IMG/VR virus record: IMGVR_UViG_3300025767_000004
From: an uncultured virus (IMG/VR IMGVR_UViG_3300025767_000004)
Lineage: Duplodnaviria > Heunggongvirae > Uroviricota > Caudoviricetes
Direction: 5' to 3' (one strand)
Length of the DNA stretch: 64,000 bases
Shown one piece after another: positions 1 to 64,000 of this stretch. A program made the translations under genes and the position numbers. Position 1 is the first letter of the stretch, and every line of letters begins with the position of its first letter. The notes under the pieces were generated by a model. That model searched no databases, was not told where the DNA came from, and saw only the letters and a program-made list of their open reading frames with translations.

Positions 1-2
1 CG

Positions 3-95
3 GATGGTACTGTATGGGGGACTTTATTCCCAGGTGAAAGTTTATTACAAAAAGACATCATTGAGTGGTGTGATAATATGGAAATTATTGCTTAA
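3..95 (+). CDS. 3' end of a hypothetical protein (partial)
   Basis: Open frame DGTVWGTLFPGESLLQKDIIEWCDNMEIIA* runs in from the window edge, TAA at 93-95. Confidence 0.6.
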   Translation, partial: DGTVWGTLFPGESLLQKDIIEWCDNMEIIA

Positions 96-106
96 ATTAG
101 CGATAT

Positions 107-118
107 AGTTCTTTGAAA
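107..118 (+). promoter_or_regulatory. boxA-like antitermination motif upstream of tmRNA
   Basis: AGTTCTTTGAAA just before the tmRNA 5' end; same AGTTCTTT core precedes the large RNA at 60549-60556 (minus). Confidence 0.45.
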
Positions 119-218
119 TTATGGGGGCGACTTGGAATTGATTGGCAGGGTCAGTTATACAGGGCACGTAGTGAGATGTTTCCTATCACTTAAATCTATG
201 GTGACAATTTTTTTAGAC

Positions 219-284
219 GGCAACGTTTACAACGAGATGGCAATGTTCGGCTTAGTAGCTGACGAAGCTATCGTTAACGCATAA
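219..284 (+). other. tmRNA tag reading frame (A)GNVYNEMAMFGLVADEAIVNA*
   Basis: Resume codon inferred at GGC after TTAGAC; 21 codons ending Ala then tandem stops TAA TAG. Confidence 0.65.
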
Positions 285-523
285 TAGTTATGGAGTTAAC
301 AGTAACCCACTCCGAGAGTCGGTTACATCGGGTCGGTCAGGACATTAACCTAGGAACAGAAGTCCGTTGTTGTGGTGGAAAAACGATTGAACCCAAACTC
401 GAATCGTCCATTGGTTGTCAGGTTTACGATGGTGAAGAACAGACTGACTATTTCGGAATATTGCGAATTAATATTGACCTAAACGTGTAGTCCTTTATAG
501 GTGGACTGAACAAGACCCGGGTT

Positions 524-748
524 TGATTGGGGACCCACTCAGTAGTAATATTGAGTTAAAAATCGGATGAATTGCTGGAACGCTAAGTCGGAAACGATAA
601 GCCAATCAGCAGCCAAGCTTAAGATACATCTTAAGAAGGTTCAGAGACTAGTGGAGAAGTAGAGTCTTCTTAATAACCACATTAGCGTCCGACATCTCAT
701 TGAGATGATGATATAGTCCGTACAGTGTAGAAATACATTGAGTATACG
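524..748 (+). ncRNA. Group I self-splicing intron (ORF-less, with P7.1 insertion, IA-like) in the tmRNA T-loop
   Basis: P1 exon GGGUU/GGACCC with U.G at the 5' splice site; P3 TCGGATG(563-569)/CGTCCGA(686-692); P4 TGCTG/CAGCA; P7 GACTA(646-650)/TAGTC(714-718); R TCAGAGACTA and S GATATAGTCC; P9 with GAAA tetraloop; terminal G748. Confidence 0.92.
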
Positions 749-774
749 CGAAACCCGGCACCTCCACCATTAAT

Positions 775-810
775 GGGAGAAGAAGGATAAAACCATCTTC
801 TCCCTTTTTT
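775..810 (+). terminator. Intrinsic terminator after tmRNA
   Basis: GGGAGAAGA...TCTTCTCCC stem followed by T-run. Confidence 0.8.
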
Positions 811-1027
811 CTTTTAGTTCTTTAGTGTACTTACCATTTCTAGGTGTTAACTTAAGATAGTTTTCTTCTACTATGTTTTTTCTATGTATTTTTTTAGGGT
901 GAAAGCTTTCGATATTGGTGATGACTGATAAACCACTCCTTAATTGGGGTGGTTTTTTTATTATAGAACGTCTATACTTTCTTCCCCTTTTTCATATACT
1001 TTTTACTCTAAATATTTATACTTTAAT

Positions 1028-1798
1028 ATGAGAATTATATACAGTTTCAATACATCAGTTGAGGACGACGACCTTTACTATAAAGGCATCAATTTAGAAC
1101 ATAACTTTTTGTATTACGAATTATCGATTAGACTATGTCGACAATATTACCCTGTGACGTTATATACTGACGAATACGGGGCTAGTCGATTGGGACACTT
1201 AGTAGATGAGGTAAAACTATTAAAGAAAGACCCTGATAATTACATTTGGAGTGAACCAAAGTTTGAAGCAATAAGTAATGAGTCTGGGGAATTTTTACAC
1301 GTAGATGGGGACTTATTTATTAGTAGACCTTTCAAATTAAATGACTCTGACGTTTATTATGACTACACAGAAACTACGTTATATGAGTATTACTATAAAG
1401 ATAACTTAAAAAACTTTACTGATTACGGGATTGGTGAAGTATTCCCTGAATGGTCCAGTGAATATTTAGGGGCGTTCAATATTGGGATTTTAGGGTTTAA
1501 AACGGATGAAATAAAAAATATCTATTTAGATAGGTATTATAAAATGAAAGAATGGTATTATAACGTATTTCCGAATAAGGAGATTTATTCCCGTATACCG
1601 AGTATGACATTAGGGGAGCATAGTCTATCGTGTCTATCCAATTATTATGGGTGGAAGTCGACCCCATTATATGATGAAAATCAATACTTACACATGTACG
1701 GTGGTCGTAAACATTTAGACATGTTCCATAAATTCGTTGGGGCTTACTTAGCAAGTAGAGAGTTTAAAACGTATAAAGACAATGGACATAATTTCTAA
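1028..1798 (+). CDS. DUF6734-like putative glycosyltransferase
   Basis: LYTD, WSEPK, HVDGD (DxD), FNIGI motifs; paralog of 30518-31408; start moved to ATG 1028 after TATTTAT. Confidence 0.6.
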   Translation: MRIIYSFNTSVEDDDLYYKGINLEHNFLYYELSIRLCRQYYPVTLYTDEYGASRLGHLVDEVKLLKKDPDNYIWSEPKFEAISNESGEFLHVDGDLFISRPFKLNDSDVYYDYTETTLYEYYYKDNLKNFTDYGIGEVFPEWSSEYLGAFNIGILGFKTDEIKNIYLDRYYKMKEWYYNVFPNKEIYSRIPSMTLGEHSLSCLSNYYGWKSTPLYDENQYLHMYGGRKHLDMFHKFVGAYLASREFKTYKDNGHNF

Positions 1799-2261
1799 CA
1801 ACCATTTAGAAACTATTAGGGAAATAAATACGATAACTAATAACCAAGTTTTTTACGGAGGTAGTTTAGAGGATTATTTTTTATTAGGAGGGTCTGATAA
1901 ACCAATAGGGGATTTAGATGTTTTAATTTATAATCCTGACCTTATTAATATATTTAGTAATCGATATTCATTAACAAATCCTAAAGGGTCGTATTTCAAC
2001 AGGTTTATGGGTGAAAAATTCACAAAATACAATACATACATCAATGACATTAAAATCGATTTTTTGTTATCGCATAGTGAATTAGATGAAAATAACTTTA
2101 CAGAATCTATTTTCGATTCAGTGGTTGTCCCTCATAGAACATTACTATTTAAACGTACGATATTAATGGAGTGGATAGAAAAATCAGTTCCTAATGATAT
2201 GTGGGCTCATGATAAGTTCTCTAAAATATTAAAAAAATATGAGGGTCTTAATAGTATGTAA
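1782..2261 (+). CDS. Putative nucleotidyltransferase (Pol-beta-like)
   Basis: YGGS...GDLDV...KIDF motif pattern. Confidence 0.55.
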   Translation: MDIISNNHLETIREINTITNNQVFYGGSLEDYFLLGGSDKPIGDLDVLIYNPDLINIFSNRYSLTNPKGSYFNRFMGEKFTKYNTYINDIKIDFLLSHSELDENNFTESIFDSVVVPHRTLLFKRTILMEWIEKSVPNDMWAHDKFSKILKKYEGLNSM

Positions 2262-2766
2262 TTCAAGGTGTGGTTCGACAAACTTAATGAAGTCAATATC
2301 TTCATACTACGAGATACCTTACTTATTTGAACCTTTTACCAAACAAAAAGAAATACCAATGTATGGTGATGTGGTAGTAAAGAGTCTGATTAACCATAGT
2401 ACGGTATCTAACTATATTGAACTTTCTAAACACTTTGATAAAGTGATTTTACTTAGTCGTAGAGACATTATTGGAATGTCTGAATCATTATATTGGGTTT
2501 CTAAAACATGGGAAAAGAATGGTTATAAAAAGGACGGTGAGTATCATTTATCGGAATATGAGTTTAATGAAGGAATTGATGTTACTGAAAAAGATTTATA
2601 TAATAAAGTAGTTGATAGGATTAATATGTTGAAAAGTTTATCTAACGAATTAAATATTCCAATAGATTACTATGAAGACATTTTTTATAAGGATAAAAAA
2701 CTAATCGATACCGAAATTGGATTGGATTTAAAGTATTTAGACAATAGTCTTAAACTTAGGAAATAA
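2239..2766 (+). CDS. Sulfotransferase-like protein
   Basis: N-terminal 5'-PSB loop SRCGSTNL, FEPF, LSRRD, YYED. Confidence 0.65.
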   Translation: MRVLIVCNSRCGSTNLMKSISSYYEIPYLFEPFTKQKEIPMYGDVVVKSLINHSTVSNYIELSKHFDKVILLSRRDIIGMSESLYWVSKTWEKNGYKKDGEYHLSEYEFNEGIDVTEKDLYNKVVDRINMLKSLSNELNIPIDYYEDIFYKDKKLIDTEIGLDLKYLDNSLKLRK

Positions 2767-2779
2767 TGTCTATTAAAAA

Positions 2780-2804
2780 CAAAAGAGGACCAAGTCCTCT
2801 TTTG
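2780..2804. terminator. Bidirectional intrinsic terminator
   Basis: AAAAGAGGAC-CAA-GTCCTCTTTT. Confidence 0.75.
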
Positions 2805-2922
2805 ATAGATAATTTCACCCCCCTTTCTATTAAATGTTATGGATAACATCCTTTTGAATCTGTTTTGATTCTAATTATAAATATCTTACATTTACATAAA
2901 ATAACACTTTTAGAAATAAAAT

Positions 2923-3393
2923 ATGTCCATTATTAATGAATTAACTTTCAGAAAATTATCTGACAAAAAACCTGTAGATTTGGGTGAGTATGTAATAAAT
3001 TACCTGTTAGATAACCCTGGTACTGATATTTATGTGGGTTGTGATTCTCAAAATCATAAACACGGAACCATTTATGCGACTGTCGTGGTTTTACATAAAA
3101 ATAACAAAGGGGGTCACGTATTGTATACAAAAGAACTTTTACCTAAGGTTCTGAATAATTTTAACAAACTATGGGGTGAAGTGGATAGGAGTATAAGACT
3201 CGCCACGGACTTAAATCATAATTTTGGTGTACCTATTAAGTGTGTTGATTTAGACTTAAATCCTGACCCTAAATACCGTTCCAGTCAGGTATTACCAGCT
3301 GCAGTTGGGTATGTTGAGTCTATGGGATTTACCCCGAGAGTTAAACCTCAGGAGTTATGGGCTATCTCTGCGGCAGATTCTATATGTAAGTAA
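2923..3393 (+). CDS. RNase H-like YkuK (DUF458) family protein
   Basis: IYVGCDSQ, GG, LWGEV, VDLDLN, VKP..A..AAD motifs. Confidence 0.8.
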   Translation: MSIINELTFRKLSDKKPVDLGEYVINYLLDNPGTDIYVGCDSQNHKHGTIYATVVVLHKNNKGGHVLYTKELLPKVLNNFNKLWGEVDRSIRLATDLNHNFGVPIKCVDLDLNPDPKYRSSQVLPAAVGYVESMGFTPRVKPQELWAISAADSICK

Positions 3394-3404
3394 TATTTAT
3401 TATT

Positions 3405-4082
3405 ATGGGTAAGAATATAATAATAACAGAAAAGCAACTTATAGAGATTGCTAAAACACAAATAAATGATGGTCGTCTTTTAGACTCCATCAAGTCAGAA
3501 CTTAAGGCGTTTAAAGATGACCTTAAAGAATTATACGATATAGAGAATTATAGTAAGGAAATATTTACCTTCTTAGATAATTTAAGATTATCGGGTATTA
3601 CCAATATGTTTGGTGCTTCACCATTCCTGTATTCAGGTAAACAATGGATTGAGAACTACGCAAGGTTAAACTCACCACATCTATTCGACGATGACGAATC
3701 TTTTGGAGAAATGCAAGAATCTTACCAAGAAGTGATTGACGAGGCGGATAATATGAAAAACATTATGATTAATATTTGTATTGACCGTGGTGATGTGGAT
3801 TATGATAATATAAGTAGAGAAGTAACTAAAGTATCATCAAGCATGGTTAAACTATGGATGAAGCACTTCAGTTCTGAATTAGGTAAAAAAGTACGCAATG
3901 AAAGTGAATCTATGGAAGAGGGTGAGAATGTTGTATGTAACAACTGTGGACACTCATGGGAAATAGTTTTACCCGATGAAGACCCACTATTGTGTCATAT
4001 GTGTGGTTTTGATGAAAAAGACCAAAGTTTTAAAGTAGAGAAAGTCACAGACTTTTGGACAAATAAAAAAGGAGATAATTAA
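3405..4082 (+). CDS. Hypothetical protein with C-terminal Zn-ribbon; candidate head-packaged protein
   Basis: N-terminal IIITEKQL motif, LRLSGITNMFGA, CxxC...CxxC; TATTTAT upstream. Confidence 0.6.
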   Translation: MGKNIIITEKQLIEIAKTQINDGRLLDSIKSELKAFKDDLKELYDIENYSKEIFTFLDNLRLSGITNMFGASPFLYSGKQWIENYARLNSPHLFDDDESFGEMQESYQEVIDEADNMKNIMINICIDRGDVDYDNISREVTKVSSSMVKLWMKHFSSELGKKVRNESESMEEGENVVCNNCGHSWEIVLPDEDPLLCHMCGFDEKDQSFKVEKVTDFWTNKKGDN

Positions 4083-4097
4083 TTATCTCCTTTTTTT
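4065..4097. terminator. Bidirectional terminator between convergent genes
   Basis: A6-GGAGATAATT/AATTATCTCC-T7 inverted repeat. Confidence 0.75.
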
Positions 4098-4125
4098 ATA
4101 CTCAAACAATAATCCCTAATTTTAT

Positions 4126-4764
4126 TTAAGCTCCAGCTAATGGAGAATTTGCAATATTATTTTTTAATCCGTCAGCCGCTCCACAAACAACATCTGATAC
4201 CTTCATAGATATTTTGTTTATAAACGCTGAGTTCTCAATAAATGATTTATCTAACTCCTGTCTAATTGTATCAATAAATATACTATCTAATTTTAATTTC
4301 GATAACATAGATGTTAAAACAAATTCAAAGAATCCTAAGACTAATATTTTAGTCATCTTTGCACAGTTTGTAATTGTTGACATAATCTCCATAAGAGGTA
4401 TATCTGCGAATGTTACCTGTACGTAAGTTCTTAATGAAGAATATAGTCCCTCATCAGCACCAAGTCTAGTTACTAATGGTTTAACGAACCAATCCATAAC
4501 TTTACCAATCGCCCATTCCTTTAATTGTTCAGATACGTTACCACCTAAACCACCTAATAGATTACCAAAAAAATCAAATAACCCTTCATTTAGGTTATCT
4601 TCACCATTAAATGATTCTCTTAATATAAATGTACCTAATTTATCTATGTTTACATTTGATTCGTTAATGTCTTTAAACTCATTATTAAATCTCTGCTCTA
4701 TAGTTGAATTTTTCTTATTATATAAATCAACTAGTTCACTATGTATCGCTTCTCTTAATTTCAT
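4126..4764 (-). CDS. Hypothetical protein with amphipathic/hydrophobic helices
   Basis: 212-aa ORF, last of a tightly packed 4-gene minus-strand operon; INE/LNE motifs. Confidence 0.7.
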   Translation of the reverse strand: MKLREAIHSELVDLYNKKNSTIEQRFNNEFKDINESNVNIDKLGTFILRESFNGEDNLNEGLFDFFGNLLGGLGGNVSEQLKEWAIGKVMDWFVKPLVTRLGADEGLYSSLRTYVQVTFADIPLMEIMSTITNCAKMTKILVLGFFEFVLTSMLSKLKLDSIFIDTIRQELDKSFIENSAFINKISMKVSDVVCGAADGLKNNIANSPLAGA

Positions 4765-4765
4765 A

Positions 4766-6577
4766 TTATTCTTCCTTTTTTATAAATACGTATAATTTAT
4801 TTTTAGACATAAACTTATTTCTAGCCTTATCTAAGTACCAATCACCACCGTAGACACTCTCTAATTCAATTTCAATGTCACTAATGATATCAGTAATATC
4901 TTCATTTGCCACGTAGACTACTTTTGAATCGTCTGAAGTGATTCTAACTTTCTTAATCCTTTTAGCATCGATTTTTAGTTCATTATTTGATTTAGCGACT
5001 GCATCGTCACCAATTTCGTCAACTGCATCAATTTCTATAGGTGTAGGTTCTTCAATCTTAGTAACGACATCAATAACCTTTTCCTCTTTTTCCGCTTGTT
5101 TTTCAAAGTTGGTTTTACCACTGGATGTAAACGTAAGCATTTTCTTATCAATTGATTCAATAGCCTTTTCAGCGTATATGTCCTCCTCGCTTTTCATATA
5201 CTCCTCTGTGGTAACCGTTTTACGTAGAAGGGTACTAACACCTAATGAACATACTTGAGCTCTTCTCTTATCGTCATTTACTAGTGTTTCACTCGCTCCT
5301 TTTTCAACCATAAATAACTTAAGTTTATCCGTATTAGGAGTATCACTTACTTCTTCAGGTTTCGTTGTTGTTGTATCTGTAGTTGTATCGTTTTGATTTG
5401 TTTCAGGTTCCGTTGTTGTATCTGTAGTTGTATCGTTTTGATTTGTTTCAGGTTCCGTTGTTGTATCTGGGTCTTTTTTAGTAGGTTTCCCATTTACCGC
5501 AATGTCGAGTTTACTAAATAGTTCTGGTGTAATAGTATAACTAACTTCTCCGAACTTAACAGTTATTGGGGTATCACTCGTCTGTTCGTTAAGTCCTCCA
5601 AATTCCATATCCGAAGCATTATCTCCACCACCACAAGTTATATTTGTAGTAGTCCCTAGTGGGGTTCTTATATCGCTCTTATGATAGAAACTACCACTTA
5701 ACTTTCCTTCCTTATTTAAATAAGTGACCGTAATTATACCATTACTTTCTTTCTTTACTGCGATATCCATACCTGACTTTAACTTTTTAAACTCATATTT
5801 TGCAGTCTTATAACACGGTAAGTTAATTGCCATATAGGTCTCTAACTCACTTTGAATATCACCATCTTCTTTCTTAGTCTCAATGACATTTGCGATATCG
5901 GCAACAAAGGTAGCTAATTTCGATGTTTCCCAATCACCATCTAACCTATCGGTATTCCAAAAGGCCGTGAAAGATTTACCTGACTCAAAAAACTCAACTA
6001 AGAAGTTTTGAATTTCTTCCGATTTATCATTCGATATGATATTAAAACTATCTGAACTTTCAATCTTTGATGCGACAAACTCGGCAACATCATCTATATT
6101 GTTCTCTTCCATATGGTCAGACCACATGTCTTCATAATTAAAAGACCCACCTTTAAATCTTTTAAAAATACCATATGTGAGAGATTCAAGACCTTCCCAT
6201 AGTTCAAACCCTTTACCTTCACCATCAATAATACTTCCACTCTCAACTCCTTGAATAAAGTTACTTAGTATAATTAATAAATTGTATATTGAAGTATTTG
6301 TTTGTAGTTTATCGTGTTGAGCCACAAATAATTTGGACGTACTTTTCACTACATCGTCTAACTTACCCCTAAAAGGTCCTGGTTGTAGTATTTTTTCTTG
6401 ACTAGCTTTATCTACTAAATATGGTATTCCGTTTGATACCATCGTTTTAAGTCCGTCAAACGCACTACCAATACCATCGGCAATTGTACCTAAAACGGTC
6501 TCGTCTTGTTCAGAAATTGTAAAGTCAGAACGTTCTATTTTTTCAATTAAATTTAATATTCTCTGTGTTTCTTTCAT
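4766..6577 (-). CDS. Acidic hypothetical protein with Thr-rich repeat linker
   Basis: 603-aa ORF; ISEQ and LNEQ motifs; 15-aa tandem repeat. Confidence 0.75.
   Translation of the reverse strand: MKETQRILNLIEKIERSDFTISEQDETVLGTIADGIGSAFDGLKTMVSNGIPYLVDKASQEKILQPGPFRGKLDDVVKSTSKLFVAQHDKLQTNTSIYNLLIILSNFIQGVESGSIIDGEGKGFELWEGLESLTYGIFKRFKGGSFNYEDMWSDHMEENNIDDVAEFVASKIESSDSFNIISNDKSEEIQNFLVEFFESGKSFTAFWNTDRLDGDWETSKLATFVADIANVIETKKEDGDIQSELETYMAINLPCYKTAKYEFKKLKSGMDIAVKKESNGIITVTYLNKEGKLSGSFYHKSDIRTPLGTTTNITCGGGDNASDMEFGGLNEQTSDTPITVKFGEVSYTITPELFSKLDIAVNGKPTKKDPDTTTEPETNQNDTTTDTTTEPETNQNDTTTDTTTTKPEEVSDTPNTDKLKLFMVEKGASETLVNDDKRRAQVCSLGVSTLLRKTVTTEEYMKSEEDIYAEKAIESIDKKMLTFTSSGKTNFEKQAEKEEKVIDVVTKIEEPTPIEIDAVDEIGDDAVAKSNNELKIDAKRIKKVRITSDDSKVVYVANEDITDIISDIEIELESVYGGDWYLDKARNKFMSKNKLYVFIKKEE
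5367..5469. repeat. 45-bp tandem repeat (~2.3 copies) in CDS
   Basis: GTTGTTGTATCTGTAGTTGTATCGTTTTGATTTGTTTCAGGTTCC at 5367 and 5412; encodes DTTTEPETNQNDTTT. Confidence 0.9.
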
Positions 6578-7839
6578 TACATTTTTCTTTTTTTACCTAC
6601 CATATCATGAGTTGGTTTATATTTACTCTTCTTCTTGTCCAATATCTCAATATCCTTATCTCTACTGTACTCTTCATCCGATTTGTAATCTTTTAGTGTT
6701 GTGGCAGTTATAAACGATGCTCCTGATTTTTTTAAATAACTAAAAAATCCTCTAGTATCCTTTACCACTGATGGGTCCACTGTCCTTAAGAATCTTTCGG
6801 TTCTTTGTTTAAATGAAGAACCTTTAAGGAAATCGTCAAAAGACTTATGTCCGTTAACCATAACTAAATTAGCGAACTCTCTTTGTAGTTCTTTGTTTGT
6901 TGACAAAACATTTTTTCCTTTAATGTTTAGATTTTTACTTGCTTCGTATAGAATACTATTTAAATTTAAATTTTTAGATAAAGGTCCGTTTGTCATTTCT
7001 TTTACTAAGTGATTTTTAAACATGTCCTGAGTCGCGTAAAACGCTCTTTGTCTGTTCTTTTTAAATAATCTACTACCAGCGGGTAGTAAAATCCTACCCT
7101 GTTTAGTTAACTTATTTGACGGAATTTGTTTTATTAGTTTAGAAGCTACCGATTTAGCACCGCTCTTAGTTGAGGTTTTCTTACCTAAACCAAGGATGAA
7201 CTTCTCAAGTCGATTCAACAGTTTAATACCCTCCTTTGATAATACATCATCGATTTTTGTAAAAGGGATTATAGCAATGGCCCTTATAAGTCCACGTAAT
7301 ATATCAAATCCCGATTTTATATATTTAGTGCTTTTATTGATAACGTTTATTACGGGGTCGAATATGTCTTTATAGTTTTTAAGTGTTGAGGTAACTGCAT
7401 CCCCACCTTTTTGAATCGTCTCCATTATTTTAGATAATGCCCCAACAGGCATCATTTTAAAAACGGATTTAAGGGGGATAGCGATAGCAGAACCCACAAC
7501 AGGTATAACTGCAATTAGGGATAAAAGACCGTTAGTTGCGTGAGGAACCCACTTACCCTCGAAGGATGCTCTTATAAATGAAATAATTGCGTTTATAACA
7601 TCAAGTGCGTCTCCAACGACTGGTATGATACCTGCATAGTCTAAAACGGTTTGAACACCATCCAACCACTTTTGTTCATTTATTTCTTCTTCACTTATTA
7701 ACCCTCCTTTATTTTTGGAGTAGTCAAAACCGTTAACTCTATTAAATTGTTGTTTTTCGGATAGTATGTGACTATAATCTCCAATTCTTTTTATAGTCTC
7801 CTCTAAGGAGTATGTTAATTGTAATTCTGTATTTTTCAT
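6577..7839 (-). CDS. Protein with pre-toxin TG-like segment and basic C-terminus
   Basis: LDYAGIIPVVGDALDVINA...LIAVIPVVGSA resembles PT-TG domains; follows ISEEEINEQ. Confidence 0.6.
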   Translation of the reverse strand: MKNTELQLTYSLEETIKRIGDYSHILSEKQQFNRVNGFDYSKNKGGLISEEEINEQKWLDGVQTVLDYAGIIPVVGDALDVINAIISFIRASFEGKWVPHATNGLLSLIAVIPVVGSAIAIPLKSVFKMMPVGALSKIMETIQKGGDAVTSTLKNYKDIFDPVINVINKSTKYIKSGFDILRGLIRAIAIIPFTKIDDVLSKEGIKLLNRLEKFILGLGKKTSTKSGAKSVASKLIKQIPSNKLTKQGRILLPAGSRLFKKNRQRAFYATQDMFKNHLVKEMTNGPLSKNLNLNSILYEASKNLNIKGKNVLSTNKELQREFANLVMVNGHKSFDDFLKGSSFKQRTERFLRTVDPSVVKDTRGFFSYLKKSGASFITATTLKDYKSDEEYSRDKDIEILDKKKSKYKPTHDMVGKKRKM

Positions 7840-7842
7840 ATA

Positions 7843-8055
7843 TTACGGTATTGGGTTCGCCTTACCTCTTGTTATTTGAACAATTTCAGACCACTTAGTG
7901 ACACCTACTCCATTGGCAGGTCCCCTTTGGACACCGGTCTCCCATTGTGGGTATGACGTGGTACCTTCACCCCCTTCCGCGTCTTGTTCGATTATATCGG
8001 ATGCGTGATTGGTGGTTAATCTACTATATTGTTCTTTAGTTAATATAACTTTCAT
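7843..8055 (-). CDS. Small hypothetical protein
   Basis: MKVILTKEQY start motif; internal repeat W...RGPAN/RGKAN; TATTTAT upstream. Confidence 0.7.
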   Translation of the reverse strand: MKVILTKEQYSRLTTNHASDIIEQDAEGGEGTTSYPQWETGVQRGPANGVGVTKWSEIVQITRGKANPIP

Positions 8056-8106
8056 CTATATAAATATTTAGATATACTAAAAAATATAGTTATAACCCTT
8101 AAAAGG

Positions 8107-8619
8107 TCAATTTACTTTAAGTGTACATTTTAAAGATACATTACCTATATCGGTTTTTTGACTTTTAACCTGTTTAAAAAACTTGATAAGTAAGTCGTCC
8201 CATATCTCCTCATACTGGTCCCTGTAAAGAATATTAATTTCTGAAGACATAATACTTAACTCTCCTTCCTTATCATCATGACCCAAACCAAAGATACAAT
8301 GACCTATTTCGTGGTAGACAATATATTTTAAAATGAACTCATCATTTATTTTGTCGTTTATATAGATATCCCTATATTTGTAGAACAAATTGGCATCGGT
8401 AATACAAATACCTAAGTCATTATCGGACATAGTGTTTTTATTAAGATTGCTTAATCTAGGGTAATCAGTCATATTAATCCCATGTGTTTTAGCGTCCTCA
8501 ATAAAACCAACGTATATCGACAATAAATCCCTATCAACATTAGTCCCACGATGTCTTGGAGTACAAGAAATCAGAGTAAAAATTAGGAATATCGAAAAAT
8601 AAAATTTATATTTGTACAT
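8107..8619 (-). CDS. Lipoprotein zinc metallopeptidase (metzincin/matrixin-like)
   Basis: Signal with LISC lipobox; HEIGHCIFGLGH; SIM Met-turn. Confidence 0.8.
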   Translation of the reverse strand: MYKYKFYFSIFLIFTLISCTPRHRGTNVDRDLLSIYVGFIEDAKTHGINMTDYPRLSNLNKNTMSDNDLGICITDANLFYKYRDIYINDKINDEFILKYIVYHEIGHCIFGLGHDDKEGELSIMSSEINILYRDQYEEIWDDLLIKFFKQVKSQKTDIGNVSLKCTLKVN

Positions 8620-8648
8620 AATTAAAATAGTCAATAAATAAATATCTT

Positions 8649-8873
8649 ATGAGTAGAATAAAAGAGTATCACATCAACAATTTAACCAAAGAAGAAATCG
8701 AGATGGTTAGAAACATGTCAGTCATTCACGAAGAAGTGGAATTTGTGGAATCACAAATTGATGAAATAAGAAATAAAATCATCAGTTTAAAGATAGAAAC
8801 ACCAAAAACGGTGGATAATAAACTTAAAATTCAAAAACTCCAACAAGAGTTAGATTCTATAATTAATGGTTAA
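8649..8873 (+). CDS. Coiled-coil hypothetical protein
   Basis: 74-aa ORF coupled to next gene. Confidence 0.6.
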   Translation: MSRIKEYHINNLTKEEIEMVRNMSVIHEEVEFVESQIDEIRNKIISLKIETPKTVDNKLKIQKLQQELDSIING

Positions 8874-9234
8874 AAATAAAACTATATTCTGTGATATTGA
8901 CGGAACAATATTCGAATACCGAAAGTTTGAGACATATACTTCGTCAACCCCAACACCAATTGAGGATGTGGTTGAAAAGATTAAAGAGTGGTTTGACAAT
9001 GGTGAGCAAATTATTTTAACCACTGCAAGACCTGAGTATATGAGGTATCGTACAATGGAAGAGTTAAATATGTTTAATATACCATACACAACATTACTTA
9101 TGGGTATCGGAAGAGGTCCTCGATACGTCATCAATGATATGGACCCAAACAAACCAGGAAAACGGGCAACAGGAATTAATTTAAAAAGAAATGAAGGATT
9201 TAAAGACATCAATTTATCGGTTTATAGTTTATAG
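8866..9234 (+). CDS. HAD-superfamily phosphatase (capless)
   Basis: FCDIDGT, LTTAR, VIND motifs. Confidence 0.8.
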   Translation: MVKNKTIFCDIDGTIFEYRKFETYTSSTPTPIEDVVEKIKEWFDNGEQIILTTARPEYMRYRTMEELNMFNIPYTTLLMGIGRGPRYVINDMDPNKPGKRATGINLKRNEGFKDINLSVYSL

Positions 9235-9718
9235 TGTTCTAATACTCTCAACCTTAGGTTGTGAAGCGGAATATGAGATGGAGACGTACCCAACACTTAG
9301 TGGGTCGTATAAAGTCGAGTTTATATCCGCAACAGGTCAAAACTTAATTACTGGTCAGGTTATAGATACTATGATTGTCGCTGGTAGTTTTTCAATGAAA
9401 GACCCAATCGAACCTTTTGATATATTAGATATCGGTGAGAGAATTCATTTTACTAATAGTAACGTTTACGGAGGATACTACCTATCAAACTTAGGAGATG
9501 AATGGGAATATAACTTTCATTATTATGTTCATCGTGATTTAATTACAGGGGCGTATCGAAGAATTGAAATTGATTACTTCAATACAAAAAGGGTTTTTAC
9601 TATTGTTGCCGATGGAGTTGATTATCTGATACTATCGAGTTCAGGTCAATGGGAAGATGGTTCACCTGAAAAAACTTTTACTAAGTTCACCATGCATTTA
9701 GAAAGAATCGGACCTTAA
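9191..9718 (+). CDS. Putative lipoprotein
   Basis: Hydrophobic signal ending LGC; beta-rich mature part. Confidence 0.65.
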   Translation: MKDLKTSIYRFIVYSVLILSTLGCEAEYEMETYPTLSGSYKVEFISATGQNLITGQVIDTMIVAGSFSMKDPIEPFDILDIGERIHFTNSNVYGGYYLSNLGDEWEYNFHYYVHRDLITGAYRRIEIDYFNTKRVFTIVADGVDYLILSSSGQWEDGSPEKTFTKFTMHLERIGP

Positions 9719-9733
9719 GTCCGATTTTTTTAT

Positions 9734-10186
9734 TTAGTTAGATACCGTACTTTCGTCGATATCATCAGGATTTACACCTTCAGGGTAAATGTCATTACCT
9801 AATTTAGCGAACTTCTTAACTATTTCACCCGCTTTAGCATTTGCCTCATCTTCTATTGGACCTCCAACATCTGCAGGTTTCTCATCCAACTGACCATTTT
9901 CAAATTGCATGTGATGGGTCATTTCGTGAGCAATAGAACGAAGTATGTCTACTAATTGTCTGTCCCTACAATACACTTTAATAGATGATTGTTCACCACC
10001 ACCGTAGTTATACACTGCAGTCGTTTTAATACCATTCTTATCGTTTTGTAAGTTAACAGTAATTTCTTCTTTAATACCTAACTCTCTCATCGTAAATTTG
10101 ACAAAGTCCTCAATAAGTTTCTTATCGTTAGATTCAAACTGAGCTTGGTATTTAATTTCTTCCTTAAGTAGTGATATAAACTTCAT
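9734..10186 (-). CDS. Zinc metallopeptidase-like protein (HExxH)
   Basis: AHEMTHHMQ and downstream EDEANA; TATTTAT upstream. Confidence 0.7.
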   Translation of the reverse strand: MKFISLLKEEIKYQAQFESNDKKLIEDFVKFTMRELGIKEEITVNLQNDKNGIKTTAVYNYGGGEQSSIKVYCRDRQLVDILRSIAHEMTHHMQFENGQLDEKPADVGGPIEDEANAKAGEIVKKFAKLGNDIYPEGVNPDDIDESTVSN

Positions 10187-10197
10187 ACTAATAAATA

Positions 10198-10464
10198 CTA
10201 CAAAATCTCTTCTTCGGGAACATCATTTTCATTAAATGATAAAAAATGTTCTAAGATGTCATAGATATAATCCTCGTCCTCTAAAATCTCTTCAACTGAC
10301 ATATCATCAATTAATGAAGGAAGTGGTAGATTAGATATAACACCTTCATTATCTAAATTTAATATTCGATAACTAACCTCTGAGTCATTCTCTAAAGAGA
10401 ATTGTATCGTAAGTTCTTCTGTGTCGACCTCATAATTAAAGTCGTAAATTTCTTTTATTTTCAT
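10198..10464 (-). CDS. Acidic hypothetical protein
   Basis: ATG at 10464 (MKIKEIY); resembles the divergent neighbour. Confidence 0.6.
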   Translation of the reverse strand: MKIKEIYDFNYEVDTEELTIQFSLENDSEVSYRILNLDNEGVISNLPLPSLIDDMSVEEILEDEDYIYDILEHFLSFNENDVPEEEIL

Positions 10465-10520
10465 ATTGTTAAATATTACGTTATTTGATTTATTATAAAT
10501 CTTATCGTATATTAAATACA

Positions 10521-10868
10521 ATGAAACTAACAAAAGTACGTGTAATTAATGAATGGTATGAGATAGATGGGTTTATACATATCGATTTTATGATGGATAA
10601 AGATTACCATAATCTCGACTATACTGATTCGCATGCTCGTATATTGAATGTGGATATTGATGAGTTCAGACAATATATTGACGGTATGGGATTATTAGAA
10701 ACCACCCAAGATAGATGGGACTATGGTTCAGAATCTCATTATACCATTGATAGTGTTATGGATTTTGACGAATGGATGGATAACTATATGGATGACCAAA
10801 TAGTTAGACAATACGTTTTAGATTATATGAAGGAGGGTAATACCCCCGACTTAATGGTATTAGATTAA
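10521..10868 (+). CDS. Acidic hypothetical protein
   Basis: ATG at 10521 (MKLTKV). Confidence 0.65.
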   Translation: MKLTKVRVINEWYEIDGFIHIDFMMDKDYHNLDYTDSHARILNVDIDEFRQYIDGMGLLETTQDRWDYGSESHYTIDSVMDFDEWMDNYMDDQIVRQYVLDYMKEGNTPDLMVLD

Positions 10869-11716
10869 ACTTTAATAGTTTTATCAATTAACGCTAAAAT
10901 TTCATTACCCGTTAAAAACGACTCACCTAAATATGTTGACTGTGTACCACCTATAGGTGATGTATAGTCCCCAACGAACTCTTCAAACTCTCTTTTAGAC
11001 CCAAATGCTAATTTATCGTCTTTGTTATCCGTGGCGTGATACAAGTAAACTCCCTTTTTATTCTTTCTAATAAATTCATAAAATTTCTCGCCATATTCAA
11101 AAGACTCAGGAAAATCATTTTCCTCTTCATAGTCCAATGTTATATCTGCTTCTTTTTCAAAACTCTTGGTGAACTTAGTTATGAATTGTTCTAAGAATAG
11201 GGCACCCTTAAATGTGGCTCCCATTATTAAGTAGTTGAATATATTATCGATATTGAAATCTGTATTTCTACCCATCAACTCGTTGATTCCTGTCATAAGT
11301 GGGTGTAATATACTAGCAAACCCTAATATTCCTGAAACGGTACCCGCAGTATACCCCATATCCTTTAATACCCCACTACCGATTTTAAGTAGTTTGGTTA
11401 TTTTATTTGTAGTCTCACTTACTTTGTTTTGAATGTTTTGAGATTCTAAATATTTTTTTAGTTCCTGTCCTCCTTTAAACCTATCGTATGATTTAAAGAT
11501 AAATTGACAAGTACCTGCAACTATCAGTGAGGTAATTTGGTCCTGAGTTAATTCAGGGTTACCGCCCACTAAAAAGGTATTTATCGGTTCAAATGTTGCG
11601 TCGATAACTAATGAAAATGTTGGGATTAATCTAAGGTTAAATAAAATAGATTTAACGGTATCGTCCTTTGTTGACTTTAAAAGTTCTTCGACTTTTTTTG
11701 ATTGGTATTTGCTCAT
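10865..11716 (-). CDS. Hypothetical protein with hydrophobic segments
   Basis: 283-aa ORF. Confidence 0.65.
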   Translation of the reverse strand: MSKYQSKKVEELLKSTKDDTVKSILFNLRLIPTFSLVIDATFEPINTFLVGGNPELTQDQITSLIVAGTCQFIFKSYDRFKGGQELKKYLESQNIQNKVSETTNKITKLLKIGSGVLKDMGYTAGTVSGILGFASILHPLMTGINELMGRNTDFNIDNIFNYLIMGATFKGALFLEQFITKFTKSFEKEADITLDYEEENDFPESFEYGEKFYEFIRKNKKGVYLYHATDNKDDKLAFGSKREFEEFVGDYTSPIGGTQSTYLGESFLTGNEILALIDKTIKV

Positions 11717-11940
11717 AACATGTCTTTTATTCTTTTGGGTAATGTATTACGGTTTTTTGCCCACTTCATTTGTAATTTAAAACTGGTTCTTATTTGAGAA
11801 TCTTCTTCATCAGTGATAATATTACCGTCAGTGTAAACTTTATACATTAATAAATCTAAGAATTTGTTTTTAGTTGCTTTATTATGTTCCATATTTTACA
11901 TACCTTTTATACAATAATAAATATAGTCAAACAATAATAA

Positions 11941-12546
11941 ATGGAAGTTAACGTAATAATCATAGACAATTTTTATCAGGACCCTGACTCGGTTAGAGAG
12001 TTTGCTCTTAATCAAGAGTTTGGTGTTCAAGGTAATTACCCTGGTAATCGTACCATATCTTTTTTAGATGATGAATTAAAACACTATATAAATTCAATAA
12101 TTAAACCCCACGATGGTGAAGTAGTTTACTGGGGAGATAGTGAGGAATCATGTTATACAGGAGCGTTCCAACTAACAACCGCACAGGACAGAACGTGGAT
12201 ACATTCTGACCAAACAACGGGTTGGGCCGGTGTTTGTTATCTAACCCCTAACGCTCCACATACAGGAGGTACAGGACTATTCAGACATAAGGAAACTGGG
12301 TTATATAAAGTCCCTAGAGATGAGTATGGTAATAAAGTAAGTTACGACCACGAATTAATGGATGAAGTTAGTAGGGATTATCAAGACTACACTAAATGGG
12401 AAAGGGTTGATACCGTAGGTAACGTTTATAATAGATTGGTACTTTATCGTGGAGATATTTTCCACGCATCCTTAGATTACTTTGGTAATGATTTAGATGA
12501 TGGTAGATTGTTCCAAACGTTCTTCTTCAGTACTGAAAACTCTTAA
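11941..12546 (+). CDS. DUF6445-like 2OG-Fe(II) oxygenase
   Basis: IIDNFY.DPD, YPG.R, WIHSD, GT.LFRH, NRLVLY...FH, RLFQTFF. Confidence 0.75.
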   Translation: MEVNVIIIDNFYQDPDSVREFALNQEFGVQGNYPGNRTISFLDDELKHYINSIIKPHDGEVVYWGDSEESCYTGAFQLTTAQDRTWIHSDQTTGWAGVCYLTPNAPHTGGTGLFRHKETGLYKVPRDEYGNKVSYDHELMDEVSRDYQDYTKWERVDTVGNVYNRLVLYRGDIFHASLDYFGNDLDDGRLFQTFFFSTENS

Positions 12547-12550
12547 AAAC

Positions 12551-12582
12551 AAAAAAAGAGGGCTTAATGTCCTCTTTTTTTT
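12551..12582. terminator. Bidirectional terminator
   Basis: A7-GAGGGC-TTAAT-GTCCTC-T-run between convergent genes. Confidence 0.7.
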
Positions 12583-12604
12583 GTTATATGTTTTTTTATT
12601 TAAA

Positions 12605-13867
12605 TTATAAGTTTTTTAAATGTGGTGGTAATAAACTAACTGGTATACCGAATTTCTTTTTTTCGGGTTTTCCTTTAAAGTTACGACCATCAATACTAAA
12701 TTCGTATCCACTAGTATGTGCCCACGTTTCGTAACCCCTATTAAGAACTTGTCCTATTTGGAATGGGAACCTTACCTTATATGGGTTATCAATACTAACA
12801 ATTTCACCGTTAGGGTGTTTTTCTACTGTTAATGTTACTCTAGGGTTAACTATCTTTCTAAATATTACTTTATCGACTCTTCTATTCATAAACGAATCAC
12901 TTTCATTAAGACTATTAAGTTTATTTGAAATTTCGTCTTTATTAGAGTATATGTACGCCAATACTTCAGGTCTCAAATACTTCTTAACCTCGTCATTGAA
13001 TATATCATATACTTGGTCAATATCTCTTTCTCCGCCATCGACAGGTAAATACTCATCGACTTCTTCCTTTGATACTTTAGGGAATTTTATGGTGTGTTCT
13101 TCACTATAGTTAATTTTTAATCCTAAAGAGTTATCACCTATTTTACCAGAAACTGGTTTTTCTGATTTGAAATTTTTAAGTATTTCGTCTTTTACCCTTT
13201 CGATATCATAAATAACATAATTAAATGACCTTTCTTCTTTAATGATATAACAGAACATATATAAAATGTCAGAAGGAAAACAAGTATCTAAAAACTCTCT
13301 TTTAACTGTATCACTATCTTCAGACATTAAAAACTCTTTAACTGTTTCGTAATCAATACCACTCTCATTTTTAAAGTCGTTAAACTTTCTTAGGAATGAA
13401 CCAATACCGTAACGTTCTTTATTATCTTTTACTAACTTCAATGATATCTTCTTCACACCTGAATTTTTACTGATTATAATATCAGAGATAGGGTTTTTAT
13501 CATTATTTTCAGGGTCTTCATATGTTAGTTTTGCGGTAGTGTCTCCGCCAAATAAACCAGCAACCAATCCTTCAAATGCGAAACCTCTACCATCCGTTGT
13601 TGTTGAAAGTCTATTCCAGTATTCGTGAAAACGGATTTTATCTTTTAATTTAAGGGAGTCTGATTCATTAGACCCTAAATCGTATGATTGATTTAACCTT
13701 AAAGAGTATCTCATCTTATTAGTGGATAAAATTCCTCTAATCATATCTGATGATGCGATGTTGTCTGAATGTATACCACCCAATAACTTAATTGCCTTAA
13801 CAATGTAATCCTCAGACGCTTCGTTTAAGATACCTGCAATTTGTTTATTTGTGAATTTTAATTTCAT
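12605..13867 (-). CDS. Hypothetical protein with possible PD-(D/E)XK nuclease domain
   Basis: RGFAFEGLV...SDIII...ISLK pattern; ILNE and LNES motifs flank the domain. Confidence 0.5.
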   Translation of the reverse strand: MKLKFTNKQIAGILNEASEDYIVKAIKLLGGIHSDNIASSDMIRGILSTNKMRYSLRLNQSYDLGSNESDSLKLKDKIRFHEYWNRLSTTTDGRGFAFEGLVAGLFGGDTTAKLTYEDPENNDKNPISDIIISKNSGVKKISLKLVKDNKERYGIGSFLRKFNDFKNESGIDYETVKEFLMSEDSDTVKREFLDTCFPSDILYMFCYIIKEERSFNYVIYDIERVKDEILKNFKSEKPVSGKIGDNSLGLKINYSEEHTIKFPKVSKEEVDEYLPVDGGERDIDQVYDIFNDEVKKYLRPEVLAYIYSNKDEISNKLNSLNESDSFMNRRVDKVIFRKIVNPRVTLTVEKHPNGEIVSIDNPYKVRFPFQIGQVLNRGYETWAHTSGYEFSIDGRNFKGKPEKKKFGIPVSLLPPHLKNL

Positions 13868-13964
13868 AATTAATTAAACGTATAGTATATAAATATTCGA
13901 TTTATTGGGTTTTTTGATTTATCTTTGTCAAATACAATTATAAACATAGTAATTTAAAATTAAA

Positions 13965-14204
13965 ATGGAAGATAATAAGTTTTATGAAGTTTCTAAGGTG
14001 AGTGATATTATTTTTGTAGAAACTAATATTGGTGGAATTATTGAGACAAAAAAGGGTGTGATTATCAATAATCGTGTTGAGATTAGTGAGGGTAATAACT
14101 TTAGTTTTAATGGGGATGTTTATAAAGTCGATACTAAACCTGATGTTATATCATACGGCCCATCAGGATGGGTTAAGGTTACTTTCAGAACAAAAAATCA
14201 CTAA
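13965..14204 (+). CDS. Hypothetical protein
   Basis: 79-aa ORF downstream of TATCTTTG (13920-13927). Confidence 0.6.
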   Translation: MEDNKFYEVSKVSDIIFVETNIGGIIETKKGVIINNRVEISEGNNFSFNGDVYKVDTKPDVISYGPSGWVKVTFRTKNH

Positions 14205-14312
14205 AATGTTGATTTTTTTACGATTAACACATATTTATTAGTATACTCGCAATATTACCGATTTTAATTTACCAAAGTAAGATTGAGAATAACATACCAA
14301 AAACAATATTTT

Positions 14313-14340
14313 AAAAGAACCCTTCGGGGTTCTTTTTTTT
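14313..14340 (+). terminator. Intrinsic terminator
   Basis: AAGAACCC-TTCG-GGGTTCTT with T-run. Confidence 0.8.
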
Positions 14341-14358
14341 GTTGATTAATCTCAAAAT

Positions 14359-14556
14359 ATGTTCTATACTTTTCATATGAACAAAAAGGATAAATGCGTT
14401 ATCTGTGGACAAGACAGTCCCTATTCAATAGACACACCGATTTATAATCGATACGGATACATCGAAGGTGCTGGTCAAGGGTGTGCAACCAATGAAGATA
14501 CGTGTGAAAACAAATTAATCGTTCGTAATAAACAAATTCATTTAATAAAAACATGA
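14359..14556 (+). CDS. Small Cys-containing protein
   Basis: CVICG...RYGYIEGAGQGC; coupled to cysC. Confidence 0.6.
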   Translation: MFYTFHMNKKDKCVICGQDSPYSIDTPIYNRYGYIEGAGQGCATNEDTCENKLIVRNKQIHLIKT

Positions 14557-15008
14557 TATACTGGTTCACAGGACAACCTGGTCACGGTAAGACCGTATTA
14601 GGTAAAACATTAGTAGAGTATTTAAAAATTAATTACCCACATAAGAAAGACATCTTTCATGTGGATGGTGATGACTTAAGGTCTCTCACAGACAATAAGG
14701 ATTATAGTAGAAAAGGTAGAGAGGCCAATATCGAAAGAGCTCAAAACATTTCTCAGTACCTTAACAACAAAGGTTATGACGTAGTAGTTTCGTTAGTAGC
14801 TCCTTACGAAGAAATGAGACAGAATTTTAAAAACCGACTTGACGGAGAGGTAAAAGAGTTCTATGTTCATACTACAGAGATTAGAGGGAGAGAACATTTT
14901 CATAGTGATGAATATGAAAAACCAACTGAAGATTACTTAGATTTAGATACTACGGACACTCCTGTAGAATCTAGCTTGGTAGAAATAATAAACTATATAA
15001 AACTATAA
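14553..15008 (+). CDS. cysC: Adenylyl-sulfate (APS) kinase
   Basis: WFTGQPGHGKT P-loop, DGDDLR, GREANI, SLVAPY, YEKP. Confidence 0.85.
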   Translation: MIYWFTGQPGHGKTVLGKTLVEYLKINYPHKKDIFHVDGDDLRSLTDNKDYSRKGREANIERAQNISQYLNNKGYDVVVSLVAPYEEMRQNFKNRLDGEVKEFYVHTTEIRGREHFHSDEYEKPTEDYLDLDTTDTPVESSLVEIINYIKL

Positions 15009-15011
15009 AAA

Positions 15012-15170
15012 ATGGAAAGCAATTCAATTATTTTCAATATTGATGGATTAGACACACCGATTTTAGAACTTAGAGAAAATGGAGACATTTATGTGAAGGG
15101 TAAATTAATCGAGAATGATGTCGAAGTAGTAGAAGCACTACGAGAATTCATCCAAGAGCAAGTAAACTAA
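15012..15170 (+). CDS. Small hypothetical protein (not in ORF track)
   Basis: MESNSIIFNIDG...ENGDIYVKGKLIENDVEVVEALREFIQEQVN*, 52 aa filling the operon gap. Confidence 0.65.
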   Translation: MESNSIIFNIDGLDTPILELRENGDIYVKGKLIENDVEVVEALREFIQEQVN

Positions 15171-15198
15171 TAAACATTAATTAAAAACAATTTGAACT

Positions 15199-15597
15199 AT
15201 GGCGGAATTTAAAGCAACTGCAGACAAAGAAAGTTCATCGACTGAAAAGAAATATTCTTTCTTTATTGGTAGATGGCAACCTTGGCACGCAGGCCATCGC
15301 TGGTTGATTGACCAGAGACTGAATGAGGGTAAAAATGTATGGATAGCAATTAGAGATGTTAAGCCAGACGATAAGAACCCTTTTACGGCAACCGAAGTAT
15401 TAAAGAATCTAACAACAGAATTAGAAGATTTAATCAGAGAAGGTAGGATATTCATTAATATCGTACCGGACATTGAGTCCATTAATTATGGAAGAGGAGT
15501 GGGATATGATGTTATCGAACACGTACCACCACAACAAATTCACGATATTTCAGCGACTAAGATACGTGAACAAATGAAGGCTGAAGGTAAAATATGA
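15199..15597 (+). CDS. HxGH-family nucleotidyltransferase
   Basis: GRWQPWHAGH, NPF, ISATKIRE. Confidence 0.8.
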   Translation: MAEFKATADKESSSTEKKYSFFIGRWQPWHAGHRWLIDQRLNEGKNVWIAIRDVKPDDKNPFTATEVLKNLTTELEDLIREGRIFINIVPDIESINYGRGVGYDVIEHVPPQQIHDISATKIREQMKAEGKI

Positions 15598-15818
15598 CAA
15601 AAAAAACTAAAGTTTCGTTAAAGAGACACGTTTTAAAAACAATTACATGGCGTATCGTTGGTACGATTGATACTATGGTTTTAGGATGGGTAGTCTCGGG
15701 AGACCCAATAGTTGGGTTAACGATTGGAGGTTTTGAAGTAGTGACTAAAATGATTTTATATTTTTTTCACGAAAGATTATGGTATCGTAGCGATATCGGA
15801 TTAGACAGAGAACAGTAA
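15594..15818 (+). CDS. DUF2061 family membrane protein
   Basis: RHVLKTITWRIVGT...KMILYFFHERLW. Confidence 0.85.
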   Translation: MTKKTKVSLKRHVLKTITWRIVGTIDTMVLGWVVSGDPIVGLTIGGFEVVTKMILYFFHERLWYRSDIGLDREQ

Positions 15819-15823
15819 TAACT

Positions 15824-16165
15824 ATGAAAAATCATTTTGAATGGGATGTGATAATGGAGGAGTATCCACATTCATTTAAGTTTTTTAGAGAGACAGTATT
15901 CCCAAATACTACGATAGTAAACAAAAGTATACTGTCTCTTTATCACGTTAGAAACCTATATAACTTCTTTGATTCTGTTGGTGTATTACTCACCGTAGAA
16001 TGTATTGGTGAGAATATATGGTTAGGTAACATTCAATTGAGGAGTGGTTTTTCATTCTCAGTTTCAGGTTCACATATGAACCGAATTGATTTGGAGGTTG
16101 CTGGATTCACAGAGTGTTTTCAGCAACTTAACAAACGTTTAATAAACTTAAAAAATAAAAAGTAA
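15824..16165 (+). CDS. Hypothetical protein
   Basis: 113-aa ORF in operon. Confidence 0.6.
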   Translation: MKNHFEWDVIMEEYPHSFKFFRETVFPNTTIVNKSILSLYHVRNLYNFFDSVGVLLTVECIGENIWLGNIQLRSGFSFSVSGSHMNRIDLEVAGFTECFQQLNKRLINLKNKK

Positions 16166-16221
16166 TTGTTTTATTTTTTAAAAAACTATGTTAACTTATA
16201 ATAACATAAAATATCAATCTA

Positions 16222-16956
16222 ATGATAAATAAAGAACTAAACGTAAGAGAGCTTAAGTACGATTTCCTTAAAAATGGTATTGTAACCATTAAGGATTGGT
16301 TGGAACCTGAGTATGCGAATAACTTATGGAATCACTTAAATGATATGCCTCAAGATTGGTGGTTTGTATCTTCTAGACCTGCGGTTGACGGGGATATGCA
16401 CGTAACACGATGGATACCAGAAAATGAGAAATACATTAAGGATTCGGATAAAGTCGCAAGGGAATCATTCAATAAAGGAATATTTTCATATTCGTTTAGA
16501 AGAACTAATGATGACCACGTACCTGAATGTCGTTGTCACGAATGTGTCTTTAGAGAAGACTTACTATCTGATGAAGTGGTAGGGTTCTTAGATTATATTA
16601 CGAGTTATAAAGTTACTAAGATTAATGAGTTATTTGCGTCGTGGTATACTGATGGGGATTTCTTAGGACCACATAGTGATGGACCTAACGGAGTTTTAGG
16701 GTTTGTTTATAACTTAAGTAGTGATTGGAAACCTCATTACGGTGGAAATTTACATTTTCAAAATAATGAAGATGAGAGCTTGATTGAGAAAATTAATGTA
16801 CCTAAATTTAACACGTTGACGATGTTTGACCTTTCAACCAGTATGGGACATATGCATTTTGTTTCAGAAGTGGTTAAGGGAGTTCCGTCAAAGAGAATGG
16901 CTTTCGCTGGATGGTGGGGTCAAAACGATGAAAATAAAAATACAATAAATTATTAA
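16222..16956 (+). CDS. 2OG-Fe(II) oxygenase (prolyl-hydroxylase-like)
   Basis: FLGPHSD, W...GG.L, P.FN.L, HFVSEV, R...GW. Confidence 0.8.
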   Translation: MINKELNVRELKYDFLKNGIVTIKDWLEPEYANNLWNHLNDMPQDWWFVSSRPAVDGDMHVTRWIPENEKYIKDSDKVARESFNKGIFSYSFRRTNDDHVPECRCHECVFREDLLSDEVVGFLDYITSYKVTKINELFASWYTDGDFLGPHSDGPNGVLGFVYNLSSDWKPHYGGNLHFQNNEDESLIEKINVPKFNTLTMFDLSTSMGHMHFVSEVVKGVPSKRMAFAGWWGQNDENKNTINY

Positions 16957-16957
16957 T

Positions 16958-17587
16958 ATGAAATTTAAAGACACAGTAGGTTATTTTGAATCTGCATTTA
17001 CAGTTGAAGAGTGTGATGCTCTATTAGAGAGGTTCGAAAGAGCAAAAACATTAAAGTTGGCATATTCAGGTCAATCAGGTATGGGGGTTAATGATAGTAT
17101 CAAAACTTCTACAGATTTCGACCTACTTACGTCACCTATTGAAGATGATATTATTTTTGGGTACAGTGTTATCGAAAAATTTAATGATATCATCATTAAC
17201 CAATACTTAGGTAATTTCCCACATAAAGAAGAATATTCTGCGGGTGATGACTTATTCCAAGCACAAACATTCTACGAGTTATTACAAATTCAAGAATACC
17301 CAAAAGCTAAAGGTCATTATAATGCATGGCACGCAGAAACAGGTAACTTCGAAATGAGTAGACGATTATTCTCATTCTTACTTTATTTAGATGATGTAGA
17401 AGAAGGTGGTGAAACAGATTTCTTATATGTTCAAAATGATGAAGGTGAAATGTTATCAATTCAACCAAAGAAAGGGACTTTATTAATTCACCCAGCATCT
17501 TTCCCATACATACATAGAGGAAGAACACCGGTTAGTGGAGATAAAACAATTTTAACTACGTGGTTATCATATGAACCAGAATACTAA
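16958..17587 (+). CDS. 2OG-Fe(II) oxygenase
   Basis: WHAE, LYLDDVEEGGETDF, PKKG, YIHRG, K.ILTTW. Confidence 0.85.
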   Translation: MKFKDTVGYFESAFTVEECDALLERFERAKTLKLAYSGQSGMGVNDSIKTSTDFDLLTSPIEDDIIFGYSVIEKFNDIIINQYLGNFPHKEEYSAGDDLFQAQTFYELLQIQEYPKAKGHYNAWHAETGNFEMSRRLFSFLLYLDDVEEGGETDFLYVQNDEGEMLSIQPKKGTLLIHPASFPYIHRGRTPVSGDKTILTTWLSYEPEY

Positions 17588-18182
17588 TATAACACAAAAG
17601 ACTTTATCGAGAGCGTTTTATGAGGTTATGTCAGATTTGTCGACCTCAGAAGATGACCCGGTAGTTTTAGGATGGAGAGACAGAGAGAGTCAAACTAAAA
17701 GGTTTGATGTCTTTGTCGACCATTGTGTGAAGAGTGGGGATACAGTTATGGATTTCGGTTGTGGAACTGCTGACCTATACCCATACCTAAAAGATAAAGG
17801 TGTGGATGTTACTTATACAGGTATCGAGATTATGGATAGTTTTATAGGTAAAACAAAAGAAAGATTTAATGATGAAATCCGTATCTTAGATACTAATGTA
17901 CTATTCTTTATGGAGAAATTTGATTGGGTATTTGCCAGTGGAGTTTTTTCTGTTGGATTTACAACTGAGATGTTAATGGAACACATCGAACATTTAGTTT
18001 CTATTTCTAATAAAGGGATATGTTTTAATTTATTAGATAAAAATAACTTTAAAGGTGATGTTCAGGTATCTTTTGAATCTGAAGATATCGTGAATAAGAT
18101 TGATACTCTTATACCTAATTTGACCATAAAGATTATAAACAATTACTCAGATGATGACTTCACGGTTATCATCACCAAATAA
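17571..18182 (+). CDS. Class I SAM-dependent methyltransferase
   Basis: LGW...Q..RF, VMDFGCG, YTGIE, FDWVFASGVF. Confidence 0.8.
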   Translation: MNQNTNITQKTLSRAFYEVMSDLSTSEDDPVVLGWRDRESQTKRFDVFVDHCVKSGDTVMDFGCGTADLYPYLKDKGVDVTYTGIEIMDSFIGKTKERFNDEIRILDTNVLFFMEKFDWVFASGVFSVGFTTEMLMEHIEHLVSISNKGICFNLLDKNNFKGDVQVSFESEDIVNKIDTLIPNLTIKIINNYSDDDFTVIITK

Positions 18183-18283
18183 AAAAATACGGTTTTTACT
18201 ACTTATATAGTGAAAAATATTAATTCTCCGCTTTATTATCTTAAATAATATTCGTAGTTTTGTATAAATAAAAAAATAATAAA

Positions 18284-19180
18284 ATGCCTGATACACAATT
18301 TAAAAGTTTAGCCCTCTTACTATCACATAAGTTAAACGCGATTATAGATAAGGTTAATACGAACACTAACTCTAAAATTTCCAAAAGCGGAGGTGAGTTT
18401 ACAGGTCCTATTGTTTTCTCTTCTATTTCAAGTAATATATACCCATCAAGTTCAAGTGTCTACACTATTGGTAGTGACACATCAATGTATAACAATGTCC
18501 ATACCAATAACTTAAATGTTGGTAATATTCTTAGTATTAATACTGAGAGTGACAGAGTTTCATTCAATTTTAAATCTTCAGATGGTACAGATACAGATAG
18601 TATTCAAATTATTGATGGAGGGTTAGTTAGGATTAATAATTCATATAACTTACCTATTACAGGTGGGGAAGTAGGTCAAACATTATTCTTAGATGAAGAT
18701 GGTGACTTATATTTTGATTTCCCTAATGACGATACAGAGTCTTCAGACTATGCAAAGTATATCTTAGAACAATCGTTTATTGGTGATGGTGAGACAATCG
18801 AATTTACAGTAAGTGCTACAAATCTTAATCAGGTTATGTTTGTGGAGATTAATGGACTAATACAGAAAGAGGGAACGGACTTCACTGTGGATAACAAGAC
18901 TATCACATTTAGTGAACCACCACAAATAGGTACTGAAGGAACTATTAAGTTTTGGGGTAACGATATTAATAGTGTGTTTAGTAAAACAGATATTGTCACA
19001 GATGGTGAGGAAACATCATTTACTACTGATACACCATTAACAACTATCGTATATGTAGAGATTAATGGACTCGTCCAAAAAGAAGGGGTGGATTATAGTG
19101 TGAACGTAGATACGAACACCGTTCTATTTTCAGAACCATTCGGGGAACCTTCTACAGGGACCATCTTATATATCTCCTAA
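18284..19180 (+). CDS. Putative virion fibre/structural protein
   Basis: ISKSGGEFTG fibre-like motif; two C-terminal repeats VEINGL.QKEG.D..V....FSEP. Confidence 0.55.
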   Translation: MPDTQFKSLALLLSHKLNAIIDKVNTNTNSKISKSGGEFTGPIVFSSISSNIYPSSSSVYTIGSDTSMYNNVHTNNLNVGNILSINTESDRVSFNFKSSDGTDTDSIQIIDGGLVRINNSYNLPITGGEVGQTLFLDEDGDLYFDFPNDDTESSDYAKYILEQSFIGDGETIEFTVSATNLNQVMFVEINGLIQKEGTDFTVDNKTITFSEPPQIGTEGTIKFWGNDINSVFSKTDIVTDGEETSFTTDTPLTTIVYVEINGLVQKEGVDYSVNVDTNTVLFSEPFGEPSTGTILYIS

Positions 19181-19454
19181 AAATCGACGAAGTCGTAACC
19201 GGCGCATGAAAGATGGAACAAAGTTAATTTAAGACCTTTAATCGGGTCTTTTTTTATACGTATAACTTAAGACAACCTCAACAAATCGACGCAGTCGTAA
19301 CCGGCGCATGAAAGATGGAACAAAGTTAATTTAGGGTTTCCCCGAGAGAATGTACAATTAATTAACCTTTCTTCATTAACCATCTAAAATCACCTGACCC
19401 AACAATTCGACGGAGTCGTTTCCGGAGTATGAAAGATGGTACAAAGTTAATTTA
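19181..19454. repeat. Three 51-bp intergenic direct repeats with unique spacers
   Basis: AAATCGACGNAGTCGTAACCGGCGCATGAAAGATGGAACAAAGTTAATTTA at 19181, 19283 and (diverged) 19404. Confidence 0.9.
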
Positions 19455-19576
19455 AGTCTTCTTTCTTATATCTCTTAAAAGTATTCTAAAATACATCAGT
19501 AATTCGTTAACCCACTCCCATTCGGTCGTGGCAAACACGATTTACTGATTTACTTAAAATGGATAGGAGTGATATC

Positions 19577-20308
19577 TTATGAAGAAGTTCTAAGGGGTAG
19601 TGCTAGTATTTCCTCTATGAGAGGTATAATACGTTTAGCTACTGAGGGGAGTAAGTTTAATGAGATTTCACTTTCGGAATGTGTATAATTATCGATGTTT
19701 TCAACATCAACAGACATGGGACACATTTCAATTAGTTCCTTCTGATACTCCATAATAGAGTTTATAAGTTCCTGTGGTCGAGTTTCGTCCTCTAAGTATT
19801 CTGTGATAGTGTACCTAATATGACTGAAGTGTTTCTCTAAGAGGTATTCTGCCATATCATTCGGGGTGTAGTTAGGACTTATGACGTTTTTAACTACATA
19901 CTCTTCATCTATGTCTAAACCATAATCCTTATCTATGATGTTTTCATTCATATATATCTTACGGAATATTACATATTCTAATAGGAATATATTAGGAACA
20001 TCTTCTATGGGATTATCTGTGAGTATTTCATTAATGAGAGTAAAGAATAGAAAACGAACATCATTAGTGACTTTCCCTTCTATTAGTCTTATGAACTCTA
20101 AGTCATATTCATCAGAGATATTATAACTAACAAATTTGTCACTACAGTTAATAAGGTCTTCTCTTAATGTAAGAATATCTTGTATATAATCTTCTTTGTT
20201 CTTATATTTGGTAATAATACTTTGGATACTTTCTTTAATGGGTTGAAGGTATCTTTTATTCCATATAGTGTTAAGAAATACTCTGTACTGTTGAGTATGT
20301 ATTTTCAT
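19577..20308 (-). CDS. Hypothetical protein
   Basis: 243-aa ORF. Confidence 0.65.
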   Translation of the reverse strand: MKIHTQQYRVFLNTIWNKRYLQPIKESIQSIITKYKNKEDYIQDILTLREDLINCSDKFVSYNISDEYDLEFIRLIEGKVTNDVRFLFFTLINEILTDNPIEDVPNIFLLEYVIFRKIYMNENIIDKDYGLDIDEEYVVKNVISPNYTPNDMAEYLLEKHFSHIRYTITEYLEDETRPQELINSIMEYQKELIEMCPMSVDVENIDNYTHSESEISLNLLPSVAKRIIPLIEEILALPLRTSS

Positions 20309-20432
20309 TGTATTAATATTAAGAAAGATTATTATAGTTTTACTTAAAAAGTAAACAAAGGTCCGCGGCCTGTAGTGATAAAATAATTATAAAAAAATAA
20401 AAGTGTAGTGATAAAAAAACATAGGGATAATC

Positions 20433-20648
20433 GTGGGGATTAGATATGATAAAATAATGAATGATAAACTGAGAAGGAGATACTGTATAGTGGAGAACAC
20501 GGTTAGAGATAAAAAAAACTTTGTAGTGCAATACAAACATTATGTCTTAGGGTTTTTTCCTATATGGGTGGATATACTGATGCATGACACATTAGAGGAA
20601 TCCATAAAATCAATAGACTTATTAATTTCTTTAAAAGTTAGTGAATAA
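20433..20648 (+). CDS. Hypothetical protein
   Basis: 71-aa ORF; the true start may be a later ATG. Confidence 0.5.
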   Translation: MGIRYDKIMNDKLRRRYCIVENTVRDKKNFVVQYKHYVLGFFPIWVDILMHDTLEESIKSIDLLISLKVSE

Positions 20649-20722
20649 TATTTTCTTTTTTAGAAATTTATGTTTATACTTCTAATAGAATAAGAATCCA
20701 TATAGGGATTAAATAGAATAAT

Positions 20723-21109
20723 ATGTCAGAGACAAAACAAACACAGAACAATAGACCATCTACTCCTCGTAACGGTAGAAACAATAATGGAGGTAAGAAG
20801 AGGTATTATAAGAAAAAGAAACCTACTACTAACAATAATAGTAGGCCAACACAGGAGACCCCTAAAGAGATTAAAATGCCAAAGGTAAGGTCTTATAAAC
20901 CTAACCATAAAAAACCTGTTACGTTCGGGGAGATTCAGTATAGTGATAAGATTACTATGTTATTAGGGGGAGTTACTTTACTAGCCTCTTTAATAATGTG
21001 GTTTATGGGTAAGACTGAGGAAGCCATTTACTTAGGTATATGGGTACCGGGTGTATTCGCGGCTAGTTCTTTCATTAGACTTTCATATACTCGTGCGAAG
21101 CGTAAATAA
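20723..21109 (+). CDS. Membrane protein with basic disordered N-terminus
   Basis: K/R/N-rich N-terminus, two TM helices, AIYLGIWVP. Confidence 0.7.
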   Translation: MSETKQTQNNRPSTPRNGRNNNGGKKRYYKKKKPTTNNNSRPTQETPKEIKMPKVRSYKPNHKKPVTFGEIQYSDKITMLLGGVTLLASLIMWFMGKTEEAIYLGIWVPGVFAASSFIRLSYTRAKRK

Positions 21110-21112
21110 GCA

Positions 21113-21424
21113 ATGGATAATTATATAGTACTTTACGGATTATTAGTATTGGTGGTGTTTATAAAGACATCATGGATAGAATACTTACTTATGAGTAAGA
21201 ACCCATCTAAATATAGGAAAGGGTTTATAGATAATACTGCCCGTAGAGAAACTGTATTTGAGATAATTCATAAACTATATACTCACCCTAAGTTAATCAA
21301 CAAAAATAATAAGAACTCAGTGTCTAATAACATGGACGATATACGTCAGGTTATTAAGGAGTATCTAAAAGATTGTGAACACAATGATGAGAACACCAAA
21401 GATAGACAAAGTAAAGGTAGGTGA
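21113..21424 (+). CDS. Membrane-anchored hypothetical protein
   Basis: N-terminal TM helix. Confidence 0.55.
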   Translation: MDNYIVLYGLLVLVVFIKTSWIEYLLMSKNPSKYRKGFIDNTARRETVFEIIHKLYTHPKLINKNNKNSVSNNMDDIRQVIKEYLKDCEHNDENTKDRQSKGR

Positions 21425-22010
21425 TTATTATGTATACACTACCGAAATAGAATACATAAAGAACTTAGACCAGGAAACATTAATAGATGAGGTTTGGTCT
21501 AACGATTTTTTAGGTTCAAACTATAACGATGAAGGGGAATTGGAGGACCAAGGACCTGGGGTTCATTATAGTATCGATGTTAATAATGGTGAATTACCAC
21601 ATTTCTTTGTCGATGCTCATTCTTTCGCTACCAACTTTGCTAGTTCACTTAGAGCTTTAAGGGGTGAGAATACTGAAATATTAAATGAGTCTGCTTGGAT
21701 TATCGCAGCCCAAGATGAGCATACACCTTATTGGCATACTCATAGACGAAACATTGCAGACCCTAGACTTAGTGATGATGATGAACAGGTAGATTCTACA
21801 TACTCATATTCCTTTTATTTGAATACACCTGAATGTGGTTCACCATTCTCTGATTTATTATTCGCACATAAAGATGATGTATTCTCTATGCCGATTACAA
21901 CGGGTAAGTTATGTTTATTTGATGGTGACATTTTTCATAAACCACAATTGGTCCCTAAAGAGTTTGGATGGAGGTACTGTATTGCAGGTGATATTCTCTA
22001 TAAAGATTAG
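21384..22010 (+). CDS. Putative 2OG-Fe(II) oxygenase-like protein
   Basis: WHTH, FYL, FDGDIFHKP, RYCIAGD. Confidence 0.6.
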   Translation: MMRTPKIDKVKVGDYYVYTTEIEYIKNLDQETLIDEVWSNDFLGSNYNDEGELEDQGPGVHYSIDVNNGELPHFFVDAHSFATNFASSLRALRGENTEILNESAWIIAAQDEHTPYWHTHRRNIADPRLSDDDEQVDSTYSYSFYLNTPECGSPFSDLLFAHKDDVFSMPITTGKLCLFDGDIFHKPQLVPKEFGWRYCIAGDILYKD

Positions 22011-22053
22011 TGAATTTTTCACTACTTATAGTACGAATTATTAAACTATTATT

Positions 22054-22398
22054 ATGAAAAATCTTATATGGGGACTTGTAATGTTCACAGTAGCACAAAC
22101 TTTAATATGGATTCAAACTAATGGTCAGTTTGTATGGCCGTGGTTTAAGAAAAACCCATTAATTATCTCCATATTAGGAGGTACAGTAATATCTTATGTT
22201 TTTATAAAGGGGACTGCTTTGGTTGCTGAGTATTTTGACGGTCAATTATGGCCGGGTAGATTCTTAGGTCAGGCCAGTGGTATTGTCGTTTTTACTGTTC
22301 TAACATTCGCATTATTAAACGAAGGTATTAATACTAAGACAGGTGTGTCATTAATGTTAGCAATCATCTTACTGTTGATTCAAATTTTTTGGAAATAG
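22054..22398 (+). CDS. Small 4-TM membrane protein (DMT/SMR-like)
   Basis: Four hydrophobic helices, LLNEG before the last. Confidence 0.6.
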   Translation: MKNLIWGLVMFTVAQTLIWIQTNGQFVWPWFKKNPLIISILGGTVISYVFIKGTALVAEYFDGQLWPGRFLGQASGIVVFTVLTFALLNEGINTKTGVSLMLAIILLLIQIFWK

Positions 22399-23094
22399 AT
22401 GAAGATAGCTATAGTATCTTTTTATTATTACAACAACAATTACTGGTGTAATCGAGAGATATTACAATCCTACTGCGATTTACACGGTTATGACTTACAC
22501 TATACAATAGAGAAAGTGGAAAGTGAGAATATCCATTCACCGACATACGATGGTATGGTTTATATGAAAAATCTTTTTTCAGAAGGTTATGATTGGGTTT
22601 TTTGGTTGGATGGGGCCGATATTATCATATCAAACCCAAAGTTAAAATTGGAGGATATGATTTCCGATAGACCAATTCAATTTTCAAATGACGTTATAAC
22701 AAATAACCCTGTAAACTTATATGAGTGTAATAGTGGTTTTTGGGGAGTAAGAAACTGTGATATATCAAAAACCTTTTTAAACGATGTTTTAGAGAGTTAT
22801 GACGATAATTACCATAATGGGTGGTCTGAAGAGTTTTGGGGTGACCAAGACGCCCTTAAGGGTATTGGTGAGGGTTATAGTGACCATATAGATACGTCAT
22901 CATTACATCAATCGTATTGGTTCTATAATACCCCTGATTTTTATAATATGGACATTAAATCAATGATAAACTACTTTGGGAATCAAAGTAATAATAGAAA
23001 TGTCTTTAAATTTGGTGATTTTTTAATACATTTTGCAGGAAGAGTCCTCTCACCAAAAGAGATGGAGAATATATATGACAAATTACAACCCTAA
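22399..23094 (+). CDS. GT34 (Mnn10-like) glycosyltransferase
   Basis: YC..HGYD, YDWVFWLDGAD, NSG, DQDAL, GDFLIHFAG. Confidence 0.75.
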   Translation: MKIAIVSFYYYNNNYWCNREILQSYCDLHGYDLHYTIEKVESENIHSPTYDGMVYMKNLFSEGYDWVFWLDGADIIISNPKLKLEDMISDRPIQFSNDVITNNPVNLYECNSGFWGVRNCDISKTFLNDVLESYDDNYHNGWSEEFWGDQDALKGIGEGYSDHIDTSSLHQSYWFYNTPDFYNMDIKSMINYFGNQSNNRNVFKFGDFLIHFAGRVLSPKEMENIYDKLQP

Positions 23095-23857
23095 AATATT
23101 AATATTAAATCCTGATACTTTAATTGGTGAATCCTACTACAACGAAAGTGAATTACATTTTGCCCGTACCGTATTATGTGATGTAACTAAAAAATATTGT
23201 GATAAGTGGGGATATGATTACATCAGAGACACTGAAATCATAGAAAATATTAATGAAGTTAAAGGAAATAATCGTAGTGGGTGGACTCTATCAACGTGTA
23301 ATAAAGTCCTACAGGTTCAAAAACACCTACCGAATTATGATTACGTGTGTGTGATTGATACCTATGACGTTTTAATCACCAATATGAACAAACCACTTAC
23401 CGATTTTATAGACGAAGATTACTCATTTTTTATTGGTGAGGATGTGTACCATCCTGAAACGCCAAAATTTATGGAAAGAATTAATTCAGGTTGGATAATT
23501 TTTAAGAACGATGAAGTGTCTCATATGATACTTAAAAATTATGTAGATTGTCTGTATGAGTTAGATTATGGTTATGATGATTATAATGACCAAAACTTAT
23601 TACTCTGTTCGGTTAACAAATTAACTAACGAACAAAAGTCAAAAATTAACCATGCCGATAAAATTAAACAATCGTATTGGATTTATAACACTCCGAGTGA
23701 ATTTGAAATTGGTAATGGGGATTACAGTAGAATGGAAACCCTAATTAAATCAAAATACCTATGGAAACCTGGTGACTTTATGATTCATATGTGTGGTCAC
23801 ATAAATAGAATGCAACTTTTAGAGAAGTTTTATAATACCATATATGGAACTAATTAA
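23075..23857 (+). CDS. GT34-like glycosyltransferase, tandem paralog
   Basis: YC.KWGYD, YDYVCVID..D, INSG, DQ, QSYW.YNTP, GDFMIHMCG; start moved to ATG 23075. Confidence 0.75.
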   Translation: MTNYNPKILILNPDTLIGESYYNESELHFARTVLCDVTKKYCDKWGYDYIRDTEIIENINEVKGNNRSGWTLSTCNKVLQVQKHLPNYDYVCVIDTYDVLITNMNKPLTDFIDEDYSFFIGEDVYHPETPKFMERINSGWIIFKNDEVSHMILKNYVDCLYELDYGYDDYNDQNLLLCSVNKLTNEQKSKINHADKIKQSYWIYNTPSEFEIGNGDYSRMETLIKSKYLWKPGDFMIHMCGHINRMQLLEKFYNTIYGTN

Positions 23858-24932
23858 ATTATTCGAGGATATGACAACCATAAAAGATGGTAGTGAGAAA
23901 ATTACTTCATTGGATGGTTTTAATTTTAGTTTGTCAGAAGAAAAATATACTACTCCTTCAGAAAAAAGTAATCTTGCGGTGGTTTGGTTCTTATTTGGAG
24001 AGAGAAAAGAGTATGTGTTACTTACTTACTATTCGGTATTATCCTTTTTAAGGAATACCGACCTTAAAGAATTTAATAGGTACATAGTCATACCTAATGA
24101 TTATCAGTTTGAATATCTTTTACCCTTATTTAATCAATTTGGTGTTGAGGTTAGGTATACGTCAAAACCATTTAAGTATATCGATTCTGAATCTGATATT
24201 GTTACTAACCATACTCACGTATTTTCTGTTGATAGTGATTGTTTCTCATACTCAGTAAGTGAACCTAAAAGTTACTTCAATAAATTAAGTTTGTATTTAC
24301 AAAACTTGTCGAAAGTAGGTGTACTTAGTCCATACCTATGTATGAACTTAAATAAGGGTGGTGGATTGATAATGCATCGTTTATATGGTTATTTTATTGC
24401 CCTCACCGAATCTACAGATACGGAACTTAAAAAATACCGAACAGAAGAAGAGGTATCTAAAAAATACTTTGAGTCTTACCACGTAGACGATATAAAAATT
24501 GCATTAACCCCGCTAATTGAAGAGTTTGGAGATAGATTTGATTTGAATGAACTAGTCACAAACTTTATCTCCTCACAATGGCCAGTTAATGAAGTTTTTT
24601 GTGTATCAACAGAAGTATTCAAAGACCATCTGTTGTATAAATTAATTGAAATATCGCAGAAAAATCAAAAATGGTTTTGGGATGATGAAATAATATATAA
24701 GATTTACTTTGCTCTGACTCAACAACATAATCATCATATAATTCCTCTAACAAAAAAACCTGACGATGTGTCTTCATTTATGATTAGACCTCACGGAGTT
24801 CCACCATTAGAGTCAATGAGTGAGGATTATTTATACTTTGTACACCCATATAATGAGATTGGTGGTTGGTGGGACATAAAAGACCTACATAGGGTGTTAT
24901 ATAACGATAAACCCTCCGAAGAGGGCTTATAG
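23844..24932 (+). CDS. Putative GT-A glycosyltransferase
   Basis: YSVLSF, SVDSD (DxD), WDDE. Confidence 0.45.
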   Translation: MELIKLFEDMTTIKDGSEKITSLDGFNFSLSEEKYTTPSEKSNLAVVWFLFGERKEYVLLTYYSVLSFLRNTDLKEFNRYIVIPNDYQFEYLLPLFNQFGVEVRYTSKPFKYIDSESDIVTNHTHVFSVDSDCFSYSVSEPKSYFNKLSLYLQNLSKVGVLSPYLCMNLNKGGGLIMHRLYGYFIALTESTDTELKKYRTEEEVSKKYFESYHVDDIKIALTPLIEEFGDRFDLNELVTNFISSQWPVNEVFCVSTEVFKDHLLYKLIEISQKNQKWFWDDEIIYKIYFALTQQHNHHIIPLTKKPDDVSSFMIRPHGVPPLESMSEDYLYFVHPYNEIGGWWDIKDLHRVLYNDKPSEEGL

Positions 24933-24933
24933 A

Positions 24934-26319
24934 TTACATATTGTCTAATTGGTCGTAAAGGGTATTTATTTTACTTATAATAGTATTTTTCTCTGATTGT
25001 GTTAGAAAGTTCTTTGACTCAACAAACTCTTTAAGGTCAGGTGCGTTAGTGTCATTCTTCAAATATCCCATTGATATATCAATTGACTGTTGGTAGTTTA
25101 ACTTAAATCGGTTAGGGTTATTTAAGTTACCGTTAATTAAATGATTCAATCCAAAGATTACTGATTCGTAAAACATATCATCTCCCGTGATGTATCCCAT
25201 TGTGAATACGTCATCATACATACGTTGACTATTGTCTGAACGAGATACTAAACATTTTAAGATGACTAATGATGCTAAATCTACCTCACCGTAATCTTTA
25301 AGTGCGGTTCCGATGTATTGAGATTCAAATGAGTTACGTTTCCCGTAGTTTGTTAACCAACCTAAGTATAACCATTGAACTTCATTAAGTAATCTATTAT
25401 TAATCTCAGCCCCATTACCCACATTAGAACCATTGTCCTGACTTCTACGAGCGATATTACCGACATCCCATATACCATCACCGATTGAGAAATAAGCTAC
25501 GTTGTAGTTACCTAATTCCTCTCCAAAAGATAAATCACTATTTGGTTTGATTACGTGTTGCATGTATAGTGTTGCCATCCATCTTTGGTAATCGAAAGAA
25601 GTTTCGAAGTCATTAAACCCGTGTTCTCCTGGGTTACGTTCACCTTCAGTCATAGAATGGTGTGATACGTATAATAGTGACTCTAAATTTTGTTTGGTTG
25701 GATTCTCTAAGTAGTCTTCATATTTACCCTGTAAGTCTTTTTCTGTTTGTAAGTCTAACTCAGGTAACCAATCTAAGTTATCATCGTAGAGTGTGTTTGT
25801 TTCATCACCTTTGAACCAACGTGGGAACTCAAAATCGTATGTCACTCCATTACGGAAATCCCAACTATTAATTACTGTTGAGGTAAGTGAAGTACTACCG
25901 TCCCATAGTTGATTCGGTTCAACCCCATTAGAATTATCAATACCTATCATACTAGCTAGTGAACTATTATTATTAGGTGTAACATTTAATGTTTTAAGGT
26001 AAGCTGCGATGTGGTAAGACTCTTCTTTACTGATGTGTGTCATAGCACGAGTAACAACGATAGAATCCTGTTCTTTAATGTTAATCTTACCAAACTGTAC
26101 GATATCAACACCGGTTGGTGAAAGATGACAGTTAACACAAGAACGACCGTTGATGTCTTTAGAGTTGAGGTATATATCCAACCCTAAGTCAGAATCACCA
26201 TACTCGTCCACTGAGTCTGAAATACTTTTGTAAGTGGGTTGTACTGGTTCGATATAGATTTCTTCTTTTTCACAAGAAAAAAGGGATAGTACGATAAGAG
26301 GTAGAAGTAGTTTTTTCAT
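24934..26319 (-). CDS. Lipoprotein with c-type heme-binding motif
   Basis: MKKLLL...LFSC lipobox; SCVNCH (CxxCH); IAAYLKTL helix; host-type promoter upstream. Confidence 0.7.
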   Translation of the reverse strand: MKKLLLPLIVLSLFSCEKEEIYIEPVQPTYKSISDSVDEYGDSDLGLDIYLNSKDINGRSCVNCHLSPTGVDIVQFGKINIKEQDSIVVTRAMTHISKEESYHIAAYLKTLNVTPNNNSSLASMIGIDNSNGVEPNQLWDGSTSLTSTVINSWDFRNGVTYDFEFPRWFKGDETNTLYDDNLDWLPELDLQTEKDLQGKYEDYLENPTKQNLESLLYVSHHSMTEGERNPGEHGFNDFETSFDYQRWMATLYMQHVIKPNSDLSFGEELGNYNVAYFSIGDGIWDVGNIARRSQDNGSNVGNGAEINNRLLNEVQWLYLGWLTNYGKRNSFESQYIGTALKDYGEVDLASLVILKCLVSRSDNSQRMYDDVFTMGYITGDDMFYESVIFGLNHLINGNLNNPNRFKLNYQQSIDISMGYLKNDTNAPDLKEFVESKNFLTQSEKNTIISKINTLYDQLDNM

Positions 26320-26363
26320 AATGTTTTGTTTTTAACACTACAAATATACAACATAACTTTGGA

Positions 26364-27143
26364 TTATAAAAATAACCCTCCGAAAAATTTTCTTAATTCC
26401 ATATCTGTGTTGATTTCGTTTGGTGCTCCACTCTTGTTTGAAACCAAAACATATGCGTCATCGTCATCAGAATATAATTTTATACCATTATCTTTAAGTA
26501 TTTGGTCAGCATACTCTACCGTAGTATTGTCTATTTCAACAGTGACAACTCCTCTACTCACATAGGCATAATCAATTCCCGATTCCTCCATATCTTTTAA
26601 TGTTTCTACATTACGCATAGATTTTAATATGGTATCTAACTTTTCTAATGAAAGGTAAATGTCATAGTCCACTTCTATCGTTAATGGAGACATATAATTA
26701 CCGTCACACACCTCACATGCTGAACTCATACCTTCACATTCAGGACATTCTATATAATCACCTTCTTCATCACTATATATCGTTCCATCACCAGGACAGG
26801 TTTCACATTCCTTTTCCCCTTCTGTACAGTGTGAACACTCTATAGGTTCTTCGGTATCGCTATGTCTTGCAAATAAAAAATACGTTATATTTTCGTTCTC
26901 AATCAAAACCTTATAGGTGTCCTCAAAGTTTTCGTCATAAGTAACCATTGTATGTGCGATTATACAGGAGTTTAAAAGGTCGACCTGTCTTACAGGTTTG
27001 TTACCCATCGCCATCTTGACAAATTTTTTTAATTTGGTATCTTTAGATAAAGAAATATGAAAGTTCAAATTACCTTTTTTGTATTTTGACTTTACATATA
27101 ATAAAACAATTTTAGTTATTTCTTTTAATGTTGACTTATCCAT
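26364..27143 (-). CDS. Hypothetical protein with DnaJ-like Cys-rich Zn finger
   Basis: CSHCTEG, CETCPGDG, CPECEG, CEVCDG; start moved to 27143. Confidence 0.65.
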   Translation of the reverse strand: MDKSTLKEITKIVLLYVKSKYKKGNLNFHISLSKDTKLKKFVKMAMGNKPVRQVDLLNSCIIAHTMVTYDENFEDTYKVLIENENITYFLFARHSDTEEPIECSHCTEGEKECETCPGDGTIYSDEEGDYIECPECEGMSSACEVCDGNYMSPLTIEVDYDIYLSLEKLDTILKSMRNVETLKDMEESGIDYAYVSRGVVTVEIDNTTVEYADQILKDNGIKLYSDDDDAYVLVSNKSGAPNEINTDMELRKFFGGLFL

Positions 27144-27212
27144 ATCGGGTTTGTTATCATAATATAAATATAATGGTTTACGATTTAAAAATAAACGACT
27201 ATACTTAAAAAT

Positions 27213-27371
27213 ATGAGTGAACTTAGTCATATCGCTAAAGATTTGGTTAGTACCGTTTTAAGGTATCCTAATGATATGGAATTAGGTAACTACATAAGAC
27301 AACAAACTTTACTCATTGAGAGACAACATAAAAGAAATAAAGATATACATATTAAAAAAGATATTGAATGA
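27213..27371 (+). CDS. Small hypothetical protein (not in ORF track)
   Basis: MSELSHIAK...YPNDMELGNYIRQ..., stop overlaps next ATG (ATGA). Confidence 0.6.
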   Translation: MSELSHIAKDLVSTVLRYPNDMELGNYIRQQTLLIERQHKRNKDIHIKKDIE

Positions 27372-27988
27372 TTATTATTGACAATTTTGTACAGGATGAA
27401 AAACTCCTTTCAAGAATACGAGAAGAATTAGGTAAAGAGGACTCTGAATTTTGGGGTGACTATGGTAACTACTCTTGGTATGAAGGGTGGTGGAAAAGAG
27501 AACCTGAAACACTAAGAGAAGAACTTATTAAGTATATTTGGGGAGATAACTGTCCATTAAATTATGATTTAGATGTTGAGGGGTTTGAACATTGGACAGG
27601 GTCACAATCAGCAAGTGACGAAAAGAAAGAGGACCATTTAAAACAACATTTCGATAAAGATGAAGACCTTTGGCATGTAACAGGTGAGGTTAAAAGACCG
27701 GTTATTGGTACCGTATACTATCCAATCGAGCACGATATAGATGGAGGACAGTTACAGGTATGGGACACATACGAAGTTGACTTTGAAGCCGAACACGAAT
27801 TAATATCACCAAAACCAAATAGATTAATCATATTTGATGCTGGTAAATTACACAGAGTTAATCAGGTGACTAGAGGAACTAGATACGCAATTGCAATTAA
27901 CTTATGGGATTACCTCCCTGAAACGATTAAGAATATCCAAAGTGATAAGGGAACTTTCTACGAGCAACAGGAAAAAGGATTAATATAA
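27368..27988 (+). CDS. 2OG-Fe(II) oxygenase (prolyl-4-hydroxylase-like)
   Basis: IIIDNF, HFDKDE, GGQL, PKPNRLIIFD, LHRV, RYAIAINLW. Confidence 0.8.
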   Translation: MIIIDNFVQDEKLLSRIREELGKEDSEFWGDYGNYSWYEGWWKREPETLREELIKYIWGDNCPLNYDLDVEGFEHWTGSQSASDEKKEDHLKQHFDKDEDLWHVTGEVKRPVIGTVYYPIEHDIDGGQLQVWDTYEVDFEAEHELISPKPNRLIIFDAGKLHRVNQVTRGTRYAIAINLWDYLPETIKNIQSDKGTFYEQQEKGLI

Positions 27989-27994
27989 AAAGAG

Positions 27995-28021
27995 AAGGGG
28001 GACCTAATGGTCCCCTTTTTT
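27995..28021 (+). terminator. Intrinsic terminator
   Basis: GGGGACC-TAAT-GGTCCCC with T-run. Confidence 0.75.
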
Positions 28022-28245
28022 ATTCTTTTCATTTATTTTTACCTCTACTGAGTCAACTACCTTGGATTCCTCGGTTGTTGAATCTTCATCAAATATGGGT
28101 TCATCCCAATAGAGAAATCTCCATCCATCTTTCTCTTCTCTCATAAAATATTTTGATTAATTAAATTTAATTACTTAATATTAAGTAACCTTAACAACAA
28201 ACTCAAGTTAATGTTGAGGTAAAGATATAAATAATAAGAAATGTA

Positions 28246-28815
28246 ATGTATAAGTACGTAATTGAGATTGTCGGTATCGGTTGCGAAATTTTTTCAGGCG
28301 AGTTAGATTTAAAAGACCTCGAAAAGATTGAATCACTTATTAATGCGACAAAGTTACCACTTAATGAGGTGATTGAAGATTCTGACTTAATTCGTTCTTT
28401 AGATATTGGTGTCGATAACTGGTATGAATTAGATGATATTTGTCACGTTTATGGTTCTTATCATAGAATGAGTCGAGTTAAAGTAATTGGAGAGGACGTT
28501 GAGGTTTTTAACCCATCAAACTTATCTACTTCAGTTGATGATTTCTACTCTTTAGATGAATTCAACTCAATCTATACCATCACACAGGAGAAAGGGATAT
28601 TAGTTAAATCCAATTTAGTGACTAAGGAACCTTTTGATTCAAATAGACTTACATTATTAGTAACTAAAGTTATTAAGAATAATAAAACATTATATGTTAT
28701 TACTGGGTTTACTTATAATGACGAATACCTTAAATTAGAAAGTACACTTACCGAACAAATTAGTGCTTCGACACATTTACGTAACACAACAGTAGATGAC
28801 TGTACATTAATTTAA
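28246..28815 (+). CDS. Hypothetical protein
   Basis: 189-aa ORF. Confidence 0.65.
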   Translation: MYKYVIEIVGIGCEIFSGELDLKDLEKIESLINATKLPLNEVIEDSDLIRSLDIGVDNWYELDDICHVYGSYHRMSRVKVIGEDVEVFNPSNLSTSVDDFYSLDEFNSIYTITQEKGILVKSNLVTKEPFDSNRLTLLVTKVIKNNKTLYVITGFTYNDEYLKLESTLTEQISASTHLRNTTVDDCTLI

Positions 28816-28837
28816 TATTTATATTTAAATTCTTATT

Positions 28838-29161
28838 ATGGTTGAACCTAGAGGATTACATACTCTTCAAGATAATCTATTACTGTCATTTGAAATAAGT
28901 GTTAGTGAAAGTGAACTTAGAGATATGGATTATTTGTATGTAAGTAGATTTTTAAAATCATTAGTGGATGAAGAACTAAACGCCCTTTGGATGTCTTCAA
29001 TAACCGTTAGTTTTGTTTCAGACTTGGATTTAGTATTACACCTTTGTAAATGGGTACTTCCATTTATCGAAGAAAAAGAATGGTATGAGTTATGTTCCGG
29101 GGTATTGACTACAATGAATAACTGTAAGTTATTCTCTAATGAACATCCGGGATTATTATAA
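28838..29161 (+). CDS. Hypothetical protein
   Basis: 107-aa ORF with EWYELC motif. Confidence 0.6.
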   Translation: MVEPRGLHTLQDNLLLSFEISVSESELRDMDYLYVSRFLKSLVDEELNALWMSSITVSFVSDLDLVLHLCKWVLPFIEEKEWYELCSGVLTTMNNCKLFSNEHPGLL

Positions 29162-29164
29162 AAT

Positions 29165-29192
29165 AAAAAAGGGGTCGTGAGACCCCTTTTTT
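29165..29192. terminator. Bidirectional terminator
   Basis: A6-GGGGTC-GTGA-GACCCC-T6. Confidence 0.8.
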
Positions 29193-29210
29193 ATATCTTT
29201 TAGTATGATA

Positions 29211-29510
29211 TTATCTAATACCACCTAATCCACTGTAGTTTGTGTGTGACCCAGTATTGGACCCTGTGTGTGACCCTGTGTGTGACCCAGTATTGGACCC
29301 TGTGTATGAAGTGATTACCTCACCTTCGTCACTAGACGAACCACCACCTCCGTGATTACTATCGCTAGATGTACCACCGCCGGTGTATGAACCTCCATTG
29401 TTACGAGTAGTTGTTGGTGTTACCACCACGTTACTTTTTTTCTTTGTTAATTTTTTATAAACAAAGAATACAATTGCTATTACAACTGCTACTATTAAAA
29501 ATTTCCACAT
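29211..29510 (-). CDS. Membrane-anchored Gly/Ser/Thr-rich protein
   Basis: N-terminal TM; TGSN/TGSH tetrapeptide repeats. Confidence 0.65.
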   Translation of the reverse strand: MWKFLIVAVVIAIVFFVYKKLTKKKSNVVVTPTTTRNNGGSYTGGGTSSDSNHGGGGSSSDEGEVITSYTGSNTGSHTGSHTGSNTGSHTNYSGLGGIR

Positions 29511-29523
29511 AATATATAAGTTT

Positions 29524-30171
29524 TTAAGGTTTATGTATTTTACCTATACTGTATCGTTTAATACCCATAGGTTTTAACGTATTTAAAATCTTTTCTTCTA
29601 ATTTAAACACAGTTTCTTTATTTCTATCATTAACTGAGTCGGTTAATAAATTAATCTCCTCATTTTCTTGGTCAATTATATCAATAATCATAATTTGTTC
29701 TTCAGTGAAATAAACGCTATCAACATCAATGACTTTGTTTAGTTGAAGTCTTACATCGTCTAACACTGTTAACAATGATTTATTTAATTTAGATAACTCA
29801 CCACAATTAATGTGGTAATCATCTTTATATTTTTTATTTGATATACTGATTATCTTAAATGTCTTAATTATAGACTTATTTATGATATTAGTCAATGTAA
29901 CGTGGATATCTTGATATACCCATCCAGTATCTTTAAAGATAGAATCGTAGTAGTATTCTACGTAATCTCCCTCTTTAGGTTTTAAATTTTCAACTTCATA
30001 CCAGTTATTACCGTTAAAAGTGACTTTTCCTTTTAAATCCCATATACTTAAATAAAGAACCCCCGAACAAACCTTAGGTGAGTTCGTTGTGAATGTGAAT
30101 GATGCGTATGGATGTGAAACCGTAAAGGTCTTATCCGTTAATTCAATTAATGTATCATTTATACTCATCAT
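29524..30171 (-). CDS. Hypothetical protein
   Basis: 215-aa ORF; TATTTAT upstream. Confidence 0.6.
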   Translation of the reverse strand: MMSINDTLIELTDKTFTVSHPYASFTFTTNSPKVCSGVLYLSIWDLKGKVTFNGNNWYEVENLKPKEGDYVEYYYDSIFKDTGWVYQDIHVTLTNIINKSIIKTFKIISISNKKYKDDYHINCGELSKLNKSLLTVLDDVRLQLNKVIDVDSVYFTEEQIMIIDIIDQENEEINLLTDSVNDRNKETVFKLEEKILNTLKPMGIKRYSIGKIHKP

Positions 30172-30219
30172 ATACTATATAAATATTTATAATTAATAAA
30201 TAATCACTATATTATTGTT

Positions 30220-30438
30220 ATGAGTAAAATATCTGATACAATAATCGCTTGGTATGACGAAATGATTAGTCATCACGAGAGTGTTGAAAATTACGAAGCG
30301 TGTAATTTTCTGAAGATTTCTAAAGAGTCATACTTAGACTTCCAAAAGGAAGGTACGGTACTATTTAGAGGTGAGAGATACACGGCAGAAGAGGTTATTG
30401 AGATATTAAAAGAAATTAAAGATAAACGGCCTCAATAG
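30220..30438 (+). CDS. Small hypothetical protein
   Basis: ENYEAC motif. Confidence 0.6.
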   Translation: MSKISDTIIAWYDEMISHHESVENYEACNFLKISKESYLDFQKEGTVLFRGERYTAEEVIEILKEIKDKRPQ

Positions 30439-30517
30439 GAGGCATTTTAGGACCGTCTATAGTTATAGGCGAAACAAAGGGGGAATTCGCTACTCCCCCT
30501 TTACTAAAAACAAAAGA

Positions 30518-31408
30518 ATGTTAGGAATCCATACAGTATATACGAAACCAAAAAGTGTGTTTGATGATAAGTCAGTACATGAAAATCAATATCTATTTGA
30601 GGTACTCACTATGGTATTATCCTGTTTAAATTGGAAAAGACACTGTGGTCCAATAAAATTATATTGTGACCAACCCTTTTATGATTATATTGATGATTTA
30701 GAATTACTGTGGTTATGGGATGAAATTGATACTGAAACTATACAGAACATACCTGGTGATTATGATAGTAATATTTATTGGGCATATGCTAAAGTATATA
30801 TCAATTCACTACAAACCCAACCATTTGCCAGTTTAGATACAGACCTTTATATTAGGGGTGGGTTTAAAGAAGGTGATTTTGATATTTTATTTTGTAATAT
30901 TGAGAAATGTGACAACAAATTTGGTTATCCTCCGTATCATAAGATGGAGGAATATAATGAACATTTAATCTTTGATGGGGTCAATGATTATGCCGCTAAT
31001 GTTGCTTTATTAGTGGTTAATGATTTAGATTTCTATAAGGAGTATGTTAACGTTGTAAATGAATTTGTTTTTAACACAAAAAAAGGGCCTTTAGAGGGTA
31101 GTGCTCAGTCATCTTTAATGACTTTTACTGAACAAAGAATACTCTATGGTATGTTAGTAGATTATAATAAAAAGTTCGACCATCACGTTGAAGGTATGTA
31201 CGATTCAGGAACAACTCTTTTTGAGGATGAATGGTTTAATGCCAATAACTTAACTCATTTGTGGGGATGGAAACATATGTGGAAAATGGAAAGAAACGAA
31301 CATAAACGTAATAAATTAACCAACGAGTTAATCGAAGAGGTAATGAATGACTTCCCTGATGACTGGGATAAGTGTTATACTATGTTACGTAAAGTTAAAT
31401 TTATATAA
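30518..31408 (+). CDS. DUF6734-like putative glycosyltransferase
   Basis: LYCD, WAYAK, SLDTD (DxD), ANVAL, EQR, HLWG. Confidence 0.65.
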   Translation: MLGIHTVYTKPKSVFDDKSVHENQYLFEVLTMVLSCLNWKRHCGPIKLYCDQPFYDYIDDLELLWLWDEIDTETIQNIPGDYDSNIYWAYAKVYINSLQTQPFASLDTDLYIRGGFKEGDFDILFCNIEKCDNKFGYPPYHKMEEYNEHLIFDGVNDYAANVALLVVNDLDFYKEYVNVVNEFVFNTKKGPLEGSAQSSLMTFTEQRILYGMLVDYNKKFDHHVEGMYDSGTTLFEDEWFNANNLTHLWGWKHMWKMERNEHKRNKLTNELIEEVMNDFPDDWDKCYTMLRKVKFI

Positions 31409-31439
31409 GGTTTAAACTATTTATATAAAACAAATTAAT

Positions 31440-31754
31440 ATGAATCCAAATTACACTCAAAGAGAAAAAATAATTTCATATCTAACCCTTAGGAGATACG
31501 ATACCAAATGGGGTGAAATTTATAGAGACATGCGTGAAGAAATGAAGTCTATAGGTGTTACTGACCCAACAAGAGTTACTCAAATAACCCCTAGATTAAT
31601 TCACCTTAAAGGTAAGATGAATACTATTCATGAAAAACTACGTAATGAGTTGAAGTTATTTAATGTTGATGGAATCGAAGAGGCTAACGAACTAATTATA
31701 GATTTGTTTAAAGATACTGCCGACAAAATTGATAAAGAAGTACCGTTAGGTTAA
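31440..31754 (+). CDS. Hypothetical protein
   Basis: 104-aa ORF; TATTTAT upstream. Confidence 0.6.
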   Translation: MNPNYTQREKIISYLTLRRYDTKWGEIYRDMREEMKSIGVTDPTRVTQITPRLIHLKGKMNTIHEKLRNELKLFNVDGIEEANELIIDLFKDTADKIDKEVPLG

Positions 31755-32167
31755 CTTCTTTCTTTTTTTGATTCTAACTCGTCAAAAGACTTAGATGCTA
31801 TCATATCCTGTAAGTTTTTAATCTCTTGACTTAACTCCTCATCTCTTTTTTCAGACTCACCCTTTTTCTCGAATGATTTGAATTTCTTATTTTGAGATGC
31901 GTATTTGGTGTCTGTAGTATAAGCTTTGTTATGAGACCCTGCATCGTCTAAACCTTTCTCAACACGTATCATTCTTTTATATAATTCTTTAACTGCCTTT
32001 TGAACATCCTGTAGAGAATTAAACTTACTTAGTATGATAGTATCAGATAAGAATTCCGGTAAATCATAATCAACAACATCTGAGTTGTTTCCATATAATC
32101 CCTGTTCGTTCAGTGTGTCTTTAAGTACTTCCTTAAATTGTACTTCAGTTATTTTAATTTTCTTCAT
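31751..32167 (-). CDS. Hypothetical protein, candidate head-packaged
   Basis: MKKIKITEVQF...LNEQ. Confidence 0.65.
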   Translation of the reverse strand: MKKIKITEVQFKEVLKDTLNEQGLYGNNSDVVDYDLPEFLSDTIILSKFNSLQDVQKAVKELYKRMIRVEKGLDDAGSHNKAYTTDTKYASQNKKFKSFEKKGESEKRDEELSQEIKNLQDMIASKSFDELESKKERS

Positions 32168-32249
32168 TATAATAAAATGATTTTCTTTATGTCGTATACT
32201 AATAAATATAAAGTTATTTGCTATTTATATAGGTAAAACAGAAAAATGT

Positions 32250-32912
32250 ATGGATTTTGAAAAAGTAGAGGAAAGTTTTGATACTATGTTTAAATCTCTA
32301 AACGGTGAGATTTTTATGATTGGTAATTCAATTAAGGTTAAATACTTAGGGTTGAATGATACCATTATTAATGCTGGTGGTTCGTATATTCTAACACCTA
32401 ACTTTGAATTTATTTCAACAAATAAAAGTTTCACATATGAATACATAGTTTCTCAGACTTTAAAAAAATTGGGTAAAGTCTCTAAGTATTTAGGGTTAAA
32501 TGAGAAGACTTTTAATGTTACTGTGAGTTATGACTTACCTGAGTTTTACATTACCGAAGAAGATAATAAACATATCAATACCTTTTTAAAGGGTATAAAA
32601 ACTTTAACTTTAGAGTCTAATATGGAACAATCTATCGAGGTAACTCCAATAGATTGGTCTTATCGTCACGATTCGGAATATAATGAAATAATGTTAATTG
32701 AGTTCCAATTCTTCATAAAAGGGGGTAGTATAACTATTAGAACGGGGGAAAAGTTAAATTTACCTTCAACACCAGATAATGACTTCTATATTCAAAATAC
32801 TTTTGATGGTTCAGAAATAAAAGAGTTAAAGGACTGTGTAGATAGTTTATCATCTAGAACCCTTATGACGCCAGGTATGGACTTTAGATATAGAGTTATC
32901 CCTATATTTTAA
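32250..32912 (+). CDS. Hypothetical protein
   Basis: 220-aa ORF; TATTTAT upstream. Confidence 0.6.
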   Translation: MDFEKVEESFDTMFKSLNGEIFMIGNSIKVKYLGLNDTIINAGGSYILTPNFEFISTNKSFTYEYIVSQTLKKLGKVSKYLGLNEKTFNVTVSYDLPEFYITEEDNKHINTFLKGIKTLTLESNMEQSIEVTPIDWSYRHDSEYNEIMLIEFQFFIKGGSITIRTGEKLNLPSTPDNDFYIQNTFDGSEIKELKDCVDSLSSRTLMTPGMDFRYRVIPIF

Positions 32913-32989
32913 TTTTAAACAGTCGTATTCATATACTTGAAAAGTTTATTTTATTTACTATTATTAAATAAAATTAAACAGTCGTTAAT

Positions 32990-33541
32990 ATGCAATTTAG
33001 AAAAACATTTATTGAGGGTCCGTATGAATTCACGCCGACAACTCGAAAAGTAGAGAACGTTCAAATCACTGAAACCTATAATCAGATACTATTAGAATCT
33101 AACGGTTTTAATTATAAGTTTATTCAGGACGAAACTATCGTGGTTGATAAAGGAGTTTTTATTGGGATTCATTGTCAGATGCCTCCATATACTCAGGGTA
33201 AATTAGTTACTTGCTTAAAAGGTAAGATAATTGACTTTGCAATTGACCTTAGAAGAGGTTCAGACACTTATGGTCAATGGGAGAGTGTGATATTGGATTC
33301 AGAAAAAATGAATCAGTTTTGGATTCCTCCTGGATTCGGTCACGCATACTACTCACTTGAGGATGGTTCGGAATTATCTTGTAGAAGTACTAACCTTTAT
33401 GACGAAAAAAGTGAGGTAGTAATTGATTACAGAGATGAAGATTTCAACTTACCACTAAGAGACTTAAAAGACATTAAAGTGTCTAAGAAAGACTCTGAGG
33501 GGATTAGTTTTATGGAATTCAACAAAAAAAATCCTTGGTAG
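32990..33541 (+). CDS. rfbC: dTDP-4-dehydrorhamnose 3,5-epimerase-like protein with degenerate active site
   Basis: GIH.Q..PYTQGKLV, D.AIDLR.GS.TYGQW, WIPPGFGH; several catalytic positions altered. Confidence 0.75.
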   Translation: MQFRKTFIEGPYEFTPTTRKVENVQITETYNQILLESNGFNYKFIQDETIVVDKGVFIGIHCQMPPYTQGKLVTCLKGKIIDFAIDLRRGSDTYGQWESVILDSEKMNQFWIPPGFGHAYYSLEDGSELSCRSTNLYDEKSEVVIDYRDEDFNLPLRDLKDIKVSKKDSEGISFMEFNKKNPW

Positions 33542-33544
33542 AGT

Positions 33545-33574
33545 TTGTGTAGTCAATATTTTATCTTATCTTTG
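33545..33574 (+). promoter_or_regulatory. Bacteroidota primary-sigma promoter
   Basis: TTG-N19-TATCTTTG upstream of 33597. Confidence 0.75.
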
Positions 33575-33596
33575 TAGTGAACAAAAAAGGAAAGAT

Positions 33597-33932
33597 ATGG
33601 CTAAGAGAGAAAAACTTTGGAGAAACGTAAACAACGAGTATAACTACCAATTCAATTGGATTGATGAAAATGGTGATACTACGGGTTTCAATGATGTTTG
33701 GGCAGCTAACAAACGTGAGGCCGTGAAAAGAGCTAAGAAAATGGAGACAAAGGCTCATTGGTCACTTTGGTCTGAGGACGAAAGAAAGTATATTACAGTA
33801 CCTAATGAAGTTAAGGGTCAAGGTCATTGTTTCAGAATGAAAGGGATGTATGTCGATGTAAAGTCAATGTATAAGGCAACCTACAGTCAGGCCAACAGAA
33901 TGAATGAATTAGGTTGGATGATGAGTATTTAA
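33597..33932 (+). CDS. Hypothetical protein (probable early gene)
   Basis: 111-aa ORF after host-type promoter. Confidence 0.7.
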   Translation: MAKREKLWRNVNNEYNYQFNWIDENGDTTGFNDVWAANKREAVKRAKKMETKAHWSLWSEDERKYITVPNEVKGQGHCFRMKGMYVDVKSMYKATYSQANRMNELGWMMSI

Positions 33933-33943
33933 AATAATTAATT

Positions 33944-34198
33944 ATGATAAAAGAGTGGAAAGAGGATATTATTTTTGAATTCGATAATGGTTATCGAGTA
34001 AGAATCCCTTACGTTAAAAGTACCAATTTAGCAATACCAACAAAACCCGTGTTTGACGTTTTAGGTCCTAATGATGAGTACCTAACTCCAAACTTTACAA
34101 ATAAGAAATACCTTAAAGGTGTTACGGCAGATGAGCTAATAACTATACTGTCAAAGATAAAAGATTTAGAACCAAATAGACAATTCGATATATTATGA
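33944..34198 (+). CDS. Hypothetical protein
   Basis: 84-aa ORF in operon. Confidence 0.6.
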   Translation: MIKEWKEDIIFEFDNGYRVRIPYVKSTNLAIPTKPVFDVLGPNDEYLTPNFTNKKYLKGVTADELITILSKIKDLEPNRQFDIL

Positions 34199-34440
34199 GT
34201 AATACAACAGAACCTAAATATTCATTATTTAATGGACAGATTAAATTCGATGACCCAGCAGAATTAAAAAAATACATTCAAAATGCTGACGGTCCTGAAA
34301 TAGCCAAGATACTTAGTAATGTCTTAGACACGGCAAACTTAAGTGGGTCATACACCTTAGGGGAATCAGTAATGGTTTCTGAAATTTTTGAGAGAACTAT
34401 GGCACTACTTTCATTAGTAACTAAAAAAGTTGAACAGTAA
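34195..34440 (+). CDS. Hypothetical protein
   Basis: 81-aa ORF, overlapping ATGA. Confidence 0.6.
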   Translation: MSNTTEPKYSLFNGQIKFDDPAELKKYIQNADGPEIAKILSNVLDTANLSGSYTLGESVMVSEIFERTMALLSLVTKKVEQ

Positions 34441-34547
34441 TGATTAAGAACATAATTAAATTATTTGTAGTTGGGGTTGGACTTTACCTATTCAAAGAAG
34501 TCACGGATAAATGGGTTGAAAATAAAGAGTCAAAAGAAGAGTAGGTA

Positions 34548-34943
34548 ATGAGATTAATTACAACACACCCAATCAAGAAAAGTGATTTGGGTTTCCACGC
34601 AAATCTTTTCGGGGGTAAATTATTAGCATGGTTAGATGCTTCAGCAGCGGCATACGCGATGGAATTTTGTGATACACCAAGAATGGTGACGGTAAAGATT
34701 GACGAATGTGTTTTTAATAAACCTGCTAAGGAGGGTCAACTTATAAAGATATACGGTAAGGTTGATGAGATAGGTAATACATCGATTACTATGTACTTAG
34801 AGGCTCGTGCTCACAACGTTTATAGTGGTGACCAAACAACTATATTGTCTACTAAATTTAAGTTCGTTAGAATTGATGAAAATAATGAGTCAATACCTAT
34901 TTCTCAAAAGGTGAAAAATAAGTTTAAGGAGACTAATTATTAA
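34548..34943 (+). CDS. Hotdog-fold acyl-CoA thioesterase (YciA-like)
   Basis: NLFGGKLLAWLD, MVTV, F.KP, GNTSI, FVRID. Confidence 0.85.
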   Translation: MRLITTHPIKKSDLGFHANLFGGKLLAWLDASAAAYAMEFCDTPRMVTVKIDECVFNKPAKEGQLIKIYGKVDEIGNTSITMYLEARAHNVYSGDQTTILSTKFKFVRIDENNESIPISQKVKNKFKETNY

Positions 34944-36034
34944 TTTTTATTTTCTTTGAAGTATTGGTGAATGATGGACTCTTCTAGTTGGTCTTCATAA
35001 ACACTACTTTCTTCACCCCATGATATAAAACTATCACCATCAACAGAGGGTTTAACTCCATTTACTGAAGAAACTATAATTTCATCTCTCGTATAAAATT
35101 CGTACTCACCACTGAGCATAAGCTTGTTCATCTTATATATCTCGTCTGATAGGTTTTCATATTCCCTAAGACCTAAATACCCTACATTATCTTCGTAGGC
35201 TATGGTATCAAATAATGCACAAATGCCGGATGAAATATCGGTAGTTATAGTTATGTTATTTAACTTATCCTCATCTATATGGTTAAATAATATACTTGAT
35301 AATGTCCCACTTAAAAGATGAAACTGACCATCTCCAGATTCGACATCTAATTTTACCCCGTGAAAAGTATCACCATTTAAATCTGCGTTTTTTATGTAGT
35401 TAATTGCAGCGTCGACTTTATCCTGAGATAAGTCCTGAGTATTTGGTCCTGAATGTCTATCTCTTTTACTTATCTTATCTATTACGATTTCAAAATCTAA
35501 TGAAGTTACATAATAAACGTCATCAATAAAGAAATTACTTTTACTCCAACCACTTGGTTCTATAACGTTAGAAATAGTATAGTCGATTATAAATGAAGAC
35601 CCCGTAAAAAATCTACCTTTTTGTCCAATAAATCGGTTAGATAATTCTTTAAATGAGTATTTTTCGGGAACGACCATATTCTTTAATTCTGGAATTGATT
35701 TTGTCCTCCACCATTCACTTACATCCAGATGTTTGTTGGTGAAAGTATACTCTTCTCCGTTCACATCTGCAGATACTTTAAAAAATATTTCTTCACCAAT
35801 ACTATCTACAATTCGATATTTCTTTACCTCGTTTATTATTGATTCAGTAATATAAAGACCTAAAGATTCTGAACTTAGTAACCAATCTCCCTGATATGTG
35901 TAATTAAAGCACAGTATGGGGTGTGTTTTATTTATGTGCATCTCGCACACTCCTTCATACGTTAAGCCCTTAAATGGTAACTTTAAGGGTACTATCTTTA
36001 AAAACTTATTTAGGTTAATTATATTTTGGTCCAT
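34940..36034 (-). CDS. Hypothetical protein
   Basis: 364-aa ORF; TATTTAT upstream. Confidence 0.65.
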   Translation of the reverse strand: MDQNIINLNKFLKIVPLKLPFKGLTYEGVCEMHINKTHPILCFNYTYQGDWLLSSESLGLYITESIINEVKKYRIVDSIGEEIFFKVSADVNGEEYTFTNKHLDVSEWWRTKSIPELKNMVVPEKYSFKELSNRFIGQKGRFFTGSSFIIDYTISNVIEPSGWSKSNFFIDDVYYVTSLDFEIVIDKISKRDRHSGPNTQDLSQDKVDAAINYIKNADLNGDTFHGVKLDVESGDGQFHLLSGTLSSILFNHIDEDKLNNITITTDISSGICALFDTIAYEDNVGYLGLREYENLSDEIYKMNKLMLSGEYEFYTRDEIIVSSVNGVKPSVDGDSFISWGEESSVYEDQLEESIIHQYFKENKN

Positions 36035-36109
36035 ATATATTATAAATACTAAATAAATTAGTTTGTTTAATCCGTATATTTTAATTAATTTTACTTAAAA
36101 TATTTTAGT

Positions 36110-36694
36110 ATGATAAAAACAAAAATTATTAATTTATTCGGTGGTCCTGGTGTTGGTAAGTCTACGACCGCAGCGAAGGTATTTAGTGAATTACAACTTA
36201 AGGGGTATAAGTGTGACTTACCTTATGAGTTTCCGAAACAGGTTGCGTGGGAGTCTAATGTGTCCCAAATAAGTGACCAGTCATATATTTTCTCAAACCA
36301 ACATAGGGGAATCGTGAGGTCCTTTGGTAAGGTAGATTACATTATACTTGACTCTCCAATATTATTATCTATAGTTTATAAAAATCGATACCATCAGGGG
36401 TATCCTTCAAATCTATACGGAGATTCGTTCGATAACTTTGTATTAGAAGTTTTTAAAGGTTATGATAATATTAACTTTGTATTAGAAAGAAACACCGAGA
36501 CTTTTGAGGAGAATGGTCGACTACAGACTAAAGAAGAATCATTAGAGATTGATAACGATATTGTTAATCTCTTAACAAATAATGACATCGATTATGTTCC
36601 AATTAATCAGACTAACGATATTGGAGATAGAATCGCAGAACATTTGGTTCTGTTAGATAAGTCAGAAAAAAATATTATTGAAATATATGAGTGA
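36110..36694 (+). CDS. P-loop kinase/ATPase (NadR-like, AAA_28)
   Basis: INLFGGPGVGKST, DSP, GR.Q. Confidence 0.75.
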   Translation: MIKTKIINLFGGPGVGKSTTAAKVFSELQLKGYKCDLPYEFPKQVAWESNVSQISDQSYIFSNQHRGIVRSFGKVDYIILDSPILLSIVYKNRYHQGYPSNLYGDSFDNFVLEVFKGYDNINFVLERNTETFEENGRLQTKEESLEIDNDIVNLLTNNDIDYVPINQTNDIGDRIAEHLVLLDKSEKNIIEIYE

Positions 36695-37130
36695 TAGAGA
36701 AATAATGGAAGCTAAGGGGTTTAGTAGAAAATATACTAAAGGTGTTATTGCTGGTAACTTTGATGTGATACATCCAGGATACATAAAAATGTTTAAGGAC
36801 GCAAAAAAAGAGTGTGATGTATTAGTCGTACTTCTTCATACTGACCCTTCAGTTGAAAGACCTGAGAAATTAAAGCCTATACTTTCTATTGAGGAGAGAA
36901 GAGAAACGCTAATGGAGTTGAGGTCAATTAACGATGTTTTTATTTACACATATGAGGCACAACTAATTGACTTACTTAAAATGGGCGAGTTTGATATCCG
37001 TTTCTTAGGTGATGACTATATTGGTAAACCATTTACGGGAGACAATTTAGATATTAAAATTCACTACTTAGATAGAAGTCACGGATGGTCAACAACTAAA
37101 TTTAAAAAATTAATATCTGAAACTATATAA
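36687..37130 (+). CDS. Cytidylyltransferase (TagD-like)
   Basis: GNFDVIHPGY, KP, ER, LGDDY, WSTT. Confidence 0.8.
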   Translation: MSDREIMEAKGFSRKYTKGVIAGNFDVIHPGYIKMFKDAKKECDVLVVLLHTDPSVERPEKLKPILSIEERRETLMELRSINDVFIYTYEAQLIDLLKMGEFDIRFLGDDYIGKPFTGDNLDIKIHYLDRSHGWSTTKFKKLISETI

Positions 37131-37951
37131 TGAAAATAGGAATAGTAGGACAGGGGTTTGTTGGTAATGCAGTTTATCAAAAGTTTAAGAATTATTATGA
37201 AGTATTAACTTACGACCTAAATGAGAATAAGTCGAACTCATCTAAGAGGGAAGTATATGGTTGTGAGTACGTATTCTTATGTCTACCGACCCCAATGAGT
37301 AAAGATGGTAGTTGTTATGTCGGGTACTTAGAAGATGTCTTAAACGAACTTAATTTGATTGGTGACAAAAAGACAGTCGTAATAAAATCCACTGTCATAC
37401 CAGGCACTACTAAGAGATTTAACTCATTTTATAATAATTTAAGTGTGGTATTTAATCCTGAGTTTTTAACTGAACGTAATGCAGTTAATGATTACAACAA
37501 TCAAAAAAGAATTATATTAGGAGGTCCTAGACCATCAACCACAATACTTAGACAGATTTTTAGTAAGGTATTCCCAACGGCAGATATCGTTAAAACAGAT
37601 GAAACGCACGCTGAAATGGTTAAGTATTTAACCAACACTTTTTTGGCGACAAAAGTTTCTTTTGCGAATGAAATGTACCAAATATGTAATAAGTTGGATA
37701 TTGATTACGATAAAGTAGTTGAATATTCGGTATATGACGAAAGATTAGGTAATTCTCATTGGAGTGTTCCAGGACCCGATAATGACTTAGGGTATGGTGG
37801 ACATTGTTTTCCAAAAGATGTTAAAGCTCTGATATCCCTAAGTAAGGAATTAGATGTCTTACCAACGATACTAAACGCAACAGATGAGAAAAATAACTCC
37901 GTAAGGGAAAATAGAGATTGGGAAGATATGAAAGGTAGAGCGACTTTATAA
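37130..37951 (+). CDS. UDP-glucose/GDP-mannose dehydrogenase family, lacking C-terminal domain
   Basis: GQGFVG, CLPTP, KSTV.PG, NPEFL, AEMVK, GYGGHCFPKD; only 273 aa. Confidence 0.85.
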   Translation: MKIGIVGQGFVGNAVYQKFKNYYEVLTYDLNENKSNSSKREVYGCEYVFLCLPTPMSKDGSCYVGYLEDVLNELNLIGDKKTVVIKSTVIPGTTKRFNSFYNNLSVVFNPEFLTERNAVNDYNNQKRIILGGPRPSTTILRQIFSKVFPTADIVKTDETHAEMVKYLTNTFLATKVSFANEMYQICNKLDIDYDKVVEYSVYDERLGNSHWSVPGPDNDLGYGGHCFPKDVKALISLSKELDVLPTILNATDEKNNSVRENRDWEDMKGRATL

Positions 37952-38767
37952 TTTAACGAAAGTACATTCACAATTTCCATTCACACCACTAAGATTTCCA
38001 TCAGCATTTACCTTAATTTTGTTTTCACCTTTAAGGAATTTGTTGATAATATCTTTAGATTCAGGGGAATTAATTGTGAATTCCGCACCACTCTTTGAAG
38101 TTCCAAAGATAGAGTCGTCATTTTTTAACTCAATAGTCTTAAGATTGACCTCACCATCGTAAGCTTTAATACTAAACTTATAACATTTAGCGGTTGCTTT
38201 ATACTTTAAAGTGTTGTTTTTATTAGTAACTATTAATTTACCATCTTCAACATCCATTAACGCACCACCACTGGAAATATTCTCATCTAATGGTTCGTCT
38301 TTTTCTTTAGGTTTCCAACTTTCTAAACTCACATAATTAATACCATAGTTTTCTCCCAAATGATTAAATATCACTTCAATATGTGGTCTAACAAATTCAT
38401 CCCAAAAACAATTAGGATACTCTTTATCTTTACAGGTATAGTTTTCTTTACCAATTCCTTGCACTTTAACCTTAAATCTAGCGATTCCAAACCATGTAAT
38501 ATCCATTGAGGATTCTGGTCCTTTTTTGAACTTAATTGGTTTAATATTAATATCAACTCCATCAGGTTTCTCTTGAGAGTCTGAAAGAGTCTTTATTAGG
38601 TCGTTAAGGTAGTCTGAAAAATCAACACCTTTATACTCACTATAAAGTTCATAGTATTCTTCCCACGATGGAGATTCGGTTTGAATGTATCTGAAGGACT
38701 TTAATGGGTTACCTCCAAGGGTATCCCATAATTTAAAAAGACCTTTTTTAGTTTCTCCTGTTAGCAT
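37946..38767 (-). CDS. Hypothetical protein
   Basis: 273-aa ORF with KK.L..LW motif. Confidence 0.65.
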   Translation of the reverse strand: MLTGETKKGLFKLWDTLGGNPLKSFRYIQTESPSWEEYYELYSEYKGVDFSDYLNDLIKTLSDSQEKPDGVDINIKPIKFKKGPESSMDITWFGIARFKVKVQGIGKENYTCKDKEYPNCFWDEFVRPHIEVIFNHLGENYGINYVSLESWKPKEKDEPLDENISSGGALMDVEDGKLIVTNKNNTLKYKATAKCYKFSIKAYDGEVNLKTIELKNDDSIFGTSKSGAEFTINSPESKDIINKFLKGENKIKVNADGNLSGVNGNCECTFVKL

Positions 38768-39612
38768 TACCTTAGTTTTTTAGAAATAAACTTATCCCCA
38801 TCTTGATAGGTTACAAAGTCAACTGCCGTGTATCTATTAGACATTTTAAGGAATGATGTCGCCTGTCTTTCAGAAGTCTTTACCTGAATTGTTTGAATAT
38901 TCCCTTTTGGTGATTTTACGATTAAGTCGATACCAAATTTCATATCGATAAAATCTCCATTACCTCCCTGATATAATATTTCATATCCTTTAGAGTTTAA
39001 TATGTCGGCAACTAAGTCTTCGTTACCTTCACCAACATCAGACCACTTAGTAATCTTATCGGTATAGTTTAACAAATCTTTAGGGTTAGGTAGAAAGGTG
39101 TCTATTAGGTTGTAAATAAAATCTTTGTGGTAATTGAAAATCTCTTTAATATCTCCTTTAGGTGTATTGATAACATCCAAAATATCTTTGGTTCTATCCT
39201 CATCACCCTTATCAAAAGACATTAAAAGTACGTCAGTTAAAACAGTTGCAAGCTGAGAGTAATTTGTGTTTAACTTATTTGACGGATGCCATTCACCATC
39301 GACAAAGACTAATTTACTATCGGATAGTGTCCTCACAAACCAATCGTATTTACTTTTATTTATCTTACCACCACTTAAAAGGTAAGTAGCTCCCAATTCA
39401 TATTTCTTAATGTCTTCATCACTAATATTTGACTTAAGAGACTCTAATCTTTTATTAATGTAATTTGCCAATCCAAATCCATTACTTTGATGTAACCACG
39501 AACCCAATGAGTTAATTCCGTAGAATATTGATTTTTTACTATAACCACTCGTGTCTTCGGTGATTACACCCATTATATCTTTTATTCTATTTAAATCTTC
39601 GTTAATCTTCAT
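38767..39612 (-). CDS. Protein with C-terminal PD-(D/E)XK nuclease-like domain
   Basis: GEGNEDLV...GIDLIV...IQVK; N-terminus MKINEDLNRIKDIMG..ITE. Confidence 0.6.
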   Translation of the reverse strand: MKINEDLNRIKDIMGVITEDTSGYSKKSIFYGINSLGSWLHQSNGFGLANYINKRLESLKSNISDEDIKKYELGATYLLSGGKINKSKYDWFVRTLSDSKLVFVDGEWHPSNKLNTNYSQLATVLTDVLLMSFDKGDEDRTKDILDVINTPKGDIKEIFNYHKDFIYNLIDTFLPNPKDLLNYTDKITKWSDVGEGNEDLVADILNSKGYEILYQGGNGDFIDMKFGIDLIVKSPKGNIQTIQVKTSERQATSFLKMSNRYTAVDFVTYQDGDKFISKKLR

Positions 39613-39721
39613 ATGGTATTCATTTAAGGTTTAATATAAATACAAATATACAAAATAAAATTCAATAATTACTATTATAATAGAATATATTTACTTATAT
39701 TTGTTTAATAAATATGAAAGT

Positions 39722-40006
39722 ATGAAAAATTTAGAAGAGGTTAGAGGTAAGGTTGAAAACTACCTTAAGAATAATGGGTACTATACGGTAATTAACTTAA
39801 CTGAGTCAGATTATCCTCATATTGTAAAAACAGGTGTGGATATCTTATATACTAAATGGTTACCATCCTACGTTGGTGGTGGATTTGCGACCTCAGTTGT
39901 GAATAATGATTTACAACGAGCAACAATGTGTGCTGATATTACTAACATACGAGCACTTAAATTCTACGCACTGTTGTTAGAAAATACTAAGAACCCCTTA
40001 TTATAA
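39722..40006 (+). CDS. Hypothetical protein
   Basis: GGGFA..VVNNDL..A...AD..N; TATATTTG promoter upstream. Confidence 0.6.
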   Translation: MKNLEEVRGKVENYLKNNGYYTVINLTESDYPHIVKTGVDILYTKWLPSYVGGGFATSVVNNDLQRATMCADITNIRALKFYALLLENTKNPLL

Positions 40007-40063
40007 ATAAAAATGGGTGACTCTAATAAAAGAGTCACCCATCATATATAAATTTCTATTTAA

Positions 40064-41533
40064 TTAAGAACACGTTCCGTATAGGTCGTTATCTGTTTTA
40101 ATACCTGAATATTTGTTACCAACATTAATAATGTTATTAACGACTCCATTATTAAACTCAACCATTAAGTAATCCATAGGACTGTAAGTGTCACTGTTAA
40201 CTACCATATTAAACGCATAAATACCATTGTAATCCGTTATAAGTACGTCGTTAGTGTCGTAAATTTGAGAACCTATCTGGAAGTCACCATAATATTTTAG
40301 TGGTGTTGCACTACCTGATGTTCCGTTCTCATGTGTTATAGCATCAACTAAATTACAATACATACTACTTTCATCATCTCTATAGTCAGAATCTCTAAAT
40401 AATTCTATATTAGTATCTTGTTCACTCAACAAATATACATTGGAAAGACTATTAGATGATTGTCCTGAAGATGTGGTCGTAGTTGTTACAGTAGATTCAG
40501 AACACGTTCCATATAGGTCGTTATTTGTATAAATACTACCTTGAACGGTACCATTACTATACGTATAAACTTTATTACCTACATTAATAATTTTTTGGAT
40601 GATACCTTCTCTAAATTCAACAATTAAATACTCATTAGAGGCGTATTCACCATCACTACCATTCATCTTCATAGTATAAAAACCTTCATACCACCACAGT
40701 AGACTTCCCTGATAACTAAATAATTGAGTCCCTGGTTTAAATTCACCGTAATATTTCTTTGAATTTCCATTAGAGGTTTTATGGTTAACTGTAGGGTCAC
40801 CTACTGTTAACTCGTCTACAAACGCACAATACATTCCACTTTCGTCTTCTCTATAATCGGAAGGTGTAAATGTTACATTACCATTAGTTTTATATGTGGT
40901 AATTTCACTCACCGCTTTGAACGGTTGACCTGAATAGGTCGTGGTTGTTGTTACAACCTCTGAGTTACCTCCACTTGCTATTGTAGTAGTGGTTGTAGTT
41001 GGTGCCACCGTAGTAGTAGTGGTTGTAGTTGGTGCTACCGTAGTAGTTGTTGTTGTAGTTGGAGGGATAGTAGTTGTTGTTGTACTAATCTCAAACGTCG
41101 GGTCACCGTCAGGATATGCCTCGACACCAGGGAAACCATTAATAACCAATTCTTTACCATTGGCTAAAAATAGAATAATCTTATCGTTATTATCAATAGA
41201 ACCAGCGACGATTCTATCCTCAATCTGTTCAAAGAATAAACGTTTTCTATCTTCAACAACCTGAGTAAAATCGGCTGGAGACCCATCAATAGATATTGTA
41301 GACCCATCACTATTTTGAAGTACTAAAGTCTCCCCAACAAAAGAACCTGATATGATATTATCGAATACCTGTCCTTTATGTACTTGTTGAAGTGGGTAAT
41401 TCTCAGATAGTGGTTTTGGATGATTTGGTTCGACATTTATAGTATTACCTAATGAGGTAATGAAGTACAGATTACCACCAATAAACTGCCCCGAAACTAT
41501 AGTCTCTAAAATTTGTGATTTTATTTTTTTCAT
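40064..41533 (-). CDS. Thr-rich repeat protein, probable virion surface/decoration protein
   Basis: Poly-Thr/Pro linkers; duplicated domain SDYR.DES.MYC...YYG.F..G.Q...NVGNK...NDLYGTCS. Confidence 0.7.
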   Translation of the reverse strand: MKKIKSQILETIVSGQFIGGNLYFITSLGNTINVEPNHPKPLSENYPLQQVHKGQVFDNIISGSFVGETLVLQNSDGSTISIDGSPADFTQVVEDRKRLFFEQIEDRIVAGSIDNNDKIILFLANGKELVINGFPGVEAYPDGDPTFEISTTTTTIPPTTTTTTTVAPTTTTTTTVAPTTTTTTIASGGNSEVVTTTTTYSGQPFKAVSEITTYKTNGNVTFTPSDYREDESGMYCAFVDELTVGDPTVNHKTSNGNSKKYYGEFKPGTQLFSYQGSLLWWYEGFYTMKMNGSDGEYASNEYLIVEFREGIIQKIINVGNKVYTYSNGTVQGSIYTNNDLYGTCSESTVTTTTTSSGQSSNSLSNVYLLSEQDTNIELFRDSDYRDDESSMYCNLVDAITHENGTSGSATPLKYYGDFQIGSQIYDTNDVLITDYNGIYAFNMVVNSDTYSPMDYLMVEFNNGVVNNIINVGNKYSGIKTDNDLYGTCS

Positions 41534-41729
41534 TATAATGTTTTAATATAAATATTTGTAAAAACACATAACAACAAACTTAATAGTAAAAAGATACTGA
41601 TTAATTAAATCGAGGGTATATTTATACTCAATGATAGTAACATTATTAAAGATGGCGGGGATTTTAGTCCTCTTCTATTTCGGAATGAATAGGTTTTTAC
41701 ACTGGTTGGATAATCGTAAATAGTACGTA

Positions 41730-42245
41730 TTACGCTTCAACCCATTCAGAGTTTCTACCTAAAGATATATCATCGAAGTTATAAGTCTCATAACTCTCCA
41801 AATCAATACTTTCAATTAGTTCACCTTTTTGGTATAGGTCAACATCTATATTAAAGAAAGTAACATGAGAATTAATATTAAAATATCTAAAAACCTTTCT
41901 TTCTAAGTTTTCAAATACGATACGAGCAAATACTCTTTTAGCTAATGGTATTGGAGATGAGGTTAATATAACAGTAATTGAAAGATTACCCAATCCTTTA
42001 AAATAAAGTCCGTCCTTTCCAAAGTCTCCATCTTGGTCCAAAGGTAAGTCGATATCTTCAGGTTTCACCAACCTATCACTATAGAAAGAATCCTTTTCAA
42101 AGGTAACTCCAATTTTAGAGATACAGTCTCTTAACATATTGTGGTCAATCACATAAGAACTTTTAAGGTCCTTCATCATTTTTGCAAACCCAGGTCCCTC
42201 CAGATAGGTATTTACTGCGGACTCCAATTCTTTTCTATAATCCAT
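41730..42245 (-). CDS. Hypothetical protein
   Basis: Start moved to 42245 (MDYRKE), adjacent to upstream stop. Confidence 0.6.
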   Translation of the reverse strand: MDYRKELESAVNTYLEGPGFAKMMKDLKSSYVIDHNMLRDCISKIGVTFEKDSFYSDRLVKPEDIDLPLDQDGDFGKDGLYFKGLGNLSITVILTSSPIPLAKRVFARIVFENLERKVFRYFNINSHVTFFNIDVDLYQKGELIESIDLESYETYNFDDISLGRNSEWVEA

Positions 42246-42246
42246 A

Positions 42247-42774
42247 TTATATTTCTTTCTTTGTTTCAAAGGATACACTACCCAGTCTAACCCCATATTT
42301 GTTTTTCACGTCCCTCATTGCCAAACTTACTGATTTGGTAACACAACGGTCATCGTGACATTGCAAGTCATAAAATACCTCTTCTTCATAATCCTCAGGA
42401 CATTCTTCATACTTCTCATCCACAGTACCATAAATCTTAATACCGTTAATACCTCCATGTCCGTCATAGATGTTCTTCATAGTCGAAGGGGATTGGACAT
42501 CGAAATTGGGGGTTATCTCCAAACATACAATTTCATTATCGCAAGTAAGGTGTTCTTTAACCTTTTCATTAAAGTACTCAACCATATCTTTATATACCTC
42601 AGTAGCCCCAACAAAAGAATTGAAACGAATACCGTAATACTCAGCAACCGTTTCCAAATAATCATAATAGGTAAAGAACTTTACACTCGAACCCAAATAA
42701 CGGGTATGGTCATAACTAACTCCCAACTTACCCCATAAAGTTAATAATTGTTTTTTTTCAATATCAGTCATCAC
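42247..42774 (-). CDS. Hypothetical protein
   Basis: DIEKKQLLTLWGKLG motif. Confidence 0.6.
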   Translation of the reverse strand: MMTDIEKKQLLTLWGKLGVSYDHTRYLGSSVKFFTYYDYLETVAEYYGIRFNSFVGATEVYKDMVEYFNEKVKEHLTCDNEIVCLEITPNFDVQSPSTMKNIYDGHGGINGIKIYGTVDEKYEECPEDYEEEVFYDLQCHDDRCVTKSVSLAMRDVKNKYGVRLGSVSFETKKEI

Positions 42775-43140
42775 TTAATCTCTATCTATTTTATTACTCA
42801 ACTCAACGGAAGGTACTTCCAATTCAAATCTATCTTCAAACCAATCTCCAATAACATCCATTGCTCTAACACTACGGATATTAAATAACTTGGTCATTGA
42901 TATAACCAACATCTCAGGGACCATTAATAACTTTGAATTATCCTTAGGATTACTCATCACATAATTATGGTGAGTTATTCTATAACTACCACCGTTAATA
43001 GTAAAATGAACATCGTGACGGTCTATCCAACTATAACCTTCAGGGTTGGGATACTTCTCAATATTGGTACCCACCTTACTATCCAATAATTTATAACAAA
43101 CCATATATAGTTGTTCTTCACTAATTTTAAACTTCCTCAT
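42775..43140 (-). CDS. Hypothetical protein
   Basis: MRKFKISEEQL start motif; TATTTAT upstream. Confidence 0.65.
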   Translation of the reverse strand: MRKFKISEEQLYMVCYKLLDSKVGTNIEKYPNPEGYSWIDRHDVHFTINGGSYRITHHNYVMSNPKDNSKLLMVPEMLVISMTKLFNIRSVRAMDVIGDWFEDRFELEVPSVELSNKIDRD

Positions 43141-43151
43141 ATCAATAAATA

Positions 43152-43655
43152 CTATCCAATATAATTATCGTCTGACCAACTAATACCACAATCCATATTG
43201 AATCTTTTCTTAGGTTGGGACCAATCATCCTTAACTTTATAACCAAACTTATTCTCAATCATATATAAGAAAGATTTATAATTGTTAACAACCCAATCGT
43301 GGTTTACAACAATACACTTATCCTTAGGGAGAGACATACCATAATCAATATATTTAGAATACGTATCATAGTCAACAGGATACATATACCAATCTTTTCT
43401 CTTTATGGATTCAACCCACTTATCATAATCCTTATAGATAACAATAACATAATCAGAGTAATCCATACTCGGCCACGCATGTTTAACAGAACCCGTAATA
43501 TTATTTCTAATAATTAAATCATCAGAATTAGAATCAAACAACTTATCATCATTCAAAGGAACATAATCCAAACCCAATATATTAACCCGAAGGGTGTGCT
43601 CAATAAAGTTTGTGCCACTACGAGGCAAACCAAATACCTGAATATTATTTCTCAT
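43152..43655 (-). CDS. Sulfotransferase-like protein
   Basis: FGLPRSGTNF 5'-PSB loop, KH, W..S. Confidence 0.65.
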   Translation of the reverse strand: MRNNIQVFGLPRSGTNFIEHTLRVNILGLDYVPLNDDKLFDSNSDDLIIRNNITGSVKHAWPSMDYSDYVIVIYKDYDKWVESIKRKDWYMYPVDYDTYSKYIDYGMSLPKDKCIVVNHDWVVNNYKSFLYMIENKFGYKVKDDWSQPKKRFNMDCGISWSDDNYIG

Positions 43656-43769
43656 ATCTATAAATACCACATATTATCAAATGATACACCTATAGACATA
43701 TAGGTGGTTCGGACGACCAGAAAGATTACCATTTATATATTTATAACCAAACGAAAGACAATCAATAGT

Positions 43770-44444
43770 ATGGGATGGATACAAAAAGACACAGGATGGA
43801 TAAAAGTCATATTAGTAGCAGACTTAATAACCACAATCATAGAACATAACCCACAGATGACAGACTATCTCGAAATAGGAACTCAAACAGGGAAAACATT
43901 CAATAGAATAAACATAAAGAATAAAGTAGGGGTAGACATAGTAGACCAAAAAGAAAAGTTTAAATTCACGGCAACACATATAACAACATCACAAAACTTC
44001 ATACATAATATTAATAACCAAACTTACGACATAATACTTTGTGACGGAGATAGAGATGGTAAAGTATCATCAAAAGATATTGTAGACTCATATAACATAT
44101 TAAACGATAATGGGTATATCATATTCCAAACAATACTAACAACAAACCCAATAGAAGAAAAGGTACCAAGACAATCAATACGTTGGACAGGAGATACATG
44201 GAAATATATTCAAGACCTACAACATAATAAAACATTCCCCATATATCTTATTCATACAATGGATGAAAATCTACCATACCACTTAGTTATCTCAAATAAC
44301 CTACCATTCCAAAAAACAAATGGTAATCCACCAATGAAAGACTTTAATAAACTAATGTCCAATGTTGATGAATATTTCCATACACTTACAGTTGATGAAC
44401 TTATTACACTAATGAATAAAAAAAATACTTCATACACCCGATAG
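43770..44444 (+). CDS. Class I SAM methyltransferase (Methyltransf_24-like)
   Basis: YLEIG, K.GVD, YDII..DG, L...G.I, W.GD.WK. Confidence 0.7.
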   Translation: MGWIQKDTGWIKVILVADLITTIIEHNPQMTDYLEIGTQTGKTFNRINIKNKVGVDIVDQKEKFKFTATHITTSQNFIHNINNQTYDIILCDGDRDGKVSSKDIVDSYNILNDNGYIIFQTILTTNPIEEKVPRQSIRWTGDTWKYIQDLQHNKTFPIYLIHTMDENLPYHLVISNNLPFQKTNGNPPMKDFNKLMSNVDEYFHTLTVDELITLMNKKNTSYTR

Positions 44445-44499
44445 GGATTCCTAAGTTTATCATAACCCAAATTAACAAACCATTAGTTTGGATACACAC

Positions 44500-45520
44500 A
44501 CATATATAAACCCAATCCCCCACGAAATTTTCCAAAAATTTTTTTTAGGGATTTCTACAGATTTTTTCCAAAAATTTTTTTTTAAACTTTTACATACTTT
44601 ATAGTCGGCATAGACCCCCCTTTTAGAGGTGTCAAAATGTCCTATATATACGGGGGCCCGGAGGGGGGGGGACCCCCTATATTAGAGGGGGGTAGGTAGG
44701 GGGTTGTGTATCAGATACTTAGGGGGGGTGTCTTATGTTAATAACTTAGGTGTATTGTTAATAACTTTATCTTATGTAATATTGTCAGTAGATATATTTT
44801 GTGGTTACAAATAATTGTTGTATCTTTGTGTTGACGCTTTAGATATTTTCTTAGGGGAGAATATAAGGCAGGATGGAGTCTACTCTTTCGGGGTGTTAAC
44901 CTCAGACCATAACAAAGATAGTGAAATCTTTTTTCATATACAACTTGTGTGGTAATTATTTTAGTTGTATCTTTGTGTTGGTGCCTTAGAGATTTTCTTA
45001 GGGGAGAATGTAGAGCACCATAACAAAGGTAGTGAATATATTTTACATATACAAATAAAGTTATTAACAGTGGGGGTGTTCATAAAATAATATACCGAAG
45101 GTATTCTTCAGGAACACCCCGTAAGTATGTGTGTCTTAGGGGATTACCTTAGGTGGTAAATTGTGGTAGACCCATTAGGTACATATAAAAATAAAGTTAT
45201 TAACAATACAAATTAGGGATAGTGTATAAAAAAATAGGGATTTTAGACAAATTGTCACCCCATTTATTTGGTTTTTAGAAAAAAAAGACGTAGAGGACGC
45301 GGACGGGTCAGACATTTTCCCCCACTTTCTACCACTTGGTGATTATAGTCTATAACTAAAAAAACCCCGATTTCACGAGGAAAAAGGGGAATTAATTAGG
45401 GTTTCATAAGTATAAATAGAAGTAATAAAGTGACTAACTTTTTACGACAAATACATAAGAAAAGTCCTGTTTTTAGTGGTAAAAAGGGGAATAAATCCCT
45501 GTTTTACATATAACTTTGTA
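44500..45520. other. Gene-free control region, candidate replication origin or genome-end region
   Basis: No ORF; G/C homopolymer tracts; local skew inversion; repeated TTATTAACA; duplicated promoter units. Confidence 0.5.
44799..45053. repeat. Two imperfect direct repeat units, each with convergent TAnnTTTG promoters
   Basis: GTTGTATCTTTGTGTTG..TTAGA.ATTTTCTTAGGGGAGAAT and ACCATAACAAAG.TAGTGAA...CATATACAA each occur twice. Confidence 0.8.
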
Positions 45521-45525
45521 GTGTA

Positions 45526-45810
45526 TTAATCTGTAGTATCAGTACCTTTAGAAAGGTTAGATAGTTCATTATTAATAGTATTGTTATTTAGTGTAAGACC
45601 TTCTTTCATTTTAAACTTAGAAGGGTTTTCAGTAATTTCTTTGGATAGTAGTTCCATTGATTCATTGATAAGCGTGAGACCCTTTGAAAGTTTCTCTTCA
45701 ACTGAATCTATTAGGGTAATATCCATATCATCGACATCTATATTTTTATCCAACACTTGAATGACGTAGGTTGATGAAAGTAATTCGTTTGTTAATTGTA
45801 GTAAACTCAT
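45526..45810 (-). CDS. Hypothetical protein
   Basis: 94-aa ORF. Confidence 0.5.
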   Translation of the reverse strand: MSLLQLTNELLSSTYVIQVLDKNIDVDDMDITLIDSVEEKLSKGLTLINESMELLSKEITENPSKFKMKEGLTLNNNTINNELSNLSKGTDTTD

Positions 45811-46301
45811 AATTTAATGTATCTAATTTTATTTTTATACGTTCTAATGTTAATGTATTAATAATCTTTCATAAGTGAACACTATTATTATATATGTTTA
45901 TGATGTCTTAGTTATTTTTACTTATCTAAAGACTGTTATACATATCTTCATTTGTGTTCTTTTGTTTTATCTTAGAGTCATTGTATCTTATCATCCCCGT
46001 GTATGTGTCTCATCCTTTGTTTTAGACACGTTATAGTTCTTTATGATAACTTATACCATTTAACTTTAGATAAACTCTTATATAAAGATTCTTCTATAAG
46101 GAATGTTCACGGATGTGGTAAGTGAATCCCCCTTTGTGAGTGGGGGGATGAGATTACTTCATACGTTAATAGTCCTTTGGTTATATTATAAAAACTATAA
46201 TTGATAAAGACAAGTCCTTTTATTGTGTGGCTAGTTAGAATCCCCTTTATCCCCTTTACTATTAATCTGTTGTTGCGATATTTATTATAAACAAATATAT
46301 T

Positions 46302-46433
46302 ATGGGAAGTAAATTCTTTGGAAACAAAAACGACAACAAAAACAATACTAACAAATCGTCTAATAAGATGAAACAGAATAACAATAAGAAGAACGGTGGG
46401 TCAGGTATTAAGAAATCAGGTAGAGGTAAGTAA
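46302..46433 (+). CDS. Small basic K/N/G-rich peptide (not in ORF track)
   Basis: MGSKFFGNKNDNKNNTNKSSNKMKQNNNKKNGGSGIKKSGRGK*. Confidence 0.55.
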   Translation: MGSKFFGNKNDNKNNTNKSSNKMKQNNNKKNGGSGIKKSGRGK

Positions 46434-46489
46434 TACTATATCTTTCTTTATGGGGCTAGTTTAAATCCCCCCTTACCCCCTTTTGTTTA

Positions 46490-46699
46490 TTACCTTACTA
46501 TCTTAAAGGAAACTATCGTATCACAGTCATTACATACAGTGGTATCTATTCTTCCTCGTATACACGAATCCTGTTCCCATAATACTATATGGTTTGAACC
46601 ATCACACTTACACGTAACGACGCCTTTCTCTGTACACGACACAGAACCCCACTTACGCAATTTAATGTCCTTAATCCACTCCTCTCGTAATAACTCCAT
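46490..46699 (-). CDS. Small Cys-rich protein
   Basis: CKC...CNDC; TATCTTTG promoter at 46721-46728 (minus). Confidence 0.6.
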   Translation of the reverse strand: MELLREEWIKDIKLRKWGSVSCTEKGVVTCKCDGSNHIVLWEQDSCIRGRIDTTVCNDCDTIVSFKIVR

Positions 46700-46794
46700 A
46701 TATATCTTTTTTGATTACTACAAAGATACAATATTTACTGATACCACACAAATCTTTCTTTATGTGGCTGGTTTAAAATCCCCCGACCCCCTTT

Positions 46795-47370
46795 TTACTT
46801 AATTAACCCTGAGAGTCTTTTATAGTTTTCGTAGACCTTAATCACCTCAGCAGTATCAATCTCCGTTTCAGAGTCCCATGTATCAAAGACCTCATCATTT
46901 TGATACTGTCCATCAAAAATGTAAATATCTCCTTCGTAATACATCTGTTCTATACCTCTTTTAGAATACCCATCGTGAGTATCAGTATAATAGTCTGACT
47001 TTCTAGCCGTATATGTCTCTGAACCATTAACCCTAAACTTTTTATACTTAGGAACTTCATATACACTCTCGTCTCTCTCTTTCTCCAATAACCTGTCGTA
47101 ATTAAGAATAACGAATTCATAACAGAAATCTTTTAAGTCATCACTATTTAAATTTAAACCAACGTATTTTATCTTATCAAGAACATCTTCAATAGTATCG
47201 TAATTGTCCTCAAATCTTTCTAATGGTGTAGACTCAAAGTCATACCTTCTTACTTCAAACAAATACCATAATAGCACCTTTGTTGTGATTGGAGGTTTCC
47301 TACCTGACTCACTATCATTTTCGATAATTAAGTCTTTTAAAATGTTCTTGAATTTAAATGTGTCTGACAT
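46795..47370 (-). CDS. Hypothetical protein, paralog of 48995-49612
   Basis: Shared KK..V.G.E.Y and DTWDSE..ID; LIIE; ends YKRLSGL. Confidence 0.7.
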   Translation of the reverse strand: MSDTFKFKNILKDLIIENDSESGRKPPITTKVLLWYLFEVRRYDFESTPLERFEDNYDTIEDVLDKIKYVGLNLNSDDLKDFCYEFVILNYDRLLEKERDESVYEVPKYKKFRVNGSETYTARKSDYYTDTHDGYSKRGIEQMYYEGDIYIFDGQYQNDEVFDTWDSETEIDTAEVIKVYENYKRLSGLIK

Positions 47371-47416
47371 TATATTTATGAATATAAAGATAAATATACC
47401 ATAAAGTTATTTAAAG

Positions 47417-47968
47417 ATGGAAGAAGATAAAGGAATAATCATACAACTACGTAAACTATTTAAATCATTAATATTGGATAAGTACAACGCCAATGGTGAA
47501 ATTAAAGTTATTAACTTCCTTAACGATGAATACTACGATGTTAATAGTGATGATGAATTTCCCACTGTTGGAGGTATTGAAGTAATCTTTGATTTAGATA
47601 GTAAACGTTTATACTCACACCTGACAGAAACTTATGATAAGGAATATTCTGACCTATTCATTATAGGACTACATTACGATAAGTTTGATTCTATTCTTAA
47701 GTACTTACCTGAACTTCCATTCTATCACGAAATCTATCACAACCATATTAACTTAGACGCTCTTATCGATACCTTCCCTGAAATGATTGATAATATTAAT
47801 AGTAAATCAACGTCAAAACTTGAAAGTATCGAATTGTTAGACCGTGAACATCTTTCTAAACTTAGGGGAACAAACTTTAGTCTGAAGTTACATGCTGAGT
47901 CAGGATTGGAAGATTTACACTATATCGCCTCAGGAACATATCCCGACCTATTGTGGGTAATCTCATAG
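47417..47968 (+). CDS. Hypothetical protein
   Basis: 183-aa ORF. Confidence 0.6.
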   Translation: MEEDKGIIIQLRKLFKSLILDKYNANGEIKVINFLNDEYYDVNSDDEFPTVGGIEVIFDLDSKRLYSHLTETYDKEYSDLFIIGLHYDKFDSILKYLPELPFYHEIYHNHINLDALIDTFPEMIDNINSKSTSKLESIELLDREHLSKLRGTNFSLKLHAESGLEDLHYIASGTYPDLLWVIS

Positions 47969-48106
47969 GTAAGGTATTCTTATCCCTTATCAGTGACTTT
48001 ATCCGTTTCTTTATATTCGTACCACGCAGGATTTGGTAACTCACTGTAGTGGTCCCATAACTCCCTCTGTACTATCTCTGTATCATTGTTAGTCTTACTC
48101 GACATA

Positions 48107-48991
48107 CTACTGTTTTCTTTTTGACGTACTACCTCTTCTAATTACCGTTGTGTTTCCTCTCGTCCTCGTAGGTGTTGACCTAACAGGATTTGTTCTCGTT
48201 GGTGTAGTTCTAATAGGTCTAACAGTATTCGTTCTCGTTGGTGTGGTTCTTACCCTCGTATCTCTATTAGGTGTAGTTCTTACCCTCGTATCTCTATTAG
48301 GTGTAGTTCTTACCCTCGTATTATTTGTTCTAGTCGGAGTAACCCTAACAGGTCTTGGGGTGACTGTGTTGTTAGTCCTAACTCTTCTACCATTTGTAAC
48401 TCCACCTCTTCTACCATTTGTATTTATGGTTCTATAATATCTTTGACCGTAATAGTTGTTCCATCCGTAATAGTTGTTCCATCCATATCCGTTGTAAACA
48501 TTACCCATCCAATTATTATAACCCCATCTATCGTATCCAAATGGAGACCATCTATGTGGTGTATAACCCCATTGATTAAATCTGTTATTCCACATTAGAT
48601 TATTATTCCAGTGGTTAGGTCCTCCCCAATTCCAATTCCATTGAGAAGCGGCTATAAACCCTGAACTAGGCCTACAAAAATAAGGAGAGTAACTAAAATC
48701 AGTCCAATTGTTTAAGTTGTGAAAACCATGGACTCTACAATGCACCCAATTTCCCGTACTATTCAATCCTAAATCTTCAGGGTCTAAGTTTTTAAACGTT
48801 TCAAAATTTGTAGAGTATACTTTAACAGGATATTGTGGGTTTACCTGTTGGTGTGGTATTGGTTGAGAATTAAACCCGATTCTAATTGACCCACACGATG
48901 ATAACCCTAACAACATTAATCCAATAACTGTAGATTTTATTATAATTGATACTCTTTCTTCGGTACTGAATCTGTTTAATAGTCTTCTCAT
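48107..48991 (-). CDS. Bacteroidota-type lipoprotein with W/N/G/Y-rich and R/T/P-repeat regions
   Basis: LSSC lipobox; YGWNNY repeats; RVRTTPNRDT repeats. Confidence 0.7.
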   Translation of the reverse strand: MRRLLNRFSTEERVSIIIKSTVIGLMLLGLSSCGSIRIGFNSQPIPHQQVNPQYPVKVYSTNFETFKNLDPEDLGLNSTGNWVHCRVHGFHNLNNWTDFSYSPYFCRPSSGFIAASQWNWNWGGPNHWNNNLMWNNRFNQWGYTPHRWSPFGYDRWGYNNWMGNVYNGYGWNNYYGWNNYYGQRYYRTINTNGRRGGVTNGRRVRTNNTVTPRPVRVTPTRTNNTRVRTTPNRDTRVRTTPNRDTRVRTTPTRTNTVRPIRTTPTRTNPVRSTPTRTRGNTTVIRRGSTSKRKQ

Positions 48992-48994
48992 CTC

Positions 48995-49612
48995 TTATTT
49001 GTTTTTGTTATTATTTTTTAATAAATCCCTTCTTTTTGTTAATACCTCAATAATCCTGCCCAACTGTTCTGTGTCGGTCTCGTGCATTATTTGGTTTAAG
49101 ATATTACTATTGTATTTTATATCCCCCAACTTAGATTCGTTAATCTCCACCTCATCAGTAATTTCCTCAATACTATCAATATTCACTTCAGAGTCCCACG
49201 TATCTAAAATATCTTTACGGTAAAAATCACCATACTCGTAAATATACAACATATCATCACCAAAAAAGTCAGTTTGTAATATCTCCTTAGCATATACCTC
49301 ACTATACGATTCAATATTATACGTATATAAATCAGCAACCGCTTGACTATATCTCTCCTCACCCGACACTTTATATTTTTTAAGTACAGGTTCCACATAT
49401 TTGGATGGGTCCGTTTCACCACTTTTAAACAAATCAATGTTTTTATCTATCAACTCAAATAAGTAAGATTTAATCGGACTATTCACATAGTCAGTTTCAA
49501 TATACCTCAACTTCTTAAAAGGAAAGTTATTAACCCAATCACCATCAAGGTCTGGCTTAGCGATGTTAAGTACAAACTTAACTACTACATTTTTATCGAA
49601 CTTCTTACTCAT
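48995..49612 (-). CDS. Hypothetical protein, paralog of 46795-47370
   Basis: DTWDSEVNID; EINES. Confidence 0.7.
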   Translation of the reverse strand: MSKKFDKNVVVKFVLNIAKPDLDGDWVNNFPFKKLRYIETDYVNSPIKSYLFELIDKNIDLFKSGETDPSKYVEPVLKKYKVSGEERYSQAVADLYTYNIESYSEVYAKEILQTDFFGDDMLYIYEYGDFYRKDILDTWDSEVNIDSIEEITDEVEINESKLGDIKYNSNILNQIMHETDTEQLGRIIEVLTKRRDLLKNNNKNK

Positions 49613-49615
49613 AAC

Positions 49616-49858
49616 TTACTTTTGGTTTTTTGATTTAAATCTATTAGATGGTGAGGTCTTACTATGTTTGGTCTTTCTACCTTTTACTCTTTCTCTCCAT
49701 AGTTTGAATGATGATTCTTTTAAATGTGTTCTCATAATCTTACGAACATCATTTTCCTTAATACCGAATTGGAACTCTATTGCTTCGAAAGGTGTTCTAT
49801 CCTCCCAAGCCATTTCAATTATTCTATCGATATCTCTAAAATCATCACTATACACCAT
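49616..49858 (-). CDS. DUF2805 / TIGR03643 family protein
   Basis: RIIEMAWEDRTPFEAI..QFG..E..V...MR..LK.SSF.LWR.RV.GR.TKH. Confidence 0.85.
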   Translation of the reverse strand: MVYSDDFRDIDRIIEMAWEDRTPFEAIEFQFGIKENDVRKIMRTHLKESSFKLWRERVKGRKTKHSKTSPSNRFKSKNQK

Positions 49859-49873
49859 ATATTAGTAAATATA

Positions 49874-50272
49874 TTAAACCAGACTTTTACGTACGTTCCT
49901 CTTTCTAAACCAACTTTTAGTATATAAAGTAACCGTAGTGATAATACCAATACCAATTAAAAAGAATAGTCCCGTATAGTTGGTACCCGTAAAGAACTCA
50001 TAAGTCAATAACGTCCATCCCATTATATATCCGAACCATAAGACCAACCATACACCATCAGGTATCCTTTTAGTCTTCTCCTCAATCTTATCAACCTGCT
50101 CATCATGCACCACTCTACTTAACGCATCCTGTAAGTCTTTACCATACGCAGGGATTAAATCAGTCTCACCATTGGTGAACTCAATCTTAATTTCATATTT
50201 ACTCCACCCGTCAAACGTAATACTCTCTTTACGTAACTCCGCATGAATTACTCTCTTCATCGTCCTTTTCAT
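49874..50272 (-). CDS. Membrane protein
   Basis: AYGKDLQDAL, two C-terminal TM helices. Confidence 0.65.
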   Translation of the reverse strand: MKRTMKRVIHAELRKESITFDGWSKYEIKIEFTNGETDLIPAYGKDLQDALSRVVHDEQVDKIEEKTKRIPDGVWLVLWFGYIMGWTLLTYEFFTGTNYTGLFFLIGIGIITTVTLYTKSWFRKRNVRKSLV

Positions 50273-50278
50273 ATTCTG

Positions 50279-50497
50279 TTAATATAAATTACTTTTTATA
50301 ACTTTCTTTACTATCATCTGTGATGTTGGTGATACACCAAACTTTCTTTCCCCATATATTTCATTACAGGTATTCATCACATACTTCGGGTCATACTCCT
50401 GATGTACATCCTCATACATCAATGGATACCATTTTGTTTCGTATCCGTCATCTGAGAAGGTCACCCAAGCCATCTCTCTAAAAAAATCAATAACCAA
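50279..50497 (-). CDS. Hypothetical protein
   Basis: 72-aa ORF in operon. Confidence 0.55.
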   Translation of the reverse strand: MVIDFFREMAWVTFSDDGYETKWYPLMYEDVHQEYDPKYVMNTCNEIYGERKFGVSPTSQMIVKKVIKSNLY

Positions 50498-50858
50498 AAT
50501 AGTAGTTTATTATTTTACAATCAGAACTCAATCCTGTCAAATCAGGAAATGTAACATCACCTATCTGATTGTCGTTAATATGCGATATGTGAATCTCAGT
50601 GAATTGTTTAACATACTTCTCATATGTCTTCTTACCTCCAATACACCAATCACACGTAATATCAAAAACATCCCGTTGGTCCACAATAACATCACGACCC
50701 TTCAACGTTGGTAATCCTTTATTGGTATTGTAACCAACCAAACACCTACCACCTAAAGTCATTTCCTTAAAGTGTTTCAAATCTTCTTTGTTATGCCATA
50801 TCAATTCGTCACCTCTACCAATGAACCCCAAATTGTTAACCGCAACTATCGCCCTCAT
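50487..50858 (-). CDS. folA: Dihydrofolate reductase (compact)
   Basis: IVAV...IG....W...EDL.HFK.MT, L.GR, IGG...Y, GD..FP. Confidence 0.85.
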   Translation of the reverse strand: MRAIVAVNNLGFIGRGDELIWHNKEDLKHFKEMTLGGRCLVGYNTNKGLPTLKGRDVIVDQRDVFDITCDWCIGGKKTYEKYVKQFTEIHISHINDNQIGDVTFPDLTGLSSDCKIINYYFGY

Positions 50859-50859
50859 A

Positions 50860-51318
50860 TTAGAAGTTTCCCTCGTTGACCTGCATACAGGATAAACCGT
50901 TGTCTCTCCACATCTTCACTACCTTATCTCTATCATCAAACACACATAAGATATCTTCTTTGTTAGGGAACAAATCGTCCAACCATTTTTTCTTTAAGTC
51001 ATCATCCGGCATGAACATAAACTCTTTACTGGTAGGTCGCATCTTTAATATATCAAATGGTACATTGAAATTATTTAACCATTGTTTAGTGGCGTCTTTA
51101 GTCGCTTTACTACGACCTGAAAAGATTACAATTCTATGTCCCGACTCTTTTAATAATCTCGCCATAACAATCACAGGAGTATTTGGTAAATCCAAATCAA
51201 TATTCTTAGGGTCAAAAAAGACATCCCAATCCATCTTACCATTTTCCTTTGTTGATAATTGTCTTCTCTCCTCGATATCCGCTATCGTACCATCTAAATC
51301 AAAAATTACTGTTTTCAT
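50860..51318 (-). CDS. HAD phosphatase like the 3'-phosphatase domain of T4 Pnk
   Basis: FDLDGTIA, FSGR, LKMRP, D...K, FDDR..VV.MWR..G..C.QV..G.F. Confidence 0.85.
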   Translation of the reverse strand: MKTVIFDLDGTIADIEERRQLSTKENGKMDWDVFFDPKNIDLDLPNTPVIVMARLLKESGHRIVIFSGRSKATKDATKQWLNNFNVPFDILKMRPTSKEFMFMPDDDLKKKWLDDLFPNKEDILCVFDDRDKVVKMWRDNGLSCMQVNEGNF

Positions 51319-51386
51319 ACTACTTTTTATTGTTCCATACAAATATAACACATATTTTTCACATTATAAAAAGAAACCTAAAACTT

Positions 51387-52754
51387 TTAATTAATATCCC
51401 TCTCAAAATAATATGTATCCACTCCTCGACCAACTATCGTAACCCTTTCACCTAAGTCTTTAATGAACGAATCGAATAATCGTTCCCTATCATCTTTAGT
51501 ATAAAATAAATTTATATAATCCGTTGAAAATATGTTTGAGATGTTTATAAGATTATCACCATTTGTAAGTTCACTAATTATTGGTCCGTAGTCTTCAATT
51601 ATATTCGTATGTATGAAACTAATATTTAGTGTTCTAAATTTAGTTAAGTAGTCTTTGAAAGATTTCTCACCACCTAAGTATTCATATAACTCTTTAATGT
51701 GATTATTTAAATTCTCTGATGGGATTTCACCATTAAATAATGGTTCCACTCTTTTACCTATTAAATTAATTTCTTTTGGTCCCTGTTTTATTAATTGAAT
51801 AATGTCAGTATCTTTACTACCCATTAAATATTCATACCATTCAATACTTCTCACATTATAATCATAGAATACTATCTCTGACTCATCATCAATTAGGTTT
51901 GAATGAACCAAATCTAAGAATTTAAATCCAGCACACGGTAAGAATACTTTTTCATATTTCTTACCATTTGCCTTTTTAAGTATTGTCAATTCTTCAGTAT
52001 TAAAAATCCACACACCTGGGTTTGGATTTAATACCATATAAAGTAATTGTTTTTTGGTGTAGTCAATATTATCCGTACATTCTTTGTTTTGAATTAAACT
52101 ATAAAACTTATCCGAATTATATTCAGGGTAACAATAAGACTTCATACTACGTATTTCATAGGTAAACGGAGATACCTCAAACCCCATACTCAATAACCCA
52201 TTTAACATTGACCACCCATATCTAAGTGGTGAGTCTGAAATATAGTCATCACCACCCTTTTTAACCCATATTGGAGTATAATCATCATGAAAGTTATCAT
52301 CAGAACGCTCAATATTTGTAAGAGTATTATGAATATCACCCTCTAACCCAAATGATGGTCTACCTGATTTCAACCAATGTTTTGTTCTAATGACCACGAA
52401 CTGTGGGTGTACTTCATACCACTCATCTTTGCGGTCCAATATATGCCCCATCATAGATAAATTTTCATTCTCATCGAACTGAGAAATTATTTTATCCATA
52501 ATATGTTTTGAGTTATAGATACGATTACCCGAAGACATTAAAATTATGAAATCAGATGTACCCGTTAGAGTCTCTAACCCTTCATCAAACGTATTAGAGT
52601 GAGTCACATCATATACATGTAAAGGATTTTGTGACATTCTATTAATATAGAAGTCAGTGAAATCCCTCATCTTAATAGATAACTTATCGTTTTTAATCCT
52701 ATAATTGTGTGAGTGTATTACCGATATCTTATATTTGATACGTTTATGACTCAT
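51387..52754 (-). CDS. Hypothetical protein (possible transferase fusion)
   Basis: 455-aa ORF; GHILD, HPQ, ERS..NFHDDYTP.W, SNIF. Confidence 0.65.
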   Translation of the reverse strand: MSHKRIKYKISVIHSHNYRIKNDKLSIKMRDFTDFYINRMSQNPLHVYDVTHSNTFDEGLETLTGTSDFIILMSSGNRIYNSKHIMDKIISQFDENENLSMMGHILDRKDEWYEVHPQFVVIRTKHWLKSGRPSFGLEGDIHNTLTNIERSDDNFHDDYTPIWVKKGGDDYISDSPLRYGWSMLNGLLSMGFEVSPFTYEIRSMKSYCYPEYNSDKFYSLIQNKECTDNIDYTKKQLLYMVLNPNPGVWIFNTEELTILKKANGKKYEKVFLPCAGFKFLDLVHSNLIDDESEIVFYDYNVRSIEWYEYLMGSKDTDIIQLIKQGPKEINLIGKRVEPLFNGEIPSENLNNHIKELYEYLGGEKSFKDYLTKFRTLNISFIHTNIIEDYGPIISELTNGDNLINISNIFSTDYINLFYTKDDRERLFDSFIKDLGERVTIVGRGVDTYYFERDIN

Positions 52755-52850
52755 TAATCCTCCACTGTGTTTTCACCAATTTTAGATGGGTAACTTATCC
52801 AATCATCAACACCGTCCTCTAATATATCTCCGTAGTAGTCATCCATATCC

Positions 52851-53078
52851 TTATCCTAAATTAAAATTTTCCTCTAACTCAGAAATTAATGTCTTAATCT
52901 GCTCTTTGTTTAAAGTGATGTGAGTGAAAAATGGGTCTTGTGACCTCATAGTGATTTGTAACTTCATTCCTTCCATACCTCCACTGAAACGAGTTAAAGA
53001 CATTTCCGTATCCTCTAATACCCCTTCACTCTTAGTGTTGAAGAATTGACCCTTAATTGATTTTAGTTCTGTTGACAT
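52851..53078 (-). CDS. Hypothetical protein (probable early gene)
   Basis: TATCTTTG promoter at 53101-53108 (minus); LTRFSGG. Confidence 0.65.
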   Translation of the reverse strand: MSTELKSIKGQFFNTKSEGVLEDTEMSLTRFSGGMEGMKLQITMRSQDPFFTHITLNKEQIKTLISELEENFNLG

Positions 53079-53181
53079 ACCGTTTATTTTTTGTTCACTA
53101 CAAAGATAAACAATTTTTTGATTTATGACAACTAATTACCTTAATTTAATTTCAAATCATATCTTGTTTCACTATGCTTTC

Positions 53182-53751
53182 CTATAACTTGACCTTTATG
53201 TTCTCAGTACCTGGCGATGTTAAATGGATACTACTATCTACTGTTATATTACTTCTATTCTCATCCTGCTCCCAAAACTCATGTCTTATAACCTGAATTA
53301 TATCATACGCTTCTCTACATGATTCATCAACATTAGGATTGTGTATTCCCCAACTACCATTCCTACCAATTTCAGTGTCATTATATAACATATTTCTTGG
53401 TTGAACTAACACATTGTCGACAGAATCTCTAACTGCATGGTATCTCTCATAATCGGTAGTGTACTCAATCTTATCAATATCTGTCCACTTTTTAACCTCT
53501 TCACCATTTCCCCAGCTTCCTTTAGTTTTTATCCATTTATATTTTGGACCAACTTCTACAACTTCACCTCTCATTGTTCTATCACCCACTTTAAAAGGAC
53601 CGCTACCTAAAGCAAACTCTTTATGTAAATGTTTTTCAAATGTTGGATGTTCTTTAATTACGTTGAATTGACCAATACCAACTCTACTATAAAAATCTAA
53701 TGCTCGTTGGATTAATCTTAATTGTTCGTTGTTTAATTCTATTGTTGCCAT
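53182..53751 (-). CDS. Hypothetical phage protein
   Basis: ALDFYSRVGIGQF, AYDIIQVIRH. Confidence 0.7.
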   Translation of the reverse strand: MATIELNNEQLRLIQRALDFYSRVGIGQFNVIKEHPTFEKHLHKEFALGSGPFKVGDRTMRGEVVEVGPKYKWIKTKGSWGNGEEVKKWTDIDKIEYTTDYERYHAVRDSVDNVLVQPRNMLYNDTEIGRNGSWGIHNPNVDESCREAYDIIQVIRHEFWEQDENRSNITVDSSIHLTSPGTENIKVKL

Positions 53752-53756
53752 AATTT

Positions 53757-54143
53757 TTATCTTAATTTAACGTTAAATCTGTCTTCCATTTTTTGTAAAC
53801 TTTCTTCTGGTACTCCATGTTCATTTACACCACCATGTCTGTTTTCAACAATTAGTGAATAAACTCTGTACCCATACTTTTCTGCAAGTTCAAAATATGG
53901 TTTCATTTCCCATTCTTGGGTGAATGTGTTTGAAACTACTATTTTTTCTCCTAAAGCCATTGCTAATTCGGTATTGGATTGGCACCAATTATGTGCCCTT
54001 TTAAGTTTATCCGCATCGAATTTATATTCACCCTCTGAATCTATGAAGTACATATCGGCTTCTAAATGTTTACCTCCTAATGATTTTGCTAATGTTGATT
54101 TACCACTACCTGGTAATCCTCTTAATAAGAATAACTCTTTCAT
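53757..54143 (-). CDS. P-loop polynucleotide 5'-kinase-like protein (AAA_33)
   Basis: RGLPGSGKST, EADMYF, AH.WC, VSNTF, N.HGVP. Confidence 0.8.
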   Translation of the reverse strand: MKELFLLRGLPGSGKSTLAKSLGGKHLEADMYFIDSEGEYKFDADKLKRAHNWCQSNTELAMALGEKIVVSNTFTQEWEMKPYFELAEKYGYRVYSLIVENRHGGVNEHGVPEESLQKMEDRFNVKLR

Positions 54144-54146
54144 AAT

Positions 54147-55154
54147 TTATAATTTTCTAAATTCTGGTTTAATAATTCTCCATAAGGTTTCTGAGTAATC
54201 TGAACCATCTAACATCTTAAAAAGAAGTTGTGGATATTTGTATCTTTTTGCTAGTTTCGCAAATTCAGCTCTATCATTTATTAGATGTCCCATTTTATTA
54301 AAAATCCAAACATATTCAGTCTCTAACATAATGTATTGGTGTTTTAATTCTTCTACATATTCTTCGATTTTATTGAAGAACTCATCTGGTACATCTTCTA
54401 ATATTTTATAAATATCATTTCCACTACTCAGACATTCCCATACAGATTTAGTTGAGATTTCTGTCATAATCTTATGAAGTCTAATATATTCTTCACCTTT
54501 GATTTTACATCTATCTCCATTTGAGAACTTAACTACAAATCCTTCTCTATTTTTACCTATATTTTGTTTTAAGTATTTGTAATTCTTAATGTTATTGTAA
54601 TTTTTAACAACATCATATCCATTCTTTCTAAATTGGTCTAACGAATATTCTTCACCTGATTTGGTTCCGATTCTACCTAATAAAACTAATCTCTCTGAAC
54701 CTGCGTAATCTACAACAATTCTGTTTTCTGGATAGATGATTTCAAACATATAGGTTGAATCTTTAGAAAAATGAGATTGTTGAAAATTATCCTTAAACAT
54801 CTCACCACCTTTAATTGCCTGCTCAGAAGTAAAAGAACCTCTACTTGCAAAAATCCATTTACCGTCATAGTAAAATGCAATACCTAAAGAACCATCCATT
54901 TTCTCATATACTTCAAACTCATCAGTTATTGTATGTTTCCCCTCCTCAATATTAAAGAACTTTTTAAATGGTCTTGCAACTATATTACCCATTTCATCGG
55001 TAACCAATCCTCTACATTGTAGAGTAATTTCATCCCACTTACCTTCATATTGAGTCGCCTGAGAATAGTTCCATATTGTTAATGGAAGAGTTAGATGAGT
55101 TTGTTTAATCAACCATCCCTCGTCATAATACTTCTCTAATAACTCTAAGTTCAT
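54147..55154 (-). CDS. T4 Rnl1-family RNA ligase
   Basis: CRGLV, ARPF.KFFN, EKMDGS (motif I), SRGSF, FEII, EGFVV, KIK; start moved to 55154. Confidence 0.9.
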   Translation of the reverse strand: MNLELLEKYYDEGWLIKQTHLTLPLTIWNYSQATQYEGKWDEITLQCRGLVTDEMGNIVARPFKKFFNIEEGKHTITDEFEVYEKMDGSLGIAFYYDGKWIFASRGSFTSEQAIKGGEMFKDNFQQSHFSKDSTYMFEIIYPENRIVVDYAGSERLVLLGRIGTKSGEEYSLDQFRKNGYDVVKNYNNIKNYKYLKQNIGKNREGFVVKFSNGDRCKIKGEEYIRLHKIMTEISTKSVWECLSSGNDIYKILEDVPDEFFNKIEEYVEELKHQYIMLETEYVWIFNKMGHLINDRAEFAKLAKRYKYPQLLFKMLDGSDYSETLWRIIKPEFRKL

Positions 55155-55201
55155 TTTGTAATGTTTCTGCAAATATAAGGGAAAAAAAGTGGGTTTAAAG
55201 A

Positions 55202-56113
55202 CTATTTTACGATTTTTTTGTAAGTTCCGTCATTATACTTAATTAAGTATAATTTATTATCCGAAGGAATTACATTAATATCTTTTGATATATAACGTCC
55301 TCTCCAATCCCAAACACCTATAACTTCTCTTTTAATACTATGTTCTTCTACCCCTAATATAGAACTTCGAACAATGAATGTCCATTGAATTCTCTGCGTA
55401 GTCATTAAATAACCACTACGGTATTTGTCAATTTGAAATCCATACCCATATCTTCCAAGCGTTGTTCCTACAAATGTAATTGAGTCATTATCCGCAAGTA
55501 CATTACTACCTGTTTGAGTTTGTGGTACGAATACTCCATTTGAATATGATGAGTAAAGGTCTGATAACGTCAGATTTACTGAATCGTTTTCTGGATTTGT
55601 GAAGTGACAGTTGTAATTTCCCCACACTGGTTTCATTGAATTAACCACATTTGATTCAACATTAACCCAAAGAGGTTGTTCCATAAATGGTGTTGAACTA
55701 TTTGGTACGTGCCAGTAATCTGTTGACAATACAAAATCCGATTGATTCGAATTTGTAGAGTTGTTTAACATTGGCCAACAACAGTTCTTATAGATAAACC
55801 TATATTTGTTTGAATCTAAATCCAAATAATCACTACCGTAATTTGCAGTGTTAAATCCTTGATGTGTTGATTGATTAATCTTATCTAAGGTAACATAAGA
55901 ATCGAATGTATACCACCCTTGAGAATCCATCACCCACATTTCAAGTGATACCTGATTCGGTAATGGTGGAAACGCATCAGCAACCACATACATTCCAATC
56001 GATGTAGAGTCCTGTGATGTTTGTGCAACCTGAATAATACCACCCATCATATGAGAGGCATTTGTCACAAATGTTGTCAAAATTAGTGACAGTGTTAGTA
56101 ATTGTTTTTTCAT
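55202..56113 (-). CDS. Secreted Bacteroidota-type protein with T9SS-like C-terminal domain
   Basis: Signal peptide, ASHMMGG, CCW, LGVEE linker, ends D..GR...YLIKY.DGT.KKIVK. Confidence 0.65.
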   Translation of the reverse strand: MKKQLLTLSLILTTFVTNASHMMGGIIQVAQTSQDSTSIGMYVVADAFPPLPNQVSLEMWVMDSQGWYTFDSYVTLDKINQSTHQGFNTANYGSDYLDLDSNKYRFIYKNCCWPMLNNSTNSNQSDFVLSTDYWHVPNSSTPFMEQPLWVNVESNVVNSMKPVWGNYNCHFTNPENDSVNLTLSDLYSSYSNGVFVPQTQTGSNVLADNDSITFVGTTLGRYGYGFQIDKYRSGYLMTTQRIQWTFIVRSSILGVEEHSIKREVIGVWDWRGRYISKDINVIPSDNKLYLIKYNDGTYKKIVK

Positions 56114-56115
56114 AT

Positions 56116-56271
56116 CTATTTATTTTCTTTAGTTACAATTTCTCTTCTCCACCATTTTGAGAATAGAGTCTTTGGGTTTCGTTTAACATATCTTTCCCCC
56201 ACCACTAAAACAATGGCGATGAAAGTTGTAAACACAACGTAAACCTCAATCATTAATATTAATTCTTTCAT
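56116..56271 (-). CDS. Small membrane protein (not in ORF track)
   Basis: MKELILMIEVYVVFTTFIAIVFSGG...FSKWWRREIV; TACATTTG promoter at 56288-56295. Confidence 0.55.
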   Translation of the reverse strand: MKELILMIEVYVVFTTFIAIVLVVGERYVKRNPKTLFSKWWRREIVTKENK

Positions 56272-56337
56272 ACGAATCTGTTTAACCAAATGTAAGTCTA
56301 ATATTTACAAAAACAAATATAACCCTAAATTTATTTT

Positions 56338-56541
56338 ATGATTAAATTAACCACATTATCAGAAACAAAAAGTTCCGAACTCTATGTGAATCCAGAACTT
56401 ATATGTTATATTACTAAGACATCCATGTGGGACGCATCGATTAGTGAGAATATTGACCTCACTAAAATATATTTTAATCAGGAACACTACCTAATGGTAA
56501 GTGAAACCCCTGAAGAGATTATAAATCTAATTAAGAGGTAG
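56338..56541 (+). CDS. FlbD-like small protein
   Basis: MIKLT...YVNPELI...V.ETPEEI. Confidence 0.6.
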   Translation: MIKLTTLSETKSSELYVNPELICYITKTSMWDASISENIDLTKIYFNQEHYLMVSETPEEIINLIKR

Positions 56542-57834
56542 TACGTTAAACATTAACTCTACGAACCCCTCATCATTAAATCCAAACGAACTAATCTTAG
56601 GTTGTAGATACTCTTTGATACAGTCACCAACTTCAGTCTCTATCTCCCACAATTGGTTTTCCTCCATATACTCACTGACGTTGAATATATCACCTAAATC
56701 GTGTAAGGTACCGTCGAGTAAACTAACATTACTACCACTATCAATTTCAACATTAATTGTTATATATTCTTTAACCTCTAAACTTTTAATTCTAAAAATT
56801 AAGTCGTACCCTCCACAGAAAAATTCATGAATGCCCGTTTCAGACGCAGTTTCATTAATCTTATCTATAATAACCTGTATTCCTCCGATATAGTCAACTT
56901 TATGTTGATTAATGTCCTCAACACTACCACGTATATATTTCGACTTATTACTATCCAAACCGTTTCGGTCCCATAAATAAGATAATGTTTTCTTTTCAAC
57001 ATCAGAAAGTTGCGAACTCGGTTTTTTGTCCGGCCTTTGGAAGCGCTGAAGAGATTCGTTCAATCCCTCAACATCTTTCTCAATTGAATCACCAATAATG
57101 TCACTAATGATTATCTGCACATTAGGAATATATCGACCAATGGATACTTCCAACTCACCAATAAAGTTATCGTATTCAATCCTTGCACTATTCACATACA
57201 GATTAACATTCACAATAGGAACCTCATCATTTGTAAAGCTAATAACATCAATCCTATCTACAGAACTGATTTCATCTAACTCATCCATCTCACCTAATCC
57301 CATATCGAACGCGTAATCTTGAATCTTTTGAACACCGTTATTAATTAAAGTCTGTATTGTCGATAAATTATTACTTTCATTCAATCCCTCAACATCACTA
57401 CTCTCTACGTTCTGATTTAAATCACCGATAAAGACCATTGGGGTGAATCCTATTGCTGCCGAAACACATAAACGAGTGTTACCCGATACCAAATGATATC
57501 TGTCGTTAAACTTAACGATAAGTGGTCTCTTATAGGTATCCTCCATAAGTTTAAGTCTTAACTTATATGGGTTACTCTTACCATACATACTGGCAATATG
57601 TATTACCTTCTCAAACTCACCTTCTTCTATTGTGTTTGATTCTGTATTTTCTAGTTTATCCCATATTTCTTTGGTTAACTCTACGGCTTCTACACCTTTA
57701 AATGATTTCTTTACCTCTTTAACCGACACTGGGAAATTATCGTTTCGGGTTATTTGTTGAGACACTCTCTTTATCTCATCCATCTCACCCTTTATATCAG
57801 GTACACTATTTAATGTATTAACTACCTTATCCAT
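56527..57834 (-). CDS. Multidomain protein with N-terminal ParB/Srx-like domain
   Basis: RPLIV...YHLVSGNTRL; domains separated by two DVEGLNES linkers. Confidence 0.6.
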   Translation of the reverse strand: MDKVVNTLNSVPDIKGEMDEIKRVSQQITRNDNFPVSVKEVKKSFKGVEAVELTKEIWDKLENTESNTIEEGEFEKVIHIASMYGKSNPYKLRLKLMEDTYKRPLIVKFNDRYHLVSGNTRLCVSAAIGFTPMVFIGDLNQNVESSDVEGLNESNNLSTIQTLINNGVQKIQDYAFDMGLGEMDELDEISSVDRIDVISFTNDEVPIVNVNLYVNSARIEYDNFIGELEVSIGRYIPNVQIIISDIIGDSIEKDVEGLNESLQRFQRPDKKPSSQLSDVEKKTLSYLWDRNGLDSNKSKYIRGSVEDINQHKVDYIGGIQVIIDKINETASETGIHEFFCGGYDLIFRIKSLEVKEYITINVEIDSGSNVSLLDGTLHDLGDIFNVSEYMEENQLWEIETEVGDCIKEYLQPKISSFGFNDEGFVELMFNVLPLN

Positions 57835-57836
57835 TA

Positions 57837-58214
57837 TTAATTGTCTTTATTTCTTAATTGAGTAAATATACTCCCAAACCTATCCTTTAGACTTTTTACT
57901 ATATCTATTGGAGTGTATTCTAATGGTGAGTTATATCTATCAGACTCTAATTTATCATAACAATATTTCACCATAAAGTGAACATCTTCTTTTGGTAATC
58001 TTAAAAAGAATCTTCTACACATTACGTTTATCCTATCTCTTATACGTATAGATGAAATATCATAAAGAAACTCATCAGTACACTTACTATCTTTAAACCT
58101 ATTAAATGTTTCATAGGTCAAAACATACCCCTTACCATTTAACTTAGTATATATCAACCCCTTTAGTATATATACATCACATAACACCCTTAATCCACCC
58201 TTAGGATATCCCAT
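57837..58214 (-). CDS. Hypothetical protein
   Basis: 125-aa ORF overlapping sulfotransferase end. Confidence 0.55.
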   Translation of the reverse strand: MGYPKGGLRVLCDVYILKGLIYTKLNGKGYVLTYETFNRFKDSKCTDEFLYDISSIRIRDRINVMCRRFFLRLPKEDVHFMVKYCYDKLESDRYNSPLEYTPIDIVKSLKDRFGSIFTQLRNKDN

Positions 58215-59022
58215 AGTCTCTCCAACTTTCAGGAACTCTACCGATAGTATCTTTTACTTTCTGAACTGATGGTCTATATATGTCATACAACATCTCGTAT
58301 TGAGACTCATCAATATCCGTTAATACTGACTTATCAGATGAATTCTTAATCATAAAAGGTAATTCTTCGTGTCCAACCTCTAAGTATTTAAATAACTTTG
58401 TTAACTCAACACTACGATTCGTCTTAAACTCTTCAGTAATAATATAGTGACAGTTGTCACCAAATACGGATTGTATATTATCCAACAATATGTCGTAACG
58501 ACCTAACTGTATCTTATTCATCGAACTCATCCTATAAGGTTGGTGTTTATCTAAAAAGTAATACCTTTCCAACTGAAACGATAAGAAACTCTCAAATGTC
58601 GTATTCTCATCCATCTCATCCCATATTGAACTGTAATAGTCAGGCGAATACCTACTATAGTCCTCGTCAATCTTTGACCTCAGTACTGAATTCATAAAAG
58701 ACCACCACGATAAAAACTTATCAATAGGGTCTCTCATCATAAAGATGTTTTTTACGTCATCCCCACAATAATGTTTAATCGCCTCTAAATATGTTTTTGA
58801 GTTTGAGTGTGTAACACTTTTGTCACCTATAATCTTTTTGTCTTGTCCGTCAATGAAATATTCATTAACCCATAACTCAACAGGGGTAGTATAAAAACTA
58901 CGACTAAAATAATGCGTTTCGTCATCCGTAAAATACATCTCTGAATGATGACTTAGGACTTTCTGTAAGGTAGAAGTGCCACATTTGGACCCTCCTAAAA
59001 TAAATGTATTTGGTAGTTTCAT
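58201..59022 (-). CDS. Sulfotransferase (resembles heparan sulfate sulfotransferase domains)
   Basis: PNTFILGGSKCGTSTL, ETHYF, GDKS, RDPI...S (3'-PB). Confidence 0.85.
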   Translation of the reverse strand: MKLPNTFILGGSKCGTSTLQKVLSHHSEMYFTDDETHYFSRSFYTTPVELWVNEYFIDGQDKKIIGDKSVTHSNSKTYLEAIKHYCGDDVKNIFMMRDPIDKFLSWWSFMNSVLRSKIDEDYSRYSPDYYSSIWDEMDENTTFESFLSFQLERYYFLDKHQPYRMSSMNKIQLGRYDILLDNIQSVFGDNCHYIITEEFKTNRSVELTKLFKYLEVGHEELPFMIKNSSDKSVLTDIDESQYEMLYDIYRPSVQKVKDTIGRVPESWRDYGIS

Positions 59023-59082
59023 TTAACTGATTATATTATTCCATAAATATAGTCGTTAAATTTTTAATAGTGAAGTGATTTG

Positions 59083-59325
59083 TTAATTAGACCCCGAAAT
59101 ACGTTCCGTATTCATTATTTGGTCTAACTTAGTGGATGTGATATGAATCTGTTCCCTGATTTCTTTTACTTTGTCTGTTGTGGTATCTGTAGATTTTAAG
59201 TGACTAACACTTACTGGAGTTTGGAGTCTACAATGATGTCCAGTCTCTGTGGTTGAAACTAGTAATATAGTGAATGTCATTAACAATAATGTAACGACTG
59301 TCGGTATATATTTATTCTTTTTCAA
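59083..59325 (-). CDS. Membrane-anchored coiled-coil protein
   Basis: N-terminal TM. Confidence 0.55.
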   Translation of the reverse strand: MKKNKYIPTVVTLLLMTFTILLVSTTETGHHCRLQTPVSVSHLKSTDTTTDKVKEIREQIHITSTKLDQIMNTERISGSN

Positions 59326-59566
59326 GTTTTTCTAAAATTTTATCAACTTTACCGTCTACAGATTTAAGGTCTCTCTTGATGTAGTCTAATTCTACTTGTA
59401 GAGCCTCAGGATTTACCTTTTCTAATTTCTGTTCCATTCTCTCAACCTTATCCTTAAGTAACTCAGTCTTAGTATCCATACGATAGTATAGACCAACTGC
59501 AGATAAAATAAGAACAGTTATCGTGATGTAATCTTTAAGTGCGAATTTTGGTGCCGTTATTGCCAT
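59312..59566 (-). CDS. Membrane-anchored coiled-coil protein
   Basis: One TM plus heptad-rich tail; TATTTAT upstream. Confidence 0.65.
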   Translation of the reverse strand: MAITAPKFALKDYITITVLILSAVGLYYRMDTKTELLKDKVERMEQKLEKVNPEALQVELDYIKRDLKSVDGKVDKILEKLEKE

Positions 59567-59690
59567 GTTTAAAATCTTATACTAATAAATATCATTAAAA
59601 AATAGAAACTACAAACTTAAATAAAGTTTTTTTTAACTTATTTAATTTATTTAGTCTCTTTATATAAATACCTTAAAAAAGTTTTTACAA

Positions 59691-59722
59691 AAAAAAACCT
59701 CTGCAGTTTTACTACAGAGGTT
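59691..59722 (-). terminator. Terminator of the large ncRNA
   Basis: Minus strand AACCTCTGTAG-TAAAA-CTGCAGAGGTT with T-run. Confidence 0.8.
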
Positions 59723-59729
59723 GAGGGGT

Positions 59730-60540
59730 ATTGAACGCTGAGACTACACGTCTATGTGATTCGTCTTTAGGTGGTGTACCTCAATGATGAGTTGCCATCC
59801 TGTCCACCATACTTTAGTATAGTATCGAATCAGTGTCGGTTATTTACGTGAACCACTCGTTTCGTTGAACAACTACTCAACTACAAAATTAAACTATCGA
59901 ATCTTGCGGACTCACTAAGGGCTGACCACCCACTAATTTTATCGTAATCGACATCGGAAGACTTGCGGTCTTACGAAGACTTCATTAATCCTATGGACCT
60001 GAAGTATTAGACACCTTTCGTTGTCAACGCCTGAAGTCTTTTGCTTGTATCTATCTTATAATAGTAGCAAAATGTGAGTTAAGTAAAGATGTGCTTCAGG
60101 AGAAGGTTCATTCCTTTTGGGAAAGAAATACTTCACACCTTTATGTAAGTCTGTCAACCTACGGTATTTCAGGACTACGTTTACTTTAACGTATCGGTAA
60201 CCCTTAATACTGGTACTCAGCCCTACAATATCTGACAGGATATGTCGAACCGTCACCTGTGGTTTATCCTATTGGTATCACTACCTCAACTTCGAAATCT
60301 CACAAATTCAAAGTATCTTCTTTCCCTCAACAGTTGTCCTCAGGAAATTAGACGTTACCACTTTGTTTAGTTGTCAGAGTTAAACTCTGCGGGTTTCCAA
60401 TAGATACTACTCTACCTTCTACCCCTTTAGTCCTGTTGCCAGGTTTATCTAACGACGCTAAACCGCCAATTTGATTATATATTTACACTTTTTAAAGGGG
60501 GTTAATCCATCAACAAAATATTGATATAATCAAACTAATA
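59730..60540 (-). ncRNA. Large structured RNA, GOLLD-like
   Basis: ~800 nt, GC-richer than flanks, no credible ORF, many hairpins with GNRA loops; 3' part GAAACGAGTGG..TAACCGACACTG..GGTGGA..TAAAGA..GTGTAGTCTCAGC recalls GOLLD; own promoters and terminator. Confidence 0.7.
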
Positions 60541-60548
60541 CATTAAAT

Positions 60549-60705
60549 AAAGAACTCGTCTAAATTTTATTACCTTACAAATCTAAGGATAGTTTTTCAT
60601 TATGTCAAACTATTTTTTAAATTTTTAAGGTTTTTTTTGTATTTGTTATAATCTTAACGACTTTAACTATACAAATGTAGAAAATAAATATAACAGTATC
60701 AACTA
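60549..60705 (-). promoter_or_regulatory. Tandem Bacteroidota-type promoters plus boxA-like motif
   Basis: TTGACA..TAGATTTG (~60578-60608) and TTG..TACATTTG (~60672-60702); AGTTCTTT at 60549-60556. Confidence 0.65.
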
Positions 60706-60739
60706 AAGTTCTATTTTATTTGACACTTTTTTTAGTTTT

Positions 60740-62575
60740 CTACTCTACCGTCACACTTTTTGCTAAGTTTCTAGGTTTGTCAACGTCTTTACCATTCAAT
60801 GATGCGATTTTATACGATAGTAATTGTAGTGGTACAACCGTCAATAACGGAGATACATACTCATTAACTTCATCAATATAAATTACGTCATCAACAATAG
60901 TCTTAGTCATTTCATCACCTTTGTAACAAATAGCAATAACTTTACCACCTCTCGCCTTTACCTCTTGGATATTAGATAAAACTTTATCGTAGTGAGGACC
61001 TGATTGTGCTATGAACACACTAGGACAATTCTCATCAATCAGAGCGATTGGTCCGTGTTTCATCTCACCAGCAGGATATCCCTCAGCATGAATATAAGAT
61101 ATCTCTTTTAGTTTTAACGCTCCCTCCAATGCAGTTGGGAAGTTAATACCTCGACCCATAAATAAAAAGTCTTCATAGTCCTTATACTTTTCAGCAATTC
61201 TAAATATCTCTTCCTTATTATCAAGTATGTTCTTAATCTTCTCAGGAATAAATCTTAGAGACTGTTTGATATTATAGAACTCATGGTCTGTAATGTTATT
61301 AAGTTGTTTCGATAGTTTTAACGCCAACAACATAAAAGCCGTCACCTGTCCTGTGTACGCCTTTGTAGATGCAACCCCAATCTCAATACCTGAGTGTGTG
61401 TATATTCCGGCATCTACCATACGTGCGATTGAAGAACCAACGGAATTGACCACACCGAATAAAGTAGCACCCCTTTCCTTAGCCATCTCCAATGCCGCTT
61501 TGGTATCTGCAGTTTCTCCTGACTGAGAAATCGCAATAACAACATCTCCGTGTTGAATAATAGGATTACGATATCTGAACTCAGACGCGTAATCAACCTC
61601 AACGGGTATTCGGGTTAAATTCTCAATTAAGTATTTCCCCACTAACCCAGCGTGCCAACTAGTACCACAAGCAACAATAAAAATACGTTGTGCTCTTAAT
61701 AGTTTTGGTAATATACTCTCCGTTCCTCCCATCATAAGTGGTAAGTCCCCGTCTGTTAAACGACCCCGTAAGCAATTTAAAATGGTTTCTGGTTGTTCAG
61801 CAATTTCCTTTAACATAAAAGAATCAAAACCACCTTTCTCGATTGTTTCTAAGTCTAAATCAACTTTCTCAATCACAGGATTAACATCTTTATTATCCAT
61901 ATCAATAATACGAATACCACCCTCTGTAATTGTGGCAATCTGATTATCCTCGACATAAATAATGTCATCCGTATGAGTAAGGATTGGAGTGGCATCGGAT
62001 GCAACCATAAAGTAGTCCTCACCGATACCTATCGCCATTGGTGAACTTTTCCTTGCGGTTACAACCTTATCCTCGTTAGTATCCATCACTAAGATAGCAT
62101 ACGCTCCAACAACTTCTTTTAGTGAGAGTCTAACAGACTCCTCTAATGAACATTCACACTTTACCTTAACATAGTGAATCCAATTCACCAAAACTTCAGT
62201 GTCAGTATCCGAATGGAATTCATACCCTTCAGACTTTAACTTAGTTTTAAGTGTTTCGTAATTCTCAATAATTCCGTTATGGACTAATGTGATTGTCCCA
62301 TCGTTGGATGAGTGTGGGTGGGCATTTCTAACTTCAGGTGCTCCGTGGGTAGCCCAACGAGTATGACCAATAACCATATTAGTCTCACTAAATGTACTAT
62401 CCAACTTATTAACCAATTGGTCAACACCTCCCACCGCTCGAGTAACAGTAATCCCGTCTTTAGTACGTATCGCAATACCTGAAGAATCATACCCTCGATA
62501 TTCCAAACGAAACAATCCGTTGATTACTTTATTGACCGGTGAGTCATTACCTATATATCCTACAATCCCACACAT
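60740..62575 (-). CDS. glmS: Glutamine--fructose-6-phosphate aminotransferase
   Basis: MCGIVGY, RLEYRGYDS, GHTRWATHG, SQSGET, ends PRNLAKSVTVE. Confidence 0.97.
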   Translation of the reverse strand: MCGIVGYIGNDSPVNKVINGLFRLEYRGYDSSGIAIRTKDGITVTRAVGGVDQLVNKLDSTFSETNMVIGHTRWATHGAPEVRNAHPHSSNDGTITLVHNGIIENYETLKTKLKSEGYEFHSDTDTEVLVNWIHYVKVKCECSLEESVRLSLKEVVGAYAILVMDTNEDKVVTARKSSPMAIGIGEDYFMVASDATPILTHTDDIIYVEDNQIATITEGGIRIIDMDNKDVNPVIEKVDLDLETIEKGGFDSFMLKEIAEQPETILNCLRGRLTDGDLPLMMGGTESILPKLLRAQRIFIVACGTSWHAGLVGKYLIENLTRIPVEVDYASEFRYRNPIIQHGDVVIAISQSGETADTKAALEMAKERGATLFGVVNSVGSSIARMVDAGIYTHSGIEIGVASTKAYTGQVTAFMLLALKLSKQLNNITDHEFYNIKQSLRFIPEKIKNILDNKEEIFRIAEKYKDYEDFLFMGRGINFPTALEGALKLKEISYIHAEGYPAGEMKHGPIALIDENCPSVFIAQSGPHYDKVLSNIQEVKARGGKVIAICYKGDEMTKTIVDDVIYIDEVNEYVSPLLTVVPLQLLSYKIASLNGKDVDKPRNLAKSVTVE

Positions 62576-62581
62576 ATAATA

Positions 62582-62797
62582 CTATCCTACTAATGTACCT
62601 TTAAGACTTCTAAGAGCCTCCATCTTATCTTTTGCCGATGCTAATTGGTCGATAAGACCATCAATCTCTTCCGTGTGTTGTGGGTGTTCCCCAATCGCCA
62701 CAGGGTTTTTGAAATAAATGGTTAATCTTGCCGTTGCATCTGCAATATCAGATTCGTACTTTTTGACTGTTGCGTCGTATAATAATTCACTAATCAT
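62582..62797 (-). CDS. Small conserved phage-type protein
   Basis: Y..NPVAIGEHP coiled-coil hairpin. Confidence 0.7.
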   Translation of the reverse strand: MISELLYDATVKKYESDIADATARLTIYFKNPVAIGEHPQHTEEIDGLIDQLASAKDKMEALRSLKGTLVG

Positions 62798-62814
62798 AAT
62801 TCTGTTTTTTAGTT

Positions 62815-63870
62815 TTACTTTATAAATGTAGTATTTGTTTTTAGTCTTTTCAAGCTCTCGATAAACATTTTTATCACAGATTCTACATCATCTTTATGTG
62901 CCATCTCAACAGTTGTATGCATGTACTTTAATGGTGTTGCAACAATCGCAGTTGGTATACCACCATCAGCTAAGAAGAATCCCATAGTGTCGTTACCATA
63001 CGAACCAATCGTTAGTTGGTAAGGTATCTCATTTTCATCTCCAACTGTTCTGAATAACTCAATCAACTGTCTATGGTTTTGTGCGGTGTGTTCAATAGCG
63101 CAACCGTTACCACCAATAGTCTCACAGTCCTTCTTAACATCATACATCGGTGCCTTTGTGATATGACACACATCAGTTACCAATGCAACATCTGGTTTGA
63201 TATTATTAGCAATCATTCTCGCTCCGTACAATCCAACTTCCTCCTGTACTGAATTGACAACATACAAATCAAACGGTAACTTATCACCATTCTCTTTTAA
63301 TCTACGAGTAACCTCTGCGATGATGTAACCACCAATCTTATTATCCAATGCCTTTCCAACATAATAGTTACCCATCTCGTGTAGTCGGTCATCGAAGTTT
63401 ACAATGTTACCCACTTCAATACCCATTTCGATAACCTCATCCTTAGAACTCGCACCCACATCGATAAAGTTATTCTTCAATGATGGATTGTCCTCTTTGT
63501 CTTTTCTTACGTGAATCGCTGGCCAACCAAATACTCCCTTTAGTCTACCGTTCTTTCTCGTATGAATAACCACTGTTTTTGATGGGGCAATCTGATGGTC
63601 TGAACCACCGTGTCTAACCACATATACAAAACCGTCAGCATCAATGTGAGAAATCATCCATGAAATCTCATCACAATGTGCCTCAATAACAACTTTCTGT
63701 GCTCCTTCAATACCTGACTTTACAATACCATAAGCAGTACCATAGTTATCGTGATGAATCTCATCAACATACTCAGTTAAATAATCCGTCCACACCTTTT
63801 GTCCCTCACCTTCTTCGGCAACAGGAGAATACGCATTTAGGTAATCATATAAAAATTCCTTACTGTCCAT
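62815..63870 (-). CDS. M42 family aminopeptidase
   Basis: AHCDEI, ALDNK.G, VQEEVG..GA, DV, YMHT.VE; start moved to 63870. Confidence 0.9.
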   Translation of the reverse strand: MDSKEFLYDYLNAYSPVAEEGEGQKVWTDYLTEYVDEIHHDNYGTAYGIVKSGIEGAQKVVIEAHCDEISWMISHIDADGFVYVVRHGGSDHQIAPSKTVVIHTRKNGRLKGVFGWPAIHVRKDKEDNPSLKNNFIDVGASSKDEVIEMGIEVGNIVNFDDRLHEMGNYYVGKALDNKIGGYIIAEVTRRLKENGDKLPFDLYVVNSVQEEVGLYGARMIANNIKPDVALVTDVCHITKAPMYDVKKDCETIGGNGCAIEHTAQNHRQLIELFRTVGDENEIPYQLTIGSYGNDTMGFFLADGGIPTAIVATPLKYMHTTVEMAHKDDVESVIKMFIESLKRLKTNTTFIK

Positions 63871-63904
63871 ATTTATTAATTTAATACTATTTATTAAAAG
63901 AAAT

Positions 63905-64000
63905 ATGAATATAAAATTTAAAGATATCAACTTACCAGTCACTTTATGTGTCACTCCAGAACAAATACGTAAAGGTATTCAGGGGTTGGACTCATTAAAC
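63905..64000 (+). CDS. Possible DUF192 family protein (5' part)
   Basis: MNIKFKDINLPVTLCVTPEQIRKGIQG runs off the window. Confidence 0.5.
   Translation, partial: MNIKFKDINLPVTLCVTPEQIRKGIQGLDSLN

Follow-up and report, generated by a model that had tools for sequence, protein, structure and literature searches.

The question raised by this locus is whether a phage genome carries a tmRNA (ssrA) gene that is split within its T-loop by a group I intron and, if so, whether that gene can still give rise to a tmRNA. The DNA analyzed, referred to here as the window, is a 64,000-nucleotide stretch recorded as an uncultured virus. An earlier note, made from the letters of the window, had proposed that the segment at 524-748 interrupts the T-loop of a phage-type tmRNA. 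We found an intron-form tmRNA gene of an uncultured marine phage at 123-769 on the plus strand (647 bp), and the tmRNA anatomy and coordinates are confirmed at the sequence level as they were first described (Table 1). We put at roughly 80% the probability that this is an intron-form phage tmRNA gene, predicted to self-splice, with an intron that is mobile, was probably aided by a nuclease, and is now probably fixed.

Anatomy of the interrupted gene

In the sequence, the 5' strand of the T-stem, CCGGG, is followed by TT, with T523 as the end of exon 1. The T-arm (CCGGG/UUCGAAA/CCCGG, a 5-bp stem and a 7-base loop) is complete only once 524-748 is removed, and the insertion point, between T-loop bases 2 and 3, is subsite 3.

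Table 1. Features of the interrupted tmRNA gene and its immediate downstream region (window coordinates)
Feature	Position	Strand	Details
tmRNA exon 1	123-523	+	5' acceptor strand GGGGGCG, pseudoknot 1, tag frame, downstream pseudoknot region, 3' strand of the long helix P2, T-stem 5' strand (517-521), T-loop bases 1 and 2 (522-523)
Tag reading frame	219-284	+	Resume codon GGC (219-221); 21 codons, GNVYNEMAMFGLVADEAIVNA; stop TAA (282-284)
Group I intron	524-748	+	225 nt, T524 to G748; ORF-less
tmRNA exon 2	749-769	+	Last five T-loop bases (CGAAA), T-stem 3' strand CCCGG, acceptor strand CACCTCC, discriminator A, encoded CCA
LAGLIDADG endonuclease stump, free-standing	770-937	-	Last 55 codons (773-937) and stop (770-772)
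Hairpin followed by six T	775-810	+	775-786 pairs with 793-804; probable tmRNA terminator, within the coding stretch of the stump
Second terminator-like hairpin	930-955	+	From terminator scan and DNA alignments

It is highly improbable that this arrangement is an assembly chimera or a partial attachment-site copy from an integrating element. The window is a metagenome-type record, and integrating elements commonly target tmRNA genes (PMC11915505). However, no part of the gene is missing between the 5' acceptor strand and the CCA. Both splice sites are crossed by a contig from an independent DNA run (X2) that covers 487-860 with zero differences, and a further X2 contig, covering 60-160, confirms C128. 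The same intron is also found at the identical position in the related loci L004, L010, and L170, and in others.

The carrier of the intron-form tmRNA is a marine phage, probably a large one. Megablast of window positions 1-25000 against cultured phages gave no match, and tblastn with a GlmS-like window protein gave merely 40 to 45% identical matches, in unrelated phages. The 23-mer at the 5' end of the gene had no match in the collection of viral contigs, and thus the window itself is absent from that collection.

Fold and conservation of the group I intron

The group I intron model RF00028 matched the window at 514-740 over its whole length (model positions 1-253 of 253) with 100.2 bits (cut-off 50; E 9.4e-25). 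P1 is formed by the pairing of 519-524 with 531-536, and the splice-site pair U523·G532 is part of it. P2, P3, P4, P5, P6, P7, P7.1, P8, and P9 are present, together with the P3/P7 pseudoknot; P7.1, an additional hairpin, separates P7 from P3', and the intron is subgroup IA-like. The MFE fold of the intron has a z of -5.28, and no ORF of more than 40 aa overlaps the intron.

The fold was evaluated for covariation on 10 distinct introns of phage tmRNA genes, aligned over 67 pairs in 12 helices, with slid pairing partners and 500 shuffles as controls. Pairing was maintained in 93.9% of cells versus 34 to 44% with slid partners, and double-sided changes were found at 21 pairs versus 2 to 9 when partners were slid. 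None of the 500 shuffles reached the observed score, to which P3, P7, and P8, nearly invariant across the 10 introns, individually bring little information. The splice-site U·G is present in all 10 aligned introns. The last base, G748 in the window, is also G in 9 of the 10 distinct related introns and is A in L120. All elements of the group I core that the earlier note had listed (P1 with its U·G, P3, P4, P7, P7.1, P8, P9, and the terminal G) are present.

Uninterrupted alleles and the performance of gene callers

A survey of related phages for intron-less alleles, an approach suggested in the earlier note, yielded three on viral contigs (L001-L003) that are uninterrupted at the predicted junction and score 82.5 bits as tmRNA with RF00023 (cut-off 47; model positions 1-374). 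Their natural intron-less sequence is reproduced only when exactly 524-748 is excised. This result, together with the RF00028 match, upholds the proposal that this segment splits a phage tmRNA in the T-loop. Exon 1 of the window is 86.9% identical to exon 1 of L001-L003 over 401 nt, and the 21-mer of exon 2 is identical in L001-L003 and also in the intron-form allele L004. An additional intron-less relative, L032, scores 81.3 bits. The RF00023 scores for the tmRNA family of the window come from these intron-less relatives, L001-L003 and L032.

The suggestion that standard callers might miss the gene proved correct, as neither ARAGORN nor RF00023 found anything on the raw window, the latter even at E up to 10. 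At its default setting, ARAGORN called no tmRNA in any of the sequences given to it: the raw window, six variants spliced in silico, and loci L001-L004. In the comparison of raw and spliced sequence that had been proposed as a check, ARAGORN called a tmRNA only with -ps (95% threshold), at 123-523 plus 749-769 and on spliced forms only, with no call in the raw 64-kb window. Because the default setting also misses the intron-less relatives that score 82.5 bits, the miss is a property of this tmRNA family and not of the splice. The tmRNA_intron model of PMC11915505 comes with minimum values of 150 bits for the score and 500 bp for the gene, which measures 647 bp in the window.

Alleles with and without the intron are both found among related contigs. 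One pattern scan returned 121 tmRNA loci (93 intron-less, 11 intron-form, and 17 unresolved), and approximately one-tenth of the sampled phage tmRNA loci are intron-form. The window intron is 94% identical to that of L004 and 92% identical to that of L010, with exon 1 at 82% and just 73% identity, respectively. The T-stem halves that flank the intron are complementary in every intron-form allele resolved by the parser, in part a consequence of the parser itself, which admits only 5/5 pairs; five T-stem variants are represented (CCGGG/CCCGG, GCGGG/CCCGC, CGGGG/CCCCG, GAGGG/CCCTC, and ACGGG/CCCGT). A degenerate tag pattern matched nine loci in the viral contigs, of which four had already been found; the other five (L127 and L129-L132) did not align with exon 1 in blastn and were set aside as unrelated.

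Cultured phages matched the intron core only, without the exons (blastn). A strict 31-base intron pattern had no match in 185,579 species genomes. A looser core pattern had 31 matches in species genomes, 26 of which lie in tRNA genes (assigned by eye), mostly of marine Gammaproteobacteria. Bacterial tRNA introns have core motifs in common with the window intron but are located in the anticodon loop, whereas the window intron is located in the T-loop of tmRNA, an RNA that has no anticodon loop. Core motifs in common with the window intron were also found in L151, a bacterial case of an intron-form tmRNA on a 3.1-Mb contig of a Bacteroidales MAG, which scores 113.8 bits with RF00023 and 90.2 bits with RF00028.

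A free-standing LAGLIDADG gene beside the tmRNA gene

The earlier note had stated that the segment contains no homing endonuclease. This is the case inside the intron, but directly past the tmRNA gene, on the opposite strand, is the truncated remnant of a free-standing LAGLIDADG gene. The stump is convergent with the tmRNA gene and abuts its CCA end. Its frame is open across 773-937, without a start codon or a LAGLIDADG motif, the motif-bearing N-terminal part being absent; beside the window tmRNA there is only this stump and no intact endonuclease gene. The stump is matched at 937-773 by a 137-aa ORF of L010 (tblastn; 72.7% over 55 aa; E 3e-22), and this ORF scores 33.6 bits with Pfam LAGLIDADG_3 and 24.8 bits with LAGLIDADG_1.

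Full-length nuclease genes are present in L010, L167, and L170-L175, and the copy in L176 ends at the contig edge. In every further contig with a relative of the L010 ORF, the nuclease gene abuts the tmRNA 3' end. Eight of the nine nuclease-bearing contigs (the window counted and the query contig L010 excluded) are intron-form, versus 11 of 104 in the background (Fisher p = 1.2e-6, in a test that ignores relatedness and has pattern-sampled loci as its background). The nuclease-associated contigs represent at least three intron lineages and two subsites. A full nuclease gene adjoins an intron-less tmRNA in L171, and intron-form L004 has no nuclease within its available stretch. The LAGLIDADG protein had no match in the contigs behind L103, L002, L004, L071, and L110, and L103/L168 retain just the terminal hairpin. 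Among 80 loci with full flanks, nuclease neighbors were found for 3 of 61 intron-less and 1 of 15 unresolved loci. The 4 of 4 intron-form loci with a nuclease in this set arise by construction, as the queries were drawn from them, and are not used as evidence.

The hairpin at 775-810, directly past the tmRNA 3' end, is common to L010, L103/L168, L167, and L170-L176, and is absent from the list of the consensus terminator scan. The hairpin at 930-955 is homologous to one located directly 3' of the CCA in L001-L003 and L004. In the window, the 930-955 hairpin is set apart from the CCA end by approximately 150 bases (773-922) that L001 lacks. The earlier suggestion that the intron may hide a site targeted by nucleases or integrases gains some substance for nucleases from the LAGLIDADG stump, and found no support for integrases.

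Acceptor stem, tag, and RNA libraries

The acceptor stem (GGGGGCG/CACCTCC, then ACCA) has six of seven pairs. G3·U70 is present in the window and in all 61 unique family genes. C6·A67 is the sole acceptor mismatch among the 61, which came from a 5'-end search that retained only genes with at least six of seven pairs, and the mismatch is present in the second DNA sample too. An origin of the mismatch as a co-conversion scar of intron homing was considered and rejected. The closest relative, L001, is one base different there (relatives have U6), and a point change explains the mismatch equally well.

The position of the resume codon was transferred from the RF00023 alignment of L001, and a second stop, TAG, at 285-287 comes right after the tag stop. 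The 21-codon frame is retained in relatives that are approximately 75 to 87% identical in exon 1 at the nucleotide level. The window tag protein is identical to the L001 tag, and the L004 tag frame has four third-position synonymous changes. The tags of the family conform to a 21-residue pattern, G-N/D-V-x-x-x-M/L-x-x-x-G-L...V/N-A. The C-terminus of the window tag differs from Leu-Ala-Ala, the usual ending of tmRNA tags. A shorter tag in the same frame, ADEAIVNA, is proposed by ARAGORN -ps. No SmpB gene was found among the 52 window ORFs scanned.

Exon 1 was found at 99% or higher identity in contigs from the RNA libraries of three studies (X15, 131-503; X16, 171-504; X18, 134-484). These contigs cover exon 1 only, and the flanks are absent. 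Such contigs are at most a weak hint of a stable RNA without the intron, and DNA carry-over is possible. No metatranscriptome contig contained the 523/749 joint or lay on the intron or flanks, in a comparison of contigs rather than reads. Furthermore, an intron-less related allele exists as DNA in the DNA sample examined, and the joined form alone would therefore be no proof of splicing. The steps of self-splicing, charging, and tagging are our inference, as is the part played by the nuclease. That the predicted splicing would gate tmRNA maturation follows from the anatomy.

These results also bear on whether the gene is decaying, i.e., a relic without a working tmRNA, whether through loss of splicing by the intron or because the RNA, once spliced, serves poorly as a substrate. 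We consider this unlikely. The acceptor mismatch, unique in the family and real in both DNA samples, would fit decay, as would the reduction of the neighboring LAGLIDADG gene to 55 codons, the rejection of the spliced form by default ARAGORN, and the failure to see a junction contig. However, the predicted U·G, the terminal G, and all core helices of the window intron are intact, and the intron remains 92 to 94% identical to those of L010 and L004. The T-stem halves are still complementary, and the tag frame is intact and encodes the same protein as L001. The appearance of exon 1, and not of the flanks, in the RNA libraries of three studies also speaks against a relic, and default ARAGORN misses intact intron-less relatives as well. 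One acceptor mismatch is accepted by the tmRNA database, which rejects two or more (PMC11915505).

A noncanonical function is another alternative, and a distinctly improbable one. The spliced RNA might be a decoy that titrates SmpB or competes with the host tmRNA, or a tagger whose peptide has a role of its own. Tags of approximately 10 residues are the most frequent in bacteria (PMC11915505), versus the conserved 21 residues here, and the phage DS6A tmRNA, which has the tRNA-like domain only, is reported to inhibit the host tmRNA (PMC4131195, PMC11915505). The lack of SmpB among the window ORFs would also fit. A pure decoy is harder to reconcile with the apparent coding constraint on the tag frame, which is conserved with synonymous changes along with its resume context and its double stop; this favors translation of the tag. 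In addition, the relatives score over the whole RF00023 model. This alternative concerns downstream events and does not conflict with the anatomy of the gene presented here.

Relationship to known systems

The first case of a T-loop intron-form tmRNA was reportedly that of Clostridium botulinum. The view in the earlier note that such genes are rare is outdated: 883 unique intron-form tmRNA sequences are on record from 21 phyla, with four T-loop subsites (PMC11915505, 2025). Like the window gene, the bacterial genes have a T-loop group I intron that pairs U -1 with G within P1 and ends in G, and their introns are mostly ORF-less. In contrast to the window gene, which is in a phage-like genome, those of PMC11915505 are in chromosomes. 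Subsite 3 is known there solely from the class Bacteroidia. A nuclease gene was found in 23 of 844 tmRNA introns, inside the intron, in P7.1 or after P9 (PMC11915505), whereas the nuclease gene of the window is outside the tmRNA gene. In the passages of PMC11915505 examined, phages come up only in connection with the DS6A tmRNA, and the word "Phage" is absent from the part of the supplement examined.

Phages with their own ssrA, like that of the window, include the mycobacteriophage Bxz1 group, Bacillus phage G, and DS6A (PMC4131195), as well as huge phages (PMC7162821). The window phage resembles other tmRNA phages in that no SmpB is found within the stretch available. Introns are not mentioned in those reports, and the word "intron" does not occur in PMC4131195, whereas the window gene is split by an intron. 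The huge-phage tmRNAs of PMC7162821 were assigned by ARAGORN, which is blind to the window gene. A literature search returned no paper describing an intron-form tmRNA in phages.

"Collaborative homing," the partnership of an ORF-less intron with a free-standing endonuclease, is reported from cyanophage S-PM2, where it involves the psbA intron. As in that case, the intron of the window is ORF-less and the endonuclease gene adjoins the interrupted gene instead of lying within the intron, and both allele forms are found among related phages. The window intron core is 72.8% identical to the S-PM2 psbA intron over approximately 160 nt. Unlike the psbA case, the host gene in the window is a structured RNA, and the nuclease is LAGLIDADG-type, convergent, with its stop against the CCA, and present as a stump only.

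Intron-form tmRNA genes, phage tmRNAs, and partnerships of this type between intron and nuclease were all known before, and thus the window represents a modest extension that overturns nothing. What is new here is the LAGLIDADG stump with its association with intron-form genes, and the unique C6·A67 mismatch.

Proposed mechanism and implications

In the mechanism that we propose, transcription of the precursor would continue as far as the hairpin with its T-run (775-810). The 225-nt intron would then fold, with P1 formed by the last exon bases and an internal guide and with U523·G532 at the splice site, and would excise itself with free guanosine, joining U523 to C749. Only this excision would rebuild the UUCGAAA loop and the CCGGG/CCCGG stem and bring the acceptor 3' strand and the CCA to the T-arm. 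RNase P would trim the RNA at G123, and alanyl-tRNA synthetase would charge it (G3·U70). With host SmpB, the spliced RNA would be expected to enter stalled ribosomes and add the tag (A)GNVYNEMAMFGLVADEAIVNA.

In this reading, the intron itself is a mobile element that has moved among phage tmRNA alleles, its spread probably aided by the free-standing LAGLIDADG gene that is positioned tail-to-tail with the tmRNA gene in relatives. Only a C-terminal stump of the nuclease is left in the window, so that the intron has probably become fixed. A more specific scenario, in which phage tmRNA genes would serve as an arena for homing, is possible, although we advance it only tentatively. The free-standing LAGLIDADG nuclease may cut intron-less alleles of co-infecting phages in the T-arm, and ORF-less group I introns at subsites 2 and 3 would spread along with it because they disrupt its target. 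The window would then represent an end state with a fixed intron, a nuclease stump, and one acceptor mismatch.

Censuses of phage tmRNAs made with ARAGORN or RF00023 will miss the window gene and its intron-form relatives. The stump and its full-length relatives provide a testable case of an ORF-less intron traveling with a neighboring nuclease in a structured-RNA gene. In phages of this kind, ribosome rescue by their own tmRNA would depend on an RNA-splicing step. If co-infecting alleles are indeed the targets of the LAGLIDADG nuclease, introns catalogued at subsites 2 and 3 of bacterial tmRNA genes could have such phages as one source.

Split tmRNA gene in the window

The window contains a tmRNA gene interrupted in its T-loop by a group I intron. 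RF00028, the Rfam group I intron model, aligned to the 524-748 segment over its whole length with 100.2 bits (cut-off, 50; E = 9.4e-25). Scanning viral contigs with the 21-mer of exon 2 (749-769) yielded four contigs, L001 to L004. L001 to L003 carry an uninterrupted tmRNA gene that scored 82.5 bits (cut-off, 47) against model positions 1 to 374 of RF00023, the Rfam tmRNA model, and exon 1 of the window (123-523) is 86.9% identical to it. In alignment A1, which compares the window with these alleles, L001 to L003 run directly from the two T's to CGAAA, and their sequence is reproduced only by excising exactly 524-748. L004 shares the window's intron, in an identical position (RF00028, 100.7 bits). 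The earlier note had proposed a tmRNA split in this way and had named a search for intron-less alleles in related phages as a check; those alleles exist in L001 to L003 and fix the intron bounds. These results confirm that the observation is real and that the identification as an intron-split tmRNA is correct.

Standard gene callers overlook the gene, as had been predicted. ARAGORN reported no tRNA or tmRNA in the raw window, and RF00023 had no match there, even at E values up to 10. At default settings ARAGORN made no call on the in silico-spliced window, and none on L001 to L003; because these intron-less genes were missed as well, the default failure reflects a divergent tmRNA family. At a 95% threshold ARAGORN called a tmRNA only on the spliced form; neither the raw stretch nor the entire raw 64-kb window gave a call.

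Features of the split tmRNA gene, its intron, and adjacent genes
Feature	Position	Strand	Remark
tmRNA gene in two pieces	123-769	+	Reading of sequence
Acceptor 5' strand with five G, then tmRNA-like 5' domain	Start of gene at 123	+	
T-stem 5' strand CCGGG, then TT	517-523	+	
Group I intron, 225 bases	524-748	+	RF00028 over full model
P1	519-524 with 531-536		U523·G532 at 5' splice site
P2	538-543 with 550-555		
P3	563-569 with 686-692		
P4	573-578 with 606-611		
P5	582-590 with 595-602		GAAA loop
P6	612-624 with 629-640		
P7	646-650 with 714-718		
Extra hairpin between P7 and P3'	651-680		
P8	693-698 with 702-707		
P9	723-729 with 734-740		GAAA loop
Last intron base	G748		
T-loop remainder CGAAA, T-stem strand CCCGG, acceptor 3' strand CACCTCC, A, CCA	749-769	+	
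Stop of LAGLIDADG stump	770-772		Abuts tmRNA CCA
L001-type terminator	930-955		3' of tmRNA gene
phrog_3322 nuclease genes	L026:400-942, L028:1577-2158, L071:1574-2101	-	Directly beside tmRNA

Intron structure

Helices were assigned by hand and with the Rfam alignment. All of the core elements listed in the earlier note (P1 with its U·G, P3, P4, P7, P7.1, P8, P9, and the terminal G) were located in 519-748, and its statement that the intron has no homing endonuclease agrees with the lack of any open reading frame (ORF) of more than 40 amino acids overlapping the intron. An extra hairpin between P7 and P3' is typical of subgroup IA. The MFE fold of the intron recovered most helices (z = -5.28). 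In an alignment of ten distinct phage tmRNA introns, standard pairs filled 93.9% of cells, versus 34 to 44% with slid partners, and 21 pairs had changes on both sides, versus 2 to 9 with slid partners; the observed covariation was reached by 0 of 500 shuffles. The compensatory changes fall in the extra hairpin and in P2, P4, P6, and P9; P3, P7, and P8 have nearly no variation and thus tell little by themselves.

Independent DNA and RNA libraries

The stretch occurs in many marine and seawater metagenome runs and in six metatranscriptomes, all compared as contigs. In an independent DNA run (X2), distinct from the run flagged as a possible source, 60-860 was fully covered, and a contig spanning 487-860 crossed both splice sites with zero differences from the window. 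Short X2 contigs pass from 480-523 straight to exon-2-like sequence, indicating that DNA of a related intron-less allele is also present in that water. Three RNA libraries, each from a separate study, provided one contig apiece (131-503, 171-504, and 134-484; identity of at least 99%), with nothing on the flanks or intron and no exon 1-exon 2 joint. Their restriction to exon 1 is at most a weak hint of exon-1 RNA without the intron; splicing is predicted.

Tag, acceptor stem, and upstream region

The resume codon, placed via the Rfam alignment of L001, is GGC at 219-221. The frame from 219 has 21 codons, GNVYNEMAMFGLVADEAIVNA, followed by TAA TAG, and the shorter tag from ARAGORN is in the same frame. 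L004 has four synonymous third-position changes within the first 13 codons of this frame, and relatives at about 75% identity also have a 21-codon frame of matching pattern. Throughout the phage family (loci L001 to L084) the tag is long, about 21 residues, with the pattern G-N/D-V-x-x-x-M/L-x-x-x-G-L ... V/N-A. This is about twice the length most frequent in bacterial tmRNAs according to PMC11915505.

Among the matches listed, G3·U70 is invariant in all 61 unique full-length family genes, and T-stem variation in these genes is compensatory. At acceptor pair 6:67, 55 of them have U-A and 5 have C-G, and the window alone has C·A; the 5'-end search behind this count retained a gene only if 6 or more of its 7 acceptor pairs formed. 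For 41 parser-resolved loci this search located no 5' end in the available flank. The C at 128 was verified by a contig from an independent DNA run. At the mismatch position the closest relative differs by one base, which a point change would explain most simply. Among the 52 window ORFs scanned, none was an SmpB gene. The CCA end is not encoded in several family members, including the intron-form relative L010, and in L004 a tRNA nucleotidyltransferase gene of the CCA-adding type (1327-2070, + strand) directly follows the tmRNA gene.

TAnnTTTG-like motifs lie 25 to 40 nt before the mature 5' end in many family members (16 of 52 unique upstream regions among the matches listed have the motif in their last 30 nt), and a conserved leader, GTTCTTTGAAAT, precedes many of the genes. 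The window, in which the tmRNA gene begins 27 nt past the stop of an upstream ORF, has the leader and no TAnnTTTG box. TAnnTTTG is the Bacteroidota -7 promoter box, and such motifs upstream of family tmRNAs would hint at Bacteroidota hosts.

Intron distribution and probable mobility

Scanning viral contigs with 15 bases of exon 1, taken from its 3' part, gave at least 121 loci. Simple parsing of the T-arm and acceptor sorted the 121 loci among the matches listed into 93 uninterrupted, 11 intron-form, and 17 unresolved, the last being chance matches or variant arms. Intron-form genes are on at least 12 distinct viral contigs, with L004 counted and the window not counted. The intron follows the second loop U in the window, L004, L010, L026/L100, L087, L110, and L120 and the first loop U in L028/L092, L089, and L071/L090. 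The T-stem halves flanking the intron are complementary in every parser-resolved intron-form allele, partly by construction because the parser takes only stems with 5 of 5 pairs. In L120 (336-576), a locus of only 615 nt, the intron ends in A, not G, before the 3' exon. Two tmRNA 3' domains (L105 and L106) lie about 620 nt apart on one viral contig, and in L080 a T-arm and acceptor-like stretch is followed by a second, partial one. Tandem genes or displaced "ghost" ends may account for these arrangements.

Identity between the window and L010 is 92% for the intron and 73% for exon 1; the corresponding values for L004 are 94% and 82%. An intron far more conserved than its host gene points to lateral movement.

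The strict intron pattern had 0 matches in 185,579 species genomes, and a looser core pattern gave 31 loci (L135 to L165). By eye, 26 of the 31 are in tRNA genes, mostly of marine Gammaproteobacteria, and 4 are in a protein gene of four Lentibacillus species. The tRNA core motifs lie in anticodon loops, by eye those of CAU-anticodon tRNAs, many from marine Gammaproteobacteria. The remaining locus, L151, belongs to a Bacteroidales MAG (contig of 3.1 Mb) and is a tmRNA gene (RF00023, 113.8 bits; RF00028, 90.2 bits) with its intron after the second loop U, placed like that of the window.

PMC11915505 describes 883 unique intron-form tmRNA sequences from 21 phyla, each interrupted by the intron within its T-loop, at internucleotide positions 7 (main), 8, 2, and 3; position 3 is from Bacteroidia only and position 2 from Anaerolineae and one Myxococcota. 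Rfam lacks a model for the intron form of tmRNA. Provided that position 1 precedes the first loop base, the window intron falls at position 3; this numbering fits the remark in PMC11915505 that a U at -1 is available at every subsite. The paper reports a LAGLIDADG gene inside 23 of 844 introns, whereas the LAGLIDADG stump in the window lies outside the intron, against the CCA end. Phage tmRNAs were already known (PMC4131195 and PMC7162821); these texts make no mention of introns in them, and literature searches turned up no phage described as having an intron-form tmRNA. The word "Phage" had 0 matches in the searched part of the PMC11915505 supplement, the full lists of which may include phage-derived entries. 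The window gene is a further member of a catalogued gene form in an apparently unpublished phage setting.

Nature of the genome

The window has few hallmark genes, and most ORFs have no match. Named matches include an RNA ligase 1 type, a thymidylate-kinase-like protein, a "minor coat protein" family, a GlmS-like protein, several 2OG-Fe(II) oxygenases, and sugar-modifying enzymes; no capsid or terminase gene was recognized within the 64 kb. Auxiliary genes abound in the window; matches in 14553-63954 include an APS-kinase-like gene, four 2OG-Fe(II) oxygenases, methyltransferases, dTDP-sugar epimerase, UDP-glucose dehydrogenase, sulfotransferase, T4-type RNA ligase 1, a GlmS-like gene, and M42 peptidase. 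A full-length GOLLD RNA is at 59735-60143 on the - strand (RF02032, 244.8 bits; cut-off, 150). Viral contig L026 has a 3' fragment of GOLLD (L026:1-105; 92.9 bits), truncated where the locus ends and about 1 kb away from the contig's intron-form tmRNA gene. IMG/VR contigs as long as 281 kb carry the tmRNA family and the nuclease of the window, and the window has no close relative among cultured phages. With few hallmark genes, no close cultured phage, and a family found on IMG/VR contigs, we infer only that the window represents a large marine phage.

Neighboring nuclease genes

About 150 bases of the window (773-922), located between its CCA end and the L001-type terminator, have no counterpart in L001. 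The homologous DNA in L010 is the 3' end of a 137-codon opposite-strand ORF that exceeded the Pfam cut-offs of LAGLIDADG_3 (33.6 against 22.5 bits) and LAGLIDADG_1 (24.8 against 23.1 bits). The window retains the last 55 codons of this ORF with the frame open (72.7% identity; E = 3e-22); the N-terminal part with the motif is missing, and there is no start codon. A search with the L010 protein found one more viral contig (L167) and seven more metagenome contigs (L170 to L176), in all of which the relative abuts the tmRNA 3' end. The intron of the L170 tmRNA is of the window type, a different intron lineage occupies that subsite in L172 and L173, and the intron is at the other subsite in L174, L175, L176, and L167; LAGLIDADG-associated introns represent at least three lineages at two subsites. 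The L171 tmRNA is intron-less, with T-stem GGCGG/CCGCC. Among contigs with a full-length LAGLIDADG gene, L171 alone has an intron-less tmRNA beside it, and the unusual T-stem of L171 could be a cleavage-resistant target variant. In the intron-less L103/L168 just the terminal hairpin is kept.

Among the matches listed, the tmRNA is intron-form in 8 of 9 contigs with a LAGLIDADG gene or stump (L010 omitted as the query source), versus 11 of 104 in a background of pattern-sampled, resolved loci (Fisher p = 1.2e-6, which overstates independence because the LAGLIDADG contigs are mutually related). Different nucleases, HNH-like phrog_3322 endonucleases, neighbor the intron-form L026, L028, and L071, with 60% identity between those of L028 and L071. 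The count of 4 of 4 intron-form loci with a nuclease alongside is by construction. No nuclease was found within the available stretch of L004, where the downstream gene is the tRNA nucleotidyltransferase. Among the matches listed, phrog_3322 homologues are beside 3 of 61 intron-less loci (L050, L075, and L083) and 1 of 15 unresolved loci. A phrog_3322 homologue adjoins L074.

Two features are particular to the window: a lone mismatch in the acceptor and, at the CCA end, the stump of a free-standing LAGLIDADG gene. The association of the LAGLIDADG family with intron-form tmRNA is the aspect most deserving of experiment.
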